DNA of 63,504 nucleotides, the filler included, from Hyphochytrium catenoides (Eukaryota; Protista; Hyphochytriomycota), in NCBI GenBank assembly GCA_900088475.1. It is 10 parts of 10 records of this genome, joined end to end, with 100 filler letters (N's around TTAATTAATTAA, not from the genome) between each part and the next. Parts side by side here need not be neighbours in the genome. Positions count along the whole stretch, not along the records: positions 14,546 to 23,619 come from FLMG01002469.1; 9 more parts are not named here. One strand, 5' to 3'. The notes beneath the pieces were generated by a model. It did no database searches. It saw only the letters and a program-made list of their open reading frames with translations, and was not told the DNA's origin. Shown here one piece after another: positions 1 through 63,504 of the stretch. Made by a program: the position numbers and the translations under genes. Positions within the stretch are counted from its first letter, which is position 1; the number at the start of each line of letters is the position of its first letter.

Positions 1-2407
1 GGGGGGGCATGCGTCTATGATACTATGAATGGTTCCGGGTGTTGTGAAACCTATTCTTTGCTTTCGCCACTTTCAAGGAAAGAACGTTATTTTTGGGTCG
101 ACATTGTTCGCAGTGTTATTTTACTTATGAAGGGATAAAAATTACAGGACTGACACTTACTTGATGGTGCTAAACAGCTGGCTGACCATATATATATTAA
201 TACCTTGTGAAGGAATAAAGCTGACAATGTGAGATATGACCATATGTCAAATATTGTCTATATTGGCTGTGTTGATGCTCATGCTTTCATCGACACGAGC
301 GGAAGAGAGAAGAAGGGCTTCGAGAGTAATTGGAGCTCTTCTTCATGATGATAGCACTATTTCTTGATGACATGCCCAACAATGAGAATAAGCAAGAACA
401 AGGCGTAGTGAATGAATAATAATGAGCATTCCAAAGTAAAGAGCAGCGACTGACATGAAGTTAAGAAGAAGGACCAGGTGCGTTGTCATGATGAGCCTAG
501 TGTTAGCCTCTTGATGAGGGTCGCCGACAATCGAAGTGAAAGACTTACAGACAGAAGAATCTCAGCAGGCTGCGATAATAGCTCAATTGTAATCTCATTT
601 ATTTATGGCGTAGCTCAAGGATGCAAGAGCTAATTAGGAGTCTGTTAATAGAAAGAAGAAGCAGTAGCCGGCGTCTTTTGGTCCTAGAAGAATGTGCCAA
701 TAATAGCAAAGGCACGAACCCCCTTCCCAAATGAGCCAGTAGCCACCGACCTGTGATGTCCGGCTTAATGCCAGCAAGCGGTGGGAGGGAGAGACCTTTG
801 AGAAGGTAGGTGGTGCAATCTCTTGAGTATGTGATCAAGGGGATTAGAGTGATGGTATGCTCTAGCAGATATTTCTAAAAGTGCTCTGGTCATGCTATTG
901 ATCTCATTCTAAATACTTACTCTTCTGATGGCGCCTTGCTTCTCTTTGCTTCCAGCTGCTGCAGTGTACACTTAAGATATCACTACGGGAGCAGAAGCTT
1001 TGATTGGTGGCGGTTCGTACCGCCAGAAACGCTATGCGCCTCCGTACTCACAGCGGTACCGGGGATTCACCGGTGTTTGTGTTGGTAGTCACTAAGTTTT
1101 TCCTTCACGAGACGTTGGCTGCTGCGGCAAAGCAGCGGGGTCTTTCGTTTGCCTCCTCACGTCTATATGCAAATGATAGCACCTTTGTTCTGTTTCTTTC
1201 GTAGGATTTGCAGCATTTATTCTTACAGCAGGGATCCAAATGGACGAAAGGTTGAGGACGCATTATGCGGCGGGTCTATGGCCTTGAAGATCTAGAAGGT
1301 ACTGGAGTAGTTGCTCATCAGTGCCCTTTAGGACGAAAGCTTTATGATGGTAGCGAAGCCTAGAGGAAGTACTTTTATAGCTAAAATAAACATTGGTGGA
1401 TCCAAGAACAAGCTACTGAACTCTACTGTCTTTAGGTCCTCAAGGAGAAGAGAGAGTTAGTATGACTGGCAAAGAGAGTGATTGTTGACACAATTATTAG
1501 CAGGAAGACGCGACAATGAGAATGAGAGACAAGACAATGGAAGGGCGTTTATAAGGAGACAAGGACAGCAGCAGCAGCAGCAACAGCAAAAGAACCAGGC
1601 AGTGATGACGAGAGGAGACGCCCTGATCGGAGACGAGAGACGACAGAGGAGCAAGTGACGAGTGACGACCGACGACAGAAGAAGAAGAAGAAGATGGACG
1701 AAGAGCAACAAACAAAGCTTGTGACAGTTCCGCAGCACGTTGATGATGGGGCGGCGGAATGGCGGCGGGCCCAGGTCTCGGAGCAAGAAGTGGGGCGTCC
1801 AACGTTCAAATTTTTTTGAAAACCTTTGCAGAAGTGTGCATTAGACCTACCATGACCTTCCCTCAAGGGTCAGAAACAAAGGCGCTGAAGACAGAGGCCG
1901 AAAATGCTATTGTTCTATTCCAAGGGTTTTTTGACCCTTCCAAAGAAAGTAATACAAATATATTAGGAATTAATGGCACGTCTTTGCTTATTGTCTGGAA
2001 TAAGTTGCGAGCCTTCCGAACGCATTCAAAACGAGGAAATGCAGGAAAAACAGTAGTTTCTGATATTACTTCAAGGGTTATACTATGGGTTACGGCGCGT
2101 ACTACTATCGTATCTTTTTGGTTTGTGAGCAGGTCTTGGACGAGAAGTAATAATATGCAAACGGAGGCGAGACGGTGCGCTGCGTAGTATAATACCTTGG
2201 GTTTGTTTGGATACGCAAAATAATAAGAGAGGTTTTCTTCAGGCTTGAACGGAGGGAATGGGATTTTAATTTTTTGGGAAGACAACGAAGACAGAGGAAG
2301 GGAGAGATAGCAAGAGACATACAACAAGAGGGAAGAGAGAGAGACAGAGTGGCAGAGAGAGCACAAAAGGAAGAGAGAGTGAGAGAGTGAGAGAGAGAGA
2401 GAGAGAG

Positions 2408-2507
2408 NNNNNNNNNNNNNNNNNNNNNNNNNNNNNNNNNNNNNNNNNNNNTTAATTAATTAANNNNNNNNNNNNNNNNNNNNNNNNNNNNNNNNNNNNN
2501 NNNNNNN
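2408..2507. other. Artificial contig spacer (44 N + TTAATTAATTAA + 44 N); identical spacers at 4687-4786, 7403-7502, 9628-9727, 14446-14545, 23620-23719, 27868-27967, 32116-32215, 34987-35086
   Basis: Exactly 100 nt each time, with a palindromic 12-mer giving stops in all six frames. Confidence 0.98.
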
Positions 2508-2801
2508 CTTCCAGCGGCTAGGAAAGACTTTCCTCTTTCGTCTTTCTTCTTGCCGCTCTGGGTCTCTCTCACTCTCTCTCGTCTTCTTCTCTCGCTCTTT
2601 CTTCCCCTTCTCTCTCCTTCTCCAATCCAAGTGAGACAGACAACGAGGAATCGTAGGTCTCCTTTTTTTCTCAGGCCCTTATTCCTTCCCTTTCCTCCTC
2701 ACAAGAATTAAGCCATTTCCCCCCTCTCTATCTTCTTTCTCATCGCTCTCATCGTTCTCTCTGTTTCTCTCTGACCCTCCTCCCGTCTCTCTCTCTCCTC
2801 T

Positions 2802-2848
<47 letters not shown>

Positions 2849-2902
2849 ATCTCTCTTTCCACTTCCCGCACACTCTCTCCTCTCTTTCTATATCTTCCTC
2901 AG

Positions 2903-4686
2903 GACTCGCTAGGCCTGGAACTGGATGTGGAGAGAGTGGACGGAGCTTTCTTTTTCAGCAGGACCGCGGTCCTTCATGGCGTGCAGCTGAGGAACAGCAG
3001 CAGCCAAGTGAAGGCACAGAGCATCGCTCTCTCTCTCTCTTGGAGGAGACTTAGAAAGTGGCCCCAACTCCCTCTGACAGAGATAGTCTGGTACACACAC
3101 TCTCTCTCTCGTCTCTCTGTCTCTGTCTCTCTCTTTTGTTCCCCCTTCTCTCTCTCTCTCTCTCTCTCTCTTCCCTTCTCTCTCTCTCTCTCTCTTTTCC
3201 CTTCTCTCTCTCCCCCTCTCTCTGCCCAACATTCCTTTCTCTCTTCTCTTCAATAGTGTAAGCCCTCGTTTCTCTATCTTGTCATGCTTCTCTAGCCGCA
3301 TTACTCCCTCTCGTTCATTTCGAAACTGTCTGTCCCTTCATACTATCTACCTCTTTCTCTCTCTCTTTCTCTCTCGCTCTCTCGCTCTCTCTCTCTCTCT
3401 CTCTCATGCTCCTGGTTCTGTCTCTGTGTCGATCGGCATGGGTCCAGCTCTCATGTCTCAGGGTTTATCACGGTCCCGAACGGGTCCAGGGCCGAGGGAA
3501 ACAGCGGCGAGTGGAAGGTCTACAGCCCACAGTCCATGAGGTTCCTCCCTCTCTGCTTCTCCTCTCGTCGTCTCTCTCTCCATACCCTCCATCTGTCTAT
3601 TTTTTATTTGTAACCGAATGGATTTATTCTCTCTCTCTTTGTCTCTCTTTCTTTTTCGCGTTCTCCTGCTACCGTTTTCCTTGTCTGTCTCCTCTACTCT
3701 TAGATATCTCTTGCAACATTTTTTCTCTGTTTGTCCCTCCGCATTCTTTCTTTGCCCGTTGCTGGCTTCTCTCCCTCTCTCTCTTTTTCTCTCTCTCTTC
3801 TCTCTCTTCTCTCTCTCTCTTCTCTCTCTCTCTTCTCTCTCTCTCTCTCGCTCTCTCTCTCTTCTCTCTCTCTCTTCTCTCTCTCTCTCTTCCCTTTCTC
3901 CCGCTCTTTCTCTCTCCCTCCCTATACCTATCTCTCTCTCTTCCAACACACACTCTCTCTCTTCTCTTTGTCGCTTTGCTCTCCAGTACTTTCTTAGGCT
4001 TTGATCTGAATCTGTCGCTGGAGAGCCTGAAGATAACGAATATTGACTTAGAGATGCGATACGCGGGAGGAGAGACAGCAAAAATCGTCTTTCTGTACGC
4101 TCTCTCCAAGCCGTATCGCACCTCTCCTAACCCTCTCTGGGACCTCATGAACTGTGAGGCCATGGGCACGATCAATGACCAGGAGTTCACGCTGAAGCAC
4201 CTGCTGGGGAGACAGGTTAGAGAGAGAGAGAGAGAGAGAGTGTGTGTGAGAAAAGAAAAAAGTGAGCTTTGAATAACGGGAAGTGAGATGGCAAAGGGAG
4301 AAGAGGAGGGGTGTTGAATCGAGGGACAAGTGATGATGTGCCTCTGAGAGAGAAGGACATCTTCTGTCTCTCGTTTTTTCTCTCTTTGGCCATGACCTTT
4401 CATCTTAGTGCTGGTCTCTCTCTCCCTCTCATGTCTCTTGGCTGGTATGCTGTTGAAATGTTAACTCTCTTCTTTTCTAAATGTCCTCCTGTCCTCTTCC
4501 CTCCTGTCTGTCTCTTCCTTTCTTTTATACCTCTCTCTCTCTCCTTCTCTCTTCCTCTCTCTCTTCTGTCTGTCTGTCTGTCTCTCTTTCTCTGTGTGCC
4601 TGTCTTCTTTCTCTCTCTCTCTCTCTCTGCAGGTGGGCTCCTCGGACAAGTTCCGGGTGAAGAAGATGGAAGAGTTGGTGGGGAAG
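2903..4686 (+). CDS. Partial multi-exon gene, Mdm31/AsmA-like beta-groove protein (exons ~2903-3090, ~3448-3506 or 3540, ~3998-4215, 4633-contig end)
   Basis: Spliced product DSLGLELDVERVDGAFFFSRTAVLHGVQLRN..SIALSLSWRR..EIVCSHVSGFITVP..GFDLNLSLESLKITNIDLEM..KPYR..LWDLMNCEAMGTINDQEFTL; alternating beta pattern resembles recalled Mdm31 motifs. Exons are clear, family is inference. Confidence 0.5.
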
Positions 4687-5398
4687 NNNNNNNNNNNNNN
4701 NNNNNNNNNNNNNNNNNNNNNNNNNNNNNNTTAATTAATTAANNNNNNNNNNNNNNNNNNNNNNNNNNNNNNNNNNNNNNNNNNNNTAGAAGAAGAGTGA
4801 GAGAGAGAACGAGGAACAGATTTAGGCGTGAGGCAGTAACCGCAACGAACAAGGAGAAAAGAGAGCGAGAGCGCGCGCGAGAGAGGGGGAGAGAGAGGGA
4901 AGCAAGACAGGACGAGGTAGGGAGAGAGAGAGGCAATGGAGAGCAAGAAGAAGCAGATGAATAGAGGAACTTGACACCGGGGAAGGAAGGAGATGCGCGG
5001 CCTAAGCGGATGTAGGAGCAGAAGAGAGAGAGAGAGAGAGGGAAAGGACAGGAAAGAGATGATAGGAAGGAAATAGGACATAGGACAAGGAAACGGAGGG
5101 GAAACGTGGTGGAGAGCGAAGGAGGTCCAGGAGCGCACAACGACAGAGAGAGAGACACACACAGCAGAAGAAAGAGAGAGAAAGAGAGAGAAAGAAGAGA
5201 GGGAGACCAGAGCAGACGAAGCCCGGGAGCAAGAGAGGAGGTGAGAAGAGCTCGAGGAGCCTTACCATGGTAGAAGCTTTTGTTTCTTCTTAACTATCGT
5301 CCTCCCCTTTCCTGAGCCTCCTGTTTGTCGACTTCATCGATCTAAAACGCTGTGGCACCAGCTCTGACCCTGGACAGAGTCTCCTATTTTCCTTGTCC

Positions 5399-5445
<47 letters not shown>

Positions 5446-5758
5446 CTCGTTCTCATTCTCCAGCGTACGCTTTCTCCCTTCTGATGCTTCAGAAGAGTAT
5501 GGTCTTGCATCCCTTCTTGCTGCTGCTCCTCTTTCTCTTCCTCGTCCTTCTCTTGCTTTTCCTGGCACTTTCACTTTCACTTCCTGTCACTTGCGGCGAC
5601 CTCTCTCTCTCTCTCTTTCTCTCTCTTGTAGTGTTCGAAAATTTGTTACATACTCTAAAAGTATGGGCGTTAACGGAAAGTTGCGGGATCAGAAATTTCC
5701 GTTCTAGGAAGGAGACATGTCTCTCCTCATTCCTTTCCTTCTTTCTTTCTTTCTTACT

Positions 5759-5792
<34 letters not shown>

Positions 5793-6464
5793 TTCTCCTC
5801 TTTCTCTCTCTCTCTTTCTCTCTCTCTCTTTCTCCCTTTTCTCTCTCTCTCTCTTGTTCTCTCTCTCTCTCTCTCTCTTTTTCTCTCTCTCTCTCTCTCT
5901 TCTCTCTCTTCTCTCTTCTTTCTCCCTTTTCTCTCTCTCTCTCTCTCTCTTTCTTTCTCTCTCTTTCACTCACTCTCTTCCTTCTTCTCTCTCTCTCTCT
6001 CTCACACACACACAGTCTCTCCTCTCTGTCTCTCTCCACTACATCTCTCTCTCCCTAACCCTCTCTCCTCCCTCTCTCTCCTGCCCCCTGCATCTTTCTT
6101 TTCTTCTTCCTTCCTCCGTCGTAACAACTTCTCATCGTCGCTCTTACTTTCTCTTTCGCCTCTCTTCTTCAATGGTGACTCTTGTTGCTTGATGTCCTGC
6201 TCGACGCCCTTGTTACCCGGTCAGCTTGAGAGGCGCGAGATCACTCTATCGGTTCTCTCTCTCTCTCTGTCTCTTTCTCTCCCTGTTTCGTTACTGGGCA
6301 GTGCTCACGATGGGAGCGCCAATGGTGCTTTCTTCCTTACTCCTGTCATCCCACGACTGGTCTATCGTCTCTGCATTTTGACGCTGCTGCCAGCAGCAGT
6401 AGACCAAAGAGGTATGATATTGCGCCTTGGACACTTCTAGAGACTCAAGAATTGTAGGAAGTAG

Positions 6465-6660
6465 CTCAGGGAAGGCGCGTGTGTCCTCCGTTCCCGATCT
6501 GTCCTATCAGCGTCAGCCGCGTCATTGACCCTGTGGTTGGCAGTGATGGTGTCATTTACTCTCGCGAATCTCTCTTTATGGCAACAGATTATGCACTCCA
6601 GAACGGACAGAGAGCAGCACAAGCGGTAGAGCGGAGAGAAAACACGCGCATCGCCTTTAG
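6465..6660 (+). CDS. Exon encoding a U-box-like domain (possible E3 ligase); rest of gene unresolved
   Basis: FPICPISVSRVIDPVVGSDGVIYSRESL matches U-box consensus FxCPISxxxMxDPVxxxDGxTYxRxxI; strong donor AG|GTGAGC at 6660/6661. Confidence 0.55.
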
Positions 6661-7368
6661 GTGAGCGCCAAGATCCGATGAAGAACTCTCTACGGCTGGA
6701 GAGCAAGCATTTAGTCGACTCCAGAGATCGAGATCTGGCACTGGTTTATCAATTTCTTCCCAGTCCTTGACGGGAGCTATGAGAGCCAGAGAGAGTCCAA
6801 TGAGCTGTTGAAGGGGACTCTATGGCGTGCATCGCTCCATCACCTTTCTGACTGCATCGGGCCACACCGCTGCTCCTGGCGTGCACCTCTGCTGGGGAGT
6901 TAGCCCATGCTCAGGGTTCAGCGTGTCATCTCTCGTCTTAGAGGTCAAGAGAGTGGTCTTACGCCCGCTGATTGCTTGCTCTCGAGCTTTGACCCTTCTT
7001 CCTTGGATCCTGCCCAGTTCGCTGCGTTCAGCCTGATGCCCATCGTAGGCTCAACTAAGAAGACTCACAGCCTCCCGAAGCGGAGGCAAGGCCGGGCCTA
7101 AGCTTGAAGAACCCAGCGGTCCGTAATATTGTTGCCTGGTAAACCAGTTGAAGAAAAAGGAGACTGAAAGAGTGATGTGTGGCAGAAAGGGCGCGGGGGA
7201 AGAAAGTCGAAGGATGTGAGCGACCGAAGCTCCCCAAGGAGATGGCGCGAACTTTTCTCAGGTTCCTCCCTCGACCGCAGTGCAAAAGGGACGTAAGTAT
7301 GTGATCCTTTCCGTTAATAGTGCAAACTTAATCATTCACTTCTGTCTCTTCCACCTGCCATGCTCTCT

Positions 7369-7402
<34 letters not shown>

Positions 7403-8500
7403 NNNNNNNNNNNNNNNNNNNNNNNNNNNNNNNNNNNNNNNNNNNNTTAATTAATTAANNNNNNNNNNNNNNNNNNNNNNNNNNNNNNNNNNNNNNNNNN
7501 NNAGGGAACAGTCGCTCTGTCCTGAAAATCGGGCTGACATTCCTTTTGCGGGAGAAAGAAAGAGGGCGGAGAGGCGTAACCTCGAGTGCTACTCAGCCTC
7601 ATGACTGCGCAGAGTCTGCTTCTTCGCGACGGATGGCAAGATCCCCGAGGAAGACGGAAGAAGAAGGGTGTGAGTCTGTATAAGTTAGGCTTGTCGGCTA
7701 AAGGTAGTGCGCTGAGCTGTGCGCTGGTGAGTTTCTATTCTTCTGTCATCTCATTCCTTTATTGCCCAAGCCCCATGCGCCTTCAACCATTGATCGTTTG
7801 CAAGAGAACCATAGGAACAGCCCATGTGCAGCACCAGAACAAAGACAAGGGGCCGGAAGGATTCTGCAGGACGCCATCAGCAGCTGTCGTCAAAAGGGGG
7901 AGAGAGATGCCAGGCAGCAGAAGCAGGAAAGGTTCCACTTCAGCACATTCAGCTTCAGGAGGAGGAGCAGACGTGAAGGGGACTGAAGAGCGCAAAGAAC
8001 GAAGCGAAGCAGGTGCAGAAGCTTCATCCTACGTCAGGTCCCTTCACTCTCTGTGGGTCCAAAGCTTGCTCGCCCATCCTACATAGAGGAACACAGCCAA
8101 TATGTGTCACCAAGACTAAGAAGAAGAGTCATCAACTGAAATGAGATCATGAAGAGCCACTGACTCCCTTCTCTTCTTGAAAGACAAGGTTGGAGCCTAT
8201 GGGACGACAGAGAAAACAGAAGAGCAAAAGGCCGTAATAATGGAGCGGAAGAGAGAGTAGAGAAGAGAGTCTGATGAGAATGGGGAGAGAGAGATGGAGG
8301 GCGAGAGAGAGAGAAAAGAGAGAGAAAAGAGAGAGAGAGAAAAGAGAAAAAGAAAAGACAGAGAGAGAGAGAGAGAAAAGTGAGAGAGAAAAGAGACAGA
8401 GAGAGAGAGGGAGAGAGATAGAGAGAGAAAAGAGAGAGAGAGAACTTTGAGCGAGAAAAGTGAGAGAGAGAAAAGAGAAAGAGAGAGAAAAGTGAGAGAG

Positions 8501-8532
<32 letters not shown>

Positions 8533-8737
8533 NNNNNNNNNNNNNNNNNNNNGAGAGAGAGAGAGAGAGAGAGAGAGAGGATCGGTCAAGTATCAGTGCT
8601 CGCATGATGTCGAACGGGGACTTTTCCAAGGCACAAAAGCTCTTCCACCTCCGTTCACCCAAAGATTCATGCAGCTGCGACGGGCCTGGAGGAGATCTGA
8701 ATGGCTGCTTCGCTTCTCTGAACTGCAGATGAAGCTT

Positions 8738-9627
8738 CACAGCGCAGATTCTGAAGATTTGCCAGATCTCGCCTCCGCTTGAAGATGTGATGCAGTTCAC
8801 GACCACCTATTCTTTCGATAGAGCGCTTTCTGGTTACGATTATGGACAAGGGAGAGCTGCCAGAGCAATTGTCCAGAGCTTTCTTAGGTACGCTGGTGCT
8901 TAGGATCGCCCGGCCTCTCGCAGCACGGTATTGCCGATTGGGCCTACGCAGCTGAGGTCGCAGCGCACGTTGAGGTCATCAATCCCGCCTGTGCTAGTAC
9001 TCCTTAGACTAGTAAAGCTCCTATAGTTAAGAGAGAACAACCGTCCGACTATCTAGACTCCACCCTAGCAAGACGCTAGCCGATTATTAGTGCAGATGCT
9101 GGTCAGGATTTTTAGTGCAGATGCTCTGAACTTGGTTATGCCATTGTATCAGATCGATGACAGACAAGGGCTGAAAGAGGTCTGCATTTTGAAGGATGCC
9201 TTGAATGATTGTGTAGTGTGGCCATTGCACTGTTTACGCCTACTGAAGAATCCCGCGCAGAGCGATGGTGCTTCTCCACCCAGGCCAGCGTCTTCCTCCT
9301 CTCCAAGATCTACTTCTCCCACGACTGATGCTGCTGTACCGGTGGAAGACAGCACCGCAGGGCAGAGGGAGGTTCAGGAGCGTTTTACCTTCTACGACCT
9401 CAAACCACAAGAATACCACTTCTGCAAGGAACACAGTTATTGACCAAGCAGAGTTGAAGGAGGAGATGCCACACTTCAGCAGTGAGGTTGACGAGGCCTA
9501 CCTTCAAGCCTATCAAACTTATTACAGTGAGTCTCGTGGAGCAAGCAACGTGAGTTCTGAGGAGCCAGATGTGGACAGTGAGAATGATAGCACGGAAGAC
9601 GAGGACGCGAACATTTTCTTCTCTGAA
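8738..9627 (+). CDS. Partial spliced hypothetical protein with Ser/Pro-rich and acidic segments
   Basis: Open segments ILKICQISPPLEDVMQF..., DALNLVMPLYQIDDRQGLKE, SDGASPPRPASSSSP..., VIDQAELKEEMPHF..DSTEDEDANIFFSE bounded by GT/AG sites; no family recognised, boundaries approximate. Confidence 0.4.
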
Positions 9628-9737
9628 NNNNNNNNNNNNNNNNNNNNNNNNNNNNNNNNNNNNNNNNNNNNTTAATTAATTAANNNNNNNNNNNNNNNNN
9701 NNNNNNNNNNNNNNNNNNNNNNNNNNNGACTGCTTAG

Positions 9738-12017
9738 GCCGGTCCTTCGCACTCTGCAATCCCAGAAGTCCCTCAACGGTTTATAGCTGCGGAGAAGGGC
9801 AATAAGGAGAAGGCTGCAATAAGGTCTGGGTGTTGATCCTACCGCCTGTAACTTAACTAACTCCTTGTGGACCTGCTAGCCTTCTAGTAAAGGCGGGGAT
9901 ACTTCTGTTCCATCTGTTCTCCAAGCTTCAACGTCTACTATCGCATCTTTGGTTGCGTGGACCCGTAACACACTCTCTCACCTAAGAGCCTCTTATTCCC
10001 TTAGAGAACTGGGACTTGTATTGCTCTTTTTCTCTCTCTCTCTCTCTCTCTCACACACGCATCCAGAGGCTCTTTACTGGCTCCTATCTGATGTCGTCAT
10101 TGATTCTTAGGTGGAAGGCCACGTTAGCCTGGAGAAAGCAGAACAAGGTGGACGGAATTCTTACGGAGCCGATGCCCTATTTCAAAGTCATCAAGAAGTA
10201 CTACCCGCACTACTTCTGCGGCAGAAGCAAGAACGTGAGGCTGCTATCTCTCTCTCTCTCTCGCTCCTGAATCTGCGCCAAGATGTGTCTCCCCTGTCCG
10301 CTACCTTTTCTCCCTAAACCCCTCTCTGTCTCTCTCCCTATGTCTCTCACTCTCCGTCTATCTCTCTATCTCTCTGTCTCTCCCCCTTTCCCCCTTTCCT
10401 CCCTTTCTCTTCAACCCTTGACTTCACTGTTTGCGGGCCTCATAAAGCGCAGAGCGAGGCTTATGTTCTTGCTTGTGGGAGATAAGAGTCCCCTGTCTTC
10501 TTTGACTCTTGTCAGCGCTCCTTCTCCACTTCCATTATGACCTTTCATGCCACCTAAATAGACCCTTGCTCTCTCTACCCTAGAATAACCCGATATATTA
10601 TGAGAAGCCAGGAAAGATTCAGTTCTCAGCTTTGGAGAGAGAAGGTAGGCTCATAGATCAGAGAGTTTCTTGTGCCCCTTGCCATTTTATCTATCTGCCT
10701 TCTCTTCTGCTAGTGCTTCGTGCAAGAGTTGTCTACCTTGGTGAGTCCAATACTACCTTATGGTCTAGAGGAGGGCTTTAGGTCTTGAGGGTCTTCCAAC
10801 TTCCGTTAGGCTCTGTTCGTCTCATGCCTTTGGCCGTGTAGGGGTGACCATGCAGCATATGCTGCGCCATTATATCATGTTGACGGAGTTCCTCTGGCAG
10901 CGCCTTGAGCCCTCAGAGACAGGCAGGACCGTGACGGTGCTTGATGTCGAGGGCATTGGGGTGAAGGACTTTGCAGGGCAGGTAAGACGTAAAGCCCATT
11001 TCTTCCAGCGCTGGCACTTCCTGCTTTCCCGTATGTCTTTATCTCCACTCTCTCCTCTCTCAACGTTTCTCCTCTCAACTCACAACTTGTGGTGCAGGTG
11101 GTAGAGTTTATTCGAGGTGCCATTGCCTTCACGGGCGCCCACTATCCTGAGCGGTCCGCCTGCATTTTCATTATCAACGTACCAGGCTGGTTTTCAGTGG
11201 TTTGGAACACTGTGAAGGCCTGGGTGGACCCGGTCACCCGAGAAAAGGTATAGTCCCTGCCTTTTCACTGATAAGGAAACCTACTCTCTTTCTCTCTCTT
11301 TTCTCTCTCTCTCTCTGCCCCTCTCTCTCTTCTCTCTCTCTCTCTCTCTGCCCCTCTCTCTCCCTCTCGCTGTCCCTCCCCTTCCTCCCCTTCTGTCTCT
11401 CTTCTGAGCCCAGTCGTCTCTTTATCTATCTCTGCTATGCAGCGTCTCCCCTGTCCTTTTGAAGTTTATGAGATGAGTGTGATGCATCTAGCTGAAGATC
11501 TCTGCCTTCCCCCTGACTACGGCAGGTCTTTATTTTAAGAGGCAAAGATAAGATCCGGGAGGCGCTGCTTTCTAAAATTGATGAGGACGTTCTTCCTGCA
11601 GGTAGAAGATGCTGCCACATTGTAGAAATGGGCTGAAAAGGGGAGACAGAGAGCTTTTCTTGCGTCATGCATGCTTCTTTCTCACGCATGCGTGCTTCTT
11701 TCTCACAGCGTCTCCTCCATCTATCCATCTCTCCCCCACTGTTCTCCTTTATCTCTGTTGCAGAGTACGGCGGCAAGAACACTCTGGATCCTCAACAATC
11801 GGAAGAGGAGAAGCTTCTGGCAGCCATCGCTGCCTTCGCCAATGGCGAAGGTCCAGATCCTTTGGCAGGTGCAGGGAAGCCAGACTCAGGAGGTGTACGA
11901 AAGAGTGTCAGAGGAGCCATGACCACGGACGGCATCCCCTCGGGCCGCACAGCATCCAAGTCAGGGGCTGAGGGCCCGAAGCGTCGCCATTCGTCGCCTC
12001 GTCCAAGCTTGAAGTAA
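9738..12017 (+). CDS. CRAL-TRIO / Sec14-like lipid-binding protein, 5'-truncated, 7 exons
   Basis: Spliced: PQRFIAAEKGNKEKAAIR|WKATLAWRKQNKVDGIL..YYPHYFCGRSKN|NNPIYYEKPGK..|VTVLDVEGIGVKDF..|HYPERSACIFIINVPGWFSVVWNTVKAWVDPVTREK|VFIL..IDEDVLPA|EYGG; TAA at 12015-12017. Confidence 0.93.
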
Positions 12018-12289
12018 AGTCTTATTGGCCTTATCCAGCCAGGCCTTTCTCTCTCTCATTCTCGCTCTCGCTCTCTCTCTCTCTCGCTGTTGCTCTCACC
12101 GTCCCTCGTTTCTCTGACTCTTCTCCAATTAGCACTAGACCTTCTTCGTTTTAAGCTTATGCCACGCTCAACTTATTCCACTGTTGTCTGTCAAGAGAGA
12201 CCCTTTGCCTCATGATGCCCAGAAAATAAAGAGAGCAGATGGAGAGACTGCGGTTCAAAAGGCAGGATGTCTATAGCTTGATATAATGT

Positions 12290-13610
12290 TTACTCAGTCT
12301 CTAGCGGACGAGGGATCGTCTCCCAGTCTCTCTTCGCCTCATTCCATCTCCAGATAGGAAGTGGCGGGGGAAGAGAGAAGAGAAGTGTAGGAACAGATGT
12401 ATCTTGCCTTCTACCTCTCTTACGCTTCCGTGGCACAGAGTGAAGCGCGGTGGCTGTGATGGATAACTCAGAGCGCCAGAGAGCCCGAAGATGGGAAGAA
12501 ATCCTCTTAGATCGGAACCTAGAAAGCGGAAGAGCGAGAGAAAGGGAGAGGACGAGTGTGAGAGAGAGAGAGAGAGAGAGAGAAAGATGGACGCAGCGAG
12601 AAACGTACATGCGGAAGACACTCTGTATCTTGATGGAACTCGCGCGTCTCCTGGCCCATTCCTTAGCTCTCCTTCTCCTGCATAGCATTCTAGGGGAGAG
12701 AGAGAGAACGTGCCAGCAATGAGTGACAGGGTAGTCCGATAGTAGGACAGAGCAGAGAGAGAGAGAGAGTAAGGGCACGGACGATAGAGGAAGAAACCGA
12801 GAAGATAGAAGAGACATAAGGAGAGGAATAAAAGGACGGAAGTTCAATTCGTGGGAGGCGCGAGGCTCATGAGGTCAAGGGAAAGACCTATCAAAGCTCA
12901 CCTCCTTATAAATAGAACTATTCTCTTTCCAGCTTTCTTTCTCTCTCCTGCATGTCTTAGACGGCAGCGGAAGAGAAACCTACGCACTATTCGCTGTATG
13001 GCTCGAGCTGCACAATGTCTTTCCTCCTCTCTCTCCTGCTCTCTCTGTTGCCGCCACAGCTCGCGTCCGCGCTAGAGAGAGAGAGATAGCCAAAGTAGGA
13101 TAGAACATAGCAAATCCATCCAAGAGATAAGAGAGAGAGATCAGACGGTTGAAAAGAAAATGCACGGCAGTGCATGGATGCAAGCAGAGAGGAGGAGAGG
13201 GAGTACTAAGAAAGAGAGCCACGATGGGATATGGAGAGACTCAGAGAGAGAGGCAGGACAGGAGAGAAAGTAACACACAGAGAGAGAGAGAGAGAAAAAG
13301 GAAGAGAAAAATGAGATAAAGAGAGGGGATAACAGAGAGGGAGAAATCTGGCAACGAGATAGAGACTATCCTAGAACAGCCTCCCTCTCTACTTCCTCCA
13401 GTCTTTCGATGCGCCGAGGAGACCCAAGTGCCGCACCTTTGTGAGTTCAAAGTCTTTCCTTGCTGCTCGCACCAGCATATCTCCAGCGTTTTCTGCAGGA
13501 GGAGCAGGAGCTGCCCGACGCTTGGATGCGGCGGACTGAACACGAGGGAGAGAGAGATGAGCGCTAATATAGGGGCGGGGCTAATAGAACCACAGAGGGA
13601 GAGAGAGAGG

Positions 13611-13669
<59 letters not shown>

Positions 13670-14445
13670 CGAGGAAGAGGGAGAGGGATAGAGGCTTCGA
13701 TATAAAAGACACTAAAAATGGAGAAGAGTAATGGTAAGAGCGAGAGAGAAAACTCATAGAAAAATTGGCCAAAGAGAGACAGAGCACATTATAATGCCCT
13801 GGCCATTCTCTCTCCCTCTCTCTTTCTCTCTCTCCCCACTCTTTTCTTACCTTGACCCTCCTCTTCTTTGCCCTCTGCTGCCGCTTCTCCTTCCACGCCT
13901 CCATTCTCTTCCGTCTCTCGAGGTGCAGCCGCTGCCGTGCCATATAACAGCGGAAGGCGCATTGAATAGACAGGGCGGCGACGGACTGGTGGGCCAGCTG
14001 GGAGAGTGGTCGGTAATTTAGATAGTCAAGAGAGATTGAGAGAGAGGAGAGCGAGGAAAGAGAGAAAGAGAGAGAAAGAGAGAGAGGAGAGCGAGGAGAG
14101 AGAGAGAGAGAGAGAATGAGAGCGAGAAAAAAGAGAGAGAGAGAGAGAGAGAGAGAAGGAGAGAGACAGAGAGAGAGGGAGAGATGATGCAAAGAAGAGC
14201 GAGAGACACTGACAGCGTGTGGCATACGAACATCAGAAGGTGGAAACAGAGGGAGCTAGGCAAAGCACTCGAGAAGAGCTGTGGAACAGACGGGCAACAA
14301 TCTGAGCAGACGCAGGAAAAGAAGAAAGGAGGAAGATCAATCAAAGGTTGGCCTAGCTTGAGACACACACTTCTTTAGCCCTACAAGCTCTCTCTCTTAT
14401 ACTGGTCCTCTTATCCTGCAAGAGAGACACCTTCTTACCTCGATT
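12290..14445 (-). CDS. IQ calmodulin-binding motif protein, 5'-truncated, multi-exon
   Basis: Three IQ-like motifs in separate exons: AALSIQCAFRCYMAR, AARAIQRIVRRMLCR, SSIKIQSVFRMFRSK; canonical splice sites; TAA ends at 12290. Confidence 0.75.
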
Positions 14446-14559
14446 NNNNNNNNNNNNNNNNNNNNNNNNNNNNNNNNNNNNNNNNNNNNTTAATTAATTA
14501 ANNNNNNNNNNNNNNNNNNNNNNNNNNNNNNNNNNNNNNNNNNNNTCTCTCTCTTTCTC

Positions 14560-14599
<40 letters not shown>

Positions 14600-14657
14600 T
14601 CTCTCTTTCTCTCTCTCTTTCTCCCTTTCTCTCTCTCTCTCTCTCTCTGCCTCCTAG

Positions 14658-15622
14658 ATTGCAGAGCACATTGACAGCGTCGCGCGGCCCCCTCCTGGTG
14701 CTCGGTTGAGCGTCGTCTTCGAGAAACCTTTTGGAAGAGACCTCAATACCGCGCAGGCGCTAGCAGAACTGCTAGCGCGGACACTGAAGGTTGCCTATGT
14801 GTCCTCTCTTTCTTTCTCTCTCTCTCTCTCTCTCTCTCTCCTGCTCTCTCTCCCTCTCTCTCTTTTCCTGTCGGTCAGGTACTCTTCTTCTGGTGTACTG
14901 GTTCCTCCTCTTCCTCCTCCCTTGTTTCGGGACTATGATAAGTTGGTTGATGTCACTCTTATCGGGCGGTTTCTCTTCCTCTCTCTCCCTCTATATCTTT
15001 CTTTGTCTCTCGCTGTTCACTCTCCTGGTTAAACCTATCTCCTCTTTCACGCCCTCAGTACTCTTCCTTCCTTTNNNNNNNNNNNNNNNNNNNNNNNNNN
15101 NNNNNNNNNNNNNNNNNNNNNNNNNNNNNNNNNNNNNNNNNNNNNNNNNNCGCTAGGAGGAAGAGATCTACCGAGTGGACCACTACATGGGCAAGAGAGG
15201 AGTGACAGTGATCGAACAGCTGAGAAACGTACTCTTTCTTTCCTTTCTCTTGCTCTGCCTCTCTCTTTCTTGCTACGTTGTCTTCTTTTTCCTCTCTCTC
15301 TCTCTCTCTCTCTTCCTCTATCTCTGCCGCTCTCTTTGTCTCTCTTTCTCGCTCATCTTTTCCCCGCTGCCTCTGTCTCTCCTTTCTTTTTGTCGTTCTT
15401 TCTACTCTCAGCCATTAAGCGTCAGGCTCAGCGTGTCTCTCTGCCCTCTTCTCTCTCTCTCTCCTTTTCTCTCTCTCTCTCTTCCTTTTTCATCATCGTT
15501 CCGTTCCTCTTGCTTGGAAGCTCATGTCTGCCTTTCCAGGATAATAGGAAGACGCTAGAGAAAGTGCTGAACAATCGAGCCGTCTTAGCCGTAGAGGTAC
15601 CATGCTCCGCTTTCTCTCTTTC

Positions 15623-15653
<31 letters not shown>

Positions 15654-18206
15654 CTCTCTCTCCGCATATGACCCTCTCTTTCTCTCGTGCTCCCTCTGCT
15701 TCTCTCTCTTTTTCTCCCCTTCTCTCTGTGGGAGTGGCCGTGATCGATGGCTCGAGCTCATTGCCTCCCGCTTTGCTTTTTCCGTGTGCCTCTCTCTCCT
15801 CTTTTTCTTTCCATTACGCCGCCCTTTCTCTCGGTCCTTCTTTATCGCCTGTGTACCTCTATTCCCATACAAAATATATCTCTTTCTTCCTTGCGCTCTC
15901 TCTCTCGGTCTCTCTCATATCCGCGTCCTTCTCTCTCTTTCTCTCTCTCTCTCTCTCTCGTATCCGCGTCCTTTTCTCTCTCTCTCCCTCACTTTTCTCT
16001 ATTGCAGGTCGTCATGACGGAGACGGAAGACTGTGCGGGCCGGACGAGGTTCTATGATCACTATGGAGTTATCAGAGATGTTCTACAAGTAAGAGAAACA
16101 GGGAGGACAGGGACAGAGAAAAGAGAGAGAGAGAGAGAGAAAAGACAGAAAAGGGGAAAGAAAGAGAGAGATCTAGCCTGGGCAAAACTCCTCAAGGAGA
16201 CAAACTTTGAGGAGAAGAAGAGAACCTCACAAAGAGGGCGAGGAAGAATGAGACTACATGCCGAGCTGGGGCAGACGTTAGGCTTGCCCAAAATTTTGAG
16301 GAGAGAGAGAGAGAGAGACTCTCTTCGCTTCACTCACTTCTGCCATAACTCCGTCTTCCAATCTCTGTTGTTACGAGTGCGCTCCTCCTCTCTTTTCGTC
16401 TCTCTCCCTCCTGGTCTCCACACTTCATTCATTCTCTTTTTCTCGTAGTCTCTCTCTTTCCTTTCCTCGTGTACTCTCTCTCTCTCTCTCTTACTCTCTC
16501 TCTTTCCTACACACTCTCTCTCTGTTGCCCTCCTTCCAGAATCATTTGACGGAGATGATGGCCATTTCTTTGATGGAGCTCCACGAGGGGGAGACAGAGT
16601 CTAGGACAACCTTCCAGGCGAGTGAGAGAAGAAGAGAGAATATGACAAGAGAGTAGCAAAACCCAGGGAGAGAGAGAACCAACATTTCGCGGACAGAGAG
16701 AGATCGAGATTGAGAGAGAGAGAGAGAAAGAGAGAGAGACAATGAAGGATATTTAAAGAATCAAGAGTAGACAAGAGGGAGCCGCATGTAAGAAAGAGAG
16801 GAGGTTAGCCTTTAAGGAAAATTCCCTGGGAGGAGACAAACAGGAGACTTGGCTCGGCTATTCTCTCACCCTCTCTCTCTCTCTCTCTGTCTCTCTCTGT
16901 CTCTCTCTCTCTCTCTCTCTTCTCTTTCCTCTCTCTCTTTATCCTTTCCCTACACCAGGCCCGGCGGACGGAGCTCTTGAAGCAGATATCGCCAGCTGCA
17001 ATCTCTGATGTCCGTTCGCCTCTCTTCCTATTACCAGTCTCCCTTTCTTCCTCAAAGCCTTCCTTTGCCAACTTTATTCCCTCTCTCTCTCGTTCTCTCT
17101 CTCTCTCTCTCTTCCTTTATCTCTTTTTCTCTCTCTCTCTTCTCTCACACTTATCTCTCTAATGACTCTTTTTATAGTTGGTTTGGGGCCAGTATGCCTC
17201 CTATCCGCAGCACGTTAAGGAAGACCACACTGGACTCTCTTCATCTCTCTCTCTCTCTTCCACGCCAACCGCTGCCTCTCTCCCTCTCTTTCTTCCTCTC
17301 TCTCCCCGATGGAGAGGCGTTCCTGTTATCTTAGCCAGTGCTAAGGCGACAAAGAGGAGAGAGGCGTTTGTGAGGTTTCTCTTCAATAGCTCAGTCGTGA
17401 GAGAGATACTTGGCTCTCCCTCTCTCTCTTCTTTCTCTGTCCAAAGAACTTGCGAGCTCAGGATCAATATCCAGGTGAGCGGTACAAGAGAGAAGAGACA
17501 CTAGGAAAGAGAACATAGGGAGACAAATAAAAGAGAGCAGAGAGGAGAGAAAGAGACAGAGAGGGAGAGAGAGAGAGAGAGAGACAAAGATAGAGGGTGA
17601 GAGAGAGAGAGAGAGAGATTTGGTAGGAGAAGGCATATGGAGGTTGGAGCGAAGTCTAAAAGAGACAGAATGACTGCAGAGAGAGAGAGAATGGGACCAT
17701 GAGGAGAGAGAATAGGAAAGAGAGAGAGGATAATAGTCATTTGGGAGCGCAACTAAGGAAATTCAAGAGGGTGGCGTGGTAAAGAAGAAACCATCACTGA
17801 AGAGACACAAAAGAGACGGACAGGAATAGACAGAGTGTGTGTGTGAGAGAGAGAGAGAAAGAGAGAGAGAGTGAGGGTGTAGAGTCAAGAAGAGAGAGAA
17901 TATGGTCCTTCATCTTCTAAATCTATGTGACTTATCTCTTCTCTGCAGGGCGGAGATTTAGGAGAAGCTATACTCTCCTCGTGTCCCGAGCTTCCTCTCC
18001 GTCCCCCAGAAGGTTGGGAGGAGAAACAAGAAGAGAGAAAGGAAGAGAAACAGAAGAAAGGGAAAGTCTTCAGACCGAAAGAGAAAGGAGAAAATGCCTA
18101 CCGCCAATTGCTTCGACATGCACTGGACAATGACCAAGCGTAAGAAACTTGCAGGCTCTCCTCCTCTCTAATTCGTTTCTTTCTCTCTCGCCCCGTGCCT
18201 TATCTG

Positions 18207-18251
<45 letters not shown>

Positions 18252-19152
18252 CTTTCTTTTTTCTCTTTCTCGGATCTCTTTCTTTATCCCACACTCTCTT
18301 CTCTCTCTCTTCTCTCTCTCTGACTTTCTCTCGCTTGCTAGCTTGTCTCTCTGTCTATATAGCCCTTTCGCTCGCTTTCTCTCTCTCTCTCTCTCTCCCT
18401 CTCTCTCTCTTCGTTCTTTCTCTGTCTCCCTTGATCTCTACACGCCTCTTTTCTCCGTCTTCTCCTTTCCCTTCATCCAACACGCATACCTATCATCTCT
18501 CTCTCTCTCTCTTTGCAGGCTTTTCATGGGTACAGAGGAGCTTCTCTCTTCCTGGAGGATCTGGGACTCTCTTCTGCAAGATATTGAGAAAGTAGGAGAG
18601 ACTGCTCCACCTTCTCTTTACACGGAACACACATCGAAGTTCATGAAGCATGGCGAAGAAGGTGAGTCTCCCTACTTTCTTCCTCTTCTTCTTCTTGTTC
18701 TCTCTCTCTCTCTCCCTCTCTCTCTCTCTCTTTGGGATCTTATCCTCTCGCCACGACTGTTTAGAGTGGCGAGATAGCAGGCTCGCCCTGTCCCACGCCC
18801 TCCGAACTCCTGCTTCGCTTGTTCTTCTCAACCCACTTCTTTATAGCTTCAACGCTTTGCGCTCTCTCTCTCTCTCTCCGTTACCCTCTCTCTTGCGTGC
18901 TCTCTCTCTCTTTTTCTCTTCTGCTTTTCTTCTCTCTGTGACCTTTTCTCTAAGTTTCTCTCAAGCGTTTTGCTCTCCTTATTCTTTAACTCAATAGTCT
19001 TTTCTCTCTCTCTCGCTCTCTCTCTCTTCCTCTCTCTCTCGCCACAACGATGATTAGGCTTCTGGGGTCACACTCTCTCCCCAGATGGAAAACTCCTGAA
19101 GGTGTCCTTGCCCTCAAATGGAAGAAAACAGGGAGAGAAAGAGGAACTTTAG
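14658..19152 (+). CDS. H6PD: Hexose-6-phosphate dehydrogenase-type G6PD, 5'-truncated, 10 exons, C-terminal KEEL
   Basis: IAEHIDSVARPPPGARLSVVFEKPFG, EEEIYRVDHYMGK, GRTRFYDHYGVIRDVLQ|NHLTEMM, GQYASY, TPT..RWRGVPVILASAKA, FMGTEELLSSWRIW; RPxPGAxL, GRTxFY, NHLTE and TPT are H6PD-like rather than cytosolic G6PD-like. Confidence 0.88.
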
Positions 19153-19371
19153 GTCTATTGATAAAGAGAGCAACAGCCTTTGATAAGAATTGCTCTCTCC
19201 CTCTTTCTCTTTCGTTTCTCTCCTCCTCTCTCTTCTTTTCTCTTGCTCTTCCTTGAACTCTGCACAGAAGGGGGCGGGATAAGGAAGAGACTTGCGGAAG
19301 AAACATGGTGCAAACCCTCGATCTCCGGATAAAGGCGACAGAAGATGCTTGACCTGCTCTCCCATCTCTCA

Positions 19372-19409
<38 letters not shown>

Positions 19410-19775
19410 CCCTACGCCCACACTTTCCCCTCTCTTCCTAACGCAAGTGAGCTACAACCGTACTGCTGAAGGGGAAAGAACCATAGGGTATTTTTTCTCT
19501 AGAAAAAGAGAGAGAGAGAGAGAGAAACACGACGGCCAAACCAGCCGTTCTCCCTTGAAAGGGCGCAGCCGCTCAAAGCGAAGAAGATGAAGGAATGGAT
19601 CTCGTCTCTCCTCCATTCGGTGCTACCTCTTGCGCCTCACAGATTCTCCAAGAAGGAGAGCCATCTCTAACGATAAGCGCGTCTTCAGCCGGCAAAGGAA
19701 TGGCTAAGAGAGAGAGGGAGAGAGAGAGAGAGAGAGACGCAAGAGAATGGCTAACGACACATGTCCTTCTTTGGT

Positions 19776-20935
19776 TCAGCTCTTTCTGAAGACGCCGTGC
19801 ACCCAGACTCTTCTTAGTTCTTGCGCTGTCTTCCTGTTCTGCAGCTTCACCGTGCAATACTCGAGCTCTTCCACCTGGAACCCGCAGGACGAGAAGAGAG
19901 AGGAGAGGTCCTCTGGCAAGGGGAGGAGTGACATTGTTAGAGAGAGAGAGAGAGAAAAGAAGGTGTCCCCTGTCCTCTTCCTATGGTGCTCTCCATTATT
20001 TCTGTCTTCCCCTCTCCTTCCGCTCATCTCCATAGTAACACTTAAAATTCCTGCGCGTTTTTCACTCTCCTTCTCCCTCTCTCTGTCTGTCTGTCTCTCT
20101 CTCTCTCTCTTTCTTTCTTTCTTCCTTCTTTTTCTCTCTCTCTCTCTCCACCCCCACGCTCACTGTTGTCTCTTGTCTCCTTTCGCTTCCCTCTTCTTAC
20201 CTAAGGAGAAGAAGTAGGCCAAGGTCCCTTCTCCTCTATAATAAAGGCGATCTGTGAGGCGCCGCTTGGAGCGCATCATTGATAAATCGTACAGTCCTAG
20301 GACGATGAAAGAGAGAAGATGGAGAGAGAGAGAGAGACGTAAGGAGAGATGGGAAGTACACAAGAGAGAAAGAGAGAGAGAGAGAGGGAAAAGAAGAGAG
20401 AGAATGGAACAGAGAGAGACAGAGGAAGACGGAGAGGCATTAGATAGCTCTAGATACCACGGAAAAGAGAAGCAGAGAAACAAAAACAGCTTCTAGACAA
20501 TAAAGAGAGAAGGGAAGCGAGGGTTGGGGATGAAGTAGAGGGAGAGAGAGAAAGAGAGAGAGAAAGAAGGTTCCTTGGCTCAACACTAACGGCAGTCGTA
20601 CCGTAGTCCCTAAAGCAGACCACGCCACCAGCTCGAAGAGCCTTAGGATTGAAAAGACAGAGAGAGAGAGAGGGAGAGAGGAAAGAGAGTGGAAGGAGAG
20701 AAAAGGACAAAGAAGGAAAGACAAGGAATGCGGGAGAAAGCGAGGCAAGTGAGATGAAGCAAAGAGAGAGAAAGAGGGACAGAGAGAGAGAGAAAGAAAT
20801 AGCGAGCGAAATAGAGGACACGGGAGACAGAGAGAGTTAGAAATGCCGTCTTAGGTCCAGTAAACGCCTAACGCAAACGGCGTAGAGCTAGCCTTCTTCA
20901 CGAGTCACTCTCCCTCTTCGCCCAATTCACCTACA

Positions 20936-20967
<32 letters not shown>

Positions 20968-22231
20968 TTTGTGCCTCCATTGCTGACTCTCCCTGACTGT
21001 CTTCTCTCTCTCTCTCTCTTACCGCATGAGCCTGTTTTACTACATGCTTGAATGCTTGGGGATCTATGGCGCTGAGAGTGAAAACTAGGAGAAGACAGTC
21101 GAATGTCTCTCTCTCCACGGAAGGAGGGAGGCGAGAGGAGGCAATGTCCCACACCATGGCTTCACATCGAGAGGCATCGAAGGCGGGAGAGGACTGCCAG
21201 AAGAGAGAGAGAGCAAAAGAGAGAAAGCAAGCGAGAAGAAAGAGAGAGAGAAAAAGAAGGCGAGAAAGAGTATGAAAGAGAGACGGCGCGGGAGAAGAGA
21301 AGGAAAAGCACAGAGAGACAAAACGTGAAAGAGAGGTGGAGAGAGAGAGAGAAACGCTTAGTCTATAGCAGAAACGATGAATCTCGATAAGGGGAAGAAA
21401 GATTCAAACGCAGAGAGTAAAGGAAAGAGACAGCAGGGACAGAACTAAAAAGAAGAGATAAGAACGACAAAGACAACTAAAAATTTGATAGGAAGGAAAC
21501 AGAACGAGAAGAAAGAAAGAGAAAGAGAGAGAGAGAGAGAAAGAAAGAGAGAGAGAGAGCGAGAGAGAGAGAGAAAGGGAGGGGAGAGGGAGGGGGAAGA
21601 GAGAGAGAGAGAGAGACAGGGAAGAGGTGTAGGCTTTACCATAAAGGTCCTAATCGCTTCCTGACTGAGATCTAACGCCTTCGCCTCCAAGTGCGAGTGA
21701 GCCTTCAGAAGCGGGAGGAGCGCCGAACCGTGGCCACACCCGAACTCCAACAACCGCCTCGTCTTCTCTCCCTTGAAAGGAAAGGGGAGGTTGAGTCCTG
21801 CTCTTATCCGTCTCTCTCTTTCTCTTTCTCTCTCTTTCTCTCTCTCTCTCCCTCTCTTACAGTATATTTCTGAACATTTCGCTGACTCTACCGTCTTCCT
21901 CTCATATGCCCGGCACCTATGTCCACGAGTCTCTCTCTTTCTTCCACGAGTCTCTCTCTCTCCTTCTCTCCTTCTCTCTCTCTCTCCCTTGTCGCCCCGT
22001 CTCGTCTCTCTCCTGCCCTCTCCCCCCGTCCTCTCCCTTACCTGTCGCGGTGGTGCCACAAGTTCTGGGAACTCTGTGGCAATATAGCTTCGAGGCTTGT
22101 AAAAGTGGCCTGCCCACGCGAGACAGAGTAAGCATCTACTAGGGCAAACACTGGTAACTGTAAAGAGAGACAGAAGCACAAATAATAGGAAACCCAGGGT
22201 GGAAGAGAAGGAACAACCAAACCAAGAAAGA

Positions 22232-22275
<44 letters not shown>

Positions 22276-22980
22276 CGAGAGAGACAGAGAGAGAGACAGA
22301 GAGAGAGGGGGTGGAAGAGTTAAGACAAAAAGAGAAAGAGGAATGAAAACAATGAGAAAAAGAAGAGAGACAAGTTGAGGCAAGACAATTTAGAGAAATG
22401 GAAAGGGTAGAGTGAAGAGAGAGAGAGAGAGAACACGGCAGACAGAGTGTGGAGTTCGCCGTAATATCTGCTGCCGTAATGAGGGCAGAAAGAGAAAGGC
22501 TAAGAGAAGGCAGAAGGAAAAGGAAAGGAAGAGAAAGAGAGAAAGAGAGAGAAAGTCACAATGCAGACCGCGCCGAGAGAAGAAGAGAGAGAGAGAGAGG
22601 CACAGTAGCGAGCGAGAGAGAGAGAGAGAGGGAAAGAGGCGCACACCCCGTGTCTTCTTATGGAAGTCGTCCCAGTATCTTTCTGCTTGCAAAGAGAACT
22701 CCGATCGAAGATTTTCTCTCTTTTCCTCGTCTTCTTCGTCTCTCTCTCCTCCTCCTGTCATTGAGAGAGACACAGGGAGATCTCCTGGGCTTTCGGAAGA
22801 GAGAGAGAGAGACACCGCTGAAGAGAGAAAGCGCGCCTCCAGTATCTTCTTGCATTCTTCTGCGTGATCTCCCCAGTCAAAGTCCTGAGAGTGATACTGG
22901 ACGGCGGCACCTTTCTCTCTCTTGCTTCTCCTTTCTCTCTCCTCCTCCTGCCCGACGCCAAGCTCTAGAACTGGCGCCAT
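19776..22980 (-). CDS. METTL6: tRNA N3-methylcytidine methyltransferase, METTL2/6/8 (Trm140) family, 7 exons
   Basis: ATG 22980; AERYWDDFHK, HFYKPRSYIATEFPEL, LLEFGCGHGSALLPLL, LLVFTLSAIDP, ALRAGGVVCFRDYG|LYDLSMMR, YYRGEGTLAYFFS, CTVKLQNRK..RRVWVHGVFRKS*. Confidence 0.9.
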
Positions 22981-25900
22981 ACATAGAAACCTCCCCTCTC
23001 TCTCTCCTTCCTCCCGCTTAAAGTGGCTTCTGTTCTCTCTTTCTCTCTTATTCACTTTCTCTCTCTCTCTCTCTGACTCTCTCTCTCTGACTCTCTCTTC
23101 TCAAAGGCGAGCGTATCGGAATGATGAGGGCGTCGCTTCTCGTTTTCCCTTCCAGGTAAGGCCCTGCAGCTCGTCGATCAGAATCAGAAGTCCTTGTCTT
23201 GTCATCGCTCTTCTCTCTCTTTGTTCGTACACAGTAACCTGCTCTCTGTCCTTTCTCTCTCTCTGGCTCTCTCTCTCTCTCTCGCCCTCTCTCCTTTGTC
23301 TCTCTCCTTTTTCTCTCTGTCTTCCTCCTCCCTCACTCTTCCTCTCTCTCTCTCTCTCTTCCTCCCTCTCTCTCTCTCTTCTCTTTCTCTCTCTCTTCTC
23401 TTTCTCTCTCTCTTCCTCCCTCTCTCTCTCTCTTCTCTTTCTCTCTCTCTTCTCTTTCTCTCTCTCTCTTCCTCCCTCTCTCTCTCTCTTCTCTTTCTCT
23501 CTCTCTTCTCTTTCTCCCTCTCTCTTCTCTTTCTCTCTCTCTCTTCTCTTTCTCTCTCTCTCTTCTCTTCTCTCTCTCTCTTCTCTTTCTCTCTCTCTCT
23601 CTCTTTCTCCTCTCTTCTCNNNNNNNNNNNNNNNNNNNNNNNNNNNNNNNNNNNNNNNNNNNNTTAATTAATTAANNNNNNNNNNNNNNNNNNNNNNNNN
23701 NNNNNNNNNNNNNNNNNNNGAGAGAGAGAGAGAAAGAGAGAGAAAGAGATGGGGAGAGAGAGCGAGAGAGAGAAAGGGAAAGGACTAGAGGCCAAGCGAA
23801 ACCCAGAAGGGCCTAATATTTCTACTGTTTTATGGCGTCAACACCGCCCAGATTACTACTAAATTTTATTTACTTGTAATATGTGCTAGCCCTCCAAATT
23901 GCCGTATTACTACTACTAGAGTGGGACAGTTCCCATCCGCCCGGCCTAAAACAGTACTGACCGAATGTTAAACCGGACTTATTTCCTCATAGGCTTGTTA
24001 TCCCTAGGGTATAGACATTCCGAATGAACCAAAGGGTGTCTGAGTATGGTTATTGCCTACATCCATCCGGACGGAAGAGTCCTTTTCCTCCTTTTCCGTC
24101 TCTCTCTTTCTCCTCTCTCTGTCTCCGTCGATTCTGTCTCTCTGTCTTCTGTCTCTCTCTCTTTCTGTCTCTCTGCCTTCTGTCTCTCTGACTTCTGTCT
24201 CGCTGCCTTCTGTCTCTAGCCGTTCTGCTCTAGCCGTTCTGTCTCTCGTTCTTCTGTCTCTCTCCCTTTTCCCTCCTGTGACTCTCTTTCTTTTCTCTCG
24301 TCTTTCCCCAGTTTCTCTTCTGCTTTCCTTCCTTGTCCTGTTGTCCTTTCGACATAGAACTACATCTCTCCTCTCTTCTTCTCTGTACTATCGTCCTTCC
24401 TAGAACTCTCTAGGTCTGTTGCATCATCTCTCTCTCTCTTCTTCTCTCTCTCTCTCTCTCTCTGGTGCTGCTGGGAAGCAGGTGACTCTTCCTCCGGCCT
24501 ACACTGCTCATAATAGTTCCCTCTTCTGTTCACCCTGCTCTCTCCGTTATCCTTATCTTCTATTCCTTCTTCTTCCTTCATTCTCTTTTTCCCCATCGAA
24601 TGCTTCTTCTTCTCTCTTGCAGCGCAGGAGTGAGGAAGTCTCACCTGTTTTCCTTCCTTCAACGAGCATTTTCTTTGATTTTAAATAGTAGTGTCCAGTC
24701 ATCATCATCTTTGCTAAGTCCTCTTTCTTCTCCTCCTCCTTTGCCCTCGTATACTTTTCATTATCTTCTCCTTCTTTCATTAGTTCCTTGCCTTCATGCA
24801 TGATGAAGGATCAACAAGGTCCTCTAGCACGATCATCATTATCTGCACATCTACTAGTGAACTATAGAAGATAACGAACATCCTTCGTTCTTGCTTGTCA
24901 CTCGTCCACTACTGTTGGCTTCAATCACCTAAAGTACACGGACGATCGATCTTACAAAGAAAAAGGCTCGAGCATGCTTCCGCTATCTTGGCACTGAGGT
25001 CGAGAGTCAACCTCCTGTCGTTATCTCCCCGGATGGCCAGGCCCTCAGTAGTGCAAAGAACAAGCAACAAGCAAAGGAGAAGGGTTTCGTGTGAGCTCAA
25101 TACTTTGTCTTTCAGACAGAAGTCTGGGGAATCAAAGAAGAGTGTCTAATGGGCAATCTATCTACCGGAGAAGAGAAAGAAGAGAGACCACCACGGAGAA
25201 GGAGAACGAAGAATAGAAAGTTAAGATGTTTTTTTAGAAGAATGCAATACGAGAGAGAGAGTGTGTGAAGAAGTCAACGAGGACGAGCAGCGCTCTCGTC
25301 CCTCGGAGCCAATCGTCAGCTCTACCCCTCCTTCTCTGCTAGTAGAACAAGGTCGAAGGACAGTCTATTCCTGCCCAGCTAGCGGGAGGTCCCATCCGCC
25401 TGCCAGTCAGTTCCCATCCGATCCCATGGTGGAGTTGAGTTGAAAGAATGACTAGCAAAGAGCACACATAAAGCACCTTTGTTCCTTCCTGTCTTCTTCT
25501 TCTTCTTCTTCTTCTTTGGCTGCGTTGTTTGTTGCTTGCTCCTTATCATCCTCGTCAATGCATCATCAAACTCTTCCAGCGGCTGATTGACAATGTAGAA
25601 GCTCAAAACCCTCGTCCGACAAGACAGGAACTAAGGCTCTCTTTTCTTCTCTTGCATTTGAGCTGGTCACCGTGACTGTCCTGGACAATCCACTCGTACG
25701 AGTTAGCTTAGTATTACCCCGTCTTCCTAGAAGATAAGGGACTCTTTGTCAACGACAGCAAGGACAGCACCAAGAGAAAGAAGGATAAGAACTGTCTGTT
25801 CCTAGAGGAAGAAGGAGCTCTTCGTTACTTGATCCCCTCGATCAGCTGCTGCCTTTATGCAGGCGATGTTGTCTGGGAGCGAGCTCGGTAATGGGGAACG

Positions 25901-26936
25901 GAAAGGGTAAAATAACTGACGAAGGAGTCGAGAAGGAAGGAGAAAAGGCCCGAAAACCTAAGCTCTTCGCAGCGTGACACACACTTGGAAGAGATCAGGC
26001 CTGGAGAAGAAGAGAGGAGAGACTTCGTTCTACGCCAATCAACAAACAGGAAGAGACTTTAGGACAAGCCTTTCGTATGGAGAGAAAGACTGAGCGCAAG
26101 ACAAGCCATATGAGTAGCGACCTCCTCCGTCATCTTGCGCTGAGGGTTGCTGGAGACTGGAGCGTCATCCGCGGTCTGTTCTTTCACACAGCAGTGCCAT
26201 CCACATGACGCGCCCTGTTTCCTCGTTCTTGTCCTGTCTTTTATCTCTCCGACGTTCTCGAAAGTCAGAGGCTGCCAGTAAGATAACTTAGGGTCCGCGC
26301 GAGGGGAGACAGAGGAATATGAAGAGAAACGAAGAGGGTTGACAAGTCTTTCTTGTCTTGACTTTCAGTATGATTCTCCTTCAATCCATCCAACGCTGCC
26401 AATCATCCTGTCAACAGCCCTCGAACTTGTTTTGATTGAGTGAGAAGGCAGAGGATGAGAAGATAGAGAAGAATATACACCGAGAGAAGAGGAGAGGACG
26501 AGCAGGCCAACATCTGTACACTTCTCTTCCTTCCATCATCTTCACAATGGCAAGAAGAAAGGATGGGGAACTATGTTCGAGTGTCCCGCTAGCGTCCGTC
26601 CTCCTCCTCATTCACTTGATTAGTGTTAGGTCATTACGTTTCTTATCATGTCCACAATTGCTCCTCTGCGAGTTGAGAGACAGTGAGCCGGAAAGATGCC
26701 CAAATGCTTGGATTAGCAAGGAGCTAGAAGGAGAGGAGAACACCGCTTGTTTTCCCCTTACACTTTGAAGCGGGTGAAGCTATCATTCTGCTGTCCATCC
26801 TCTTGAAGGCGCTTTCCCGACTTGTTTAGAAACGGAACGAGAGAGATGGATCCATGAAAGGATGAGAAAAAGGACTGTTGATGATCTCTCGTGAAAGGCG
26901 ACATCAGAATACAGAAGGTGCAGAGCATTGGGGGAA

Positions 26937-27011
<75 letters not shown>

Positions 27012-27967
27012 GAATTCTCTTTACTACCTTCTTCAAAAAAACTGCAGGTAAGGGCCAGTTCGCCCTTATCGGGAACCGGTCTCTTACTCAGCTGCCATTT
27101 GGTCCGTGGCTTCTTTCTGTCTTACGCTCTCTCCTCATTTCAGCTATTCATGAGTCTCCCTTTCTCCTCCCGCACCAGGCTGTCTGCTCGCTGTTAAAAG
27201 GCCTTCCCCGCCACCTAGGAACTTTCACATGGTTCACGCCTCTCTCCTTCTCATGATTTTGAGATCCTCCTTGGTCGATCTCGCTCCCGGAGCGGACCCC
27301 GCCTGAACTTATCTCTGTCTTTAGCCTCTTTACCTCTCCTCTCCATCCTTTCCAGCTGCAATCTTCCCGTTCACCTTTCTGTCCCATCGCCCGTTGCAAT
27401 AGGGCTGCCCGTCAGAGAGTATATTGATGAAGAGACGAAGGAACAGCAGGGCCGATGAAGAGCCATCGTCGTCCACTATCACTACTGCTACGAGGCCGAG
27501 AGGAGAAAGAGAGAGAATTGCCAGGCAGAGAGAGGGGAGAGATGGGAGGACCACACTTAGAGGCCCGGCGCAATGAACAAGAAGAGAAGGTAAATAGAAA
27601 AGAAAGAGAAGAGAAAACAAAGACTGATAATATTGACAAGAGAAGAGCTTCCTGGATCTGGAGGATGGATGGATGGACTTTAAGCAGAAGAGGAGAAAAT
27701 AATAGAGAAAGATAACCGAAGAAGGGAGACGAGGGAGCGAAGTGAAATGGGAGAGAGACAAGGGGAGAGAACGGACAGAAGAAGAAAAGAGGAGAGCATT
27801 GAACAAGAGGGAGAGAGAGAGATTCAGAGAAACATAACAGACAGAGAGAGAGAAGAAGAAAGAGAGANNNNNNNNNNNNNNNNNNNNNNNNNNNNNNNNN
27901 NNNNNNNNNNNTTAATTAATTAANNNNNNNNNNNNNNNNNNNNNNNNNNNNNNNNNNNNNNNNNNNN

Positions 27968-28248
27968 ATTGACGAGGAAAGAGCACGAGGGGTTTCCAAT
28001 GCAGAGTCCGCCGGCTATCTCTCCTGCCACACTGCTGGCGCATTCCTCTCTCTCTCTCACCGCGAGAGAAGAGAAATCAGCTCTTCCCTGCTCGTTCGGA
28101 ACAGAGCAGCACGGAGTGAGGCCGTTGGGCTCTAAGCCATAGATGTAACCAGAGACCGGACACTGTCTCTGCGCGCTGGGACGGAGGGAAATGGGACAGG
28201 AACATTCTCCGCTGAACGCCCCATAATACGCGTCAACCTAAGGGGCAC

Positions 28249-28285
<37 letters not shown>

Positions 28286-28864
28286 NNNNNNNNNNNNNNN
28301 NNNNNNNNNNNNNNNNNNNNNNNNNNNNAGAGAGAGAGAGAGAGAGAGCAAGTTAGGAAGAGAGAAGCGTGAGTCGGAGAAATAGCCAGAGTGCGAGAGA
28401 GAGAGCGACAGAGGATGAGAGTGAACCAGAGAGGCGAAACAAGAGAGAGAGAGAGGAAAGAGAGAAGAGAGAGAGAAAGAGATCGAAAGAGAGACGAGAA
28501 GGAAATGGTGCAAAATATCGAGACAGAAAAAGCGGCACAAGAAGAACGAGAGAGGGACGTGAAAGAGAGGATGGAGGTTTGAGGAAGAAGACATTCTGGA
28601 GGAGAGAGAGAGAAAGGAGAGAGAGAGAAAGGGAGAGAATTTCTACCTGTTGAATGGTTCCTGCTGTGCAAGAGAGAGCAATTTTCTCTCCCTCGTAGGC
28701 CATCGCACAGAGTTGCTCTCCTCCTCCCAGATTCCCGAGAGTTGTCAGGCCGAAGAGCTGAATCGCATTCGAGTTCAAGAGAGAGAGAGTGCTCGAGACC
28801 ACGTCTGGAGGGAGAGGGCGGAGAGCAGAGACAGAGAGAGAGAGAGAGAGAGAGAGGGCGAAGA

Positions 28865-28900
<36 letters not shown>

Positions 28901-29163
28901 GCGAGGGTCAGCCATGAGAACACTTGGACGGAGTTCGGAAATCATCTAACGAGAAGTTCCAGCCACGAGACCGAGAGAGAGAACAAAGAATAGGAGAAAA
29001 GAGAGAGGCCAGAGAGAGATAACCCGAGACGCAGATAAAGAGACACATAGAGGGAGAAAGAGAGACGGATGGACGAAGAGGGATGAACGAGAGAGGGAGA
29101 CGAGAACTAAATAAAGGAAGGAACGAAATGCGGAAGAGAAAAAAAGAGGGTGAGAGCGCAAAA

Positions 29164-29198
<35 letters not shown>

Positions 29199-29369
29199 NN
29201 NNNNNNNNNNNAGAGAGAAGCCATAGCGACCTGAACCCGATCCTAGGACATAGAACCACATTATAGGGAAGCAGATGATCGTCATGGTGATGAAGATCCA
29301 CGCCATTGTCTTGAGGAACTTGAAATAGAGGGACACGCCTAGATAAGAGAGATAGAGACAGAGAGACAG

Positions 29370-29401
<32 letters not shown>

Positions 29402-29665
29402 GGACAGATAGAGACAAAGAGAGACAGAGAGAGCAAAATTGATGAGGACAGATGGGAGAAATGCCATAGTAGGAATGCACAATTAGAGGACGCTAATCTA
29501 ACAACGGGACACAGAGAGAGAGAGATGAAGAGAGACGGAGACAGAGAGAGGGACAACGTGGGAGGGACACCCAGAGGCACGGAAGAGACACACACACAGA
29601 GAGCCAAACAGAGCGAGACACACGAGTGACAGGCACAGAGAAAGACACACGAATGACAGGTACAA

Positions 29666-29714
<49 letters not shown>

Positions 29715-30217
29715 CCCTCTTACCGACTCCATACTGAATGAGCACGCCAAGATCATCATTCGCCCTGACAGAGTGAGCGCCAAACTTGGTGCCGCAGAGA
29801 GGGAAGGGGAGAGGGACAGGGTTTCCTATCGAGTCAGAGTGGACGGAGGACCAGCGGACGGGCTGCTGTTTCCCCTGCTCAAAGCGCGCCTTCTCGTACG
29901 ATAAATACTTATAATCAGGCAAACCGCAGTCAAACTTGTAACCCTGCACCTCCCGGGGAGAGGAGAGAGCTGAGAGAGAGAGAGAGAGAAACAGAGAGGG
30001 GAGAGAGAGGGAAGAGAGGGAGAAGAGAGAGGGAGAGAGAAAAGAGAAAGAGAAGAGAGAGAGAGAAGAGGAGAAGAAGACAAAGAGAGCGAGGGAGACA
30101 ATAGTCGTTTAGATGGGGCTCTGTGAGGCGGAAATGGAGTGTATGTGTGAGAGAGAGAGAGAGGGAGAGCGAGAGAGAGGGAGAGAGAGAGAGAGAGAGA
30201 AAGAGAAGAAGGCAAAG

Positions 30218-30279
<62 letters not shown>

Positions 30280-30502
30280 CTGGGAGAGAAAATGGAGAGT
30301 TCGCTACGACTTAAGCCTAAACCTATTGTCAGACAGCTTTAGCGAAGCACACAGCAAGCTAAAGGCTAGGCAAGGGGAGAGAACAGAGAGGGAAAGGAAG
30401 AAAGGAGATGAAAAGAAAGGGGAGAACCCACTAGACAAAAAGAGTGACTGTTGAGTGGGGAAGAGACAGAGAGAGAGAGAAAGGAAGAGAAGCAAGTGGA
30501 AA

Positions 30503-30540
<38 letters not shown>

Positions 30541-30696
30541 GAGAGAGAGAGAAAGAAAGAAGGGAGACTCACGAACCATTTGGCGATTCTGGTCTCCTGG
30601 GACTCCCGGCCACGGACCCACTGCGTGATTCTCTTCCCGCCTCAGAGTCCTCACGAGGGCGACCCATCACTTGGCTGCTGCGCATTCCTGGCAGAC
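27968..30696 (-). CDS. OSCA/TMEM63 (CSC1)-like channel, N-terminal part, with SUEL-type lectin domain; truncated at contig end
   Basis: LIQYGVG|VSLYFKFLKTMAWIFITMTIICFPIMWFYVLG then LTTLGNLG, then CAMAYEGEKIALSCTAGTIQQ|VDAYYG..C...CASSVAGEIAGGLCIGNPSCSFLVN. True start not located. Confidence 0.75.
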
Positions 30697-30732
30697 CTAA
30701 GAGGAGACTTTCTCTCTCTTTTTCTCCCTCGC

Positions 30733-30780
<48 letters not shown>

Positions 30781-31517
30781 TTCTTTCCGGAAGGGTAGGG
30801 TCTCCTGTCTTGGCAACTTTCCCTACAGAGAGAGTGTGCCTCGAACCCTTGCCTTCCAGAGCTCAGTCACAATGTCTCTGTCGCTGCTTTCTTTTTCTCT
30901 CTCTCTCTGCGTCTCTCCTTTTCAGGCCGTCCTCTCACTCTTCTCAGACCGAATTTCTCGGTGTCCGCGCCTGCATGGTGAGGCCAGGAGAGAGCTAGTT
31001 TCTCCGTTTGTTCTCCTGCTGCTCTCCGGGACCGAGTGAGTTCAGAGTGATGCTTCGCTATTGCGAAGGAGCTCTCTTCTACTCACCTCTCTCTCTTTTT
31101 TTCTCTCCCTTCTCTCTCTTTGGTTCTCTTCTCTTTTCTGTCCTCTCTCTCTCTCTTTAACTGCCTTTCTTGTTTGTCCCTGTCCCGCACCGGTGGGGCT
31201 GAGTGAAGGTGGGGGGAGGTGATGACGGTGTGTAGATCTCTCTCTCTCTCTCTCTCTCTTTTCCCTTCTCTTTCCTTCTCACTGGTGGCCCAACGTTGGC
31301 GAAGGAAGCTTCGGGACGGTCAGAGAGGGACGATAAACGGATGAGGATGACGGAGAAATAGAGAGAATGCACAAACGAAAACGTGAACCAGGAGCAAAAG
31401 AACCGCGAGGCAGAGCCAGACTGGAGGACGGAAAAGAAAGAGTGAGCGTAGACGCGAACAGAGAGGGAGAGACAGAGAGAGACAAAGAGAGAAAGGGAAA
31501 GAGAGAGAGTGAGAGGA

Positions 31518-31561
<44 letters not shown>

Positions 31562-32289
31562 CGAGCGAGAGAGAGAGAGAGAGAGAGAGAGAAGAATCCA
31601 TCCAACCACCCTGTAACCGATGCTGATGGAAATATTTCACAGGTTTTTATTCATTGGAAGATATGAAACATTTGCTATTTTGACAAAGATCAGAGACTTG
31701 ATTATCGCTATTCTAGTTTGCCTTACTTTCTTTCTTGTCTTATCGTTCGCCGATAGCGCTCTCACTTAAAGGATTTCAAACGCAAAGTAGCCTAAACATA
31801 TACCGCCGCGGACGTGAGCGAAAGATATCCAGTGTACTGGCTCTTTTTGGTTTGAATATGCACAAGGCTCTCCTCTCTCTCTTTCGTTGTCTCTCTCTTT
31901 CCTTCGCTCTCTCTCTCTCTCTCTCGCTCTCACTCTCGCTCTCTCTCTCCAACTTCCTCTTTCCCTTTACCACTCTTCCTCTCTCTCTCTCTTTCTCTCC
32001 CCTGCATAGCTGGTCTGTCCTTTCACTGTTTTCGCTTCCCTTCTCTCATTTGGACGTGGGCTACATGCGAGCTCCGCTCCTCTTCTACGCCCCCCCCCCT
32101 CTCTCTCTCTCTCTCNNNNNNNNNNNNNNNNNNNNNNNNNNNNNNNNNNNNNNNNNNNNTTAATTAATTAANNNNNNNNNNNNNNNNNNNNNNNNNNNNN
32201 NNNNNNNNNNNNNNNGAAGAAAGTGTGACCAAGGACTGCTTTGCTGTCGCCAGAGAGCAGCAGGACCTGTGCCAATATAAACCACTAAA

Positions 32290-32900
32290 CCTGTTGTTGT
32301 TCCTCCGTACAAGATCCATCAACGTACGTATCGTCGTCTCGCTCTGCCCATCTGTCTGAGGGTGATGATGGGCAGGATTAGAGAGATTACCCTCGTGCCG
32401 ACAATCCCGCTGGAGCTGTTGCTGCCAAATCTTGGATCTCAGCCCGATATTATAGAGAGATTACCCTCGTGCCGACATCCCGCTGGAGCTGTTGCTGCCA
32501 AATCTTGGATCTCAGCCCGATATAATGACCACTGGTAAGCCACATAAATAAAGGAAAGTTCCGCTGCTCGATGTTCTCACCTCCTCCTTTGCCCTTGTGT
32601 ACGCGGATAAAATGTCCTTGTTGCTTACTTAGACTGTCTATATTCACCCAGATGATGCCGTTGCATCTCTCTGGCGATCGTAGAGTTAAAGACCAAGTTC
32701 ATAGACAGTGATACAGCTCCACCGCGCCTCTCAGGTAGTGGTGCAAAGGTCCAGCAAGCGCATGCTTATCGTGCCTGGCGTTGTTCTGTTGGCATCAACC
32801 CATGTAACTTCGTCCATAGCGCTTGAGATCTTGCGCAATTTGGTACACTTAGGTTTAGTCCATCACCACGTGCGAAGTTCCTCGATGTAGTCAGAGACTC
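32290..32900 (-). mobile_element. Degenerate Ty3/Gypsy LTR-retrotransposon integrase remnant
   Basis: Reverse strand gives HHPQTDGQSETTIRTLMDLVR (consensus HPQTDGQSERTIRTLEDMLR), plus DPRF, IDSLSKQ.GHFI and LRQDLKRY-like pieces broken by frameshifts and stops. Confidence 0.85.
32379..32523. repeat. Near-perfect tandem duplication, 74-bp period, 2 copies
   Basis: TAGAGAGATTACCCTCGTGCCGACA(A)TCCCGCTGGAGCTG...CAGCCCGATAT starts at 32379 and 32453. Confidence 0.95.
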
Positions 32901-34507
32901 TCATCCTGCTGTTGTCTGAAGAAATATACCAAGTTGCGGAAAGCCTCAAGGCTTAAGAAAGTGGCAACGTCGAGAAGAAGAAGAATTAATCATGACTGGT
33001 AGACCAATTACTTTGGGCGGACGTTACAGTGTTCTTGGCTCAGCAACATGAGCTGCTATTAGAAGGTATTATAAGGGAATCAACCTGCTACTCATCCCGA
33101 TCCTGCAGACAAGGAAACCGGAGGCGATAAGAGCAAGGGACCCACCGCCGCAAGAAGCCGTGGTGGCAGAACCAGTGGGTTTGGATAGCATCGAAGGCAA
33201 AGGGTTTGCCAGTCAAGACAAGGAAAGCCGACCCTGCTACTCTTCAGTAGTGGTTACCACGCCTCCTCGGGCCGACGCCTCCAACGGATATGAAGCTCTG
33301 GAGGACGCAGAAAAGCATCACTGGACCACCAAAGGAGGAGATCATACCGCAACGTAACCAGGAAAGAGAGGACACCACCCTTCCCCACCAGCCAGGTAGA
33401 GCTGGCCGGGGGGTAGGGATAGGAAGAGAAAAGTCTTTCTTGTCTCACCAAAAGAAGAACGGAAAAGGGCACCGCTGCTAAGTTCTCTTTCTTGCCTCCT
33501 AGCTGAGCGGCTGGCGCCTCTTAATTGCGGCCCCAGCACCTGAAAGATGGCCGGCCTTCTAAGGAGTGTGATTACCCACAAGAATGCCTTCTTTGGGGTC
33601 CACTAGCCCTGTTCTTAGCTTGGCTGGCCAACCCCGGTGCAGGCAAAGAAGCAGATGGAGACCCTCGTCGGGAACTTCCTCTTCTTCTTTAATTCTTTTT
33701 AGGGCGGAAACTTCCTCTTCTTCTTTTACTTCTTTTCACTTAGAGTGGTAGTAGCGTCTTCATATAACTATAAAAAGTATATAATATAGATATGGAGAGA
33801 GGAGCAGAGAACAGAGAGAGAGGGAGAGACAGGGAGAGGACGAATAGAGAAGGGGCAAGGGGAAAGCGATGGCAAATTAGAAGTAGGGAAGGGTAGGGGT
33901 TAACAGCCCAAAGCCTACATTATTTCCGCCTCTACTGCTGCTCGCATCTAGTGCTTGTTACTCTTCTTACGTCTATCTTGCTTTTGCTATCATGGTAGAT
34001 GATGCTCTTGAGGAGATTATGTCAAGGTGCCTGCCATTGGTGTCCTGGTAGACATTAAAATTCCTGCTAAAAAGGTTGGCAGTTCAGGGCGATGGAGGCG
34101 TAATCAGTGTCCACTCTGGCAGCCTAGGCTTTGCAGATGTAAGCCTAGCAAAACTCGAAGATCCCTACTTCGTGAAGCTACCATTAATTATGGTAGAACA
34201 GGACAAGCAACAAGGAAGGCTAACTAATGTTGTCGAAGGGAATAGATCAGGAGGTTGACAAAAAAACCTGACCCTTCGTGTTTTTTTTTACATCTTTCCT
34301 GAAACAGCTACTGAAAGGCGACTTTTTATCACTGTGATAGTAGTAGACCATTTCTTCTTCTGAGTGGTCATGGCTCAGAGCGGCGAGGATGAGAAGCACC
34401 AAGCTTCATCATCGTCAATCTCGCAGCTTTTCTCCATGACGTCAATAGCAATTGAGAAGAATTAGACATAGCTAGGTCTCCTTTAGCTAACCTCCGTGCG
34501 TCGGTGG

Positions 34508-34682
34508 ATTATCCAGGGAGGGATATTAGGTTTTCGTGGCGCGGGTGTAGGATGGGACCTCCTACGTCACTTTCAAATTTCCTCGGTCAGCCTCCTCAGC
34601 CTCTGCCGCCTGCTCATATCGGTTGAATATCCGGGAGAGGATATTGGGTTTTCCTGGCGCGGTTAGAGGATGGGGCTGACCT
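34508..34682. repeat. Two diverged ~55-bp direct repeats
   Basis: GATTATCCAGGGAGGGATATTAGGTTTTCGTGGCGCGGGTGTAGGATGGG vs GAATATCCGGGAGAGGATATTGGGTTTTCCTGGCGCGGTTAGAGGATGGG. Confidence 0.75.
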
Positions 34683-35291
34683 CGGGCCAATAAGCTCAAA
34701 TCTAGACACAGCGGCAACGGATAGAAGAAGCACAGCTGACTAGACCTATGCGCTGCCGCAGAACAGTAAGCGGAGGGACTTATCCTCTCGTAGCTCATCA
34801 ATAGGTTACTTGGGATGATAGTAGTGACATATGATATGATTGACTACCCCTTGCACGGAGTGCTTCGGAGTGGAGCAATGTTGTAAGGCTCCTTGTTCGG
34901 CCACCGCTTGACATACCGAGCCTCATAGTAGCGATGTACGCTCAATACTGCTTCTTATGAGTGTAGGGCAACCTTACACATCTTAANNNNNNNNNNNNNN
35001 NNNNNNNNNNNNNNNNNNNNNNNNNNNNNNTTAATTAATTAANNNNNNNNNNNNNNNNNNNNNNNNNNNNNNNNNNNNNNNNNNNNGGAGAGGGCAGGCA
35101 TCAAGACTGCTCTCCTTTCCAGAAAGAAGGGCGTAGAAGAGGTATTATTGTTCATCAACCATCATAATGATGCATTGTTCTTCTTAGGGAGACCTCGCTC
35201 GCCGGCCCGGCGGGGGTAAAGTTAGGGTGGCCGCTGCTTCTATTAGTAGTAGTTAAGTAAAATTATAGAAAAGATCGGTAGTAAAACGTCA

Positions 35292-35788
35292 TCCATCATC
35301 ATCATCTACATCGTGCTGTTCGAAAAGACGAAGAGAGATGACTGCGGGATGATGGAAGTGGCGAGGAGGAAGGGGAGAGGAAATAGTTGTTGCTAAAAGT
35401 GGTACAGTAGCGGATCTTCACTATTAAGGGAACGCCGTCGTTGCCACAAAAATAAAGTATAGCGCTTGATGATGCCGCCGCTTCTTCTTCTTCTTTTTAA
35501 ATAGCAGCAGATCATCAGGATCGATCGCTGCCGCGCCTCCTCCATCATCATCTACCGTCCTGTTCGAAAAGACGAAGAAGAGATGACTGCGGGATGGAAG
35601 GTGGCGAGGAGGAAGGGGAGAGGAGAAAGATAATAGTTGTTGCTGACAGTGGTGGTAGCGGATTATCACTATTAGGGGAACGCCGCCGTTGCCACAAAAA
35701 AAAAGTATAGCGCTTGATGATGCCGCCGCTTCTTTTTATTCTTATTCTTCTCAAATAGCAGCAGACCATCAGGATCGCGGGCGCGCCT
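35292..35788. repeat. Diverged tandem duplication, ~245-bp unit, 2 copies, non-coding
   Basis: Shared colinear blocks CTGTTCGAAAAGACGAAGA, GATGACTGCGGGATG, GGGAACGCCG, AAGTATAGCGCTTGATGATGCCGCCGCTTCT, AAATAGCAGCAGA.CATCAGGATCG. Confidence 0.92.
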
Positions 35789-37260
35789 GGCTGTTCTTCT
35801 TCAACTGTCTTCTGCTGCTGGCTGTCGTTGAAAACCGGAATAATAAATAGATGTAGAACACAGCTTAATGCTGATGTAGTGAGGATTAGACGCCTCCCCG
35901 AGACAATATCGGTTCTCAACCCTATAATTATCATCCAGTGATTGAAGGCTACTACTAATTATTATTACTCATGATTCATCATCATATAAGGTCATCTTCT
36001 TCGAAGCTATTGTGCGGCGTCGAAGTGGTTGTTGTGCTACATGATGATGATGTATAGGGGACCGGAGGAGGCTGCGGAGATGAGGGAATGATGATCATCC
36101 TTGATCGATCGATGACGACGACAAAGAGCTCCTCCTTCAGCAGCGTAGTAGCTTTAGGGTTATCACTCCTAGCACTTCTCGAAGCAACAAATAAATAATA
36201 ACTGTGGACTTGATGCTACAATTGCCTTTACATGACGAGGGTAAAATAAAGGGGAAACTACCAGTCGAAGTAGCACCTGTACTGCGTAGTATCGAGCACT
36301 ATCCAAAGGACCAAAGGATAAGAAAGAGCTGATAACGAATAGTTCAATTCCCTGTATCAATCAACGACGAGTTTGAAGTTGTGGCTTCTGAATCTTTATG
36401 ATGAGAAGAGTCATTCATGTTCTTTACAATGTAGGAAGAGAAGAAGGTTGGCAGCAGCAGCGACGTGGCAAGCAACCAAAGGATCGATCAGAAGAGAAGA
36501 AAGTCATCGTTCATCATCACCCTCACGGCGAAGAGTAAGGTATCATCTCTCGCGTTGCACCTGCCCACAACTAAGTATTGGATAAAGGTACACGAGCATT
36601 CCGCCGCGAAGAGCTCACTCCTCAGTGATCGGGCAAAGGCATAAGCCGGCTGGCTACTAGTAAGAAGAGAGACTTTACCTAGTAGGTGGAAAACTCTTGC
36701 TTCTCAACCTCCTCACTCGTTGCTTTATTCTTATCAGGTGAGAAGTGGCGGTAGGATGATCAATACGGGGAAAGGCTTCCGACTCGCTTCTGGCAATCTG
36801 TTGCAGTCTTGTGCTTCCGACCTTGAAATGCTATCACCTATCCCGCCCTCCCTGTTGTTCTGCTTGTTGTTGATGTGGCCCTGGAATGATGTTAGAGGCT
36901 TCTAAGGGCCACACCACCAAGTTCCCTACTATGCTTTTCCCTAGCTTTATTGGTCTTTGATATTGTTACGATGATGATAGAGCCAGACTATGTCTCTTGT
37001 GGCGCCTGGGGCGACACTGAGAGATCCGTTTGGACTCTATGTATCGCAAAAACGGTTTAGCTGTTTGTTGATGACGTCCTTCATTTAGAACCCATGACAG
37101 TCAGATAGTAGGCACATTTTGACACCACCCACTTCTAAAATTCAAGGTTTTGTCACAGGGCTGCATTCGCTGCAGGAAGGAGGGCAAACAAAGGACCTTC
37201 TTCCTCCACACAAGGGACGCCGAGCACCTGCATGTTGGAGAAGCTATAAAGGATCTCACC

Positions 37261-38598
37261 ATGCTCAAAGAGGAGGCCTCCAAGCTGTCTGACATCCCTC
37301 ATCGCCGCAACCGAAGCAATCCTTCCGAAAAGGCGTCGCTAGCAGGAGGCAGAAGTGCCAACGACCGTAAGAATGATAACACATTGGCTGCACCAGCGTA
37401 CAGCAGGGAGCCATTGTCCATCCCTGAAAGAATATCAAAGGCCAAACGAGAACGGGAAGTTCAGCGACAGAGGACTCTATGGACCATAGGACTAGCTACC
37501 GTCACGATCTTCGCACTCCTCACCTTGTACAATCAAAGGCACATTCGGGCACGGACAGCTTATCTGGAGGGCGTGAAAGCAATGAATCGGGTAGGTCACC
37601 GCTCCCATCCATTGTTTCCACCGGCAACTAACAGAACAACAGGAAGAGCCAACGCTTGCTTTGAATCAGCTTCAACTGGCTTTAGATCTTGGCTACGAGC
37701 CCTCTAGCGAGATCCTCAATTCTATGGGTATACTCCATGCTAAGCTTGGGAACGAAGAGGCTGCCATGACCAGGTTTCAAGAGGCTATGCAACTGAACCC
37801 AGGAGCATATCGGGTCCTAGTAAATATGGCCCTGCTAGCAAGCAAGCGAGGTTGGATATCAACTTCTTAGTCGGATGAATAGCTCGCAATTCTTACCTTG
37901 ATGGCTGTGTCCTATGCTAACAGGACGACAAGAGGAAGCATTGGAGCAGTGGGAGAAGATAAGCCAACTTCGGACGATCTGTGAGCCAACGCGGAATGTC
38001 GGTAAGAAGGCCGGGGAGACTAGGCCGGACTATTGCGAACCAATAAGTGACGACGAGAATGTAAGTCAACTTCCTTTGTTCGATTCTTTTGCGGGCTGTT
38101 ACCTAAACGAGGTTTCATACATTTAAGACTCAACAGGATTTTATTAGCGCGGTGATACATGCATATGAGCAACTGGGTCGCACCCATTACCAGCAGGAAA
38201 AGCATGAACTGGCAGAATATTACTTCAAGCTACTCCTGAAGGAGAAGATCAGTCCTGAACCTTTGCTTCGCCTAGCTTCAATTGCTCGAGCCCACGGTTC
38301 TCCTACCCTTGCCCAGTCATATCTCAAGCGATGTGTCCAGCTGCTCCCTGTATCAAGTGCCGATGATTTGCGGGCTGCTTCTCAACTCTGGGACAAGGGA
38401 GAAACATTCTTCATCGCGGTTTGCCATAGAGATTTGGCTGAGCTGCTCAGTGCACAGGGCCTCTCTGCTGAAGCCGCAGACCATTATAGGTCAGCACTAA
38501 AGATTCACCCAGACTTTGAAGCGGCAAAAAGAGAGCTCTCTCAGATAGAGCACGCAAGCTTGAGCGGTGAAGGTGAGAGCGACATAAAAAGTGGCTGA
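37261..38598 (+). CDS. TPR-repeat protein with N-terminal membrane anchor, 4 exons
   Basis: Hydrophobic TLWTIGLATVTIFALLTLY then TPR helices ILNSMGILHAKLGNEEAAMTRFQEAMQLNP, AYEQLGRTHYQQEKHELAEYYF, AADHYRSALKIHPDFEAA; short GT-AG introns with CTAAC branch points; start codon uncertain. Confidence 0.85.
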
Positions 38599-40319
38599 GA
38601 AGAGGCTATCACAATAAAGATGTTAACTACACGCCGCGTATCAAGAGGAATATTGGCAGGGATTCCAGTGTGGGGTACGAGTTAGGGGAAGAAAGGTTAT
38701 AACAGTTATTGTTGCGCAGACAGAATATATCATGTTGCTTACTTGTAGCCAACCTGCCCATGTAACAAGAAGAGGTTCTACACTTTTATAGAAAGCAAGA
38801 AGAGTTAAGCCCCAACAGTGACAAGGCGAGAGGGACAGCCTCCTCGTCCTTTTATCCTGACGCGTTGCGGGTACATAAGACGTTTCTTTATCTCTCCCTT
38901 CTTTTCTCTCACCCCTTTCCTTTCTCTTGCTTCTCAACCACTGTAGGTAGATTGCACAGTCAATAGAGGACTTCTTCATACCTAAGTCTGACAAGGGAGC
39001 TCCCCATAACATTCACGGGTATCTCCTTGGTTTCTTGCAAGCGGCTAGTGCTTGTTATCTGCAGCACCCCAATTGGTCCGGTGAGCAGCGCTAGACGTTA
39101 AGACCAACATTCTATACGTAGATGTTTTACGGAAGCAGTGTCGCAAGGAGGTTCTTTGGATGATGTCGGACGGGAGTCCAGCACTCGAAGTCCGTCTAGC
39201 AGCTTGTTATTAGGAAGGTGCTGCTGATCAACTCAACTTACCATCGCAGCAGCTATTGCAGCGGAGGCTGAGGAGACTCGTAGTACGAAGCAGAAGAGTA
39301 AGAAAGAGAGAGAAAGAGGGCAGTTGAAGTTGAAGACGCGGCCTCACATCACTTGGCCTATCATCTCTTCCCCTTCAGCTGAACAGCTAACCCCAACAGG
39401 GATCACCTCTACGGCCAGTCTCACACTCAATGGGGATGGAGGATCTTTCTACTCATAGGAGGTAAGACAAACTGACTCAGAAAGAAATAATACACGGGCG
39501 ATAGGTTCACTTCGAAAAGAAAGGATATAAGGATATACTACAGAGGTGAAATATATCTGGAAGGAACGAAATGTTTCCGGTCGGTTTGCCCTTCTGACGC
39601 TGTACAACAAGCTTCAGCAGGGAAGGAAACAACGCCAAAAGAAAGACTTTACGATAGCGGTTTCTATGATCTACAAACAAGGGCTAACTCATCAAGCAAC
39701 ACGACAGCGCTTGGCAGTGGCATTGCAACCTCCTCCCACTGTCCCGCGTCAGGGACATGTTCGTGTGATAGACAAGGATAGACATAGACAGCAGTACGGC
39801 CGCAAGTAGGCAGAGGACGCCACTGTTGCTTGCTACCAAGATGGAGAAGAAGACTGGGAGGATACTGGAGAGGTGATCAAGTGGGCCTGCACTACGGCTA
39901 CTTGCAAGCTTTCCTCTTAGGAGAGAGTTGAATCTCACCACGAACCCCTTTTGGTTGGATCTTCAAGCCTGCTTTGTTAACCAAACTGCTTCTGTTTATA
40001 TATTTTGGGACCAGGACTGCCTGCACAGGCTGCTAGTGATACACCATCAGCGCCCATGACGTNNNNNNNNNNNNNNNNNNNNNNNNNNNNNNNNNNNNNN
40101 NNNNNNNNNNNNNNNNNNNNNNNNNNNNNNNNNNNNNNNNNNNNNNNNNNNNNNNNNNNNNNNNNNNNNNNNNNNNNNNNCTTCTTCGGCCATCTATACT
40201 TGCATCGTCAGCGCCACTTAGTGAGACCAGCAGTGTGCCTAGAACTTGATCAGCCAATATACTCGCGGGCCCCTTCCACAACCGCACTAGATTGACTGGC
40301 CTTTCTCCTTTTTGCTTTC

Positions 40320-43300
40320 ATGGCGGACGACATCCCAGGTGCGCATCCGTAACCTGAGTTCCTGTCATCTGCTCGTAGTCACCCGTTGCCACTTAGGTTT
40401 AAGCTCCGGAAAGGCACGGCGAAGAGTGCACTCTTCTCGAAGCCCTAAGGCGGAGGCTCATGAGACCAGGTGAGGAAGTCAACCATATATATGACTTCAC
40501 CTTTCCGGACGGCGGAGTAATTATGAGATCAGCCGCGACAGTGTCTCAAGCACAAGGAGCGAGTCGGACGATACTCGATCTAGACAAAGCTCCATGTCCA
40601 GCGACGATGGTGACCCGCCTACACAACGCGATTCTGGCAAGGAACGCACTGCCCATAGACGCAAACGGAGGTAACTGGTCGAACAGAGGTGTTGATGTCA
40701 TCACTCTTCTTGGTATTCATGTTCATCACCCTCTAGGTCCAGAGGCCGAACCCATGGGCCACCAGGTCTCACAGGCTGGAAGACGGGGCTTACGATCTTA
40801 ATGACGGTGGCATTTGTCGGCTTTGGTCTCACTTTGCTAGCAGATATGATGACAAATGACCCAGTAAGCCTCTCGCCTTTTGAGTTTCCTCCAGGCTCTC
40901 AACCTACTCACATCTTTCGACAGCAATTGGAGAACCTCTCCCTTGTGCTGCATATACTATCTTCCGTATTGCTGTTCGCAGCAATTCCGCTGACACATTT
41001 TAGCGGCTCGCAGCACCACAGAGACTGGAAGGTGTACCAGCCTTTCAAGGGTGGACCCGGGTATGGAGTCCTTCTTATTGCGTTTGCGTAAATAGACCAT
41101 GATGCTGACCTAGCCGCTGTTCAGGTTTATCTTGTTGCAGGCCTTGAGCTGGATGTTTTACTCATTGGCAGTTCTTCTATCTGTCGCTACCCTCTCGAGT
41201 TGGTATGGCATGTTTACCAAGGCCTTTGGGTTGATCACGTCTTGGGGCGTAATGGGCTTGATTTCTCAGGTGCCTATGTAGTCCAGGCTCAGAAAGGGAC
41301 ATTGGGTACTGATGCTTTCGCCACTAGGTCTTTATGGTGACGTCAATTTTGACGTATGAGTCACCGAAGCTCCTCCGGCGAGCCTCGAAGATAGGACATG
41401 CCGTCCAGCATGGTACGGCTCACATCTCAATCCGGGAAAGTCGTGGTAAACTAACAAAAGCGTCTGTGATTTGCTATAGGTGTGGAGGGCTTTCTTTCCA
41501 TGAACGTTGGACTTGCTGTGTGCGGCGTCTTTCTGGCCGTATTGTCAGAAGCTATGGTGACCCGGCATCCGATCTTCGCCATTGTGTCAGGTAAAGCTCT
41601 CACTTCCTAGGTGCTGCGCGCCTACGGAAATATCTTGTTGCTGTGGATCTCACTAATGCTTCCCTGTTCATTGTGCAGGAGTAACGGCCATCGCGTTCTT
41701 TGCCATCTCCATTTTCACAACGTACGGGGTCGGCGGTAGGATTGTACATAGGAAATGGACGTTTTACCAGCCCTTTGTGGGCGGTGCTAAATTTGTACTG
41801 CTACAGGTAACTTCTGCATTCGTTCTCCTTGGAGTAAGGCACGAGACTCAATTGCTTACGACTACTGCAGGTCTTCACCTGGATCATGTTTGCCGTCAGC
41901 ATACTGATGCAGTTTGTCTTCATCGTGGCCACGTATGCGTTCGGTATGATAACCCAGAATGCCGGAAGACCACATCAACCTTATCTTACATCCCGTTCCT
42001 GTGTAATTATAGGGTTTGAAGTATTTGTGGGCATCACGGCCGTTGCAGGAGGGGCTTGTCTGCTGGCAGAGATATTGATGGTGCTATCATTGTCCTTTTA
42101 TAAAGCCGACTCCGTGGAGCGAACGCGCAGCTGGCTCTCCCGCAGTGTGGGGTCCATGCATGCACTGTTGTTAGTGACAGCATGTACGTCAGCGTCATGC
42201 TCTTTCGTAAATGGAGACTCAAAAACTAACCTGATGTCTTTGCCTACAAAATCCCCTGCCGCTGCTCATCAAACAGTCGTCAACCTACAGTTCATTCCCT
42301 TCCTTGTCATTTGGCTGCCTTTCGTACTGCTGCTACCTCCTGTGGACGCGTTACGTTGCTATTTCACAACTTGCATTAGCATCTCTTCGTTCATCATAGC
42401 ATCGGCCTTGCTTAATCACGTGGTCAGTGCCCATAGAGCGAGAAGCATTATTTGGTGAGAAACAAGTGTACCTGGTATAATCTCACCTGCATGGGTACTT
42501 CTTTTCTCTATTGGACAGAGAGCCCGAAGCACTACAGATACAAGGAAGGCGGATTGGGGCTGGCTCCAATATCTCGGGCTCATGCTGGCTACGAACAGGT
42601 GGGCAAGGCGTCATTGTGCTTGTCCTCTCTCGCACAGGCCTAACGCGCGTCACATCCCTATAGTGCCCCAATTTTAGTGGGAGCGCTTTTATTGGACAAC
42701 TTGCAGGCTAGAGCGACGCTGGCAACTTCTACTATGCTCTATCACATCTACATCTTCACCACCTTCAAGGGGAATCCCTCCGAAACAGGAATTCGGCGGG
42801 ATGTTAGGATTCAGGAGAAATCCTTTATCTTCGACGAGATCTGCACTTACTTTGGCGGTAGGAAGCAACCTTCGTTCACCAAAGGTTCTTGTTCCTTCCG
42901 AGAGCTAACGCTTCTCAGGCAGGGTGATTAGAACCGAACCCCTGGACCCTTCGAAGACCTATGTGATGGGCTTTCATCCTCATGGAGTAGTGCCCGTCAC
43001 GCTCATCTGGCTTCCCTTTACAAGGCAGTGGAAGGAGCTCTTCCCAAATCTTATCATTAGTCCCTTGACAGCCTCTGTGCTCCACTACGTAAGTGTGCTG
43101 TTGAGAGGAGGTCTACCCTGATTTGCTGAATGGATTCACCCTTGTTTGCAGATCCCCCTGCTCCGAGACGTCTTACAGAAGTTTGGCTCACGAGAAGTCA
43201 CACGAGACGCCATTAAGCATTGCCTCTCCCAAGAGCAGACGGTTCTGTTGGTCCCAGGTAGAGCTGATATGAGAGAAGACTTTCATGTGCCTTGGCGTCA

Positions 43301-43938
43301 CCCTAATCAATGTGGGTGGTATGTTGGCGCTGCCACTCTCTCTAGGTGGCCAAGCAGAGATGATTCTGTCTCAGTCCAAGAGTAAACAGCTCAAACTGTA
43401 CACGTCACACAAAGGTTTCATACGCCAAGCGCTGCACAATGGGGCTGCAGTTGTCCCAATATTATCATTTGGCGAGACGGAGACGTTAGACAACATTCCA
43501 GCCAGCAAGTGTCAGCGGTACATTAGCTAATCATGCCTATATTCCGGCCAGGTTGTTCGGCCATGACTTAAGATGGCAGCAACTAACCCTGATTGACAGG
43601 TGGTTTATTCGCCGATTCGGTTTACCTGTCCCACACTATCCTTACGGGCGGCTTTTCTTACCCATTCCGCGACGAACGCCCATTACGGTTGTGGTTGGAC
43701 GACCAATTGACATGAAATCCAAGAAAGATGTCACTCCCGAAGACATCGATGTACGTCTCAACTGGCCTAGCAAAGGGCAGATGAAGAGAACTGACCAATC
43801 CTTTTTTGAATTACCGCTTTTTTAATGGTCATACAGGAGGTTCATGCGCTCTATTGGGCACATATTAAGGAGCTATTTGAAGCTCACAAGGCAGACGCAG
43901 GATTCCCAGATCTGGAGCTCGTGCTGGTTGGGCACTGA
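40320..43938 (+). CDS. DGAT2: DGAT2/MGAT-family acyltransferase with large multi-pass N-terminal extension, many short introns
   Basis: YFG, LDPSKTYVMGFHPHG, IPLLRD, LLVPG|GQAEM, HKGFIRQALHNGAAVVPILSFGE, PIPRRTPITVVVGRPI, VHALYWAHIKELFEAHK; ATG 40320, TGA ends 43938. Confidence 0.92.
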
Positions 43939-43987
43939 GGTCTGAGGTGGTACCGGAGGGCAAGCCAATAGGTTTTCTTCTAACTTT

Positions 43988-46359
43988 CTATTTATTGAAA
44001 GATGACAAAGCTTCCAAACGCTGCCGTAGCTGAGATGTTTCTGGGTACTGGTCCCAGACCGCCGCGACCCTGCTTCTCGCTGATTTTACCCTGTCCGGCA
44101 CATTTCTCTTGAACGCTACCTCCAGTTGCTGTTATAAAGAGTGCACAAAGTGAGCAAGAAGACGGTAGATTACCTCCATAAATTATACCTGCCAATTACT
44201 GGGATGATACATTGCCATGAAGCGCAATGTCACCAAATCTTTCCACTTTGCTAGCTGAGAGAGCCAGACATCCTCTGCCCGGTTACATTTGCCTTTGCAG
44301 AAAAAATGTTATCATACGTAGCAATGCTGTGACTATATTTCGCCAGCGGTACCTTCTAGAGCTGCAGCAGCCGTTTCTTGGAGTTCATCGTAGTCATCAG
44401 ACAGATCCAAAGAACAGCATAGTGATTGATAGAAGTGACAGCCAAAAGGTGGCAGGTCAGAGTTCCAGGTTAGTAGTGCTGAACGAACTTCTGTTGGAAG
44501 AGTGTCAGGCACTTCCTCCCCGCCGGGCAGATCACCCTTAATTTCATAGGAATGCGCGGTGGGGCTCAATGTTGCAGTCCCTAACATTGAGCATTAGGAC
44601 TCAGAGATTTGAAGGCCAAACACAGGGATAGGGGCCCCACCGATTGAGGCATTCCGTAGCTTGGCTGTCAATAAGAGGATATCGCGGTCCGTAGAGTGCT
44701 GCAATAAATCGATCGCTGAGAGTCCTGCCTGTCGTCCCATTAGAAACTTTTCACTTGTAGCATAGTCCATGTACGAGATTGCCGTACCTTGTTTTGCTGC
44801 CAAGGGTCAGCATTTGTTCCCTCAAAGCTATCAACAAGCAACTCCACCATCTTGGCGGTCACTCTTGGGTTGCCACAGAGTCTATGGAAGGCGGTGGAGC
44901 CAATCTGCCGATCCGTTTCATTGAGACAGATAGCAGGTAAAGCCTCAGAGTGGAACCGGTATTACTTACATCATCCAAGATATGAGGTCCTGCGCCTTTG
45001 CTCATGAAAAGTGCAAGACACTCCAAGGACACTTGCTCTGATTCGCAAAAATAGTGCAGAGGTGTCGCTTCGAACTGTAGACAAAGGATGGGTTAAACGC
45101 TTCCCCAGAACAAAGGCAGCACCAGCAGCAAAAGAAGTGGCGGTGCGCCGGCAGGAGAATAACAAGTGTCACCACACCGAAAGCTCCCCAACGACGCCCA
45201 CCTTGTTCTTTGCATTTGGATTGGACTCTGCACTTAGCAGGACCTGCAGCAGTCGTAGGCTGGCAGAAGAGTTCAAACATGCGTAGTGTAGAGCAGTGTT
45301 ACCGTCCTATCGCGTCAGAGATAGGAACTTCATAAGTGGGACACGGCACAGAAACATGCAAAGAAGAGAAGATTACCTTGTCTGCCCTGTTCACGGCATC
45401 TTTACCTTGACGATGGCGGATCAGAAGCTGAACTATTGAAGCGCTGACATGCGGGTTCTCGCAAATTAAATGAATTGGGGTCTTTTGGTTGTTCTGTACC
45501 CAAATTGAGGGGAAGGGAGAACAACATGAGGCGTGCTGGCGAGGAATATCATTAGGACGAATGTCGCACCTGAGTAGATCTACTCGGATCGGCCCCCGCG
45601 TCGAGACAGATCCCAACGAGCTCTTCTGTGACGGAGGGGTTCTGACAAAGGATGTGAAGCGGAGTAGCCCCAGTCTGCTGTGGTCGTTAGGCTAGCTGCA
45701 CTAGGAAACAATTCTCTGATGAGAGTGCCAAACCTCGTCTACTGCGCCAAGATCGGCTCCAGCCTTCAACAACAGCTTCAAGCTCTCAACGTGCACATGT
45801 ACTTCGCGATTATGGCATAAATAGTGTAGTGGAGTCCAACCATCCTGCCTTATTAGGTCAGAGTGATCGAGGCTCACGGCAGAGAAGAGAGGAACACCTA
45901 CGAGCTTCTCTCGAACATCTGTTACTGATCTCGTCAGCTCCCCCTCCAGTGCTCGAGGATTGCAGTCACCTTGCAGCAAAGCCCAGATCTGGCTCACCAA
46001 AGGTCAGAGTAGAAAAGGGTACTGTCACGTGTTTGGTCTCCCTTGTGGTCCTGGTAAAGCTGCGCACTACTTTACCTTACTCTCGGGTTGCCTGGCGCTT
46101 GAGCTCCCAGCGGCGCTAAAAGGAATCATATTCTTCCCTTGACCTTCGTTGAATGGCTCTTCAAAGCTTCCAAAGCTTCACTCCATCGACAGACATTGAC
46201 CTTACGCTTGTTCACGAAGATTCTGTTGGTCCTGTTGGTGCCGTGTCCCAAGCTAATGGAGTGAGGAAGTGGTATCTTTCTTGCGTTGGATCCATCAGCA
46301 GCTGCTGCTTCTGCGCCTTGCTCGGACAGTTCCGATCTTTCCGTTTCTGGTTTGGTCAT
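43988..46359 (-). CDS. Ankyrin-repeat protein (~6 repeats) with unrecognised C-terminal domain
   Basis: DGWTPLHYLCHN..LLLKAGADLGAVDE, QKTPIHLICEN, TALHYACLN..NPNAKNK, EATPLHYFCES, GSTAFHRLCGN, GLSAIDLL; last exon ..LEALSSFNK* ends 43988; 5' end uncertain. Confidence 0.88.
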
Positions 46360-47149
46360 AGGCACGAACTGCTATATTCGATACAAGTACAAATTCTTTG
46401 ACCAACACATGCATACTGTAGAGTCATAGAGAGAGTCCGTCCCTTGCTCAAGGGTAGAAAATACGAAAATACCACTTCGGCCTCCCCATTATTATGATGG
46501 GCTGGGTTTAGAGGCCACGGCATACTAATTTCGCCCTGTGTCAAATAAGACTGTTGTTTGACGCTGTCTCGTGGGACAAGCAGCAACATTCATAGACCCG
46601 ATTGTTCTTGGCTGTGTGAATCAACAGCGATATTTCACATCAGACGAGACAATTCTCCTCCCTTCCTGACCGTTATAACTAGTCCGGCAAACATGCTGTC
46701 GCTTGAGTTCCCGCCACTGCCCGCCTTTCCCTCCAAAACCCATCCTCACAAACAGTTCTTCGGTTAGCGCGGCCCTGCTTGTTGCTCCTTCTTCTGCCGC
46801 GCCCTTTAGCCCCAGTCTCACACGCAGATTTTCAAAACATGCGTTGGCCGTTGAAGAAGAGCCTGTGTGTGACCTAGGCGAAGCCTCTGCAAGGAAAGCG
46901 CGTGTCTAACAGATCCAGCTTCCAAGACAACTAGGAGTGATAATTTGTAACGTTGCTATGTTTGCCCTCAGATAGTCTAATCGGGTGACCGGACTCAACC
47001 GTGGATGCGGATACCAGAATTCGTCCGAAGACTTCAACCTTATGAGAGCTGCGAGATCTTCAGTCTGGAAGCAATCCTAAGACATCAGCTTTTAAGAGCT
47101 GGGGCTACCTTGAAGGCCAGGGCATTCTCGACGCCTAGCAGTCGGACAT

Positions 47150-49209
47150 ATGGAGCGATACCTCATAGAGGACTCCGTGCGGAATCAAGGAACTTTCATC
47201 CAGGGACTGGGTGATGTTGGCGAGAAGGATTACCAGGCGCCTTCAAAGACCCACACCGCAGCTTCAACTTGCAGCACTAACACTTCAGAACGGTCCTTTT
47301 GCCATCGCAGGCTTATGTTCTGCCCTGAGACCGAAACCGTCTATGGTCACTCTCCCTTAAAGGCTTTTTCTGGTCAGCAAATTCCGGTACCGAGTCCACC
47401 GCCGATCAGACGTGCCCAGAGAATGCGAAGTCTCCGGACGCGTGCGTTAGAAGTTAGGTCAAAGCGTGCCGGTGCCTCACCTCGTTCGAAGTCATCATCG
47501 TCGTCTTCGGAAGAGGTCACAAGCCAAACATCGTTTCCACATTCCCCGCTGGCGCTCCATCCAGCATCGGCACATTCAAAAGTTCAGGAGCAGTCCCTAG
47601 GGAGATTGTCTCCAAGAGGTATCCGAAGCCAGACTACTATTTATCTGTCCGTTCTTCTGAATATAGCCATGTCTCGCGGCACCTGCAGGAGAACTTATAA
47701 AACGTCAGGAGGAGAAAATTCCAGTCGAAGAAGGTGCTCAGATTGAGCCAAGCGTTATGCAGCAGTCTGCATCTATCTGTGGAAGTCCTCGCGGCCCTGA
47801 TCGAACTGTTTGGTCGAAATCGGCCACCAAAGGAGGAGCGATAATGTCAAAGTCTGCTTCTAAGGGCCGCAGAATGCTGGCACTGCATGAGACTCGAGAA
47901 ATAGATACATTGAAACGGCTTCTCATGGAGGAGAAGCACAGAAGGCGGAAGATTGAGAAAGAGCAAAAGGTAGATGAGCTTTGGAAGACCATTCCTTAGG
48001 GCTGGGAGTCTCACTTCCCGTTTTCTCCGCAGGACTTTATCACAGAGGCGTCTGCAGAGATTGCCAGGCTTTTTGAAACGATTGAAGCTTACTTTCTCGA
48101 GAGCATGGAAGGACATTGCCGTTTATTACTTAAAGAGTTTGAGGGAAGAGTCAAGAGTCACCGCGGGCGCCTAGAGAGGCTCATAACAACGGGTAGGCTA
48201 CGCACTGAGCCGTAACTCTTCGCTTCCCTCTTGTCTAACCCGTCGAACTTTCTTTGCTAGCTTATGCCACGGGGGAGCACAGAGAGCGTTGCAACCCGTT
48301 TGAGAATCGACTTGACATGATTCACTTCCCTAGATTTGAAGACTCCTTGCAGAGCCGACAGGGCGAGAGCCGACAGGGTGCGAGCCAAAGTAGTCCGCAG
48401 ACTAGTCACGATCTTGAAGAGTTCGAGGCAGAATGGAGGGGCAAATTGCCTGAGCTGTCTCCTCTGGATCTCAGCATTGAGACACTGTCTGCAATAAACC
48501 CTACGGACTTTCCAGCAGACACCATAGAGCAAGCCTGGTTGGCAGATGAGGAAGATGAGGTGATAGTTGAGGAGTGCAACAGACAGCGGTTTCCAGAGAG
48601 GAGATCAGTGGATCCTGCAGAAGCCTTCTTCTTAGACTCTGTGGCATTACGTGCGTTGGCCACTCCTATCAAACCCCAGAATGGTCCTCAGGTCTGAAAG
48701 ATTGAGTCGGGTGTTTACGACCGAGACGGATTATACCTGACTCCTTGCTGATATGACTTCTCTAGGGCACTCTGACACCTTCTCGTCGACTGCCGTTGTC
48801 GCCGTGTATGAGCCACAAGCAGTCGTACAGTGACAAGGAGAATAGAACTCCTGTTCGGTCTCGCTCTTTCTCAGCCCAGGGTCAAGATTTTCAGTCTCCA
48901 TCCCTCCATTTTGGAGACTACTCTCCCATTTCCTTCTCGTCTCAGGTAATAGAGTCCAAATCTGAATTGTTGGCGGTCTTATTGCTCAGGGATATTGACC
49001 TCGTTACTTTCCTCGCTGCTCAGCCTGTTGAACCTGGAAAGCATGACAACCGCAGACGGCAAAGAAAGCGACCACCGGAAGTGTCTTCCCCGATGCTTCT
49101 GCGTCCACTCTTGGAGGACTTGGCTCTCTGTGAGGCGGAAGAACCCCAATCTAATCAGGAGGAGTCCTCCTTCCTGGAATCCGTCTTGTACGCTGACGGC
49201 GATGTATAA
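47150..49209 (+). CDS. Hypothetical Ser-rich protein with central coiled coil, ~6 exons
   Basis: Segments join in frame through canonical short introns (AG|GTATCC..CTGCAG, AAG|GTAGAT..CCGCAG, G|GTAGGC..GCTAG, CAG|GTCTGA..TCTAG); start uncertain. Confidence 0.65.
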
Positions 49210-49523
49210 TAGAGAAAGAAGAATGGCTTCTTTTGTTTGTAGAGGAGGTCAATCAGTACCATTAGTATCCACTCAGACAGGGAAAGCGGTCTCAAGCCGA
49301 ATGTAGGGCTACGAAGTTCAGTGTATAATTAGGATACCGTGCTTCACGTTATATGTATATACATAGAGAAGCTCCACAAGGATAAATAATCGATCAAACT
49401 GCTGCGTCACTGTAGGTGAAAATATCTATACAGGCCACCAGAAGATGGCGAGGTTAGGTTAGTATACGGCTATGAGGGAGAACCAAATGGGAGAAGAAGC
49501 AGAAGAGAAAGGCAGGGAACTAG

Positions 49524-52500
49524 CTAGCCTAGAGTGCTTGTCGCCCTGGTACTGTTTTCCTTCGCTTGCTCTAGCACTGCTTGTGAGATGGTGTGGGCGT
49601 ACAGATTGCTCTCGATTTTCTTTATCCGCTGTGCCTCTTTCCTAGTTCGTTCCTTCGCGGCTATCGCTTTCTTTTGCTGGTCTTGAGCGAACACCTACAA
49701 GGAAATGGATTTGGTAGGATTGATGGCGAGCAGAAAGAATTAGATTGTATGCCAAAGCACGGGCCGGACATGACGTCTCTCTCTTTGCAGAATGGAAGCG
49801 ACTCACCTTTTCCTTTGTCTCTGTCTTCAACCTCTTCACCTCCTCCAATTTGCGAGCAAGCTCCTTCTGTTTGACTAGTGCTTCCTTCTGCATATTCTCC
49901 TTCCGTTGCTGCTTGGCGACTTTCTTCACTTCCTCGTACTTCTGAACCTCCTCTTTTGCATATGCTTGCCTCTTCTTAACTTCTCTTTCCGCACCAAGGA
50001 GCTGCTGCTCAAAGTGAAGCTCCTCAACTTGGCTCTTAGCTGCGCCTAAAAATCTCCTTTGATTTGCAACCCGCTGTTCTTCACGTTGTAGTGCCTAGGA
50101 GACGAGCAACCTTGAGAAAAAGGGGACCAAATGAAGTGGCTAACGTCGTCGAAGGACTGACCTCCACCTCGTCTTCCTGTTGCTTACGGTGCTCTTTGAT
50201 CTTACTGGCCACCTTGATGACGTTAGACTTCCTTATTTCTTCATGTGCTGCCTTTGCTAACTCTTCCGCGGACCGACGGCGTTCTCTAGCTTCGAGCTTT
50301 GCCTTCGTGTTTGCAGCTGTCAAAGTTAACTGCGGTAAGCTAGCAAGAACGGGAAAGCGGCGGTAGACTCAGTGAACCTAAGAAGGTAGAGCCTCACCTC
50401 TAATTCTGGCAATATTGACTATACGGTTTCTGAGGTCGTTCTCCTTATCGGCTTTGGAAGATAAGATATCCTGCCTTCTGTCTTCTTCTTGCTTGGCCTG
50501 AGCTCTTTTGTTCATGTCCAGGCGCTCCTTAAGCTCTATGAGTGACATTTCCTCCAGAAGTCCGATGCCCGAGCTTGTGGTTGGGTCGAAGACGTTCACT
50601 TGCTCTCTAGGAGCACGCTCCAGAGCCCGGATCTGGCGGATCAAATCTTCACGCCGTTCCTGCATATCGTAACTAATGTGAGGAACAGTAGGAGGCGTGT
50701 GTAGGCAATGTTCGGGATGGGTCCCTGCCAAGGGAAGAAAGGACCGTTCTCTTTAGTTGATTTACAAGTGGCCCTACCTGCTCTAGTTTATCTTCTGCCA
50801 GCTTTCTCTCCCAGTCTTCCACTTTTTTTGCTTTGAGGTCTTCAACTGCCTTCTGACGCTCTGCTAGAACTTTTTCTTCCGCAACTCGCGGAGCCACCTG
50901 CCGCTCCTGCTCGATGCGAAAGAGAAAGATTCGTAAGTCAGGCCCGTCGGGGCTCGTTAATCCTAACAGGAACGAGTCGTCCATTGACCAACCTCCTTCA
51001 ACTCCTGAGCTATCTGCCTCTTCTGTTGCTCTTCGGCCTCCTTCTCTAGCTGCAGCTGCTCTAACATCGTCTTTGACATCTCCTTCATCTGCAGCGCTAG
51101 TTCTCGGTTCTCCTCTTTAGCGCGCAAGCTGAAGCGACGGAGAGGCCGTGATTCATTCATGTAAAACGCTATGGAGGTGACCTTAACCAAGCTACGACGA
51201 CGAGCGTTTACCTTGCTTCTAATGCCAGCTGTTGCGTCATCGCCATCTCGACCCTCCGGCGTTCTACCTCTGAAAGCTTGGAGAGTTCGTCTCTCTCCCT
51301 CATTTCCGTTTGCCACCGGTAGTAGTCGGTAGAGTCTCTTAAATCTGCCTCGTAAGACTGACGCAGATGAGCAGACCCCACGTAGAGAAGGAAGCGGAGG
51401 GTGGATCAATGAACTTGCTTTACGGTCTCCTGCACGTAACATTTCACACCTTGAGAATCTTGGTCTCCTGTTCCTGTTTCTTCTTGAAAAGAGCATCTTC
51501 TCGGAGAATGGCCGCAGCGTTCATCTTTATGGGAGCTGGCGCATCGAAAGTAGGCGGCTACAGAAGAACGGATAGGCACCAAGCACCTAATCAGGAACGC
51601 AGGGAGGGAGCGCAGGAAGTAGGGGAAGCCCACTTACTGCTTTGGCCTTAAACTTAAACTTTAGCTCCTTTAACCTCTCTGATTCTACCTCGGCCTTGAC
51701 AATGTCGAGCGTCGAACGGGTCGGATGGAGCTTGAATTCTGCCTCCGGAGAGTCGTATTTCTTAAAAGTCTATGGACCCGTGGACGTTTGATGCGGTCAA
51801 CAGAGTTAACAAGCCGTCGGAAGAAGAAAAAAAAAGGTGAACGGTAGTACCTCTTCTTTCACCTTCGCTCTCCGCTTCTCATCAGCCTCCTCTATATCTT
51901 GCAGCGTCAGACGATTAAAGTTTGGAGGCTGGGAGAAGACAATTGTTAAGAAAGAGCAGTTCGTTGGGAGGAACGAAGAAATTTGTGCAAGGAAACAGAT
52001 GGCTAACAGTCTGTATAATCTAAGCGCTTTCAGATAGCACTCACGGGCTCCACTTTGATCTCCTGCGGGATGCGTATGGGCTCAGGGATTTTCATCGGCT
52101 TGGGCTTCGTTAAGTTCGGTGCCACAGGTTGGGTGAGTACCTGCCAGCAGCAAAGCAATATGCTCAACAGCGGAACACAAGGCATCCGCGGGTGGTCTGT
52201 CACTGACCTTCTTGGTCTTCTGGGGGGTAGAGTGAGAGCTCCCGCCAACCGTAACGCCAAAAGCTAGCTTTTGCAGTGAGCGAAGCAGCTTGTCCATATC
52301 ATCTGAGATTGAGACTAAAGTGCCAATGATGGTCTCCTAATATCAAGAGAACAAGGTGCAGCAGTTACGAGGGATAATGGGTTAGGGATAGCCATGCGGT
52401 AAGGAGAGAAGCGGTAGAGTTCAGCTCACATCTATAAACTGAGGGTCCAATATCTGAATCCATTCCGCTCTAAGTTGACCTCGCAACTTGTCCATGTTGT

Positions 52501-53180
52501 TGACGTAGGAGAGCAGAGTATGAGTCTTCACTGGGTCCTCTGCTTGGACGAAAATAGTGAACCGCTGCAGACGATACATGCGGAGTATTAGGTATAAAGA
52601 CATATGATGAGGGTATGGGAAGGAATTGAGGATATCAGACTAGTACCTCTCAGTAGCACGTACGAAAAGAACAAGCAGATGTTGCTGATGTAAGGGCCGC
52701 TGTAACTTACCTCAAACCCAAGCTCCTTGACACGGAACAGCGCGAGGTAGCTCAGAATGAGGTAGCGGGTATAGTCCCCTCTGGCTGCGGAAGAGGAATT
52801 GTCGCTATAGAAGTTGGTCAAGAAAACCTGGAGAGCAAGGTCACATCATCCTTTCTCAATCTCCTGGTCTTTGCCTCACAGTTAATACAGGCGTGCACGT
52901 ACCTTCAGAAACTTTCGATAGCGAACGCAGCCGTAGAAGACTTGCTGGACAAATACTTTGTCATAGTCCCGATCCTAACATCAAAGAGTAGGAAGCATAA
53001 GAGACATTTTCAGATAAAGAAAGGAGCTTCGCTTTATGGAATGGTTCAAGCACTACCTACCGCATTGATGTCTCCTAACATGTCCGACACATACGCATCT
53101 ACCGTCGTCACCGACGGGTTGAACCCCTTCAGAAGCCCCTCCACTCGATCCAGCAGTTCCTTCGGACTCATCTCTTCCAT
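49524..53180 (-). CDS. CFAP99: Cilia- and flagella-associated protein 99
   Basis: MEEMSPKELLDRVEGLLKGFNPSVTTVDAY, FVQQVFYGCVRYRKFLK, YLILSYLALFRVKELGF, EWIQILDPQFID, KMNAAAILRED, LIRQIRALE..FDPTTSSGIGLLEEMSLIELKERL. Confidence 0.87.
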
Positions 53181-53761
53181 GACTCCCTCTATGTGTAGTC
53201 CTACCTTCCTAGACTTCGTTAAACTCCTATCATTTCAACCCTTCTCACTAGCCCGACACATGCTTCCCGTTGCGCAGATTCTCCGCCTCGCCCGAAGTGC
53301 ATAATCGGTGTTCTCATATCATCCTCTTCTTCTTTCGTGGCTGAGACGCGCGGCTGGGCTGCGGCGCTGCAGTAGGCACAGCTGTGGCTGTGATGATGAT
53401 GGAGACGGGAACAAGCTTTGATCTTTGTCTCCCAGGTCGCGACGATGAACGGACTTCGCATGGGGGGCGTTACAAACCAAGAGGACGATTTCAAAATGTA
53501 AAATGACAATGGCACAACCCAAAGACCACTCTTTGACTGTTATAGTTCTGCTGAGAGGTTTGTCTTATTACAGTCTCGGCCCAGAAAGAAGGTGAAGACA
53601 ACCAAAAACAGAGATTCTAGCATTGAGTGAGTGTCTTGCCTTGCATCGCCATCGTCTCGTCCGGATTGACCCGGAGCAAGGCAGATCAGGCAGTCTTCAC
53701 TCTCCGCAGGAGCGCGCGATAGTGCAGATTTATAGCAGAGAGACCGTGTGGCGTGGAGAAG

Positions 53762-55619
53762 ATGACGGGAGGAAGGCTTTCGGTTGTGGAGGTCCACAGA
53801 GTGACGGCCATTTTGGAGGACACTGTTGAGAAGCTCTCCTTTCTGGCAAGGTGAAGCAGACTCTTACTCCATTCTTAACGCTATCGGAGTTACTAGGTCT
53901 TACGAGTTGATCTGCTTTCCTCTACCAGCATCAAGCCTGACATTGTTCAGCATCGTGATGAGCTTTCGAAAGTGGTTGGGGATGAAATATCCAGGATCAT
54001 TCAGGAGCAAAGGGCGCTGGAGATTCGGTACGAGCATCTCACGAAGGAGAGAGGCGATCTGAAAGTAAGCATGGTTAACTCATGAACTTTGATGACAGTG
54101 TTAAGTTCGCTACTTTCTTAGGGCCTTGCCAACAAATCGCGATATAAAGAAAATCAAAATGAGCTACGAGAGGTCAGTCGCTCTCTCCGAGAGTCTACCA
54201 AGAATCTCTGCAAGAGTCTGCGGGTAAGATGATTGATTCCCAGCGCAATGGCTGCAGGAATAGGAGCGACGTAGGACATAACATCACCTTCTCTCAGGAT
54301 AACCCGAACATTAGCGTGAACTTAATGAAGATCCAGCATGAGCGCTCTGCTCTGGAAAATCTGCTTAGCAACACTGTCCAGGAGCTGAAGCAGACAGGAC
54401 AGTACGATGGACTCCGGCAGCACCTTCAGGAGGCGCAGACAGCTTATGACAAGGTAAGATGTACTTTCAAGGAACCACTCTCAGCCTTCAACGTGCTCAT
54501 GACGGTGAATAGGTCGCAGATGTGGTCCGCAAGGAGAAGGAGGCGTCCGCGATGGTGAAGAAGCTTGATGAAGGTGTATCACCTCCTCAAACCCCTGTCT
54601 TTTTATGGCAGAGAGAATTGCTAAACGTAGATTCTCTTTTCCTGTGTCTTCCCAGAACTGAAGGTTGAAAAAGCGACGTACAAAAAAGAGATGGAGGACT
54701 TGCAAGCCACTATCGCAAAGCTCAAAGAAGAGCTCAAGCAGCTCAAGGTAAGAACTTTTGAAGGAGCTGTTCTTCATTCTATGAGCTAACTATTCAGTCT
54801 TTTAGTCCGACACAGTGTTCAACCTCACTTACCACAAGAGCAACGCTCAAGCTAAGACGAATAACATTATAAGGGTTCACGAAAAGGTGAGAGATTCCTC
54901 GCCACGACAAGCTAAAAGGGGCTTCCTCTCATATCATAACATCTTCGGAATGTAATTTGGACAACGGTGTGCGGTATAAAGATTTCTCACCCTAGTTTGT
55001 TCTCTCAGGAGCTTTCAAGCGCCAAAGAGGAAATAGACTCTCTACAGCTGAAGAAAAAGCGTGAGGACGATGTTCATAGGAACACCGTCGAGTATTTGCA
55101 GAAGAAGCAGCAGGTGGAGACAATTAGCTCTGTGACTGTTATAGTCAAGGTGGTCACATCATCTGCTAACTTGTCTTATTTTGTTTGTGTCGTCCTCGAT
55201 TTCAGCAACTCCTGGACGAGTGTGCTGGCTGGGGCGAGAAGTACCAGAATGATATAGAAGCGAAAGAGTTGGACCTAAATGATCTCTTAAAGGAGCGAGA
55301 CCTCAACCTGGCGATCCTAGAGCAGCTCAAGAGCAAGCTAAGGGAGGTGCAAGCCAAAGACGGAGCCAAGGCGGTAAGATCCTCTAATCCCTTACATCAT
55401 TATAGTCATAACCCTTTTGGTGCTTCGGGGTTGCAGCTGGAGCAGCAGCGAAAGCAGGAGCTACAGAGATTGAAGATTCTGGAGATGGAACGGCGCGACA
55501 AAGCAGCGCGAAAGATTCAGCATGAAGTGCGGAAGTTGCTTCGGACCAAGAAAAAGAGTGGCAGCGCCGGGTCTAAAGATAAAAAAAGCAAGAAAGGGGG
55601 CAGAAAGAAGAAGAAGTGA
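53762..55619 (+). CDS. DRC9: Dynein regulatory complex protein 9 (IQCG)
   Basis: MTGGRLSVVEVHRVTAILEDTVEKLSFL, VGDEISRIIQEQRALE, GLANKSRYKENQ, LRESTKNLCKSLR|DNPNISVNLMKIQHER, WGEKYQNDIEAKE, C-terminal IQ AARKIQ and Lys-rich tail KKGGRKKKK*. Confidence 0.88.
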
Positions 55620-55688
55620 TCAATCCACTTGCTTGATAGGCTTATTTATTCAATGCGCTTCAACCTCATCTGCAACGGTGTTAGAGAT

Positions 55689-57503
55689 TCACTGCCTTTC
55701 ATCTTGTTGAAGAAAATCACGCATGATGGAAGAAAGGATCCATGAGCGGTCCATGTCTGTCCACGGTGAAGGCTTAACGGTCAAGGGAGGAGAAGAGCTT
55801 GCCACAATCACTGGCCCTTCATCCGTATCGTAATTGTTCGGACTCACAGGGTTATCAACGCTCACTTCCTCACTGCTATCCCTACCTTCGCTCCTAAGTC
55901 TCTCCCTTACAGTCTCTGGAGTGGCAGGCTGCCGCTCTATCACATAGCAAACTCCTGAATCAAGCTGGAGTCGTAAAGCTTCATCAATCCCTGGCGCCGG
56001 TTTCCACAGTACGTGGTTACGGAAAAAGTTGAGTACCTTAGAGAACTCTCCGTGCCGCACCATATCACGACTGTCCGTGTGGAAGCAGGGAGGGATTGCA
56101 ATGGATTCTATCTGTTCACCAGTTTCAGGCGCGTTGCCATCACTGTCCATCTTCTTTCCTGTATGCCAAACACTTGGAAAGTCACCCAGAAGACCGTACT
56201 TAAGGGTGAACCACTCTAAACCGCAGACGGGGAAGTGAAGAATGACTGGAGTTCTTGGGTCGGTGTGTGCCAGTTCCAGCTTGCCGTGCGTGACATCTTG
56301 TTCCTGAAGAAAGCGGTCGATGAAACGGGGGTCCGGTAAGGAAGTCACTGAGAGATTATGCTTTAGAGGCAATGAGGCATAGTTTTCTGTATGCGCATTG
56401 CTCGATGTGGTCATAGACTCGGCAATGTACCGCTCTCTCATTCGTCCAGCAATAGAGAATAAGCTACTGCGACTGTTTCCTGTCCAAACGGGATCCTCTT
56501 CCTGCTCCACTGTCGAGACAGCTCCTCCCCTGTGGAGGTATTTCTTAGTCCTAGTCCGATACAGTTCTTGATCTAATACTCGGGCCTGAGAGGCAGATAA
56601 GGATTGCCATCTATGTACACTTGCTGGGAGAACTAAAGGAGCGACCCGCACTGCCGCCTTGCCATTATCGTAGAACAGAAAGTACTGTCGCCTACGCGAC
56701 CTCTGCCGCCAAACCTCAATTGCTTGGGCGACTGCAGGGGCAAGCGGAAGAAGAAGATGGTTGCGCTTGAAGAATCTAGCTTCGGAAAAGTAGTTTCTCA
56801 TCGATAGTGATGAAGCCACGGCTTCGTCGTTGGCATAGATGCGCTGGAATACCTCCTCACGAGCATCAAGCTGGCGAAAGTGTTCGCGGACTGCATCTGC
56901 GGGGCTTTGATTCGACTCTGCTCCTACCGACGAAACCGGGTCCACGTCTGGCGGAAGATAGAAGAGCTCATCGCTGTCGATATGCAACAGCCATGGCCTA
57001 AGACGAAGTTCATTCGCCTTAGCTAGGCATAACCACAAAGCAGTCTCGGCGTTCAACTGCTGGCGCGCCACCACATCAGTGTCGACGATAGGTGCCAACT
57101 TGGGATAGAGGCGACAATAGCGGTGCTGCCATTTCCTAAGCGAAAGAGTGGACGAGATTATGCTCACTTTCCCAGATAAAATTGGTGCAATTGATACATC
57201 TTTCTCTGCAAGAGCAAGATGCGCCTTGAGCAATGGTAAGGTTTGATCATCGGGATCGTCGAAGAAGATATAAAGCTGATCAAAGCCAAGTCTCAGATGG
57301 TGGAAGATAAACTCCAACAGCACCTCACAGGCCGTTTCCGCTGATGGGATAGGAAACTGTTGTTGGGTTAGTGGAGGTGGCAATGCCTCTGATTGCGGAA
57401 GAAAGCGCACCGTGGAGACGAGAGCCAGAGAAAGTCCACACCTATCGGTAAAATCTTTCAAAAAATGTGGTGAAGACTCTGCGCGGGTTGCTGGGTTACT
57501 CAT
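55689..57503 (-). CDS. Intronless 604-aa GT-A fold glycosyltransferase (GT2-like Glyco_tranf_2_4 / GT92-related)
   Basis: Single ORF; FIFHHLRLGFDQLYIFFDDPDD, VVARQQLNAE, WLLHIDSDELFY (DxD), FLFYDNGKAAVRV, VHRW, PVILHFPVCG..KY..LG.FP. Confidence 0.8.
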   Translation of the reverse strand: MSNPATRAESSPHFLKDFTDRCGLSLALVSTVRFLPQSEALPPPLTQQQFPIPSAETACEVLLEFIFHHLRLGFDQLYIFFDDPDDQTLPLLKAHLALAEKDVSIAPILSGKVSIISSTLSLRKWQHRYCRLYPKLAPIVDTDVVARQQLNAETALWLCLAKANELRLRPWLLHIDSDELFYLPPDVDPVSSVGAESNQSPADAVREHFRQLDAREEVFQRIYANDEAVASSLSMRNYFSEARFFKRNHLLLPLAPAVAQAIEVWRQRSRRRQYFLFYDNGKAAVRVAPLVLPASVHRWQSLSASQARVLDQELYRTRTKKYLHRGGAVSTVEQEEDPVWTGNSRSSLFSIAGRMRERYIAESMTTSSNAHTENYASLPLKHNLSVTSLPDPRFIDRFLQEQDVTHGKLELAHTDPRTPVILHFPVCGLEWFTLKYGLLGDFPSVWHTGKKMDSDGNAPETGEQIESIAIPPCFHTDSRDMVRHGEFSKVLNFFRNHVLWKPAPGIDEALRLQLDSGVCYVIERQPATPETVRERLRSEGRDSSEEVSVDNPVSPNNYDTDEGPVIVASSSPPLTVKPSPWTDMDRSWILSSIMRDFLQQDERQ

Positions 57504-58510
57504 GCAGTTGAAATAAAGAGCTTAAAATCAGGGCAAGGGAGGAAGCACGGCTACAACGCCAGCGAAAGCCTACGACTTCTGAGTGAGCACATTAAAGTCC
57601 TGGACCTTTTAGACTTGGAGCTGCTGATCTCCGCTTCCCTGGTCCTTTCAAACTTCTGACAAGGACATTCTACCGATTCGTCCAGCCAAGTCTTCAGGTC
57701 CATCAGTTGACTTGGCTCTGGGTGACTAGTGTCTAAATAATGATGATGGCAACCACCACCGTCATGGCGCTCTGCTGGTCGCTACTCGGAAAAATCAAGC
57801 CAAAGCTTGGAGATTCCTACGTAGAGAGAATATGATGAGCCTCGTCAACGATGTGCGTTGTTCGATGACACCACAGTCTGTACTCAACAGCTACAGTATT
57901 CTTTCCTTATCCCGGAACGGGGATTATCGTATAAAGAATAATAAATAGGCCATCTCGATTTGTCTAGAATAGAGATTGTGAAGTGGACGTTAGCAGCTAT
58001 AGGTTCAGTGGGCCAACTTGAAGAAGCCTCAGGTTTGGCACTCAGCACCGTGAAGATTCAAGAGATGCCAACCTCCATGATCGGGAAAGCAAGCCAGGGT
58101 CCGGTGCTGTGGCTGAGCTCAAGCTCAAGGTCTCGACTGTTGCGCCATCCGCGACAAAACGAGGGGCTTCCTTACGTAGCCCTTTTTCCCGCTCTCCCGC
58201 CTTAGTCTTTCCCAACAGTGCGCCCCATCGAGCTCACACCACTTCAACTCTTTCGAGAGCCCTTCGCATACTGCTGTCCATCTGCTCCCCCATCTTGAAG
58301 ATCGTTAACTCTTCGCATGAGTTGATCGGCCAAGACAATAGCATTATAACACTGAAAGCCCTCCGTGACTGCTGGCCTCCATCAGCTTCTGGGGACAAGC
58401 AGATCGCGTGAAGCCCGGACTTGCCGTGGCACTCTGCTGTGGGCGTCATCTCGTTGCACTTGCCGCAAGCGGGAACTCAGATTTCGACGGAACGGATCTA
58501 GCCAGGAGAG

Positions 58511-60896
58511 ATGGCTGATGTGAGTCATCCAAGTAGCCGATATCGTTTAACAATTGATAATTAACACATATCCTCTACAGGCTGTGGGCTATGCTGCTGC
58601 AGGTGCAGCGGCTGTCATTGTCGGATCGGCTTTTGTGCCGACCAAGCTCTATCCCACCTATGACGGTCTGTGGGCTCTTTGCCTTCTTGCTGTACTTCTC
58701 GTTTTTCTGGTTACGGTCTGTGGGCTCTCGCCTTTTTGCTGTTATCTCTTGCCTCTCCTGCTCTCACTTAAGTCTTCTCTTGTTTAATCACTTCCTGTCT
58801 TCAACTCATTTCTGGCTTGTTTCATTTTTCCTTCATCAGGGATGATATTCCAGTGGTTCATGGTGAGTAAGAACTGTCGAGGGGCCAGAACCGAAGAGTT
58901 AGTCTCACAGGCATTTACCATTTCCTCTAGTGCTCTGGGATCATGGGAGTAGGCGTCGTTTGGGGAGTTCTCAGCAACCACTGGGAGGGCCCACTCACAG
59001 CTACAGGTGCACTTCCTAGTCGTGCTTCTAGCCTAGAACTCTGCTTGCGCAACTACCTGGACCGAGTACCACCTGCGTTAATCAATCACCACATTCCCGC
59101 CCACTGACTACGTCGGCACTTGTTTTCTATTATGCCACGCTGTTTGACATAGGGCTTTACGTCTTCCCGCATGGGATTATTGGCGGTGCCGGATGGGCTC
59201 TAGCAAATGCGATGATCCCCACCGTGGTGAACTTCATTGGTCTATCTAAAGGCTTTATCTTCTGGAACAGCACCAAAATGCTAGTCTGTGCAGTAGTGCA
59301 GACTTTTGGTACGGATTGTGCCTTTCTTATTGTTGATCACAGCCGCTGTCCTGCCATCTAACGTCTCTTCTTCCCGACTTCTTCTCAGGCTTTTACGGCC
59401 TGACCCCGCGACCACCCTCCAATTGGTTCATTTTTCTCCTTGGTATGGCTCTAATTTTAGTAGCAATTGGGGTTTTTGGCGTTGTCAAGCCAACTTTATC
59501 CAAAGTGGCCGCCCAGAAAGCGAAGAACCTAGGTTCAGAGACACCGGTATGCGCCTATCGGTACTAATCCAACTTGCGGTTTAGCTTCGTTCAAGGTTAA
59601 CCAAAACGTTACGAAGGAACTGTCGGAACCGCTGCTTAGCATTGGCTCGAAAGTAATACAATGTCCTTGTTGTCTTCTAACGTCATCCTATCGTAGGAGA
59701 GCTTACACACGGAACTGACGCGAACGTACGGTGCAACACCATCACTGGGGGATGATACTGGCCGGCGCCGCACGTCATCATCTACTACTGGACCACATGC
59801 CATCGATGTCCTTTCGGAACTACCGAACTTCGGTATGCGAACGTCTTTAGGATTCCGGTTAGGCATTATAGCTTACGATAAGACCGAACTGCCGGCATTG
59901 CGTTTTGCAATATACATAGGTCCTTATGAAATCAACGGACTGGTTCCACCGCCAAAGACTGACGATGAAGACGAGGCTGCAGCGCACAGAAGGTTCCTTA
60001 TTGGGAGTAGTCTGGCCGTCTTGGTGGGCTTCATATTTGGAAATACCATGACGCCATTTCTTATCTGGCAGGTTAGTGTCTTCTGGTGACGGTCGTTGCG
60101 ATGTTGCCACTCTTTGTTCCCGTTGACTCTCATGTTGCGAATTTAAAAGCGCTAGTCACAGAAAGGTCTCTCCCGTAACATTTCGCAGGAACAATGTCAA
60201 GCTTTCGCAGAGCGTGCCGCCGAAGCAGGCGTTACGGTCACCTGCAAGCCCACTGACATGATCTTTAGTCAATGTCTTGGAGATTACTTAGGGTCAACAT
60301 TGGTCTTCGTTGTCTATTCCATGGTGAGTCCACAGACCTCTCACCAGCAATTCCCTGGTCTCTATAGGAAGAATGCAGTTTTACGGCACCTAATTATCAT
60401 CAACTAGGTTCACAAGTATCGAGGAACCACAATGCGTCGCAGTGCCATGCGTCCTGCTTACATCGCGGGAATGCTATGGAGTCTGGGCAAGATTATACAG
60501 TTTGCAGCTCTTCAGACGCTGCCATTCATCGTCGTCTATCCTGTAATGGCCATTGGCCCAGCAGCAGGTACCATAGCTAGCGATGAGAGGCGATGATTTA
60601 TGATCGGCGAAGATCTTGAGTTCCTAGGGCTGTGAGTTTGTTACATAAGATCTCGCCCCAATTCCACCGCAACATTTTTGTGCTTATGTGGTAGCTGCAC
60701 TGCTCTACGTCAAAAGATGGCGTGTGTGAGCTCGTGGAAGTTCGGTATCTGACATATCATTTCTGCAGTGTCCACCCTCTGGTCGACCTTCTACTTTGGG
60801 GAGATCCAAGGAGCTCGCAATATGCGGCTATTGGCTCTTGGTTGCACTTTAGCTTTTGTCGGAATCATTCTGAATACACTCAGCCATCCTCACTGA
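58511..60896 (+). CDS. TMEM144: TMEM144-family (DMT superfamily) membrane protein, multi-exon
   Basis: MAD|AVGYAAAGAAAVIVGSAFVPTKLYPTYD|GMIFQWFM|CSGI, GIIGGAGWALAN..VNFIGLSKGFIFW, LAVLVGFIFGNTMTPF, FSQCLG, PAYIAGMLW, STLWSTFYFGEIQGARN..HPH*. Confidence 0.88.
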
Positions 60897-63504
60897 GAAG
60901 GACTGGTTTGCTACAATATGCTTACATGGTCACTCACCATAGTGAACTAAGCTCTATACAAGTAATCAAAGAGCTAGAATAAGCATGAACCAGCCTGCCG
61001 CAAGTCAAAGAGAGGCCACCACCATCGTGTTTGCGATGCCCAAATGGGATAATAGCCCTTGAGCGGTTGCTTTTTCAAACCCGACCACCCAGTCCTTCCT
61101 CCTCCAGCAGCTATGTCGTAGGATACCCACCGTCTTTTCCCCAACCGCCACAGCTGGTGAGGAAGACATGGTGAGAGATGACAGCGGTTGAAGACCCGAG
61201 ACGCAGTCCCTCGTAGCGGATTATTAGTTGTCGAATGCTTGCGTTAGAGATCAAAGAACTTATTAAATGGAGGTTGAGTAGCGAAAGAGCTAGGGAGCGA
61301 AGAAGGATTGACAAGAAACCGAAAAGGAAAGATCGTCTTGCATGGTGGACCATGAAGCGACTGAGGAAAAAAATAGCTATATGGAGGTCAGAGGAGAAGA
61401 GGAAGAGAAAGATCGCTTGAAGAAAGCTCATATATGGAAGGAAAGAATGATGAAAGAGAAAGGTGAATGAGTAGTCAGTGGAGCGCAGAAGTGATAGGGG
61501 CCAAGGACAATATGACGCTGTCCCTGAGGAAACCTAACGGACTAAAACGGCGAGAAAGGTGGGAACAGCTAGATTCGCAAGGGCACGAGGATGTTATTGA
61601 GCTATCTTAATTATCAAACTTAGGGATGCTCCAGAAGAGTGCTTGTGCACATAGTGGCGTCAGAGGAAATTATTTCGGTCGCCAGACTCATGGATACGTT
61701 TGGTGAATGGTCCTGATCCTTGGCACATGATCCCCCTTGAATGCTTAGAAGAAGGCTCCTCTGGCTCAGACGCATGAATAATAGAGGAAATGATGGGATA
61801 GACCAGAAAGGCTACACCAACCTTGCCCTACACCTTCGGTGCGGCACTCCGCCGGAAACGTTGCTGATTGGGTTGTTGTGCGGGAAATCCCAATCACTTT
61901 CCCCTGGGGTTGATACAAGTAATCCAGAAAAGACATAAACAATACCGTCCTCGTCTCCCCTGCCGCCTGGTGGAGGCCAGGGCCACAAGGCTGAACAATG
62001 TGGTCACGGTCGCCGGCCAATGACTCAAACCGCTGCTGAAGCCGCAAAAGTAGTGGGAATGTCAGCGACGGTTTTGGTGGTGATTGCGCCAAATAAAGAA
62101 GTCTTGACTTCTTCCCCGAGATCCACCCAACGTCACTGCCGTTTGCTGCTTCTGTTGTTGCCAAGGTCGTTAACCATCTGGCTGCAGGCACTATTTGTAG
62201 GTGAGAAGCCAAAGGACATTTCCGCTCTTGGCAAACTTGCTCCAAACTTGAAGAAGTTCTTCGCGGGTAACAGCAACCAAGAATATTATTTATTATTACT
62301 AAACCGTCCCGTGCCCATCGAGAGCCCTCTTCGAGGTGAGTCCGCTGAGATGACGCGCGAGTGCGTTTGTGACGCACTCCGCATACCTGCAGCTTGCTAC
62401 TGCTCTTGGTTCTGTTGATGGGTCGACCTGCCCACTCCCCAGCTCCTCTTCTCATCCCGTCCTTGTCTTTCAATCCTTTTGATCTACCTCTTGATGATCA
62501 CGGTTTTAGAAATGGTGTCATCGTTAATTTGCCTACGCACATGCAAAGACTGACCATTCCCTTCAGCATCTGCAATTCATAGAACTGTGGCACCTTGCAC
62601 GATATTCTTCAATGGCTGGAAGGCCATGGTGTAATAACAGATGGCGCTTGGTTGGCTCCCAAATCTCCTTTGATGCAGACAAGGCTTGCGACTTGATCCG
62701 ATACTCCTATCGTCCGTACTGAGTCCTCTTGTTCAAGATACCTTGTGTTAGCTGTTATATGTCGACAACTCCGTCGGATCAGTACCCTATACTCCTCCGA
62801 AAGAGAAGCTCTCTTTCTGTCTCTTAGGGGTAGCGCTCGGACCAACAGGAGGTCGAAAGGAGAAGGCCCTCACGGGAGGAACGCGGCCTTTACTCTGAAC
62901 TAGTTGCAGACGAGGTGGGGCAGTCCAAGTTTCCAAGCCAACTGACTATCAGGGGTAGGTAGCTCTTATTCCGTGGAGGAGAATGCTCTCATCTCTACCT
63001 AGTACTATCCTCTGATCTCTCTTCTCTGCCCCCTGCGATCAGGTTATGCTTGTTAACAACGTCAAGTAGTCAATAAACTTCCTACTTGAGAAGAAAAAGC
63101 TCTTCAGATCGCCTTAGACCTCTTCCTCTTCTGCAAAGCTTTGTCGTAGCTGAGTCTTGGCCACTCCTGGAGGCGGAGTTCCGGCTCCTTTTCTGTGTAA
63201 CAATAATGCGGATGATGATGACTCCTTTTAGCAATTTCTGCTCACTAGGTTATCGTGACAAAGGGCACAAGAAGGATGTAAAATGGTGAACCCAGAGCTG
63301 ATGCTACTGTCGCGGCTTGTGTTTTCCTCGTGATCGGTACTACTATGAGGAGAAGAGGAGAGAGGAAACGGACACATGAGAGAGCGAGAGGGAATAGTGT
63401 ACTTATCTCCATAACCTTTCTTCCTGCTGGCCCCATGACCGATTACATAGATGATATAAGGAAAGGCCTCTTGGTTAGGCTTATCAGAGCGCCGCTACTA
63501 CTAA

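Follow-up and report, generated by a model that had tools for sequence, protein, structure and literature searches.

Hyphochytrium catenoides poses the question of whether a protist can encode a hexose-6-phosphate dehydrogenase of the ER lumen that stands alone, free of a lactonase domain. Vertebrate H6PD (the GDH/6PGL endoplasmic bifunctional protein) supplies the ER lumen with NADPH (PMC3148214, PMC9114485). Its structure (PDB 8em2) is the nearest solved one to the predicted Hyphochytrium protein, and the two are alike in the dehydrogenase fold and in the motifs, with an N-terminal signal seen in relatives. Vertebrate H6PD, however, carries a C-terminal 6-phosphogluconolactonase (6PGL; PF01182) and no xxEL end, whereas the Hyphochytrium protein has no lactonase and a predicted KEEL end. 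The window analyzed, 63,504 nt with filler included, joins ten parts of the assembly, and the gene lies in the 9-kb piece at 14546-23619. Judged from its sequence, we consider it likely that the gene in this piece, of which the 3´ two-thirds are present, encodes a stand-alone hexose-6-phosphate dehydrogenase of the H6PD type that is retained in the ER via KEEL; the gene is real and probably functional.

The plus strand at 14658-19152 contains a ten-exon gene fragment that encodes ~400 residues of a G6PD-fold protein, colinear with its homologues. Together the exons span 1197 nt; all ten are open and in phase, with canonical splice sites. Upstream exons were located with tblastn, by aligning them to the family in MAFFT, and with a local dehydrogenase HMM, which matched seven exons (E 1e-16 to 0.03); boundaries were refined for exons 6, 7 and 8. 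The spliced protein model was used in the local alignment and tree only, while database and PDB comparisons were made exon by exon. With hmmscan, the Pfam domain G6PD_N (PF00479) was detected on exons 1 and 2 and G6PD_C (PF02781) on exons 4, 7 and 9. Missing from the contig, whose edge is at 14546, are the 5´ exons and with them the N-terminal ~140-150 residues, including the signal peptide region, the NADP-binding GxxGxLA and the first part of G6PD_N.

Exon 1 (IAEHID...VVFEKPFGRD...ARTLK, 14658-14789; G6PD_N E 5.6e-5; 27.4 bits to H6PD 8em2) matched homologue residues about 141-202 by tblastn. Exon 2 (EEEIYRVDHYMGKRGVTVIEQLRN, 15157-15228; G6PD_N E 5.9e-4, also matched by tblastn) carries the substrate-binding DHYxGK motif, all of whose invariant residues (D, H, Y, G and K) are present. 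Exon 3 (DNRKTLEKVLNNRAVLAVE, 15540-15596) is colinear with the family in the MAFFT alignment and has GT-AG boundaries, and exon 4 (VVMTETEDCAGRTRFYDHYGVIRDVLQ, 16008-16088; G6PD_C E 7.1e-5) covers the catalytic Asp region. The catalytic His of QNH falls in exon 5 (NHLTEMM...TTFQ, 16540-16617), identified by tblastn and alignment and followed by a GC-AG intron. Exon 6 (ARRTELLKQISPAAISD, 16959-17009) is colinear in the family alignment, and exon 7 (LVWGQYASYPQHV...RWRGVPV...RINIQ, 17178-17474) is the largest, with a local HMM E-value of 1.4e-16. Exon 8 (GGDLGE...NAYRQLLRHALDNDQ-, 17949-18139), which contains a Lys/Glu-rich insert, was placed by alignment and by tblastn to the homologues P0015, P0013 and P0007. 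The dehydrogenase fold ends in exon 9 (LFMGTEELLSSWRIWDSLL...KFMKHGEE, 18519-18661; G6PD_C E 0.043; tblastn down to 5e-7), which retains the conserved residues F, L, W and W. Searched singly, exons 5 and 8 and the last exon gave no Pfam match, and exons 8 and 9 no useful PDB match; for these exons, the colinear alignment is the basis.

An assembly gap (15075-15150, strand not applicable) interrupts intron 1. Exon 1 ends at 14789 in phase 0 with GT at 14790, exon 2 starts at 15157 after the AG at 15155-56, and by tblastn the two exons adjoin on homologues (residues 153-196 and 197-219 of P0022; 158-202 and 203-226 of P0011). Since they align to adjacent homologue residues, the gap lies within intron 1, with no coding sequence concealed in it. 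None of the Logan contigs from three DNA runs bridged it; these read contigs are fragments of 150-440 nt, broken at repeats, and showed no splicing. Intron 5 has a GC donor at 16618 (GC-AG), every other intron being GT-AG. From our reading of the sequence and the boundaries, exon 6 can be in frame only with this donor and no other donor works. The region of exon 5 and the GC donor (16509-16689) showed 0 differences from the read contigs.

A phylogeny of G6PD versus H6PD, proposed as a check in the earlier note on this DNA, placed the gene inside the H6PD-type clade. In the maximum-likelihood tree, with three bacterial Zwf proteins, in place of eukaryotic canonical G6PDs, as the outgroup, the gene was nested at 98/90 in a clade of stand-alone enzymes supported at 97/95 (22 rows). 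Clade members are ~500-residue stand-alone enzymes of unicellular eukaryotes, among them P0022 (EP00049_P026484), a complete transcript from the choanoflagellate Salpingoeca infusionum. In each of the 21 complete members a hydrophobic N-terminal stretch precedes GxxGxLA and the C-terminus is xxEL; five fragments also end in EL, compared to 0/143 bifunctional-length relatives. Monophyly of the bifunctional forms was not rejected (AU p = 0.125), and the clade may be either pre-fusion or secondarily split. The genomes represented in the clade are varied: the intron-rich Hyphochytrium genome with its many pyrimidine repeats, intron-less contigs of uncultured eukaryotes with GC3 of 75-95%, and a choanoflagellate.

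The peptide that had been quoted for the last exon at 19058-19152 (phase 1) was reproduced by direct translation. Joining the donor G/GT at 18661/18662 (phase 1) to the acceptor AG at 19056-57 gives this predicted exon, which reads GFWGHTLSPDGKLLKVSLPSNGRKQGEKEEL and has the tail ...GEKEEL, with the KEEL codons at 19138-19149 and the stop codon at 19150-19152. The sole variant seen in this exon, 19137 G>A, is synonymous. The 1.5 kb past the donor contains 107 AG acceptors, and an EL-ending tail resulted only from 19058 and from 19085, an alternative acceptor in the same frame that leaves the C-terminus identical. By chance, some EL-ending tail arose in 9.3% of 1000 dinucleotide shuffles and a family-like one in 3.8%. 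KEEL matches [KRHQSA]-[DENQ]-E-L, the PROSITE pattern for ER retrieval, and occurs naturally as the retrieval signal of mammalian ERp72. The gene fragment most likely ends in an ER-retrieval signal on the predicted last exon, and the xxEL ends of the clade agree with the C-terminus that had been claimed.

It is unlikely, although worth weighing, that the dehydrogenase gene is real and its true end is elsewhere, by read-through of 18661 (...HGEEGESPYFLPLLLL...VAR, then a stop codon) or by use of another acceptor, with KEEL a chance ORF end. Chance gave some EL-ending tail in 9.3% of the shuffles, the alignment with sponge H6PD continues a few codons beyond the donor, to 18678, and the gene has stronger acceptors than the one at 19056-57 (gattag/G). 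However, the remaining candidate tails are all translated CT-repeats (SLSLSL...), the known C-termini of the clade finish in EL in 26 out of 26 cases, the tail of 41 residues past the conserved Tyr fits the family range, and the donor, G/GTGAGT, is a consensus site.

We also considered whether the fragment could be a pseudogene or an unexpressed paralogue, the functional H6PD-type copy being at another locus. A long branch of 1.35 changes per site leads to the protein, and some conserved residues are changed (G346A, T457D, P458S and G438N). In addition, the read contigs contain a second version of the sequence, with variants that include seven non-synonymous and three synonymous changes; these variants may reflect relaxed constraint or come from a different strain or a paralogue. 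Against this, the ten exons are open, in phase and bounded by canonical splice sites, as detailed above, and of 75 columns at least 90% conserved in the clade 66 are identical in the gene model, among them EKPFG, DHYxGK, RDxxQNH, QGG and the E and L at the C-terminus, with the catalytic motifs all retained. We regard a pseudogene or silent paralogue as improbable.

The claim that the lactonase domain is missing held up. No match was found anywhere in the 9-kb piece by tblastn with 10 bifunctional proteins, the 6PGL HMM gave nothing significant in its six frames (best E 2.1), and the reading frame stops at 19150. It is very improbable that this is an ordinary bifunctional H6PD with its lactonase exons outside the contig or lost through misassembly. 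While the contig is short and gapped and the majority of H6PD-type proteins in the database are bifunctional, a family-typical xxEL is here followed directly by an in-frame stop codon, and the tree groups the gene with the stand-alone clade, apart from the bifunctional forms. A minus-strand ORF from about 19776, ~620 nt downstream, is a probable convergent gene, though weakly supported, and would also speak against further exons of a bifunctional form.

The assignment to the H6PD type, rather than to the cytosolic or plastid G6PDs, agrees with what had been proposed. Following the criterion that an H6PD-type sequence is nearer H6PD than G6PD (Stover et al., 2011; PMC3148214), we compared the exons with both. 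Human H6PD (PDB 8em2) was the top solved-structure match for three exons, scoring 27.4 bits versus 18 for the best G6PD with exon 1, 27.8 versus 12.8 with exon 4, and 27 versus 20 with exon 7 (E-values of 4.4e-5 and 6e-3 for exon 7). When exon 7 was searched against 1.84 billion protein representatives, 25 of the 26 matches looked H6PD-like, and those checked were either bifunctional or were stand-alone enzymes bearing both a signal and xxEL. The 26th, P0003, was a low-complexity false match. The Toxoplasma G6PDH1/2 enzymes were weighed and set aside; the matches included neither an apicomplexan nor a canonical G6PD. The clade member P0022 itself scored 342 bits to H6PD compared to 190 to G6PD. 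Collectively, these comparisons show the predicted protein to be nearer animal H6PD than canonical G6PD, with an intact active-site signature (EKPFG, RVDHYMGK and the Asp/His dyad of RDVLQNH) in the gene model. Canonical cytosolic G6PD (human, PDB 6e08/2bh9) has the fold, the catalytic motifs and the reaction in common with it but was less similar in every exon tested, and is cytosolic without a signal peptide or retrieval signal. An ordinary cytosolic or plastid G6PD would have the identical Pfam domains, but its probability is negligible given the higher H6PD scores for three exons, the absence of canonical G6PD from the exon 7 matches and the position of the gene in the tree.

If the reading as a stand-alone, ER-retained H6PD-type enzyme is correct, the protein would be made with an N-terminal signal peptide encoded on the missing 5´ exons, as in its clade mates, and would enter the ER lumen, where retrieval by the KDEL receptor through the C-terminal KEEL would keep it. 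There, given a luminal supply of hexose phosphate, it would oxidize glucose-6-phosphate, and possibly other hexose phosphates, converting NADP+ to NADPH for luminal reductases. The lactone product could be hydrolyzed spontaneously or by a separate enzyme.

Domain architecture in this superfamily is labile, as shown by the 6PGL-G6PD of Plasmodium, the G6PD::6PGL of Giardia and Trichomonas and the G6PD-6PGDH of diatoms (PMC3148214); these fusions, however, are independent and involve canonical G6PD, and are neither of the H6PD type nor ER-retrieved. NADPH-producing pentose-phosphate reactions at the ER outside animals have likewise been described for Arabidopsis, in which a splice form of G6PD5 is reported to be recruited to the ER (PMC9478949). 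G6PD5 is a canonical plant isoform acting via alternative splicing and not an H6PD-type luminal xxEL enzyme. A precedent is the unfused H6PD of the choanoflagellate Monosiga brevicollis, already reported by Stover et al., 2011, which is likewise an H6PD-type dehydrogenase without 6PGL fusion; H6PD was taken there as restricted to animals plus choanoflagellates, and signal and KDEL were not mentioned (PMC3148214). The S. infusionum protein P0022, in the same clade as the Hyphochytrium gene, has a signal-like N-terminus and an HQEL end. Identity between choanoflagellate H6PD and the Hyphochytrium gene is about 35-45%, and the latter falls in a different sub-clade together with uncultured eukaryotes from the environment. 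We found no description in the literature of the signal-plus-xxEL architecture of a stand-alone H6PD.

In the mammalian ER lumen, H6PD is the sole known source of NADPH. Only 11-beta-hydroxysteroid dehydrogenase 1 is firmly established as a client of H6PD, and neither a glutathione reductase nor a thioredoxin reductase is known from the lumen (PMC9114485). A duplication giving rise to H6PD and G6PD was proposed in 2011 to have occurred in the animal-choanoflagellate ancestor (PMC3148214). The clade of stand-alone ER-type H6PDs has been barely described, and its presence in unicellular eukaryotes suggests that ER NADPH production is older than animals. To our knowledge, glucocorticoids are absent from unicellular eukaryotes, and since the clade conserves signals for both ER entry and retrieval, the enzyme would have been kept for another luminal NADPH-dependent process. 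A broader scenario, which we put forward tentatively and give somewhat less than even chances, is that an old clade of stand-alone H6PDs with signal and xxEL extends across diverse unicellular eukaryotes, that ER-luminal NADPH production predates animals and steroid metabolism and served an ancestral luminal consumer, and that the H6PD/G6PD duplication is older than the animal-choanoflagellate ancestor. The clade informs the timing both of this duplication and of the lactonase fusion, and the luminal NADPH consumer could be sought via gene knockout or proximity labelling in a tractable protist. As a practical warning, C-terminal epitope tags, which have been used on Toxoplasma G6PDHs (PMC9521846), would mask an xxEL signal.

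No Rfam families or tRNAs were found in the 9-kb piece. The supplements of the Physarum genome paper do not mention the enzyme; the pyrimidine-rich repeat introns and repeat-bounded gaps described in that paper resemble those of the H6PD-type gene, as a resemblance only. We also noted that a methyltransferase exon neighbours the H6PD-type gene.

Ten open segments on the plus strand, delimited by splice signals, together specify 398 C-terminal residues of a protein with the glucose-6-phosphate-dehydrogenase fold: E1 (14658-14789, ending in phase 0 with a GT at 14790), E2 (15157-15228, just preceded by an AG at 15155-56), E3 (15540-15596), E4 (16008-16088), E5 (16540-16617), E6 (16959-17009), E7 (17178-17474), E8 (17949-18139), E9 (18519-18661, donor G|GTGAGT at 18661/62) and E10 (19058-19152), the predicted last exon. 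The last exon and its peptide read just as the earlier note gave them; the bounds it gave for E6, E7 and E8 were slightly off and are refined here. The nine introns are 168-474 nt long and 65% pyrimidine, and the only one that is not GT-AG is intron 5 (16618-16958), a GC-AG intron with the donor CAG|GCGAGT at 16618. Exon 6 is in frame only with this GC donor, and contigs of reads showed 0 differences over 16509-16689.

The piece studied (14546-23619) is ~48% G+C and abounds in (CT)n/(GA)n microsatellites. Introns and spacers, largely composed of these repeats, are for the most part rich in pyrimidines on whichever strand the gene is transcribed; intron 7 of the plus-strand gene, which is GA-rich, runs against this trend. 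An assembly gap (15075-15150) falls between E1 and E2. It lies in an intron and conceals no coding sequence, since E1 and E2 matched adjoining homologue residues by tblastn (153-196 and 197-219 of P0022, from Salpingoeca infusionum; 158-202 and 203-226 of a second relative, P0011), with no residues missing at this point in the multiple alignment. No contig spanning the gap was found among the contigs of three DNA runs, which are pieces of 150-440 nt that stop at repeats, and E1-E2 continuity is thus a prediction. The repeat-filled introns and repeat-bounded gap resemble, by description, the published Physarum polycephalum genome (PMC4758236).

Scanned exon by exon with Pfam, E1-E2 matched G6PD_N, and E4, E7 and E9 matched G6PD_C. 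Human H6PD (8em2) was the top solved-structure match for every exon with any match, at 27.4 bits for E1 (best G6PD, 18.0), 27.8 bits for E4 (G6PD, 12.8) and 27 bits for E7 (G6PD, 20). When 1.84 billion representatives were scanned exhaustively with E7 by HMMER, only 26 matches came back (36-48% identity), with no canonical G6PD among them; all were H6PD-like in appearance except P0003, a low-complexity false match. Neither the organism's own protein nor any close relative is present in this library. Seven of ten E7 matches scanned with Pfam were ~800-residue proteins with G6PD_N, G6PD_C and Glucosamine_iso, those from oyster and sponge bearing the name 'GDH/6PGL endoplasmic bifunctional protein', and the remaining matches were bifunctional fragments cut short at the N-terminus and proteins of ~500 residues. 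The oyster protein (P0005; Saccostrea cucullata XP_062592528.1) is a full bifunctional H6PD; a 2011 survey reported H6PD to be missing from all protostomes (PMC3148214).

No 6PGL segment was detected in 14546-23619 by tblastn with ten bifunctional proteins. Every open segment in six frames was also searched, with filters off, using a local HMM built on the 6PGL half; the lowest E was 2.1, for segments of no relevance. From the same piece, the dehydrogenase counterpart of this HMM recovered seven exons (E 1e-16 to 0.03). The earlier proposals of an H6PD-type enzyme and of a missing lactonase are both borne out, the former by the scores of 8em2 over G6PD on E1, E4 and E7 together with the make-up of the E7 matches and the placement in the tree, the latter by the blank tblastn and HMM searches for 6PGL. 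On the minus strand downstream, Pfam, PDB and ORF reading outline what looks like a convergent, multi-exon METTL6-like gene, a METTL2/6/8-type tRNA methyltransferase candidate (19776-23055), with exon peptides that include YWDDFHKKT, LLEFGCGHGSALLPLL, FDCLLLVFTLSAIDP and GGVVCFRDYG. Its SAM-binding exon matched Pfam Methyltransf_23 (4.6e-5) and METTL6 in the PDB (0.02); neither a word search nor the presumed last exon run against the PDB gave a match. By ORF reading the last exon ends near 19776, which would set the intergenic distance at ~620 nt.

The set of ~500-residue relatives was widened by word search and profile search. All 21 complete stand-alone sequences carry an N-terminal hydrophobic stretch (Kyte-Doolittle mean of at least 2.0 over 10 residues) ahead of the NADP-binding GxxGxLA motif, and all 21 end in xxEL (HEEL, HKEL, HAEL, HTEL, HQEL, HNEL, GKEL, TKEL, SDEL, VDEL, DDEL, AEEL and others). 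Five C-terminal fragments likewise have an EL end; of 143 bifunctional-length relatives, none has one. P0022 is a complete transcript from a choanoflagellate, scoring 342 bits against human H6PD and 190 bits against G6PD; the other members come from metatranscriptomes, metagenomes and EukProt. Two members lie on compact, GC-rich contigs without introns (GC3 75-95%), a genome style far from that of the window and from that of known choanoflagellates. In one uncultured GC-rich eukaryote (P0038, contig L005, 2416-9865), the H6PD-type gene sits in an intron-less, closely packed stretch beside genes for a monomeric-type isocitrate dehydrogenase, an anoctamin and a GlcNAc-transferase-domain protein. 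Two near-invariant cysteines in the N-terminal domain of the clade, C84 and C89 (numbered as in the relative P0015, alignment A1), might form a luminal disulfide; this region lies upstream of the window's contig edge.

A tree was inferred by maximum likelihood (LG+C20+F+G4) from 48 rows and 522 columns, with three bacterial Zwf proteins serving as the outgroup. In it, the stand-alone forms make up a single clade (support 97/95) from which S. infusionum branches first, and the window's model is nested within this clade (98/90), its branch being long (1.35). Bifunctional forms of metazoans lie outside the clade, at the poorly supported base of the tree. Because an AU test does not reject monophyly of the bifunctional forms (p = 0.125), one fusion, with the stand-alone clade then pre-fusion, and one fission are both possible. 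Parsimony mildly favors 'never fused', since canonical G6PDs are unfused, the same argument that Stover et al. made for Monosiga (PMC3148214). A 535-residue protein on ENA contigs of 356-382 kb (P0010/P0034) has the stand-alone length, groups with sponge-like bifunctional H6PDs and does not end in xxEL; a gene model that was cut short is the probable explanation, more so than a second lactonase loss.

For the KEEL end claimed for the last exon, only two of the 107 AGs in the 1.5 kb past the 18661/62 donor, which fits the consensus, 19058 and 19085 (one frame), yield an EL-ending tail, all other acceptors giving translated CT repeats. Among 1000 dinucleotide shuffles, an EL-ending tail of 10-80 residues arose in 9.3% and a family-like tail in 3.8%. 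The case from acceptors and shuffles by itself is weak. Added to the clade pattern, it is good evidence for the predicted KEEL end, because every known C-terminus in the clade is xxEL. The predicted tail is within the family's length range, a Trp in it aligns with a Trp present in several relatives, and the sole variant in the last exon among read contigs is synonymous (19137 G>A).

Judging from homology with mammalian H6PD (PMC3148214, PMC9114485) and from the clade-wide signals, the protein would enter the ER co-translationally via a signal peptide that the missing exons would encode, and the KDEL receptor, recognizing KEEL, would return it from the Golgi. Luminal hexose-6-phosphate would be oxidized with reduction of NADP+, and the NADPH would then be spent by luminal reductases. 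The 2011 survey placed H6PD in animals and choanoflagellates only, reported an unfused copy in Monosiga and was silent on signals and KDEL-type ends (PMC3148214); the literature searched yielded no account of stand-alone H6PDs that combine a signal with an xxEL end. The window's gene is thus a new and divergent addition to a little-known H6PD variant, and the most useful novelty is that ER signals occur throughout the clade.

At clade columns at least 90% conserved, the window's protein is identical in 66 of 75, including EKPFG, DHYxGK, RDxxQNH and QGG; changed conserved residues include G346A, G438N, T457D and P458S, and the locus may be a paralogue or under relaxed constraint. The read contigs also contain a second sequence version with mostly non-synonymous differences, which may stem from allelic variation, a different strain or a paralogue. 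The two versions were seen at 15704-15851, 17155-17413 and 19143-19296, with 4-7 differences per ~150-300 nt, those in exon 7 being K216E, R217K and S228N.
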